Part shown: piece by piece, positions 1 through 31,359 of the stretch
Position numbering within the stretch: position 1 is the first letter of the stretch
How the letters are laid out: the number at the start of each line of letters is the position of its first letter
NCBI RefSeq assembly: GCF_006345805.1
Contig: NW_021832295.1
Coordinates: 1-31,359 of the forward strand
Length of the DNA stretch: 31,359 bases
Direction of reading: 5' to 3'
From: Octopus sinensis
Lineage: Eukaryota
Notes under the pieces: generated by a model
What the model was told of the DNA's origin: nothing
The model's database searches: none
The model's input: the letters and a program-made list of their open reading frames with translations, nothing else
Made by a program: the position numbers and the translations under genes

Positions 1-254
1 TTTTTTAAATGTCTTGCTTTGAAGAACTGCATTAGGTACGATTAGTGAAATTTTGGTAGTAATGACTTATGTCCCTCTTAGTGTGAGGCATTTATGTGTA
101 ATAATGCCCTCTATACAATATAAATTAATATGTTCTAAAGAAAAAAATTATTTTCGAATTTTTCTCTTATGAGGTTTTTCACGCTAACTACATGATAATT
201 TCTTGTTAAGATTCCTTATTAAGAAGTTATCCTTAATTGTTAAATATATATACA

Positions 255-588
255 CGAGCAAAACGCCCCCCCCCGTCCAATGGACGGTGCTGAGTTGTCA
301 AACATTTAAACCAAATTTTCTCAAAGCAACTTGTCCGAGAAACACTGATTTAACCTAAATTTGAGACACCAGCAAAAGAAGAAATAAAGATAGACTTTTT
401 TCTATTCCAAAGAATGCTTTATCGATCGCATTCTCACCTGGAATTGATTTTTGTAATTTTTTCAAGACTTATACACGCCCCGATACCGTCGGTATCTACA
501 TATTAAATTTGAGCGCAATCGGATGGAGGATGCCCGAGATCCTAGAAGACACATACACAGACAGACAGAACGAATTTTATATAATAAA
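255..588 (-). mobile_element. Non-autonomous Helitron-like element, 5' portion (left boundary undetermined)
   Basis: Minus strand begins TTTATTATATAAAATTCGTTCTGTCTGTCTGTG...CCGATTGCGCTCAAATTT. This is the same 5' layout (TATATAAA, CTGT microsatellite, then an AAATTT-like motif) as the Helitron at 16774-17142. The terminal TC is degraded and no CTAG end is seen. Confidence 0.4.
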
Positions 589-699
589 ATCAACAATTGT
601 TGATTTTATTAAATTAATTATATTTCACCCTATATCTGTAATGGCTATTTTACTCCCCTACGACAAAACTACGAATATTTTTTCGGCAGTACTATTTTG

Positions 700-818
700 T
701 GACTCACGTGGTAGAATTCTGGAGGGAAATACGAATTCACTTGTCTATATAAATGTGGATATGCTGATTAACTCTTATATTTTTCGATGTCGCTTGATCG
801 AAAATATAGGAGGTAAGT
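700..818 (+). promoter_or_regulatory. Possible promoter-like motif cluster and 5' splice donor
   Basis: TGACTCA (700-706) overlaps CACGTG (705-710), TATATAAA lies at 746-753, and a consensus AG|GTAAGT donor lies at 812/813. Motif evidence only. Confidence 0.2.
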
Positions 819-2373
819 TTTTCTAGCATTTCTAGATTTATAGGAATATTATGTCGATAAAGGAAACGAATCTTATGATTAAAATCCAGAAACGTACGTC
901 CATAATTAACCGGAGACTGTGGTTTCATTATTTTTCTTCTCTTTTTTTGCCATATGTGAGTTACAAATATTGTTGTCTGTGGAGACTTATTTTTGTAGTA
1001 AAAGGAAGTAGTAGCCTTTTGGCTGCTATTTCTAAAATTTTCGGTATGTGGTTTAGCAGCTTGTTGCAAAAAACCCTTATTATTATAATTATATATATAT
1101 ATTCAGGAAAAAATCTATAGTCAGAAGGCAAATTTTAATACTATGATGTTCTTAACAATCAAATCAACCTCTCTATCTGTATATCTATCTACCCTCTTTA
1201 TAATGTTGGCAAACGAAATGGAAATAAGTATATGTATTGTCCGTTTGATGGAAGACTTCTATAAATGGCTGAAGATTGCTCAACATTTTAAAACTGATGT
1301 AATACTTACAATGTTTAATAAAATGAAGTAGCATGAAACGATCGTACCAAATTACCGAAGATATACTTGTTTATTTTGATTATATATTTACACATATATA
1401 CATATATACATACATACATACATACACAGACACACACACACATGCACACATGTATATATCATGGATTTGCAGAAATCTATATGTAATAATATTTGATAAA
1501 AATAATACATATTTTAAGATACATCAGTGTCGTTTGCTGCAAATATCCACTGCTGAATCTACGAAGAATATATATTACTTCCATTGAAACAAACAAAATT
1601 TTAGTGAAATTACCTCTAGCTCACCATCATTTACATATTGGAAAAAACTCATACAGCAGAATTTCATAACAAAAACTGGTGACAGAGCGTTGTTTCGAAT
1701 GTAGGTACCACAGCAGAAATTACATACAATGTTTCATAAACTAAGATAATGTGCTTTCTTAATAACTTAAAGGATGAAAAATATCGGCTGTCAAACGAGA
1801 ATCAGTATGTATATGGTAATGTATCGTTAGAAGATCTATTGTTCGTTACTTGAATCATTTAGAGACAGCGTATACGTATCTGGGCGAGTTAATACAGCAA
1901 CAACAACAAAAACAAGACGAAACCACTCGGCCAGTTTCTTACTCACAGCTGGCGAAAATTCTGTGATTTATTCACCAATTTAGATTTTTTTCAGAATGAG
2001 AATAAATATACCTTTATTAAAAATATGGTATAAGATTTCCATATACATATATGATTTCTGTATATATCAAATGGATGTTTTATAAATCTATTCCGAACAT
2101 ACAATAACAGCCACACCAACAACCCAACACACCTCCTTCATCAGCTGCCCTACGGATATCACTATGGTTTCGACACCTGGCAGTACCGTTCAATCCGGCA
2201 TTTTCAACAGCACTACTAAAATAAGTGTTGTTTGGGAACAAACATAATCTTAGGTATCACCACATTCATTCAATCTTAATTCTTGGAAGGATTAAATACT
2301 AACATTATTAATTAAACTCCAACAAAGAAACCACATTTACCCTATGTACAAAAACAGTATCAGTAAATAAAAT

Positions 2374-2716
2374 CATATATATATATATATATATGAATTT
2401 CTATATGAATTATATGTGTGTGTATACATGCATATATATATGTGTGTGTGTGTATGTATGTAAGTACGTATGTGTATGTATGCATCTATGTGTGTGTATA
2501 TATATATATATGTATATATATATATACACACACACATATATATGCATGTATACACATACATATAATTCATAGAGAAATATTTAGTATATGTGTAAATACT
2601 CACGCATATATACTCATATACATAGACCTGCGCACATATGCACTTGTATGTATGTGTGTATATAAGATGGAGTCACATTGCTTGTGTTAGAGTGCAAATG
2701 CGTGTGTGGGTGTGTG
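2374..2716. repeat. Compound (TA)n/(TG)n/(CA)n microsatellite
   Basis: Direct reading. Confidence 0.9.
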
Positions 2717-2877
2717 TTTCTGGATACACGAATGAATATTCTATAAACAAAATGTAACACAATTTATAGTGGAATAAATAACAAGGGAAGATGTCAAATT
2801 TTTTCTAAAGCTTGAAATATATTTCGTTAAAAAACATAAACTAAAAACATAACAAATTATATTTATGAAAGATGGAT

Positions 2878-3335
2878 TGTATGTATGTATGTATGTATGT
2901 ATGTATGTATGTATGTATGTATGTATGTATGTATGTATGCATGTATGTATGTATGTATATATATGAATGTATGTATTTATGTATGTATGTATGTATGTAT
3001 GTATGTAGTTTGTATGTATTTATGTATGTATGTCAATTCAGTTTTATTTGAAGATTTCTTGACAATAGAGAAAGAGCTAGGTTCTAACCTAGATCCAAGG
3101 CTCCTTCATTGGAATTTCAACACCAACAGCAGGGTATGTATGTATGTATGTATGTATGTATGTATGTATGTATGTATTTATGTATGTATGCATGTATGTA
3201 TGTATTTATGTATGTATTTATGTATGTATGTATGTATGTATGTATGTATGTATGTATGTATGTATGCATGCATGTATGTATGTATGTATGTATTTATGTA
3301 TGTATGTATGTATGTATGTATGCATGTATGTATGT
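2878..3335. repeat. (TATG)n tetranucleotide array split by a 100-bp insert
   Basis: Arrays at 2878-3033 and 3134-3335. Confidence 0.95.
3034..3133 (-). mobile_element. 3'-UTR-only stub of an R4/Dong-like LINE, or a SINE sharing its tail
   Basis: 3081-3115 GTT-CTAACCTAGATCCAAGGCTCCTTCATTGGAAT aligns 28/36 with 3377-3412 GTTTCCAACAAAGATACAAGGCTCCATCTTTGGGAT in the adjacent LINE 3' UTR. (TATG)n flanks both sides. Confidence 0.55.
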
Positions 3336-3969
3336 CTCTTCTATTTTTTAAATTATAATAAATCTTCCACTGAGGAGTTTCCAACAAAGATACAAGGCTC
3401 CATCTTTGGGATGTAGTTAACACAGACAAATTCACATTTGGAACTTGAGAATAGTCTTATATATTTTTACTGTTCCACTCACAGATTGGACTTGAAATGT
3501 ACGAATTAGCCGGTCGATTTCTCTTTCTGAAAATCCCAGTTTATCCAGATTTTCCTTTAAGCATTTATTAACAAAACCTAATGAGTCAATTATTACTGGT
3601 ATGAATATGAATTCATAGTCTGAATATAAAAGCTGGAGGTTTCGAAACAGTTGTCCATAGTTATCCTCTTTCTCTTTGATTCTCAAAGAGGTATATCTAC
3701 AGAGCAGATGACCTCTGTGATGGTAAATACATTTGCCCCTCTGTCCCAAACAACAATATCCGTCTTGTTATGTTTACATTTGACGGACGTTTTGATGGGA
3801 ATATTACTTGAGTTGGTATTTATGAATGTATGCCATAACAGAGGGATTTTCTAAGTTTATTTCAGGACAGTCTTTTTTGCGGATGACATTGTAAATTGTT
3901 TTTGTAACAACATCGTGCCGCATAGGGAAGTAGTACCGCGACGACATTTTAGGACAGCTGCTACTCACA
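3336..3969 (-). mobile_element. R4/Dong-clade non-LTR retrotransposon 3' fragment (zinc-knuckle end, restriction-like endonuclease, 3' UTR), frameshifted
   Basis: Minus-strand translation SSCPKMSSRYYFPMRHDVV (RHD 3912-3920) ... KHNKTDIVVWD...ITEVIC ... KEKEDNY..L...IPVIIDSLG matches the RHN/D, RPDIV, E and KxxxY motifs of RLE LINEs. Stop at 3432-3434, then UTR, then (CATA)n. Confidence 0.8.
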
Positions 3970-4106
3970 TGCCGAACCGCTAATATTTTGCCGAACCGCT
4001 AAAGTTACGGGGACGTAAACACATCAACAATGCTTGTCAAGCGATGCTGGGGTGGACAAACACACACAAACACACAGACATACACACACACACAGACACA
4101 CACACA

Positions 4107-4146
<40 letters not shown>

Positions 4147-4305
4147 GACGGGCTTCTTCCAGTTTCCGTCTACCAAATCCACTCACAAGGCTTTGGTCGG
4201 CCCGAGGCTATAGTAGAAGACACTTGCCCAAGGTGCCATGCAGTGGGACTGAACGCGGGACCATGTGGTTGGTAAGCAAACTACTTACCACACAGTCACT
4301 CCTGC
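3970..4305 (-). mobile_element. tRNA-derived SINE family A (octopus OR/OK-type, CORE-like motif), 3' end missing
   Basis: Minus strand GCAGGAGTGACTGTGTGGTAAG (A-box) ... GTTCAGTCCC (B-box) ... CACCTTGGGCAAGT (CORE-like), with an internal (TG)n. Several other copies in the window. Confidence 0.85.
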
Positions 4306-4682
4306 TTTTAAATGAAAAATTAAAGATGTTTCGTGTGGCCATAAAATTTGTGCTGCGTCTCCAGAGATATAAGTAAAAGGAAAAAAAGAGGTGCAGCAAT
4401 CCAGTAAGTTACGTATCGTTTGGTTGTTTGGATACTGCTGAAAACTTCCTCGGAAATCAGGGTGGCGAGACATAACTGTCGGCTACGATGTCGAAGGATA
4501 AAGACAGTTGTCGCAACCTGTTGGCCATCCTTGCTAGATTGATTAAAATACATGTCTGAGTCGCTCAAAGGTGGCGGTTCTGCTGACTGCCTCCACTGAT
4601 TGGAAAGCTGTTATTCATCGGGTGTTTGACGCACGTGATCAGGGGATCACTGATGAGAGTTATTTAGGTGTATTTTGATGGG

Positions 4683-4685
<3 letters not shown>

Positions 4686-4737
<52 letters not shown>
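4686..4737. repeat. (GA)n microsatellite
   Basis: Direct reading. Confidence 0.95.
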
Positions 4738-5920
4738 GGAGGGGAAAAGAAACAGCGTAAAGTGAAGTAGACTACAGTTTATTAGCACAGTGCTCGAATG
4801 GTTTAAATCGTTAAAAAACTGTACGAGGCATATCTACTAAATACTAGATTAAGTTTTTAAATGCATCAAATCACATTAGTTTCTAGAAATAAATCTTTAA
4901 AGAAATAACGGTATCTGATTACTTCGCTCCCTCCAACCTCTATCTGATACAGTCGTATGTTTCCTCTCTTTACAGTTACGCTGAATGTTCCAGCACAACG
5001 TATCACACAAAAATACTGATTCCACCAGAATATCTTCAAGCAAGCCAGCCTCCCCTCTCCATACCAGCGATGTTATCCAAAGGAAAAACAAAGATCAAAA
5101 ATCTGGACGCTCCACCATCACAATGAATCGTTCATTACCCTTGATGCTTTGTTGGGGAAAAAAGAGGTGGAGAAGACTTCTGCTCGAGCGAATCTACTGC
5201 TAAAACTTGATCTGTGCGGACGTTCTCTTGTTTTCTCTTTTATATTATTAGCAAAGTTGAAATCCACTCTAAAAGTGCGCCAGTTTCAGATGATAGAAAA
5301 GATGGAAGAAAAATTGGTTCGGGAACTATGTGCTACTCTTGTGAACGCATTCCAGGTGGTATCCTTAAATGTGGGGAAGACGTTTGTAGCTTTGAGTTAT
5401 ATCAATATTAAGCAGGAAAGTATTTTGAAAGAGAGAGAGAAAGTTTGCTGAATTATGAGGAGAGAAATAGTTTCTTGTTTCTTTCTTTTTTTTGCTTTAA
5501 AACCTTTCTTTTCTCTTTGGACAGACATCGTAGGAAGTATATTCGTAGAAAATCTTGAAATCTTGGCTACACAAATTTATTTATGTGTGTGCATAGAAAC
5601 ACACATGTTCAACTTGGATATAAAGATATATTTATAGTCACACATATTCGAAAAGAAACTTTTGGCTACATACAAGTGAGCGCACAAAAACCATACACAC
5701 ACACCATACACATACACACACCATATACGCACACGCCACACACACACACACATGTTCATCTTGCACGTATAAACACATACATATTTGATTAGAGAGAAGT
5801 AAATTATTTCATATGAATGTGAAAAACAATTTCATTGTACAGAGAGCAAGAAAAAAAAACAAAAACAAAAGAAATACGAAAATATGAGAATAACAGAAAG
5901 ACATTATTATTATTATTACT

Positions 5921-5958
<38 letters not shown>

Positions 5959-6891
5959 TAAAAACCGGAAACAAACTCAATAGAAGAGATTAAAAAAGTA
6001 TTAAAAAGATAACTAAAAAATTTTTCAAAGAGAGAAATGTGTATCTCCTATAATATTGCACTCATAAGCAGAGATATTTCCAAACACAAATACACACGCA
6101 CACATATATATATAGATATATACATTTGGAATATATATGATTTCATAAATACATATGTTACATATATGTATATATGTATATGTTTATATATATATATATA
6201 AGTATATATATATACAGATATATTTGTATATTCATATATATATATATATAGATAAGAAAGTTGGTTTGTGAAATATATATGTGTGTGTATATATAAACGA
6301 AGACAGATATTTACTTATTTATGGCCATACTAGGAAACGCAAGGGATTTGAGCTTCATTCGATATTAGTTTCAGATGAATGATTTAATTTATTCATGCTC
6401 TGCCCCCAGTATTGCGTACATCTCTGTTGGTCGTCATTGCTAACTTGAATATACATATACATGTATTTATATATTTATATATATGTATGTGCATTTGTAT
6501 GTATATGTGTGTATATGTGTGTTAGTATGAGTTATGAGTGTGCGTGTGTATAGATTATATATATATATGAATATGAATATTCCTAAGTATATTTATATAA
6601 ACGCGCACACATATATAGATGCATACGTATGTACATAAATATACATACCTATATGTATATATACATGAATTGCGTTTAATTTTCATATTACAAAGTTTAA
6701 GGTTACACTTGTATCAAACACATAGCCTTACATGGTTTCATGATCACACACACACGTGTGTGTGTGTGTGTATGCATGTATGTGCGTGTTTGCATGTCCC
6801 TCTCTTTCTTTCTCTCTCTCTCTCCATATATATAAATCCAAACACACAGACATTTCTATGTACATGTATATCAATCTCCTCTATCTCTCTA

Positions 6892-6899
<8 letters not shown>

Positions 6900-6976
<77 letters not shown>

Positions 6977-7125
6977 ATATATATAGTAGATAGCCCTTCA
7001 TCTAGGTTAAATAAGTAGACTATAAATAATTTAATTCAGTCAGCTGAAGCCAAAATTGAAATAAACTCTCATGTGCCGATTATATATATATATGTATACA
7101 TACATACATACATACACGCATATAT

Positions 7126-7156
<31 letters not shown>

Positions 7157-7164
7157 CATATATA

Positions 7165-7203
<39 letters not shown>

Positions 7204-7302
7204 TATATATATATACAAATATATACATATATATACTAAAAATATATACATATATTATATATAAATACAAGATATATATATATATAATATATACATATAC
7301 AA

Positions 7303-7386
<84 letters not shown>

Positions 7387-7430
7387 TATATATTATATAA
7401 TATATATATATATATTATATATATATTATA
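6900..7430. repeat. (TA)n arrays with a ~95-bp unique insert (6986-7080)
   Basis: Direct reading. Confidence 0.9.
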
Positions 7431-7936
7431 CATATATTTACATATACGTTTGCGCATATATTCATACATTGGTATGTAGACATGACTACGTAAAACTGTG
7501 TGTATTGTCACATGCAGATATTGTGCATACACTAACACGCGTATTCACACAGACATCATTATATATGAAATGAAAACAGTAGAAATTCTACCAACATTAA
7601 CAAACAGAAAAGCGTAACTGCCAACCAAAAATGTGTATGACAAGGAATGTGATGTATATATATATATATATATATATGTATACACATATATGTGTGTATG
7701 TGTGCGTATGTGCGTGCGCGTATATAGAATCTTCGGTATGGTATTCTTTCGTTTTACTTTACATTACTTAGCCATTGTCTTTTTGCTCCTTGTCTTTTGT
7801 ACACCATTTCTATAGCTGACTTATGTATGCCATATTCTTTCATATTTCTTATAGACACGATTTTACTTCTCTGTAATCTTTTATCTGTTATTTTCTGCTA
7901 CTTTTTATATATGACTTCGTTTATCTTGGCCTAGTC

Positions 7937-7975
<39 letters not shown>

Positions 7976-7977
<2 letters not shown>

Positions 7978-8111
7978 CGCAGGAGTGGCTGTGTAGTGAG
8001 TAGCTTGCTTAGTATGGCATATTGGGAACGTGTCTTCTATTATAGTTTAGGGCCAACCAATCTTTGTGAGTGGATTTGGAAGACGGAAACTGAAAGAAGC
8101 CCGTCGTATAT

Positions 8112-8153
<42 letters not shown>

Positions 8154-8296
8154 TATATATATATATATATTATATATATATGTATATGTATATATATATA
8201 TACACATATATATGTGTGTGTGTATGTGTGTGTGTGTGTATTTATATCTATATCTATCTATATATATATACATACACGACGGGCTTCTTTCAGTTT
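7976..8296 (+). mobile_element. SINE family A 5' half (B-box deleted) ending in a fold-back around its internal microsatellite
   Basis: GGCGCAGGAGTGGCTGTGTAG head. 8087-8107 is the exact reverse complement of 8276-8296. Confidence 0.75.
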
Positions 8297-8351
8297 GCCT
8301 TGGTTCGATGGGTTTTAGGCACAATACGTTTCAATATTCTGCGGTCCCTCT

Positions 8352-8960
8352 CGTTAGCACGCCGGGCGAAATGCTTAGCGGTATTTCATCTACAAAAGGC
8401 GGCGAGCTGGTAGAAACGTTAGCACGCCGGGTGAAATTCTTAGCGGTATTTCGTCTGCCGCTACGTTCTGAGTTCAAATTCCGCCGAGGTCGACTTTGCC
8501 TTTCATCCTTTCGGGGTCGATTAAATAAGTACCAGTTACGCACTGGGGTCGATAAAATCGACTTAATCCGTTTGTCTGTCCTTGTTTGTCCTCTCTGTGT
8601 TTAGCCCCTTGTGGGTAGTAAAGAAATAGGTATTTCATCTACATTTTGGGATTCCGCCGAGGTCGACTTTGCCTTTCATCCTTTCGGGGTCGATAAATTA
8701 AGTACCAGTTACGCATTGGGGTCGATGTTATCTGTCTGTCCTTGTCTGTCCCCTCTGTGTTTAGCCCCTTGTGGGTAATAAAGAAATAGAAATAGGTATT
8801 TCATCTACCGTTACGTTCTGAGTTCAAATTCCGCTGTGGTCGACATTACCTTTCATCCTCTCGGGATCGATTACGCGCTGGAGTCGACGTAATCGACTTA
8901 ATCATTTTTATCTGTCCTTGTTTGTCCCCTCTTTGTTTAGCCCCATGTGGGCAATAAATT
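8352..8960 (+). mobile_element. Nested tRNA-derived SINE family B: host copy (8352-8393 plus 8795-8960) containing a full-length copy (8398-8628) and a 5'-truncated copy (~8644-8794)
   Basis: GGCGGCGAGCTGGTAGAAACG head, GAGTTCAAATTCC B-box, AAAGAAATA tails. Identical 14-mer GGTATTTCATCTAC at 8380, 8629 and 8795. Confidence 0.85.
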
Positions 8961-9152
8961 ATTATACCTGCTACAGCTGGGGTGGAAGTCCATCTTATAT
9001 ATATATGTGTATGTGTATGTGCCTTCGTGTTTATGTGTTACTCCTTTTGTTATTGTGGAGTGAATATTTGAAGTGGTAGGACGTATTCGGCATGTTCTTT
9101 CAGCATATTGGCATTAATAGCTTTTGTGCCCTAAAGAATAATATGTATATAT

Positions 9153-9155
9153 ATG

Positions 9156-9200
<45 letters not shown>

Positions 9201-9235
9201 GTATATCCATACATATATGTGTATATACATATATC

Positions 9236-9311
<76 letters not shown>

Positions 9312-9322
9312 ATCTATCTATC
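9153..9322. repeat. (TA)n followed by (TATC)n microsatellite
   Basis: Direct reading. Confidence 0.95.
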
Positions 9323-9849
9323 TGTTCTATCCATATCAATATGTACGTATGGAAATTAATCAAATGTCTCTATATTCGCAACGACCTCCAGATATTATTA
9401 TAATGGCTTGCAAGAAACAATGTTGTTCAGATATAAAAGAATCCTTAGAGCTTGTCCGTTCTCTCAAGTTATTGTTGCAGTCCCCCAACCCCATAACAGC
9501 GCAGTGTTCGAGACGTGAAGAGTGATGAACAATAGGCGTTATGTATATTAACTTCCCTGGAAGGCTTATTACATGCATATGCTTTCGTCAAGTTGATACT
9601 TCTCCAACTTATCAAAACGAACCGGACAGGATTGCATTCAACAAGTTGTTCTGCATTGTGAGGTATATAAATGACATCTTGCGTATAGAGGATTTGAATA
9701 TGTAAAGTAAAAATAAATGAATGGATCCTCCGTCGATTTCGACGATCTGTGTTCCTGTTTTTTTCGATCAACAGTGCAACTTATTCGCTGAGTAATTGAA
9801 TAAATTACCGAGTATTGCAGAAGAACTTATATCTTCAATCTTATATGGT

Positions 9850-10203
9850 TTACAGATTTCGGTCTTTGGACTACGGCCATTCTGGGACACCGCCTTAAAG
9901 TGCTTACAGGAAGAAATTGACTCCAGTACTTATTTGTTAAGCCTGGTACTTATCCTGTCGGTTCATTCGCCGAGTCGCTAAGTTACGGGGACGAAAACAA
10001 ACCATCACCGGTTGTCAAGCAGTGGGGAGGGAAAACAATCACAAGCAGAAAGATAGTATACTCACACTCGCGCGCGCGCGCAGGACCAGCCTCCACAAAA
10101 TCTCCGGTCGACCTGGAGCTAGAGTAGAAGGCACTCAATCATGGTACTCCGCAGTGTGACTGAACCCGAAACCCCGTGGTTGCAAAGCGACCTTCTTACC
10201 ACA
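9850..10203 (-). mobile_element. SINE family A, diverged near-full copy
   Basis: CGCTAAGTTACGGGGACG, GGTTGTCAAGC and GACTGAACCCGAAACC blocks are shared, with substitutions, with 3970-4305 and 18345-18664. Confidence 0.75.
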
Positions 10204-10648
10204 TAATGATATAATCTTCAGGAAAATTCTGTATGGCTAAACTAGGCCTTAATTAATTTTTTGCTACCGTTCATTTGGCAGGTTTACTTTACTCCCAAAT
10301 TCCCTCAAACCGTCATTACTTGTTGTTGTGAATTAGGGGTCACTCAATTAAGGTGTCATTCTTTGCGGATTAACTAACTCGGAATTTTATGACTGCAAAA
10401 CAAACTTCTTAATCAATTAGACCACAGCTCCCCAAACATCAAGACGCATCATTTGACCGTGCATCATTTGGTACCGGGTCGCACAGAACGAATAAACTCT
10501 TTTAATAATTATTTCTATTTTATTGACTATTGCAATCTGCACATTTTGCATCATATGTATGTGATATATATATAATATAATATAAATAATATAATATATA
10601 TATATATATATATATCTATATATATATATATATTATATATATATATAT

Positions 10649-10679
<31 letters not shown>

Positions 10680-10733
10680 GCATATATGCTTATATATATG
10701 TATATGCACCACACACACACATGCATATATGGG

Positions 10734-10975
10734 TACAGGACGTCACAAACCGTAAAGAACATGAAATGCGAAAACAAAAGAGTTGAATACATAAACAACG
10801 AGAGAAACAAATGGAAAACAGGACAAATAATGAGGAGTAGATGGACAGCCGACAACTGATGAAGGGTCGTTCTTTATGTTACTTGTCCTGTTTTCCATTT
10901 GTTTCTCTCGTTGTTTATGTATTCAACTCTTTTGTTTTCGCATTTCATGTTGTTTACGGTTTGTGACGTCCTGTA
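10734..10975. repeat. Fold-back element: 93-bp inverted repeats (92/93 identical) with a 56-nt spacer, embedded in (TA)n
   Basis: 10734-10826 versus the reverse complement of 10883-10975. Confidence 0.9.
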
Positions 10976-11109
10976 ATTATATATATATATATATATAAAT
11001 ATTATTTATATTATTATTTGATTGAACGCCACGCATCCATTTCCAAATAATTTTATCTCAGTATATATATATATATATATTATATATATATATTATATAT
11101 ATATATATA

Positions 11110-11700
11110 CAAATTGAGATAGAGGTTGCAAATTCAACCCTCCATGGGATAACATATATCCAATATACTGCTAGTGAAGTACCCAACAAAATTAATACAT
11201 AAATGTTAAGAATTGCGATGCAATTAATTCATTTACTGTATTACATGGGCAAATGTAAAATTATTTTTACCATAAATTAATAATGCAAATAAGAAAATGG
11301 AGAAATACATCTAAATCATTTATCAACTACCAGATAACACCCAATCACATACTTTATTAAACCACTACATAAGAACATTAAGGTTAAACATAAAAATATA
11401 TAACAAAACAGCGTACATGAATGAGTAATACAATACAATAAGTACAATCATTATAAGAGGATATAAATAAATAAATATAAATAGATATAAATATAAATAT
11501 ACACTATATCTTACAGCTGTTTCGGCCATGCAGATAAGTATGTCTCATTTTACCTATATTAGCCATGTATAGTATGTCAATATGAAGTTATAAATGAGTC
11601 ATTTACAAAGATATCCTAAGGCCTCTTCAGAGATTCTAAAGTATAAACCAAATTACATATATACTCATATAAGTGTGGGTACATACCCATAATAGATCAT
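11110..11700 (-). mobile_element. Penelope-like pseudo-LTR or non-autonomous element carrying a hammerhead, 3' end abutting (TA)n
   Basis: Hammerhead at 11508-11634, downstream AATAAA (plus-strand TTTATT 11353-11358), ending at a (TA)n tract. Right boundary approximate. Confidence 0.5.
11508..11634 (-). ncRNA. Type I hammerhead ribozyme motif with a 92-nt loop II
   Basis: Minus strand ATCT-CTGAAGA-GGCC-[92 nt]-GGCC-GAAA-CAGCTG-TA-AGAT: full core, 4-bp stems I and II, palindromic stem III, GUA cleavage triplet. Confidence 0.7.
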
Positions 11701-11945
11701 TTACATATATATATGAGTGCATATACTCATACTCTTATACATACACATATACATATACATAATAATACAAATAATATAAATCAATAAATATATATATGTT
11801 CCAGTATTACCTTATATTAATTTACAAAAAGTCATTAATGTTAACATCAATACTGTTATCGGCCTGCTCGCTTAGCCAGCGGGGTGGCGCATTGTGACCA
11901 ACGATGTGTAGCAATATCTGATGGTCTGGTCGGTCACGTGATCAC

Positions 11946-11985
<40 letters not shown>

Positions 11986-11986
<1 letters not shown>

Positions 11987-12274
11987 CTGGCACTCAGTCG
12001 GTTGCGACGACGTGAGTTCCAGTTGATCAGATCAACGGAACAGTCTTCTCGTTAAATTAAAGTGTAAGTGGCTGAGCATTCCACAGACACGCGTGTCCTT
12101 AACATAGTTCTCAGTGTGACATAGAGTGTGACAAGACTGACCTTTTGAAATACAGGTACTACTCATCTTTGTCCGCTGAGTGGACTGCAGCAAAGTGAAA
12201 TAAAGTGTCTCGTTCAAAGACACAACGGGTCGCCGAGAATTCGTGAGCCGAATACCCTAACCACTAAGCCACGC
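11986..12274 (-). mobile_element. tRNA-derived SINE family C
   Basis: Minus strand GCGTGGCTTAGTGGTTAGGGTATTCGGCTCACGA head. Body homologous to 21030-21349. Confidence 0.8.
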
Positions 12275-12304
12275 TTAGTATGTATGTACTAAATACGTAT
12301 AATA

Positions 12305-12512
12305 TTAGGTTGGGTATAAATATTGCTGCTTTTTTTCAAAAAAATTTATTCAACAAAAGCAATACCAACATTTAGCAAAAACATCTTTAAATGATTATTC
12401 CGGAGCATATTCACTATCTACTTCAATTTCTGCTTGGTGTTTTGTTTAATTTCTTTGTTGAATAAAATTTATTGAAAACAAAAAAAGCCGCCATAATTAT
12501 GTACCAACTTAA
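12305..12512 (-). mobile_element. Mariner (Tc1/mariner) deletion derivative / MITE, 208 bp
   Basis: Imperfect TIRs TTAGGTTGG... / ...CCAACTTAA extending through TTTATTCAACAAA, TA at 12303-12304 and 12513-12514. Internal minus-strand remnant AEIEVDSEYAPE* resembles a mariner transposase C-terminus. Confidence 0.75.
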
Positions 12513-12574
12513 TATATGTAATAATTAAATTATATATTGTGCATTTTATTGCGTTTTGTCATGCGTATGACTCC

Positions 12575-12641
12575 TCGGCCCGTGGGAAGATTTTCTTGAA
12601 TTAAACCGGTCTGCGATGAACAAAAAAGTTGAGGTCCGCTG
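12575..12641. mobile_element. Single terminal fragment of a hAT/Charlie-type MITE
   Basis: AACCGGTCTGCGATGAACAAAAAAGTTGAGGTCCGCTG resembles Charlie-type ends (CAGCGGTCCCCAACCTTTT). Partner end not found. Confidence 0.4.
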
Positions 12642-12949
12642 AAGTAAACTATGTCTACATCTTAATAAAATATGTGTGCAACGAGCTATATGTTTTATTC
12701 CTATCAGGTTATGGAATTCAATAAAAATATTAACTCGTGTAGGAAGATAATTGAGAAGTGTGTCAAGACCAACCTTAAAAATTCTAGAAGAACAATCAGT
12801 GTCAAAACGAATAACGATCGATAAATAGAAAGAGACAGACTAGGAATAATAGTTATAGAAATTTAGAATTGATGGTTTTAGGCAATGAACAGCGTTCTCA
12901 GTTGAAGGAATTACCGTTATATAAACATGGAATTCGAATTAGATTTACA

Positions 12950-13151
12950 TTTTCTTTTATTCTATTACTGGATTCAGTCATTTGATTGCGGCCGTGGTGG
13001 AGCACCGCCTTTAGTCGAACGAATCGACCTCATGACTTACTCTTTGTAAGCTTATACTATCGGTCTCTTTTGCCGAACCGCTAAGTTACGGGACGTAAAC
13101 ATACCACCATCAGATGTCAAGCGATGGTAGGGGGACAAGTACAGACACACA

Positions 13152-13198
<47 letters not shown>

Positions 13199-13282
13199 GA
13201 CGGGCTTCTTTCAGTTTCTGTCTACCAAATCTACTCACAAGGCTTTGGTCGGTCCGTGGCAATAGTAGAAGATACTTGTCCA
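12950..13282 (-). mobile_element. SINE family A lacking its tRNA head
   Basis: TTTTGCCGAACCGCTAAGTTACGGG, ACGACGGGCTTCTTTCAG and CTCACAAGGCTTTGGTCGG blocks. Confidence 0.85.
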
Positions 13283-13370
13283 ATACACACAGATAGAGAA
13301 ATTAAGGCAAATAGGCACATAGAGCTGCGCTTGGTAGTGCAGTGAAACCACGTGATAAAAAATAAGACTA

Positions 13371-13373
<3 letters not shown>

Positions 13374-13447
<74 letters not shown>

Positions 13448-13460
13448 AATAATAATAATG

Positions 13461-13514
<54 letters not shown>

Positions 13515-13532
13515 TAATAATAATAATAATAA
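13374..13532. repeat. (TAA)n array
   Basis: Direct reading. Abuts the 5' end of the LINE fragment. Confidence 0.95.
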
Positions 13533-14440
13533 AAACCATCCCCATTAGAAGAGGAATATTCCAGGGAGACACACTCTCCACTCCTTTTCTGCTTGGTACT
13601 GACACCTTTATCTGACATGCTAAACAGAAGTAGATGTGGCAAAACAGTCAGCTACGTCTTATATATGGATGATCTAAAACTGTACACTACAAATGATAAA
13701 CAGCTACAAACATTATTACAGACAGTAAATGGATCTACTAAAGAAATAAATATGAAATTTGGCTTAGAAAAATGTGTGAAAGCAACTTTGAAAAGAGGAA
13801 AACTAGTTAAGAGTAGTTACATCACACTAGACAAAGCAAAAGAAAAAAGAGAATTAGACCAAAGCCAGACATACAAATGTTTAGGAATCAATGAACTAGA
13901 TACGATACAACATACACAGATGAAAGAGAAAATATTATAGATGAGTTAGATTAATACCGAAAACAGAGCTCAATGCAAAAAAACAAGATAATAGGTATCG
14001 ACACTCTAGCCGTCCCAGTTATAAGTTAGAGCTACAATATTCTTAACTGGACTCTAAATGAACTAATCAAAAATAGACAGGAAAACAAGAAAGATAATGA
14101 CAGGATTTAGGATGCACCACCCAAAATCTGACATAGAAAGGTTATATATACAACATATGGGAGGTGGTAGAGGCCTTATACAGCTAGAAAACTATTACAA
14201 AATAACCACCATAGGACTACAAAGATATCTACTTCAAAAGCAAGGAAAACTAATACAAATAGCCACAAAACACGAACAAAACAAAAAACAGTTGTCAGTC
14301 TTTAAGGAAGCTGACAAATACAAAAAAGAAGTCATAGTACCTAACAACTATGAAGGAAAATAAGAAACAACAAAAGCTGTACAACAACTGAAATCCAAAC
14401 TAAAACTGGAACAGCAGCAGATCATGATAAAATGATGGCA
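13533..14440 (+). mobile_element. R4/Dong LINE reverse-transcriptase fragment (pseudogenised)
   Basis: IRRGIFQGDTLS (QGD 13562-13570), YMDDLKLY (YMDD 13662-13673), FGLEKC, YKCLG, ELNAK, HPKSDIERLY..GGRGL, with frameshifts and stops. Confidence 0.9.
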
Positions 14441-14788
14441 GCACAGATTAGAGCCTCCGTTTCCGGTTTTAGTCACTCATAGCCATCTTTTTTCTCTGTT
14501 TTACTTTCAACATCCTTATCGAATCGTCCATGCATTCTTTTCTTTCTCCACCTATTTTCAGTTTTATTCATTCTCAAGTGCTCGTACAATGCTTTATCTT
14601 TGCAATATTCCATCCTACACATGCATGAGCTTCTTACTTTCAATAATAGTGGTTCTGCAGCATTTTTTACATACCATGTTATGTTGTTTTTTTTCTGCTC
14701 TAATGCTGTGTTCGCATCCAAACAGTCCTTTTCACCTCTTTTTCTTGGTACATACAGTCTGTCTGTGTCACGTTTTTGGTGGAGTGTC
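14437..14788 (-). mobile_element. Second, divergent R4/Dong LINE fragment (post-RT region)
   Basis: LHQKRDTDRLYVPRKRG ... WRKKRMHGRF ... LKPETEALICA on the minus strand. Confidence 0.85.
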
Positions 14789-14827
14789 ATTATTATTATT
14801 ATTATTACTATTATTATTATATTATTA

Positions 14828-14870
<43 letters not shown>
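14789..14870. repeat. (TTA)n array
   Basis: Direct reading. It is (TAA)n on the sense strand of the adjacent LINE. Confidence 0.95.
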
Positions 14871-15064
14871 TCTAATTTGGGTACAAGGCTAGCAATTTTA
14901 ATGGGCAGGGGTTACCCAATAGCATCGACTCCCGAAAAGTTGAAATGCGAACTTGACCTTTCGGCCTTCAATCAGCTGAGCAGTGGAATCAGTGGAACGT
15001 GGATTTTAGAGAAGACGTAACAGTTAGAATATTCAGCGAGCCGACCAGGACACACACACACACA

Positions 15065-15109
<45 letters not shown>

Positions 15110-15112
15110 AAA

Positions 15113-15158
<46 letters not shown>

Positions 15159-15161
<3 letters not shown>

Positions 15162-15520
15162 GAGTAAATGTAAGGATAAGCAAGTTAGGCAAGTTGATAT
15201 ACATTTAATACAAAAATTGTACATATGTTTATAGATAAAAAAAAGGTCCCACTTACACAGAATAGAAATGATATCTGGAATGAAAGAGGTTGAATAAGAG
15301 TTTTATGAGTCCAACAGCTGTTTCTGGGGGTCTTGATGGCCCAAAATAATGGTTCTACATTGATTCCATCATCAGATAATACCAGCCTCCGTCTTCATGG
15401 AAGGTATAATCCGATGATAGAATGATAGAATGAATGCTTATCTTTACATTTACCTACACAAGTTTAAACCTCTTGAGCACTGCGATCTGTATTCTATACA
15501 GAGAATATCTGTCTCTCATC
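15159..15520 (-). mobile_element. Penelope-like short element with a degenerate hammerhead and an inverted copy of its own 3' tail
   Basis: Lies between (CA)n and (CT)n/(TA)n. 15164-15182 is 18/19 inverse-identical to 15435-15453, and both parts match 27053-27172. Confidence 0.55.
15311..15378 (-). ncRNA. Degenerate type I hammerhead motif
   Basis: Minus strand CTGATGA-TGG-[38 nt]-CCA-GAAA-CAGCTG-TT, with the same palindromic stem III as 11508. Stem I does not pair. Confidence 0.45.
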
Positions 15521-15535
15521 TCTCTCTCTCTTTCT

Positions 15536-15594
<59 letters not shown>

Positions 15595-16466
15595 CGTGAA
15601 GCTCCTCACACTATAATTCTGTTTTCAGCCGTTGTTGTGTAGAATTATTTCGACGAGTGGGGTGGATTCGGCTGCTACCTGATGAACTCGGCTGACTTTC
15701 TCTTCTTTGCAAAAGAGGCCTGCACTGCAGCCTTTAATAAAGGAGGGGCAATGAGAGTTTATCTATTCGGTTGCTATGAATAAAACACTTTATCAATTAT
15801 AATAATGCATTCTTACTTAAGCACAAGGTTCAAACAGTGTTTGTTTCCAGAATTTTCTTTGGAGGCGTATATGTTGCCATCATAATTGCAGCTAGCACAT
15901 CTTCCCGCTTTCCGAAAAAGAATTTAAAATGAATTACTAGAGAACAATGATTACAAAACTACAAAAGAATAAAACTGTCCAAGAACGAACCTTTATTTTT
16001 TTCAGCCGTAGTTTAATGGAGCGGACTTTCGAATATTCGAAAGCCATCTGTCGACAAAAATAATCCAAAATAACAATATTTGTTTCCATTTGATAAAAAC
16101 GTGGTAAATTCCAATACTTCTCTAGAGCTCTCTTAAAGACTTCTTTCATTGCAAATAGCAGCAACAACAACAACAACAGCATCAGTAACAATAAGAAAAG
16201 AAGAATAACAACGGTGATAATAATTCCTACGTCTTATAGTTATAACAACAACAAAGACACCAATAATTGTAATTATAAATCTTTTTAGACGTGTAGGACT
16301 TGAATAATGATTGAAACGCGAAAATAAAAAGCAGAAAGAAAAGGACGAAATCAATAAAACGGAATGGGTTACAAAGACGACAAAATATATATAATATACA
16401 TCTGTGGATGTGAATGTATGTATTTGTATGTATGTATTTATAAATATATATTTATTTGTATCTATG

Positions 16467-16545
<79 letters not shown>

Positions 16546-16773
16546 CGCAACAAAATTTTATACTCACACACATATATATATGTATGTATATGTGCGTGAG
16601 TATAAAATTTTTCTGCGATAATATATAATACAATAGAGTCATTATATTATGAACTGTAATATAATATAATATAATGCATAAATGTAATGTATAAAATATA
16701 TAAATGCCAATTATAATAGTGATATAAAACGTATTACAGGGCTATTAATAATCTTAACTATTTTATAATAAAA

Positions 16774-17142
16774 CTAGCAGTATCGCCCGGCGTTGCTCGG
16801 GTTTGTTTTGACCCTTTAGAATGGGAATTTTTGAAAAGTAAAAATTTTGCATTACGTAGCTTGTTATTTTCTTTAAGTGAACATTATTCTGGTTCAAATA
16901 CACCGAAAAATGGCGACACAGCATGGATTTTCATAGAAAAAAAGCATCTTTTTGATGTAAATAATCTTTGGTGTTAATATGGTTCGATTTGAATTTTATC
17001 TTCTGCGGAATGAAGAGCAAGCCTTCTTCTATCATAATCTCAATTTTGGTCAACTTGCGCCGCAGGGTCTCGGAGGAGATAGTATTAGTTGAAGGCTGCC
17101 AAACATACCACACACAGACAACTTTAGCTTTATATATATAGA
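16774..17142 (-). mobile_element. Complete non-autonomous Helitron, 369 bp
   Basis: Minus strand starts A|TCTATATATATAAAGC and ends CCCGAGCAACGCCGGG (hairpin, 16786-16801)-CGATACTG-CTAG|T. It has 5' TC, 3' CTAG, a subterminal hairpin, an A|T target and no TSD. Confidence 0.9.
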
Positions 17143-17662
17143 TAAGAGCACTTCCCGTTCGATTTTTGAGGCAATTCGGTCTGCAAAATAATTCTCTCAT
17201 TTTGAGCTATTTTTTGACACCATTTTCAACTGAGAACTCCTTAAAAAGGCACACTCAAAACAACTAGAATTTGCATTTTTCAAGCTAGAGAATTCAAACT
17301 TGCTCCAATCGATTCAGGAAATTTTTCTACGTATATGCTCATATTTTGTTTTTCGAAAAACTCAAAAATTGAACGTGTTTTCGCCCCATTTTCCCGTTGC
17401 ATTCACGCAAACACGCGCACAGTCACGCGTAGAATCCAACATGTTGCGTGAACACAACTCGAGGCAATAGTGTATGACATCCACTCACTCGCAGAAAATG
17501 CATTGTTTCGGGCCTTTGTTATCAAGATAGAGACTTGGCCGTAACTACACCACGCCTTCTATAGGTGTGTAAATTTTCAGCTCGATCCTAGCACCTCTAG
17601 TGCCATTGAATCCTTACCAAAGCCAAAGTGTGCAAGTTGTTTTCCTCTTTTATATAGGTAGA
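17143..17662 (-). mobile_element. Second non-autonomous Helitron-like element, adjoining the first
   Basis: 5' end A|TCTACCTATATAAAAGAGG...GATCGAGCTGAAAATTT. 3' end degenerate (one hairpin-like arm, CGAACGGG, and no clean CTAG). Confidence 0.55.
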
Positions 17663-18160
17663 TAGACAAGAGGAGAGATCACTCAGTGGATCCCTTATAT
17701 GCTAAAAATAATATTAATTTCTACTCTTATTATCTTTTATCATGCTTTGCTACCTTTTATACTATCAGGTTTGGTGAAATTATTTTAAAAATTATTAATT
17801 GCTTTTTTAACTACTTTTTTGATTTCTTTATGTTCGATTGAATTAACAGCCAGCTCTCGGGCTCGTATGCACACACACACACACATACACACACACACAC
17901 AAACACACACATACACACACACACGCGCATATGCACACACTCACGCATGCACACAGATAAGTAATCTTGATATTTATGTACAGTCTTTACTTGTAAATGT
18001 AATCATTGAAACTACTGAGTTGTTCTCCTTTCAACGTATCTATTTCTGAATGCTGAAGTATAAAAAAAACATTCTTTTTGCCATAGCAGCCACATCATTA
18101 TAGCTTGCGAATTTTAATCATCGCGGGTCGCATCCTCACCACGCATTTAGTATCACTGCC

Positions 18161-18302
18161 AATTTTCAGCTCGATCCTAGCACGTCTAGTGCCATTGAAT
18201 CCTTACCAAAGCCAAAGTGTGCAAGTTTTTTCCTCTTTTATATAGGTAGATTTTTTTCCTCTTTTATATAGGTAGATTTTTTTCCTCTTTTATATAGGTA
18301 GA
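18161..18302 (-). mobile_element. Duplicate ~90-bp Helitron 5' end with its terminal 26-mer present three times in tandem
   Basis: 18161-18250 is near-identical to 17572-17662. T(6-7)CCTCTTTTATATAGGTAGA occurs at 18226, 18251 and 18277. Confidence 0.75.
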
Positions 18303-18344
18303 TTTTTTAAATAAATATAATATATTATATATTCTTCTATTGTC

Positions 18345-18664
18345 TTATTCTTTTATTTATTTCAGTCATTTGACTGTGGCCATGCTGGAGCACTGCCTTA
18401 AGTCGAGCAAATCGACCCCAGGACTTTTTCTTTGTAAGCCTAGTACTTATTCTATCGGTCGCTTTTGCCGAACCGATTGGTTACGGGGTCGTAAACATAC
18501 CAGCATCGGTTGTCAAGCGATGTTGGGGAGGACACACACACACGATGGCCTTCTTTCAGTTTCTTCCAACCAAATCCACTCACAAGGCTTTGGTCGTACC
18601 AAGGCTATAGAAGAAGACACTTGACCAAGACACCACGCAGTGGGACTGAACCCGGGACTCCTGC
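18345..18664 (-). mobile_element. SINE family A, near-full (A-box region deleted)
   Basis: Tail TTTCAGTCATTTGACTGTGGCCATGCTGGAGCAC through GTGGGACTGAACCCGGGAC. Confidence 0.85.
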
Positions 18665-18724
18665 TCCTCATAGAAATTAAAACATGTACTGCAAATATAT
18701 AAAATATTCGTAAAAATATGCACT

Positions 18725-19098
18725 TTTATCTTGTTATTCGTTTCAGGCATTGGACTACAACCATTCAGGAGCACCTCCTTGAAGGGTTTGGTCGACCAAA
18801 TGCAGCACAGTTCTTATTGTATCAAACAATTTGCCGAACCTCTAGGTTACTGGAAGCACCGGTGGTATTATAGCAAGGATGCATATATACATGCGTGCAC
18901 ACGCGAGCATGTATACGCATGTATACAACGGGCATCAGCACAGTTTCTCTTTGTTAAATTCATGAGCAAGGAATTGATCAGCTGGAACTATAACAAAAAG
19001 AAAACAAACAAACAAATATTGCCCTAGGTACCACGCAGGAGATTGAACTCCACACCACACGGTCATAAAGCGAACTACTTAACGACACAGGCATACCT
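18725..19098 (-). mobile_element. SINE family A, old diverged copy
   Basis: Collinear degenerate blocks (TTGCCGAACC, GGTACCACGCAG, CTACTTAAC). Confidence 0.6.
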
Positions 19099-19264
19099 GA
19101 GAAACACACTCATATATAGACACATACATACATGTAAATTTAAAGTGAGTTATATAAAATATTAAAGAAATATGATTATATTATATAAGATAACTTAAAA
19201 TGTTTAATATAATAATACATACATACTTGTGTACGTATCTGCGTGCGTATGTATGTGTGTGCAA

Positions 19265-19299
<35 letters not shown>

Positions 19300-19582
19300 A
19301 ATGAATATGTATATAATCTAAACAATAAATATCGCATATGTATGTATACATATTATCTTTTATCCTTTACATATCCTCCCTCTCTCTCTCCCTGTACACG
19401 CGCACGCTCACATACACACACGCGCGCACGCACAATATTTGTGGGATAATAACAAAAATAAATATACTGCATATTCATTGCGAGCAACAAGTAAAAATGC
19501 AATAAAATACAATAGACATCTTAAAAAATATAATTGTACATGAGAAAGTATATAAACACATTACAAATCTGTATCAATATAT

Positions 19583-19617
<35 letters not shown>

Positions 19618-19980
19618 TTATTTATATATATATATATATGAATATAGATATATGTATTAGAAAATATTATATATATGCTTATATACAAACATATGTACCA
19701 AAATATAAATATATCAATATATGAAATAAAATATATCAAAAAATATAATATACGATATGCATTCCTACACACCTTCGTGTGTGTGTGTGTGTGTGTGTGT
19801 TTGTGTGTGAAAGATAAAAATCTAATTAAATACAAAAGCGGCGAAACAATAGAGATATTTATATAACAGAATGAAATATCTAATGAGAACTGGAAAAAAA
19901 GTGTAATGAAGGAATAATTTATATAACAGGAAGAAGAAGATGGAGTCGAATGAAACTGAAACGATCGTCATTAAACATCT

Positions 19981-20170
19981 GTGCATGCATGTATGTATGT
20001 ATGTATGCATGTATGTATGTATGCATGTATTCAAGTATGCATCTATGTATGAACGTATGTATGCATCGGTGTACGATGTAAGCTTGTATGTATGAATGCA
20101 TGTGCATATATGTATCTACGTACGTGTATACATGTATATATACATGTATATATATATATATATATAATAT

Positions 20171-20201
<31 letters not shown>

Positions 20202-20610
20202 GATGCATGTATGTACTTACATATACATAGATATATATATATACATATATACAAACATGTATATACGTGTGTGTGTATATATATATGGATGTATATATTC
20301 ATAAACATACATATGCATAAAGCATATGCAAACATATGCAAACATAGATGTATGCATACACGTACATGCATACATTGACAAGTGCATACAAACATGCACA
20401 CACAAGCAGACATACATACATACTAACACACACACACAAGCAGACATACATACATACTTACGCACATACACATACATACATACATGCATGCACATACATA
20501 CATGCATGTATACATACATGCATACATACACATACATACAAGCATACATACATGCATACAGTCACATACATACATACATACATGCATGCATACATGCATG
20601 CATACATACA
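19981..20610. repeat. Compound (TATG)n-(TA)n-(CATA)n low-complexity tract
   Basis: Direct reading. Confidence 0.9.
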
Positions 20611-20756
20611 TTGACATATATATATATATTGACGTCGTTGGAATTATGGATCAAGCTTCCTAACAAAAGATTTCAAGAGACGAAAGATTGCTTATTAATG
20701 AAAGAATAATATTGGTGATGACGACGACTGCGATAATGAAATGAAGTCTATGTAGG

Positions 20757-20865
20757 AGAAGAAGAAGAAGAAAAAAAGAAGAAGAAGAAGAAGAAGAAGA
20801 AGAAGAAGAAGAAGAAGAAGAAGAAGAAGAAGAGGAAGAGGATGATGATGACGACGACGACGACG
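20757..20865. repeat. (GAA)n grading into (GAT)n/(GAC)n
   Basis: Direct reading. Confidence 0.95.
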
Positions 20866-20939
20866 CCGGTGGCTGTCATGACAATCGTAATAGCAATAAT
20901 GATACAATTAAGAAGAATACCGATTCTATACAGATATAT

Positions 20940-21002
<63 letters not shown>

Positions 21003-21029
21003 ATGTGTGTGTGTGTGTTGTGTGTGTGT

Positions 21030-21349
21030 GAAGGCTTAGTGATTAGGGCGTTTGTAAGGTCAAGATCGTAAGGTCAGGAGTTCGCTTCCTGGCAACGCGT
21101 TGCGTCCTTGAGCAAGACACTTTATTTCACGTTGCTCCAGTCCACTCAGCTGGCAAAAATGAGTTGTATCTGTATTTCAAACGGCCAGCCTTGTCACACT
21201 CTGTGTCACGCCGAATCTCCCTGAGAACTACCGTTAGTGGTACGCGTGTCAGTGGATTGCTCAATCACTTGCACGTTAACTCCACGAGCAGGCTGTTCCG
21301 TTGATCCTATCAGCTGGGATCCTCGTCGTCGTAACCGACGGAGTGCTCC
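21030..21349 (+). mobile_element. tRNA-derived SINE family C
   Basis: GGCTTAGTGATTAGG A-box, GAGTTCGCTTCC B-box, TCCTTGAGCAAGACACTT CORE-like block. Homologous to 11986-12274. Confidence 0.8.
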
Positions 21350-21517
21350 TTGATATATATATACATATATGCATATATATACATATATGAATATATATAC
21401 ATATATGCACATATATACATATATGCATATATATACACATACATAGCTGCACACACACACACACATACACACATTGGCGCAATGTTTTAAATGTGAGTCT
21501 TCGGCTGGATTTAACGG

Positions 21518-21648
21518 TGATGATGACGACGGCGGCGACGATGATAAAGATGATGATAACGATGAGGATGTTGATGATGATGAAGAGGAGAATGACGATA
21601 ACGATGAAAACGATGATGACGGACGACGATGCCGACGATGATGATGAT
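21518..21648. repeat. Degenerate (GAT/GAC)n
   Basis: Direct reading. Confidence 0.85.
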
Positions 21649-21659
21649 ACATACTTATA

Positions 21660-22906
21660 ATATTGGTTTCTAACATAATCCGTATCTTTGGTAGATAGAT
21701 GCGGCAGACCGCCGAGGCAGACATCGGAGTTCATCGTCGGTCGATCTTCGCGAGTAGTTTTTCAAAGTCCTGCTGGAAAATCATACTTCTTTGCTGCCAG
21801 TCAAATAGCATTTGCTGATGCAGTCTCAAAGATCTAAATGTGGATTCGTTGTCAATTTACGCCACAGACACTCGGGCCCAATGAATGGTCTTCTGTCCTT
21901 CGGGTTTCATAACAAGTGCTCAAGCACGAACAGTGCATCCTTCGTTTGTCACCATTGAAGATATGGCAGAGGAATATACTCATCACTAGTACGTTGTATT
22001 CGATGTCTTGTAACCAGGAGTTGTCAAAAATTAATTGGTCAAAAATTAATTGCAATAATTGCAATAAATTAATTTACTGCTAAACTCTTTTCAATTGCAA
22101 TAATTTATTGCGAAGCTACGATTATTGCAATAATAAGGTGGGTGCTAGCCAACTACGTTATATTAATACAGCATTCATTTTGCCAACGACTAGCTTGGTT
22201 GAAATGTTCTTCAGGGTAGCAACGAATGCCTTCGATGATACAAGACATCAATTATCACCCGTATATCTGGAGATGCAACTGCTTTTTAAGAGTAAATGAT
22301 CATCTTTGGGATAACGAACTTGTTTCGCATATCGTTTCATCCAATCCCCTCACGTAAATTGTTAAATGCATACTCATTTTAATTGCTAATAGTATGAAAC
22401 CGTCCTTTTCCCATTCATTGGTTCTTTTCTGTCTTGATCGGGGTGGTATGGGCCCTAAGGGGAGTGTTGTAGGCATGTTTTTCCATCGTAGCTTACATCA
22501 CACATTGGTGGTCAATTTTGTCATTCTGGCAGTCGGTGTAAGAATTTTTTAGAAAATTGCGGGTCATCCAAACATCTTTCGGACAGCAAAGAAATAGATC
22601 AATCAAAATTGAGAAAGTTGATCTTTCATTAGAAATGTACTGTTATTTTTGCAAAAAATGACATTTTTAGATGCGTAAAAATTTTTACGAGAGGATTTTC
22701 TGGAGAGCATTGCAATTATTTATTGCGACGAAAGAAAAATGCAATTAATTTATTGCAAAAAAAATAAATAAAATGCAATAAATTCATTGCAACGAAATAA
22801 ATTTATTGCAAGCTCTGCAATGCATTTTTGACAATGCCTGCTTGCAACACCATTTATTGTCTTCTGCTTTTATCGGCTTTTTAGAGCCCTTCTGCAACCA
22901 TCACCT
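21660..22906 (-). mobile_element. Decayed L1/Tx1-type LINE ORF2 linker fragment, interrupted by the hAT element
   Basis: Minus strand NEGCTVRA*ALVMKPEGQKTIHW (cf. GAxIRSRxxWxEEGEK) ... FQQDFEKL ... LPHLS. The sequence rejoins across the hAT TSD. Confidence 0.45.
22015..22840 (+). mobile_element. Non-autonomous hAT DNA transposon, 826 bp, with transposase C-terminal remnant
   Basis: TIRs CAGGAGTTGTCAAAAATTAATTG / CAGGCATTGTCAAAAATGCATTG. 8-bp TSD CTTGTAAC (22007-22014) / CTTGCAAC (22841-22848). Subterminal TTGCAA repeats. FILPTTSLVEMFFRVA..DTRHQLSPVYLEMQL (ORF 22108-22299) resembles the hAT dimerisation motif PxTSxxxERxFS. Confidence 0.85.
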
Positions 22907-23640
22907 TGGAATCGAGTTGCACACATCCGTTCGACTTGTCAAAGACTGATTTGGAACTTTATTGCTTTGTCGCACTTCTTCATACCAGGCTCATCAAACA
23001 GCTTTCATTCCGTCGGCTTTTAGAGAATGGGACATCTTTATAACCATCAACCCACGTATGTCACGGTTATTCTCACCACCAGCACGCCGTGTACATTACT
23101 TTGTTCAAGTGCATGGTTGTCGATTGATTAGCTTATCCTTTAATCCACAACTGTCTGTAGCTACCTCCTTTCTAAAATTAGCGGACACTGCTCTGATTTT
23201 TTTTCTTTAGAGAGGCCCCTTCCACCTGTTGTTAATAGTGGTCCCTGTTATTTTCTGCTTAAACGATCCTTGAAACATGTTCATATTGAGAAAGACGCAT
23301 TCAACTTTCAGCTACTTGGTCTTTATCTATTAGTTTTATCTAAGTTAATATCACAGTAAAAAAGTACTAATTTGTTGGACGCATCACCAACAACACAAAA
23401 CTGTGGATAGCTTAGACTAAGCCTATTGACTAACTTAATGAACATTCTTGAAAATCCAGATGATACCTGTATGACAAATGGAACTGCTTAGTCAAATTTG
23501 AGAGGGTCTTTCAGATTCATCTTCTCTCAAATGCTCCCAGACATTCCCTGGTTTGAACAAAAATGCTATCCCTGTCGCCCTCTGATACTAGTGTACAATG
23601 TGTTCCAGCGTAGTTTCCAGATGCTGCTTATCTAAGGCAC
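22907..23640 (-). mobile_element. Decayed L1/Tx1-type LINE ORF2 fragment (end of APE endonuclease plus linker)
   Basis: Minus strand RPSS*KLNASF (23289-23322; cf. GxGxWKLNxSLL that follows APE domains), then the linker. Heavily mutated. Confidence 0.45.
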
Positions 23641-24299
23641 CACCGCTTCACTATATAGATAGATAAATAGGTAGATAAATAGATAGATAGATCGATAGAT
23701 AGATAGGAACGAGGGAAAAGTAGGCCAACACGTACAACAATTAGTAGGTCGATAACGAAGGAGTAAAATCAAGTGATTAAGAGATATAATTTTGTTGTAG
23801 AGATATAATTTGATTGAAAATATTTTTGACCGTCTAAATGTCTAAGATCAAAGTAAATAAAGTCTAATTAACCACAAGTCATTAATTTTGGCAATAAATT
23901 ACCATCTTTGCATACAGTACTCAAGCCTAGTTTTACTGAGTGTCTGAAATTGTGATTCCCGACTTTTGTTTTTATTTTCCACGCCTATCGCTAGTAGCTC
24001 GACAACTTATCCCCATGTGTCCCCTTAATATCATTACCATTATACTGTAGAATATAATGGAAAATATACAATAAACAATATATAATTAAAGGTAATAACG
24101 ATATTGACATTTAGAAGAAAGTAAACGACAGGAATTACTTATAGGAGGTGAAAAGTAAATTGAATCACGTCAATAAATTGATGATACTTGTGTTAAAAAT
24201 CTGAGGTACGATGAAATAAAAAATCCATTTCAGAGAGATTTGAACTTAGAATTATGAGTATATTAGCAAGAGACCTTTTGGTTTCCGTCACTACTTCAC

Positions 24300-25370
24300 C
24301 TACTATAAATAGTGTTACTAGACAAGGTAAGGGAGTCAGTGTTAGAATACAAGATAAAGAGTTTTGTTAGAAAAGATAGAAAAATGGTTTTATTTGGCAG
24401 GTTAGAAACGTTAGTATAGAAGACAAAGAGGTGTTACTATCAACGACAAATAATTATTTCAGATTTTTGCCACAAGGGCAGCTTGAAGTATTGTCGATTA
24501 CATCAACCTCACTGTTCAACCAGTACTCATTTTATCAACTCCGAAAGGATGAATGGCAAAGTTGACCTCGGTGGAATTTGAACACAGAACGTAGCGACGG
24601 GCGAAATATCGCTAAGCATTTCATCCAGCGTGCTAACGATTCTGCCAGCTTGGCGCCTTATGAATGATAAATAATGATAAAATGTTTTTAGACGAAATAA
24701 AAGCGTGTTGTTAAGCAATTTGTAGTGTTTCTGGACAAGATAAACAGAAACTTATGAAATAAGAGAGTGCTGCCATACAAGATAAACAGAAGCGCTAATA
24801 GACAAGGTAGAAAAAAAGTGTTATTATATAAAGTGTTATATATAAAGAAATGTTACTAGATAAATAAAGAAACAATCCAGGATAAATAGTATGTGATAGA
24901 GGAGTGTTATTAGGCGAGATGAAAAAGTGTTTCTGGACAAGATAAACAGAGGAGTTATTGTACGAGATAAAGTTCTCTAACAAGACAGAAATATTATTAG
25001 AGAAAGCAAAGAGTTGTTATTAGATCAAATAAGATACTATACAAGATAAATAGTGAACTATACGTGATAACGTATGTTATTAGACAAGATAAAAGAGTGT
25101 TATGAAGTAGATATAAAATTATTTCTGGACAAGATAAACAAACGTGTTAATTGTCTCAATAAAGGAGTGTTACAAAACAAAACAGAGAAGAGGTATTAGA
25201 AAAAAATTAGATAAATACTATGAGATAAACTAAGCATACTATAGAGGCTACTATACAAAATAGTGATGCCGTACGTAATAAAGAGTGTTATTAGACAAGA
25301 TAAAATAGTGATATTTATGGAAGATAAAGAAGTGTAGAGAATTGTCATTAAAGAAGAAATGTTACACAAG
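24300..25370. repeat. Degenerate minisatellite, ~22-24-bp unit AGTGTTATTAGACAAGATAAA, with ~200-bp higher-order period
   Basis: TTTCTGGACAAGATAAACA is exact at 24728, 24930 and 25122, with many variant units. Interrupted by SINE B. Confidence 0.7.
24455..24657 (-). mobile_element. SINE family B
   Basis: Minus strand GGCGCCAAGCTGGCAGAATCGTTAGCACGC...GTTCAAATTCCACCGAGGTCAAC. Confidence 0.85.
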
Positions 25371-26575
25371 ATTATGTAGTGAAAGTAGACAATTTAAAGA
25401 CGCACTTCTATGAGTATTACAAAAGATGGATTAAAATACTTGGAAAGTAAATCTAAAATGAATCGCAAGTAGTGTTCCAGGTTGGACACAGTCCAATGGA
25501 TGAAGCCAGTGAAGGAATAAAGAAGAAGACTTAATGAATTCTTTCACTAATAATGTAGCCGTTAAGTAATGTTAACATCATAAACCATTGCAGTCATAGA
25601 CTGACAGATGATGCTTTTGGTAAACAGTCACACGCACATACAAGAACATATGCATAAAATATGGAACGCTTTACAAATTTGTGTTATCCGTTCGCATACA
25701 CACACACACACACACACACTGACACACACAGACACACACACAAACTCATACACACAAATACACACATATATATGTATACATTTATAATATATATATATAT
25801 ATATATATACGTGTGTGTGTGTGTGTGTGTGTGTATATTGTATATATATATATATATATTATTATTTATAAATCATATGAGAGCAAAAGAATGAATGAGA
25901 CCTCGATATTATGTAAAATAGAGGAATTTTTCTATAACCTAATTGACACATATTATATTTATATATATATACATATATATACATACATACATATATATAT
26001 ACACACACACACACGCACACACATATATATATATATGAATATATATATATATATACATATATATAAGTGTGTGTTTATTTATTTATGTGTACAGACACAG
26101 ACACAGACACACACACACATATGTACATATATGTGTAAGTATGAGGAGTAACAAAAAGTAAAGCTCTGTCCAACGTGAGCCTCCTTCGGTTCTTTCTGTT
26201 ACGTTACCGGAAAAATTGTTTCAACAAATATTTACCAAGAAGTTACAATAGGAAAGCATAAGGTATCATTTCATTGCAGGCTTCAATGATTAGGTATTGT
26301 GAATGTATTTTGTATCAACTATCATATTTATATACCTAATCGGAATTTTAATGTTTTGTACCATTAACAATAACAGCCACCGATATCGGAGAGAAATCAA
26401 TATTGTATTCTTATGTTCCTTTGGGCATAAGGAAGAATTTCTCAACATACGTGGTTAATATTTCAATGTATTATGTTCCATCGGCTACTAAAACCACAAA
26501 TATTTGAAAGCTATTATGTTCAGACAAATTCACACGCACACACTCACACACACACACATATATATGTAATATAAA

Positions 26576-26725
26576 GACGGCGAGCTGGTGGAATTGTTAG
26601 CACGCAGGACGAAATGCATAGCGGCATTTCGCCCGTCGCTACTTCTTGAGTTCAAATTCCTCCGAGGTCGATATAATCCGCCTTTCCCCCAAATTTTCAG
26701 GACCTTGTGCTCAGAGTAGAAATAA
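26576..26725 (+). mobile_element. SINE family B with internal deletion
   Basis: GACGGCGAGCTGG head, GAGTTCAAATTCC B-box, joined at GGTCGA to the tail. Confidence 0.8.
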
Positions 26726-26959
26726 TATATATACATATATTTAATGTAGGATAACATTTTTTTCGAAAAAAAATTTTTCAATGGCCAGCATATTAAAAAA
26801 TACCTTTAAAGGTTAAATTTATAAACAACTTATAAATGAGGGCAAACGAAAAAATTTTCTAATGCCATATGCTGAAAATTAGACATATTGTCCATAACCA
26901 TTATAATTTTTCACAGATCGCACGCTACTCTCTACTCCTTTTTTGGAGTATATAAGTTG

Positions 26960-27027
<68 letters not shown>

Positions 27028-27052
27028 ATGTGTGTGTGTGTGTGTGTGTGTG

Positions 27053-27172
27053 TATAATCGACTTGCCTAACTTACTTGTCCTTACATTTATTCCTCTTCG
27101 GGTCAAGTTCAAATCTCTTGAGCACTTCGAAGTGTGTTTTATATAGAAAATACCTGTCTCTAACCTATAAAC
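27053..27172 (+). mobile_element. 3'-tail fragment of the element family at 15159-15520
   Basis: ACTTGCCTAACTT..CTTACATTTA and CTCTTGAGCACT..CTGTCTCT are shared. Flanked by (TG)n and (CA)n. Confidence 0.6.
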
Positions 27173-27226
27173 TACGCACACACACACACACACACACATA
27201 CATAATGTCATATTAATATCTCTCTA

Positions 27227-27301
<75 letters not shown>

Positions 27302-27387
27302 CTAAAGAAGAGAACAAGCACAGAAAACAACAGCACGAGGACGTGATACAGTAAAGTATTAGCAGACGTTCAGGGAAGGAAAGATAT

Positions 27388-27418
<31 letters not shown>

Positions 27419-27469
27419 CATACATACATTTGAAGAAAATGAATACATAAATGAAATTATCAATTTATC

Positions 27470-27519
27470 ATCATAGTCTAGTCAAATTAATAAGTTCATT
27501 AATTTGACTTGACTATGAT
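27470..27519. repeat. Hairpin: 22-bp arms (21/22), 6-nt loop
   Basis: ATCATAGTCTAGTCAAATTAAT-AAGTTC-ATTAATTTGACTTGACTATGAT. Confidence 0.85.
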
Positions 27520-27819
27520 AAATGATTCTTCGAATTTTTAAACATTTTTCTCCTATATCGAAAATAATGTAAATCTCCATAGCGATAACTGGAATACCAG
27601 AGGTGTAAATTACTAATATTGAAGAAGAACCAACGATAATCATGAGTACATATACACGTGAAAAATTTCCACAGTATCGTAAATCGATATTAGTGAAAAA
27701 CTGGTGTATGCTTTGGATAATATACCCTAAGAAAGAACAACTTTCTATGCAGACTAATCTATATATATATATCTATATATATATATAATATATATTATAT
27801 AGATATATATATATATATC

Positions 27820-27854
<35 letters not shown>

Positions 27855-27884
27855 TATATATATATAATATATATATATATATAT

Positions 27885-28147
27885 AATGGGACAAGAACTC
27901 AAAACACCAGACAGTTAGGTGATGCATAAAGGAGACAACCAACATTCAGATAGACATACAAAGAAAACAAGGACCGAAGTTTTCTTTCCTCAGTTGAGTT
28001 CCAGATTATCTTTGCAATTTCAGCTGGTTATACTCGAGATTGCCCCAGCCTGACCAGCCCCAAGGAAAAACTAAGCTAAGAGTACTAGATTCTTTGCAAG
28101 AAAGCAGCGAATGTATACGAAAGCAAAGAAGAAAAAAACGGAGAATA
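27885..28147 (+). mobile_element. (TA)n-embedded short interspersed element, same family as the 28392-28648 fold-back
   Basis: AATGGGACAAGAAC..AAAACA..AGGTGA..CAGATAGAC..CCTCAGT..GCAATTTC collinear with the arms at 28392-28648. Strand assignment is arbitrary. Confidence 0.6.
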
Positions 28148-28172
28148 TGTGTTTGTGTGTGTATGTATGCAT

Positions 28173-28241
<69 letters not shown>

Positions 28242-28391
28242 CGTATGTATGTGTATATGATTAACTTTCTCTTTATTGATATCCCGAAAATTCCACACAG
28301 CCTTGATTTTTTGTCTCATTTCATTTAATATATATATATATAATATAATATATATATATATATAATATCTTATATATTATATATATATATT

Positions 28392-28648
28392 AGGGGACAA
28401 CAAAACATCCAGATATACGATACAAAAAAAACACGAAGGGGTCATTCGAAGCCCCCCACCCTCAGTCAAGAACCGGATCATCCTCGCAATTTCGGCTGAT
28501 TAATCTTGCGAGGATGATCGGTTCTTGACTGAGGGTGAAGGGCTTCGAATGACCTGTCCGTGTTTTGCTTTGTATCGTCTGTCTGGATGTTTTGTTATCC
28601 CCTTTTGTGTCACCTGGTTGTCCGGATGTTTTGCGTTCTTGTCCCATT
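28392..28648. repeat. Fold-back element: ~98-bp imperfect inverted arms, 16-nt loop, right arm extended by 45 nt
   Basis: 28392-28489 versus the reverse complement of 28506-28603. Embedded in (TA)n. Confidence 0.85.
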
Positions 28649-28693
28649 TTGTATTTTATTTTATATATATAGCGGCGTACGTATACTTTATTC

Positions 28694-28726
<33 letters not shown>

Positions 28727-28734
28727 TACATGTG

Positions 28735-28942
28735 TGTGTGTGTGTTTGCTTGCGCAGTACCACCGCTTGACAACCGCTGTTGGTTTGTGTACACCCCCGT
28801 AACTTAGAGGTCGGCAAGAGAAACCGTTAGAATAAGTACAGGGCCTTAAAGTAATAAATACTGGAGTCAGTTCGTTCGACTAAAATCCTATGTAGTACCC
28901 AAAAATGGCCGCAGTCCAATGACTGCAACAAGTAAAAGAATA
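28735..28942 (+). mobile_element. SINE family A 3' half
   Basis: GCTTGACAACCG, CCCCGTAACTTAG and ATGGCCGCAGTCCAATGACTG...GTAAAAGAATA tail. Confidence 0.75.
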
Positions 28943-29467
28943 TAATTCGTCTCTGAATAAGCGTTAGCAGACCAAAAAGGACATAAAAACATTATATATG
29001 AGAGAATTTATATGGGAGAGAACATACTACAACAGAGAATTTTATATGTATATATACTTATGCATTGCAAAGTAATCGAAATCACTTCCATGTTTGCAAA
29101 TAACAACCAGTCCCATGAATTGAATCAAGAACAGTTTAAAAGCTAAGAGCTTCAACGCAAAGAAATAATTAAATTTAAGATTTAATTAGCATTAGGAGAA
29201 TCTGAAATCATATTAGTTAATCTAGTCAAAATTTTATCGTCAATGTTATCATATCACAGTGAGATAACAACCAGCTTTGTAGGACATTTCTCTTCCTATT
29301 TAACAAAAGATTTTCTGAATCAATAGAAATTCTGTCAATTATTTAATAGGAATACTATAAAAGTGAACTACAGTTACATACTGAGCTTATCAAGAATCAT
29401 TTACAGTTACAAACTTAAAAATTACGTCATGAAATTAAGAACTATTTAATTGTCATAATATCGTAAT

Positions 29468-29802
29468 ATGGAATCTTGTTCTTACAAGAGAAATGGCTCG
29501 TACAAAGGCATTCGTGACCGTACCGATGTCTCCGCTGCTGCTACAAAACGAAAAAAAAACTATAAAAAGGCTCACAGATCGTTCATTCAAAAAAGGTGCC
29601 TGATCCAACACAGCAATTCATTCCACAATCACCATCAAGTACACACCACTGCAGTTTCGAAATATATTTGGAAATCAAAAGATCAGTAGAGCAACATCCA
29701 CAGGGTTGTTTAGACCCACTAGAAATAACACCCAAATCCCTCACAAATGACAGAAATTTTGTCCTGAATGCACAAAAAGCCGAGATGATTGCGTCTCAAT
29801 GA
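29468..29802 (+). pseudogene. Decayed GIY-YIG endonuclease of a Penelope-like retroelement
   Basis: SCSYKRNGSYKGIRDRTDVS...KNY...HSNSFHN...TTAVSKYIWKSKD...AQKAEMI parallels the PLE C-terminal pattern CPLxGxCxxxxIVYxAxV..YIG..FKxRxxxHxxSF..TxLSKYIWxLKD..EKxxI. The catalytic motifs are eroded. Confidence 0.6.
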
Positions 29803-30289
29803 AGGGAGATGTAGAGTAGAAAAGAAAGATAAGCACAAGGTGTGAAGTGGTAATAGGTTTAATTACTAAATGAATTGCAAAACAACAGGAGTCATGTAAA
29901 CACCTTCATTAACGTATAGTCGTTTTGGCTATAAGGAACTGTGGGTGCAGCCAGAGTTGAGTGCCATTCCGACATATTATGGCTGCGGTTTACACCCCCA
30001 TACACACATTGTCCCTACAACACAATTGTGTCATTGTAGGGGCAATGCAGTGTTCTTGAAAAGAAAGAAAAATTATGAATTGCGATTGTTCAGAATTATA
30101 AATACATATATCCACCAAACATACACACATACACATACATATATGTGTGTGTTGTGTGGTGCGTATGTGTGTGCATAGTATTTATATATATGTAATGTGT
30201 AATATATATGTATGTATATATGTATATTAATTATAATCTATATATATCTATATATATATATATATATGTATGTTGTATATATATATATC

Positions 30290-30470
30290 TTTTCTTTTAT
30301 CCTTTATTTGTTTCCAGTAATTTGACTGCTTTGAGGTTTAGGGTCGATGAGATCGATCCCAGGGCAAATTTTTTAAAGCCTAGTACTTATTCTATCGATC
30401 TCTTAGGCTATGTTACAGGGTCTAAACCACAAGTACCGTTGTCATGGCAATGACAAACACAGACAAAAAT
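30290..30470 (-). mobile_element. SINE family A 3' fragment
   Basis: AAGCCTAGTACTTATTCTATCG is identical to the block in the 18345-18664 copy. Confidence 0.7.
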
Positions 30471-30557
30471 ACACACAACACTCACACACTACACACCCAG
30501 ATATATATATATATATATAATATATATATATAGATATATATAATATATTATATCTAA

Positions 30558-31029
30558 AGAAATATTAAAATTACTAAGTCTCTCTAAAAGAGAACAACGG
30601 CAGCGTTCCCGGAAAATATTAGTTATCGCCATACTAATATGGCATTCTTATAAAAATAGGAAAAAAGCTGACGCGCTTATTAGCTCCATGAGGCCATCGC
30701 CTTAAGTTAGCTATTTGATACACAAACTGTATCCTTAACCTTGAACAAGGAGGTCAGTCGCTCCACACTACTTGGCCGGCAGCTACAGACGCGTTTCGGG
30801 GTATTGCCCCTTTTCAATGCAGCGTAGCCAAACCAGTAGGTGTCGCTTCCGACACTCTGTTCAAAGTTTTATTTACCTAGCTTCGGTGGAATACATCCAC
30901 TTGTTTTCAATAATAGAAATATTAAAATTACTAAGTCTCTCTAAAAGAGAACAACGGCAGCGTTCCCGGAAAATATTAGTTATCGCCATACTAATATGGC
31001 ATTCTTATAAAAATAAGAAAAAAGCTAAC
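30558..31029 (-). mobile_element. Hammerhead-bearing non-coding retroelement (retrozyme-like or Penelope pseudo-LTR): 357-nt unit plus 115-nt terminal redundancy
   Basis: 30558-30672 and 30915-31029 are 113/115 identical direct repeats, with the hammerhead between them. Flanked by (TA)n and (CA)n. Confidence 0.75.
30768..30839 (-). ncRNA. Type I hammerhead ribozyme, U3-A8 core variant, extended stem I
   Basis: Minus strand CTACTGGTTTGGC-TAC-GCTGCA-TTGAAAA-GGGG-CAATA-CCCC-GAAA-CGCG-TC-TGTAGC-T-GCCGGCCAAGTAG. Predicted cleavage after GUC, between 30788 and 30787. Confidence 0.85.
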
Positions 31030-31359
31030 ATACACTATACACAGTTGCACACACACACACACACACACATTACATATGCAGTATAATCATTTATTCTGCA
31101 GTTGTGTTTATTATTCCAATGCAACACATCAAGCAACTAATGAACTACAGTTGCCGATGCGATGTTGTTCTTAGATTTTGAAAATCATTGTGATATTTCA
31201 CCCCCCTCTCCCACCCCCACCCCACCCCACTCTTCTTGATTGATTTTACCCATCAAAAGATCAAATGCCAAGCACTGCCCCAACATGTGTTCCCCCCCCC
31301 ACAGCCTTGTTTTCACACACATATAACACACATATACTACATATACACATATATATATA

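Follow-up and report, generated by a model that had tools for sequence, protein, structure and literature searches.

Zepp of Chlorella is a retroelement that nests within its own copies, and in tandem Alu insertions the second element lands in the duplication made by the first; Zepp, however, is an autonomous LINE, and Alu re-insertion occurs at a loose A-rich site, not at an internal promoter site. Target-specific retroelements are reported in rDNA, in snRNA and tRNA genes, in microsatellites and in other transposons (PMC5035012, available text). The R1 arrays of Drosophila 28S rDNA are described as having a 14-bp duplication between units, untemplated bases at 5′ ends and a mixture of full-length and truncated units (Stage and Eickbush 2009, PMC2718515), as at the locus presented here, and they are reported to grow by insertion into the 5′ duplication. 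SINEU-3 of crocodilians, which is mobilised by Tx1-Mar, likewise resembles our case; this SINE has a fixed target that lies within another repeat and makes a 16-nt duplication, and its tandem copies sandwich that duplication, which was read as sequential insertion (Kojima 2015, PMC4494074). We analysed a window of 31,359 nucleotides of Octopus sinensis DNA, AT-rich and dense in microsatellites, in which two SINE copies lie at one position within a third member of their own family.

Architecture of the nested locus

A sequence-only reading of this DNA had reported a 14-mer at 8380, 8629 and 8795 bracketing a full-length and a truncated SINE, and exact matches of GGTATTTCATCTAC were indeed found at 8380-8393, 8629-8642 and 8795-8808. 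All parts of the structure are on the forward strand. The host SINE begins with a truncated 5′ piece at 8351-8379 (start at 8351-8352, downstream of the A box), which aligns with 8417-8444 of the first insert and with the copy at 24639, and the first 14-mer follows in the host's own upstream context. Insert 1 (8394-8628), a full-length SINE of 235 nt with a long tail, starts with AAAA, has its head from 8398 and its tail at about 8565-8628, and carries an A-box-like motif at 8408 and a B-box-like motif at 8470. Between these motifs, at 8445-8458, is an unoccupied site with GGTATTTCGTCTGC, a form of the 14-mer with 2 mismatches; the equivalent internal position had been placed there by the earlier reading, correctly. 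The second 14-mer separates the two inserts. The 5′-truncated SINE that follows (8643-8794) opens with 8 untemplated, non-SINE bases at its 5′ junction (8643-8650), which contain a T4 run at 8644-8647, and continues as the long-tailed insert 2 (8651-8794), which lacks A and B boxes and hence a promoter, has a 13-nt internal deletion and ends in a doubled GAAATA (8789-8794). The third 14-mer has the host's downstream context. The host is back in register at 8809, and its 3′ piece (8809-8958) includes a B-box-like motif at 8820, a 15-nt deletion and a long tail before an AT-rich flank.

Removal of both inserts and two of the 14-mers left a host copy colinear with insert 1 from head to tail. The earlier claim that excision restores a contiguous host thus stood, but not the description of that host as full-length, because it starts after the position of the A box (8408 in insert 1) and lacks this motif. 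No clear target-site duplication of the host itself was seen at its flanks. Directly upstream of the host, fragments of another SINE family at 7976-8106 (+) and 8272-8296 (-) face each other across a TA array; further copies of that family are found at 4140-4292, 13192-13285 and 18543-18658.

We compared the repeated 14-mer with chance expectation. A complex 14-mer occurring three times was found in 0 of 500 dinucleotide shuffles of 8280-9000, and elsewhere in the window complex 14-mers recur three times within 500 nt only as part of two tandem repeats, near 18229-18293 and 24728-25127. A looser shuffle control that allowed 3 mismatches was uninformative (4 matches observed, mean of 5.18 expected). 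The ends of the 14-mer are sharp, with zero extension to the left between copy 1 and copies 2 and 3 and a right extent of 14 nt (15 nt for copies 1 and 2), and the left and right boundaries are identical for both insertions. At the two diagnostic bases, the host's 14-mer is unlike each of the three other heads in the window; these bases may be private to the host or may mark a subfamily.

Ages were compared by counting private changes against the column majority, which gave 7 in 194 columns for insert 1 (3.6%), 4 in 133 for insert 2 (3.0%) and 19 in 179 for the whole host (10.6%). Pairwise, the inserts differ at 9 of 138 positions (6.5%), and insert 1 and the host at 19 of 130 (14.6%). The 15-nt deletion and many substitutions of the host are absent from both inserts, and the 13-nt deletion is private to insert 2. 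At the divergence of the inserts, finding 0 differences among the three 14-mers has a P of 0.21 to 0.28, and at that of the host a P of 0.009; the identity of the 14-mers therefore suits the age of the inserts and not that of the host. Judged from their sequence, the 14-mers are target-site duplications in an older host and did not arise by tandem duplication of that host, because the host is about three times more diverged and has no indel in common with the inserts. The earlier reading had made the same distinction, which the sharp ends, the older host and the lack of shared indels bear out. A tandem duplication of the host was also rejected for want of shared substitutions, and because insert 1 has a 5′ end missing from the host. 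The two inserts were sisters with 65% bootstrap, and a tree is uninformative as a test of tandem duplication here since the only outgroups in the window carry a different tail. The order of the two insertions cannot be set from the divergences. Insert 2 is cut short exactly at the duplication, carries untemplated bases and repeats its tail end, all of which are common after target-primed reverse transcription. Junctions similar to that of insert 2 are reported for R1 (PMC2718515).

The window contains six copies of the family. The two inserts and the host have a long tail, and the remaining three copies have a short one. The short-tail copies comprise an older copy at 24455-24659 (-), with the same head and core and a different tail, a copy at 26573-26725 (+) with the same head, both with the internal site unoccupied, and a degenerate copy at 14870-14975 (-) whose tail runs into a TAA array. 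These three copies combine the head and core of the nested SINE with another, shorter tail, amounting to tail exchange within the family. A- and B-box patterns, which we built from the consensus, matched at 8408/8470, 26586/26648 and 24647/24585. The head forms a long hairpin, and among 3 copies 0 of its 32 pairs are compensated. ARAGORN returned 0 tRNA genes, and Rfam gave no tRNA match at E≤5. The element is short, dispersed and non-coding, with marks of retrotransposition in its 14-nt duplications and its 5′-truncated copy. Its translations match spurious Octopus bimaculoides proteins at 85-86% identity, and therefore the family is an octopus repeat; its features suggest that it is likely a tRNA-type SINE. 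The core presumably resembles that of MetaSINEs. A search for the 66-bp Meta domain, which in MetaSINEs directly follows the tRNA head, yielded no match in the supplement files searched, the published consensus being given as a figure. Octopus tRNA-CORE SINE families OK, OR1 and OR2 are listed by name in a RepeatMasker table.

Other repeats occur elsewhere in the window. Near-perfect, MITE-like inverted repeats with TA-rich flanks are found at 10725-10984 (95% over 106 nt) and 28392-28603 (85%, about 100 nt per arm), and young direct duplications at 17572-17663/18161-18251 (97.8%), adjoining a 26-nt tandem array, and at 30558-30672/30915-31029 (98.3%). A unit of ~200 nt is present three times at 24682-25140, adjoining the SINE copy at 24.6 kb.

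Possible origins of two SINE copies at one position

Without the inserts, the family covers 2.1% of the window, and a first insertion into a family member is therefore not remarkable. In contrast, for a second insertion to strike the same base and strand at random, the probability is 2e-5 to 2e-4 for 1e5 to 1e6 copies, assuming a 2.7-Gb genome. Two unlinked random insertions were rejected on that estimate, and the events were therefore either site-directed or coupled. The reading that we favor, with a slight lean in its direction, is that two young SINE copies inserted sequentially and in a site-directed manner, with a fixed 14-nt stagger, into an older, truncated member of the family. Target-primed reverse transcription would have put both copies at one position between the promoter boxes, and the endonuclease of a partner LINE would likely recognise the site and cut it with a fixed 14-base stagger. 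Each insertion would represent a separate cleavage, with the second directed at the duplication that the first left behind, in the way described for R1 arrays; as those arrays grow into the 5′ duplication, insert 2 would have come first and insert 1 second. A Dong-R4 or Tx1-type LINE may have supplied the enzyme. The Pol III transcript of a nested copy, reading through the tail into the 14-mer, might help by pairing with a nicked target in further copies. With 0 nt of microhomology between the tail end and the upstream host, annealing of the tail did not select the site. Priming by tail microhomology was rejected on this basis; moreover, the 14-mer starts with the reverse complement of the tail end, an arrangement that would prime in the opposite orientation.

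Identical boundaries would also result from a single cut. A weakly specific enzyme could have nicked the host once by chance, with no need for a family-wide target. The reverse transcriptase would then have copied a truncated RNA, added 8 bases, switched to the upstream overhang of 14 nt and primed again on another RNA; in a variant of this scheme the fresh duplication was re-cut at once. The similar ages of the inserts and their sister relationship fit this scheme, as does the fact that first hits within the family are not rare, and a model of 5′ junction formation in which the template jump goes onto target DNA has been published (PMC2912911). Re-priming on a second RNA after the overhang has been copied is, however, a step that we infer and that was not found in the literature consulted, in the parts available. 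Annealing is reported to be preferred to jumping for the 5′ ends of R2, R1 arrays have been read as sequential insertion (PMC2718515), and the tail has no microhomology with the first site. A single cleavage with two templates is unlikely in our judgment, though it deserves more weight than the two schemes that follow.

The tandem pair might instead have come from one insertion, by unequal crossover between its two duplications, the second copy then losing its 5′ end through a deletion with filler. The inserts are indeed closer to each other than insert 1 is to the host, and arrays of the form duplication-(SINE-duplication)n in a bivalve have been ascribed to this route (PMC11481361, available text). 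The deletion would nevertheless have had to stop no more than 1 nt from the edge of the duplication; a truncated reverse transcript does so automatically, whereas for a deletion we estimate a coincidence of about 1% (2/235). Untemplated bases and a repeated tail end typically indicate a separate insertion, and we regard crossover as highly improbable. RNA could also have guided the insertions, if transcripts of nested donors carry head sequence from downstream and anneal to nicks in the same region of other copies. The first T4 run after the head of insert 1 is at 8644, and the run at 8644-8647 is likely, from its sequence, to act as a Pol III stop; the transcript of insert 1 would accordingly include the 14-mer because no such run precedes it. 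Site-specific integration is reported to be stronger when target sequence is transcribed along with the element (PMC4494074, PMC5035012), but guidance alone leaves the identical second-strand cut base of both insertions unexplained, making it an improbable account by itself.

Occupancy of the site across the family

We examined whether sequential, site-directed insertion could reflect a family-wide preference. Family 3′ ends are at the site in 2 of 6 cases in the window (2 of the 3 long-tail copies), and since both are at one locus and may be coupled they are not independent evidence; as a family-wide property, the sequence-specific target proposed in the earlier reading is accordingly tentative. 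The other four 3′ ends, those of the host tail and the three short-tail copies, are in other flanks, two of which are almost pure A and T. Three further intact sites exist in the window, one at 8445 and one each in the 24.6-kb and 26.6-kb copies; all 3 are empty.

Spurious proteins translated from the SINE were used as a proxy survey. Nineteen were returned, 4 of which were dropped as chance matches (P0010, P0015, P0016 and P0018). The site was uninterrupted in 6/6 proteins that span it. At the 9 tail ends with a readable flank, in 8 proteins, the junction peptide was clear in none; P0001 matches 4 of its 6 flanking residues. A second family copy was beside the tail at 4 of these 9 ends, joined at head position about 12, 18, 42 or unresolved, compared with 52 at the nested site. 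Proteins P0009, P0011, P0014 and P0008 thus suggest tails joined to other family heads at about 12, 18 and 42, which are possible further nesting sites; one of these has microhomology, the tail end agreeing with head position 40-44 over 5 nt. As evidence the proxy proteins are weak, being old, mostly unnamed and preferentially returned by a search in which double hits score. They speak against a saturated site and suggest that nesting in the head may be broader.

No more DNA copies of the SINE were found in the plasmids, phages and bacterial genomes searched. No motif match occurred in the searched supplements of a paper that provides an O. vulgaris transcriptome or of a second paper, the main text of papers gave 0 hits for the junction motifs, and the junction reading frame had no usable Atlas match. 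The junction of tail to internal site may recur in public Octopus sequence, and this presumed recurrence raised our odds for the site-directed reading.

Partner LINEs were considered next to this survey. The recently active families of O. vulgaris are reported to include Dong-R4, with 1129 insertions, and L1-Tx1, with 421 (PMC13282606, available text). In the window, a frameshifted LINE 3′ end at about 3340-3960 (-) abuts an ACAT microsatellite. Its frames contain a motif that we assume to be a restriction-like endonuclease; Pfam and PDB left the endonuclease fragment unclassified, and its Atlas matches are unnamed eukaryote clusters. The long tails of the SINE showed no significant similarity to the 3′ UTR of this LINE, the one compared in the window (166-506 of 1000 shuffles scored as high), and no partner LINE was found by this comparison. 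The best match to this UTR was the tail of the 14.9-kb copy, equalled in 40 of 1000 shuffles, which is not significant given six tests. Decayed LINE fragments at 13533-14440 (+) and 14473-14829 (-) face each other, each starting beside a TAA array, and the reverse-transcriptase fragment at 13533-13937 matches Pfam RVT_1 with an E of 1.7e-11. Where a truncated LINE fragment starts, a copy of a different SINE family has a 14-nt word repeated with 5 bases between (3960-4001, -). This repeat has TTAGCGGT in common with the sequence around the nested site; it may have arisen as a duplication at the 5′ junction of the LINE or merely by chance.

A broader hypothesis, to which we give somewhat less than even chances, is that the long-tail subfamily and its partner LINE have adopted the promoter region of their own family as a genome-wide, sequence-specific landing pad. 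Full-length insertions would then add targets, read-through RNA would favor the same site, and the outcome would be a safe harbour and self-nested arrays. The proposal that each insertion inactivates a sibling promoter and so acts as a brake on copy number failed at this locus: the host is without an A box, and the full-length insert brings an intact pair of A and B boxes together with a fresh internal site. A safe harbour may result, though as a by-product unless the preference proves genome-wide. If the hypothesis is true, this SINE would be a target-specific element whose fixed site lies in its own head, a self-referential case in which the target pool expands, and the finding would point to a new site-specific endonuclease. 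Nesting would also distort the building of repeat consensus sequences and age estimates, because 11.6% of the O. vulgaris genome consists of SINEs (PMC13282606). If the genome-wide preference fails, the locus is a neat case of two nested insertions with little interest beyond itself.

Relation to described systems

No report of a self-targeting octopus SINE was found in the literature; Repbase, Dfam, Ohshima and Okada 1994, subscription papers and some supplements could hold one. The MetaSINE superfamily, including SepiaSINE2 of cuttlefish, is described as having a tRNA-type head, a conserved core and exchangeable tails (PMC4824008), in line with the family described here, and the available material on it does not mention a target preference. 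Among molluscs, the tandem SINEs of Scapharca broughtonii also form duplication-(SINE-duplication)n arrays. Their units, however, are reported as highly similar and equally truncated, are ascribed to recombination and are not nested in a family head (PMC11481361). Dada DNA transposons are comparable in having fixed sites in Pol III genes, including the A box, and a duplication that separates tandem insertions (Kojima and Jurka 2013, PMC3706591); in contrast to the octopus SINE, they are DNA transposons with a duplication of 6-7 bp, and their targets are real tRNA and snRNA genes.

The two target-specific systems reported to share this geometry differ from this locus in the nature of the element or of its target. 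R1 is an autonomous LINE, and its target is rDNA (PMC2718515). For SINEU-3 the target is the unrelated Mariner-N4, a Mariner reported to flank 313 of 347 near-full copies (PMC4494074), whereas here it is the head of the element's own family, at one locus. The nested structure is thus real and well explained, and tandem insertion at a regenerated duplication is already known from such systems; a target inside the head of the element's own family would be the new part.

Follow-up and report, generated by a model that had tools for sequence, protein, structure and literature searches.

Of the systems described so far, the closest are the non-LTR retrozymes of metazoans (Cervera and de la Pena 2020, PMC7229834), among which the 350-390-bp repeats of Mytilus galloprovincialis come nearest. 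As described in that paper, Mytilus retrozymes are short non-coding tandem units with one canonical type I hammerhead each, a GC content below 50%, a self-paired predicted circle, and co-existing Penelope-like elements (PLEs). The octopus repeat shares these features, but differs in having a U3-A8 core, an explicit PLE insertion structure, and a resident site-specific LINE, and is known here from DNA alone. For vertebrate non-LTR retrozymes a preprint (bioRxiv 10.64898/2026.07.22.740005) proposes PLE mobilisation and reports mostly short arrays, as here; the vertebrate link to PLEs is through pLTR homology, whereas in the octopus it is through insertion anatomy, with no homologous pLTR among 50 PLE loci. 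The EN+ PLEs of the Neptune clade (PMC8557442, PMC11167929, PMC4209133) have tandem and inverted 5'-truncated arms, a tail set by two priming sites, microsatellite targets, and a hammerhead, all as in the octopus repeat; however, the octopus repeat has no ORF, its tail is ~63 nt rather than 30-40, and its hammerhead is canonical, not minimal. Newt satellite 2, according to a citation in PMC2220036, is likewise a repeat with a hammerhead, and an snRNA-type promoter drives its transcription; the octopus repeat belongs to a different phylum and its promoter is predicted only.

The LINE found in the octopus repeat resembles Tx1L (in Tx1D), Tx1-Mar, and Keno, which, as two papers describe them (PMC4494074, PMC4640811), likewise have two ORFs, an APE endonuclease, and a reverse transcriptase (RT), and sit at a fixed site, either within another repeat or within an snRNA gene, with tandem copies around a duplication. 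The octopus LINE differs in targeting hammerhead repeats, and is likened to these elements by features. A sister LINE in the same genome is inserted at +1 of a U2 gene, whereas Keno is reported at the site of Utopia, U2 nucleotide 38/39; Tx1 LINEs that target other transposons, satellites, or U2 are already known from the same sources (PMC4494074; PMC4640811).

A literature search found no reported octopus or cephalopod retrozyme, nor any LINE that targets hammerhead repeats or the start sites of such repeats; these families may nevertheless be recorded in subscription papers, Repbase, Dfam, or supplements. The main text of a 2026 Octopus vulgaris repeat annotation does not mention ribozyme, hammerhead, or retrozyme (PMC13282606). 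The retrozyme class is a known one, and what is likely new is a LINE at one fixed spot upstream of the ribozyme that coincides with a predicted snRNA-type start. The window, which is the whole stretch of 31,359 nucleotides analysed, probably holds a truncated copy of a non-autonomous, Penelope-mobilised retrozyme with an internal snRNA-type promoter, at whose predicted start the LINE sits in other copies. The DNA of this family records retrozyme movement, and its explicit PLE signature makes both the PLE partnership and the choice between circle and multimer directly testable. The resident LINE marks the probable start; hammerhead repeats with an snRNA-type promoter, cited for newts, would then occur in a mollusc as well.

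The window copy and its hammerhead

The hammerhead numbering, like the labels PSE, SNAPc, and Neptune, is applied in its established sense. The features of the window copy are as follows.

30558..31029, minus strand: family-1 hammerhead repeat, a 1.3-unit 5'-truncated copy (typical 362-bp unit ~118-362, then 1-232)
30782..30823, minus strand: type I hammerhead made up of stem I, a core with U3-A8, stem II, and a stem III that is a palindrome, with covariation and a predicted cut at 30788/30787
30823-30818 and 30787-30782, minus strand: stem I, GCUGCA/UGUAGC, with UAC 5' of stem I
30817-30811, minus strand: hammerhead core UUGAAAA
30810-30798, minus strand: stem II GGGG/CCCC with loop CAAUA
30797-30794, minus strand: hammerhead GAAA, then the palindrome ACGCGU and GUC with C17 at 30788
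30765..30845, minus strand: distal (extended) stem I surrounding the hammerhead, a predicted fold, with paired changes in family 2 seen by eye
30834..30850, minus strand: L1/Tx1-group LINE target, empty in this copy, whereas insertion has duplicated it elsewhere; the unit is predicted to start transcription at one of the first bases of this target
30891..30906, minus strand: PSE-like motif resembling the U1/U2 upstream element of the same genome, at offset -56 here and -59 in typical copies (p=0.0015 for the expected window)
30558..30616, minus strand: ~60-nt tail delimited by the fixed 3' ends at unit ~172 and unit ~235, the second of which this copy misses by a few bases
30558..30672, plus strand: direct repeat copy 1, at the 3' side where the 1.3 units overlap
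30915..31029, plus strand: direct repeat copy 2
30501..30553, no strand: (TA)n microsatellite at the 3' end of the repeat, likely PLE target

An earlier reading of the sequence alone had described a complete minus-strand hammerhead between 115-bp direct repeats in a 357-nt unit with no credible ORF; it mentions neither the internal snRNA-type promoter motif nor the site-specific LINE. All the hammerhead parts are present where that reading placed them, and the direct repeats are 98% identical and spaced 357. The unit length holds for the window copy but not for the family, whose typical unit is ~362 bp; the 357 bp result from small deletions relative to that unit, which may be assembly error. 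The 115-bp redundancy, for which a pseudo-LTR had been one proposed explanation, is likewise present but is not a designed terminal repeat: it arises from a fixed 3' end combined with variable 5' truncation, and the 3' end lies away from the ribozyme cut. The sole long frame overlapping the repeat, with 113 codons between stops and 89 aa counted from its ATG, is on the plus strand and extends into the (CA)n flank, so the repeat has no credible ORF, as had been stated; an RT plus GIY-YIG ORF, as in an autonomous PLE, is absent from the window element.

The U3-A8 core had been expected to escape a strict CUGANGA search, and Rfam 15 gives no hammerhead match even at E<=10 for a 476-bp stretch. 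A relaxed type I descriptor has a single match in the whole window, the hammerhead at 30782..30823, and 1/200 dinucleotide shuffles yields a motif with stem I of at least 6 bp and stem II of at least 4 bp. Folded in isolation, the 81-nt hammerhead is modest (z -2.16). The Rfam matches listed across the whole window were dismissed as microsatellite look-alikes of miRNA models, all under the gathering score. Positions 1-30500 are microsatellite-dense; the repeat families, the LINE, and two PLEs were looked for there, and none has a further copy.

Comparison across repeat families, which had been proposed as a check, shows that stems I-III covary. Sister family 2 (2741 candidates) is 79-90% identical in pieces to family 1; its stem II is AGGG/CCCU, with an A-U pair at the stem base, and its stem III is ACAUGU, which keeps the palindrome. 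Further families have all three stems altered, some with a C3-G8 core, and a perfect stem III palindrome is found in 5/8 parsed repeat examples, three more being unparsed. In arrays that were not chosen for an exact hammerhead, substitutions are fewer within the hammerhead (15/5278) than elsewhere (228/41716, p=0.005), a contrast to which base composition and assembly error may contribute. Hammerheads identical to that of the window occur in 105 of the 128 copies in genome-search arrays. By its sequence this is a real type I motif with U3-A8 in place of C3-G8, and it is predicted to cleave; the U3-A8 variant and the logic of dimer cleavage have already been published for Schistosoma PLEs (PMC4209133). 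Hammerhead repeats bounded by (TA)n make up at least four more families (L181-L210, L261-L292), and many family-3 copies have a GUU site instead of GUC.

Arrays, ends, and template of family 1

The genome searched comprises 2.72 Gb in 13,516 contigs, and all samples from it are best matches, skewed to young copies. Family 1 gave 784 candidates, of which the best 40 were scored, with full-length matches 94-98% identical; the hammerhead alone as query gave at least 725 candidate places. Whether copies would prove to be tandem had been left as a check, and they form short head-to-tail arrays of the ~362-bp unit (GC 0.41) in (TA)n. These are non-coding tandem units within the 150-450 bp by which retrozymes are recognised, with a type I hammerhead in each, and the arrays are dispersed over many chromosomes with unrelated flanks and no LTRs.

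The ends of 44 arrays, found independently of the LINE, were analysed with positions counted from the predicted cut. An inverted arm is present in 35/44 arrays. Outer ends fall into two fixed classes ~63 nt apart, with 42/77 at unit ~235 and 31/77 at ~172 (73/77 in all); (TA)n adjoins 71/73 of them, and 30/33 arrays with both ends measured have one end from each class. Tandem plus inverted truncated copies with a tail are the PLE insertion signature (PMC8557442), and the tail of a PLE is the stretch between two internal priming sites (PMC11167929). The fixed ends, inverted arms, and (TA)n of family 1 match this signature and so fit the known metazoan non-LTR retrozymes; the repeat is very probably a retrozyme of that known kind. 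Three arrays (L002, L047, and L050, on C3, C13, and C18) have a common inversion junction at unit ~14/~40 with 4-nt microhomology, although their ends and the lengths of their arms are not the same, so that the junction is either a hot spot or inherited. Another common inversion junction, at a small hairpin, was seen in L041 and L049.

Neptune-like PLEs are present in the genome: among 5029 GIY-YIG candidates, of which the best 150 were scored, are 781-aa RT plus GIY-YIG frames with a CxxxxCxxC linker, (TA)n ends, and minimal U3-A8 hammerheads. One young Neptune-like family (L158, L167, L228-L230) has open 781-aa frames, and ~65 nt separate its minimal U3-A8 hammerhead from the 3' end. In one member (L229:6002-7439, minus strand) the start of the PLE ORF is overlapped by a 479-codon frame situated upstream. 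The sequence-only reading had proposed mobilisation in trans by such a PLE. The insertion structure, with its inverted arms, two fixed ends, and (TA)n, supports this, but a partner was not found, as none of the 50 PLE loci compared (from the 5029 candidates) shares sequence with the unit. Contacts between PLEs and repeats at L167, L211, and L177, from BLAST of families 1-5 against the 50 PLE loci, were rejected as independent neighbouring insertions.

If the unit were the detached pseudo-LTR of an autonomous PLE outside the sample, then PLE-type ends would be expected, the 50 loci examined could have missed the parent, and the Xenopus retrozymes, described as sisters of pLTRs (bioRxiv 10.64898/2026.07.22.740005), would be a precedent. 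However, the earlier concern that all copies might simply be ends of coding PLEs is not borne out, since none of the examined family-1 arrays joins a PLE ORF and the LINE is the only coding neighbour; the arrays are short head-to-tail units, and the canonical hammerhead with its long stem I contrasts with the minimal ones of the sampled PLEs. A detached pseudo-LTR is accordingly unlikely.

In the non-autonomous retrozyme cycle preferred here, the PSE-like element would start transcription ~32 nt upstream of the hammerhead core. Tandem read-through is predicted to follow, with hammerheads pairing via the palindromic stem III, cutting, and releasing monomers that circularise. A Neptune-like PLE protein would then nick (TA)n and prime at unit ~172 and ~235, the two priming sites giving two 5'-truncated arms, one of them inverted. 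Copying beyond one unit, from a circle or a multimer, would restore the promoter, which is not part of the primary transcript; this would explain the need to copy beyond a single unit.

Whether the template is a circle or a multimer can be approached from variants within insertions. Over 43 arrays, 28/34 common variants and seven rare ones occur in every covering unit, often in both arms, while other rare variants comprise 119 singletons and nine found in subsets of units. Units diverge by 0.62% inside an arm, 0.72% from arm to arm, and 1.05% from array to array. This uniformity indicates that a single sequence variant is mostly the source of an insertion, as would suit either a circle or a multimer of uniform units. 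The nine subset variants and a two-unit period (in L028 units alternate at three variants, as from a dimeric template) indicate that a single monomer circle is not the sole template and that some templates are multimeric.

Transposition without circular RNA, from uncleaved linear multimers whose hammerhead is weak or protein-assisted, is a possibility of some weight, though not the expected one. It would account for the subset variants and the two-unit period, and for insertions that end at unit ~172/~235 rather than at the cut. Unprocessed RNA was moreover found to be the main PLE substrate, and the anole PLE inserts uncleaved RNA (PMC11167929); only one of nine Xenopus retrozyme dimers was cleaved in vitro, the other eight staying uncleaved (bioRxiv 10.64898/2026.07.22.740005). 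Against linear multimers, most variants are uniform inside one insertion, and arms of up to ~6 units (maximum 2217 bp) would be expected to become shorter with every generation unless circles or jumps between templates were involved. The circular monomer also has a strong predicted fold (z -5.7 against 60 shuffles in family 1; z -4.9 in family 2), and mussel repeats of equal size make abundant circles (PMC7229834). A circular RNA of the unit is given a slightly better than even chance. A pile-up of 5' truncations at the cut was considered as a sign of cleavage and rejected: the 141 5' ends appear by eye to be scattered over the unit, with 2/141 exactly at the cut and ~0.4 expected per position. 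The stretch occurs in 14 runs guessed to be RNA, and contigs of four of them cover the unit; the cover ends at the element edges (simple repeats being skipped), and as the contigs carry no strand, end, or circle information they are not counted as evidence.

The resident LINE

Enclosed in two arrays is a 5.35-kb element whose ORF1 has a CCHC knuckle and whose ORF2 combines APE, RT, and zinc-finger domains; one copy has both frames open. It is assigned to the L1/Tx1 group by domain make-up; its best solved relative is human L1 ORF2p, and the closest named LINE protein relative, from Argonauta hians, is 62% identical, which points to an octopod host. The family is small, with 49 candidates for a 70-bp piece of the 3' UTR. 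The target, equivalent to 30850-30834 of the window, follows 41/45 LINE 3' ends and is duplicated over ~17 bp, and 36/37 full-length 5' ends join it. Six other 5' breakpoints comprise two truncated copies on target with their own duplications, two truncated off target, one lost junction, and one internal interruption, with four more uncalled. Three of the four off-target copies are outer branches of the clade. Empty targets number 37, within 21/32 LINE-bearing loci, and the units flanking the LINE carry private markers of their own array, which is how Kojima tested against hitch-hiking (PMC4494074).

Alternatively, the LINE could be cargo, with unit plus LINE (5.7 kb) copied whole by PLE machinery or by duplication, so that apparent targeting would be descent from few insertions. 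The 36 full-length copies with an invariant 5' junction are compatible with cargo, as is the correlation of LINE and flank distances (Mantel r 0.34 and 0.24, p 0.0015 and 0.0055, 27 loci). One array, moreover, has 5/5 sites filled by LINEs, including the inverted arm (L114-L116, C3:72.500-72.530 Mb), and this array and the correlation are not predicted by purely independent insertion. However, the five LINEs of that array are mutually different, the two 5'-truncated copies on target have duplications of their own, the flanking units fit the private markers of their own array, and 37 empty targets lie beside LINEs. LINE-free arms have a median of 566 bp and a maximum of 2217 bp, and no truncated LINE was seen running into an inverted arm; three LINE clades also occupy the equivalent site of divergent repeats. 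Cargo transport is therefore improbable, and the LINE is judged with high confidence to be site-specific for the hammerhead repeat, just upstream of the ribozyme.

As the next step of the retrozyme cycle, the 5.35-kb L1/Tx1-group LINE inserts at the equivalent of 30850-30834 with a ~17-bp duplication, a step that the enclosed copies display. It would then borrow the promoter of the repeat, and target words at its 5' end may anneal to the target, giving exact full-length insertions. A LINE with intact frames and mostly full-length, exact insertions is of interest for understanding and engineering site-specific retrotransposition. Two further roles for the LINE were considered and rejected: it is not the mobiliser of the repeat, whose ends lack a LINE-type duplication while the LINE lies inside the unit with a duplication of its own, and it does not carry the entire upstream unit of its donor, as upstream units fit local markers. 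LINE copies in L111-L143 are mosaics of shared variants with a median divergence of 0.7%, which suggests recombination or template switching.

Predicted start sites and related targets

The U1 and U2 genes of this genome have a common motif ~59 nt upstream of +1, and a matrix was built from nine distinct promoter types. In 12/13 repeat rows the matrix has a site at p<=0.006 (family 5, p=0.07) at a distance of 56-62 nt on the upstream side of the LINE target, although the repeat families are related and the 13 rows amount to about three independent cases; the same matrix has a site at 1/16 of the other LINE sites. In family 1 the promoter core is degenerate, ACAAGT as compared with ATCAGT in snRNA genes, and over the whole unit two opposite-strand sites outscore the PSE-like motif. 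The PSE-like motif at kept spacing, taken together with the LINE target, makes both an internal snRNA-type promoter and LINE insertion at the start site likely; the promoter itself, as predicted from motif and spacing, is reasonably probable.

Sister LINEs use comparable places. Among the 18 loci of clade B, 14 belong to other repeat families and end ~25-30 nt before the hammerhead core, which is mutated in some of them, three are tandem copies on the same target, and one is at +1 of a U2 gene, so that 17/18 are in hammerhead repeats. Twenty further clade-B 5' junctions, from partly overlapping loci, join hammerhead repeats in 17 cases. Clade C has 5 of its 20 loci at the equivalent site of hammerhead repeats. 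The LINE subclades follow target families.

The U2 insertion (L275) lies within a U2 cluster, with a 14-bp duplication, and bears hammerhead-repeat target words at its own 5' end. Between two U2 genes lies another LINE, headed by U1 5' words (L280), which suggests a U1-targeting sub-lineage. Both sets of words are expected if LINE RNA starts at +1 of the donor.

The endonuclease of the LINE might instead read the DNA sequence at its target, as in Tx1L and Tx1-Mar, the link to start sites being coincidental or historical. Each LINE subclade mostly keeps one target family, and the family-3 target resembles the 5' ends of U2 and U1, so that sequence alone could explain the U2 insertion; family 2, furthermore, has the same promoter motif, and yet no LINE is present in 30 family-2 loci. 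On the other hand, the targets differ widely in sequence while the spacing to the promoter motif is kept. A TATA-like box lies 24-36 nt upstream at 7/14 other LINE sites as compared with 0.9 expected, a count that leaves out L294 and L298 (no defined duplication), becomes 5/11 without one near-duplicate and two (TA)n-embedded sites, and rests on a post hoc motif list chosen after viewing the sites. Sequence recognition has a little less than an even chance of being correct.

The wider proposal, put forward tentatively, is that an L1/Tx1-group lineage integrates at RNA polymerase II start sites and not at a fixed sequence. These would be of PSE type (U2 genes and several retrozyme families) and of TATA type (a PLE end and others), with the LINE perhaps tethered to initiation factors. 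One branch would have specialised on retrozymes, its RNA defined by the repeat promoter and the flanking ribozymes, and would be a hyperparasite, exploiting a ribozyme circle that in turn parasitises Penelope elements. If this lineage does find start sites, then it would represent a new targeting rule for APE-type LINEs.

As a separate observation, at one of the 20 clade-C loci the LINE has inserted near the 3' terminus, within the 3' end of a PLE from an autonomous family (L296, L211/L212/L220/L223), 30 nt past a TATA-like box and ahead of a hammerhead-like motif.
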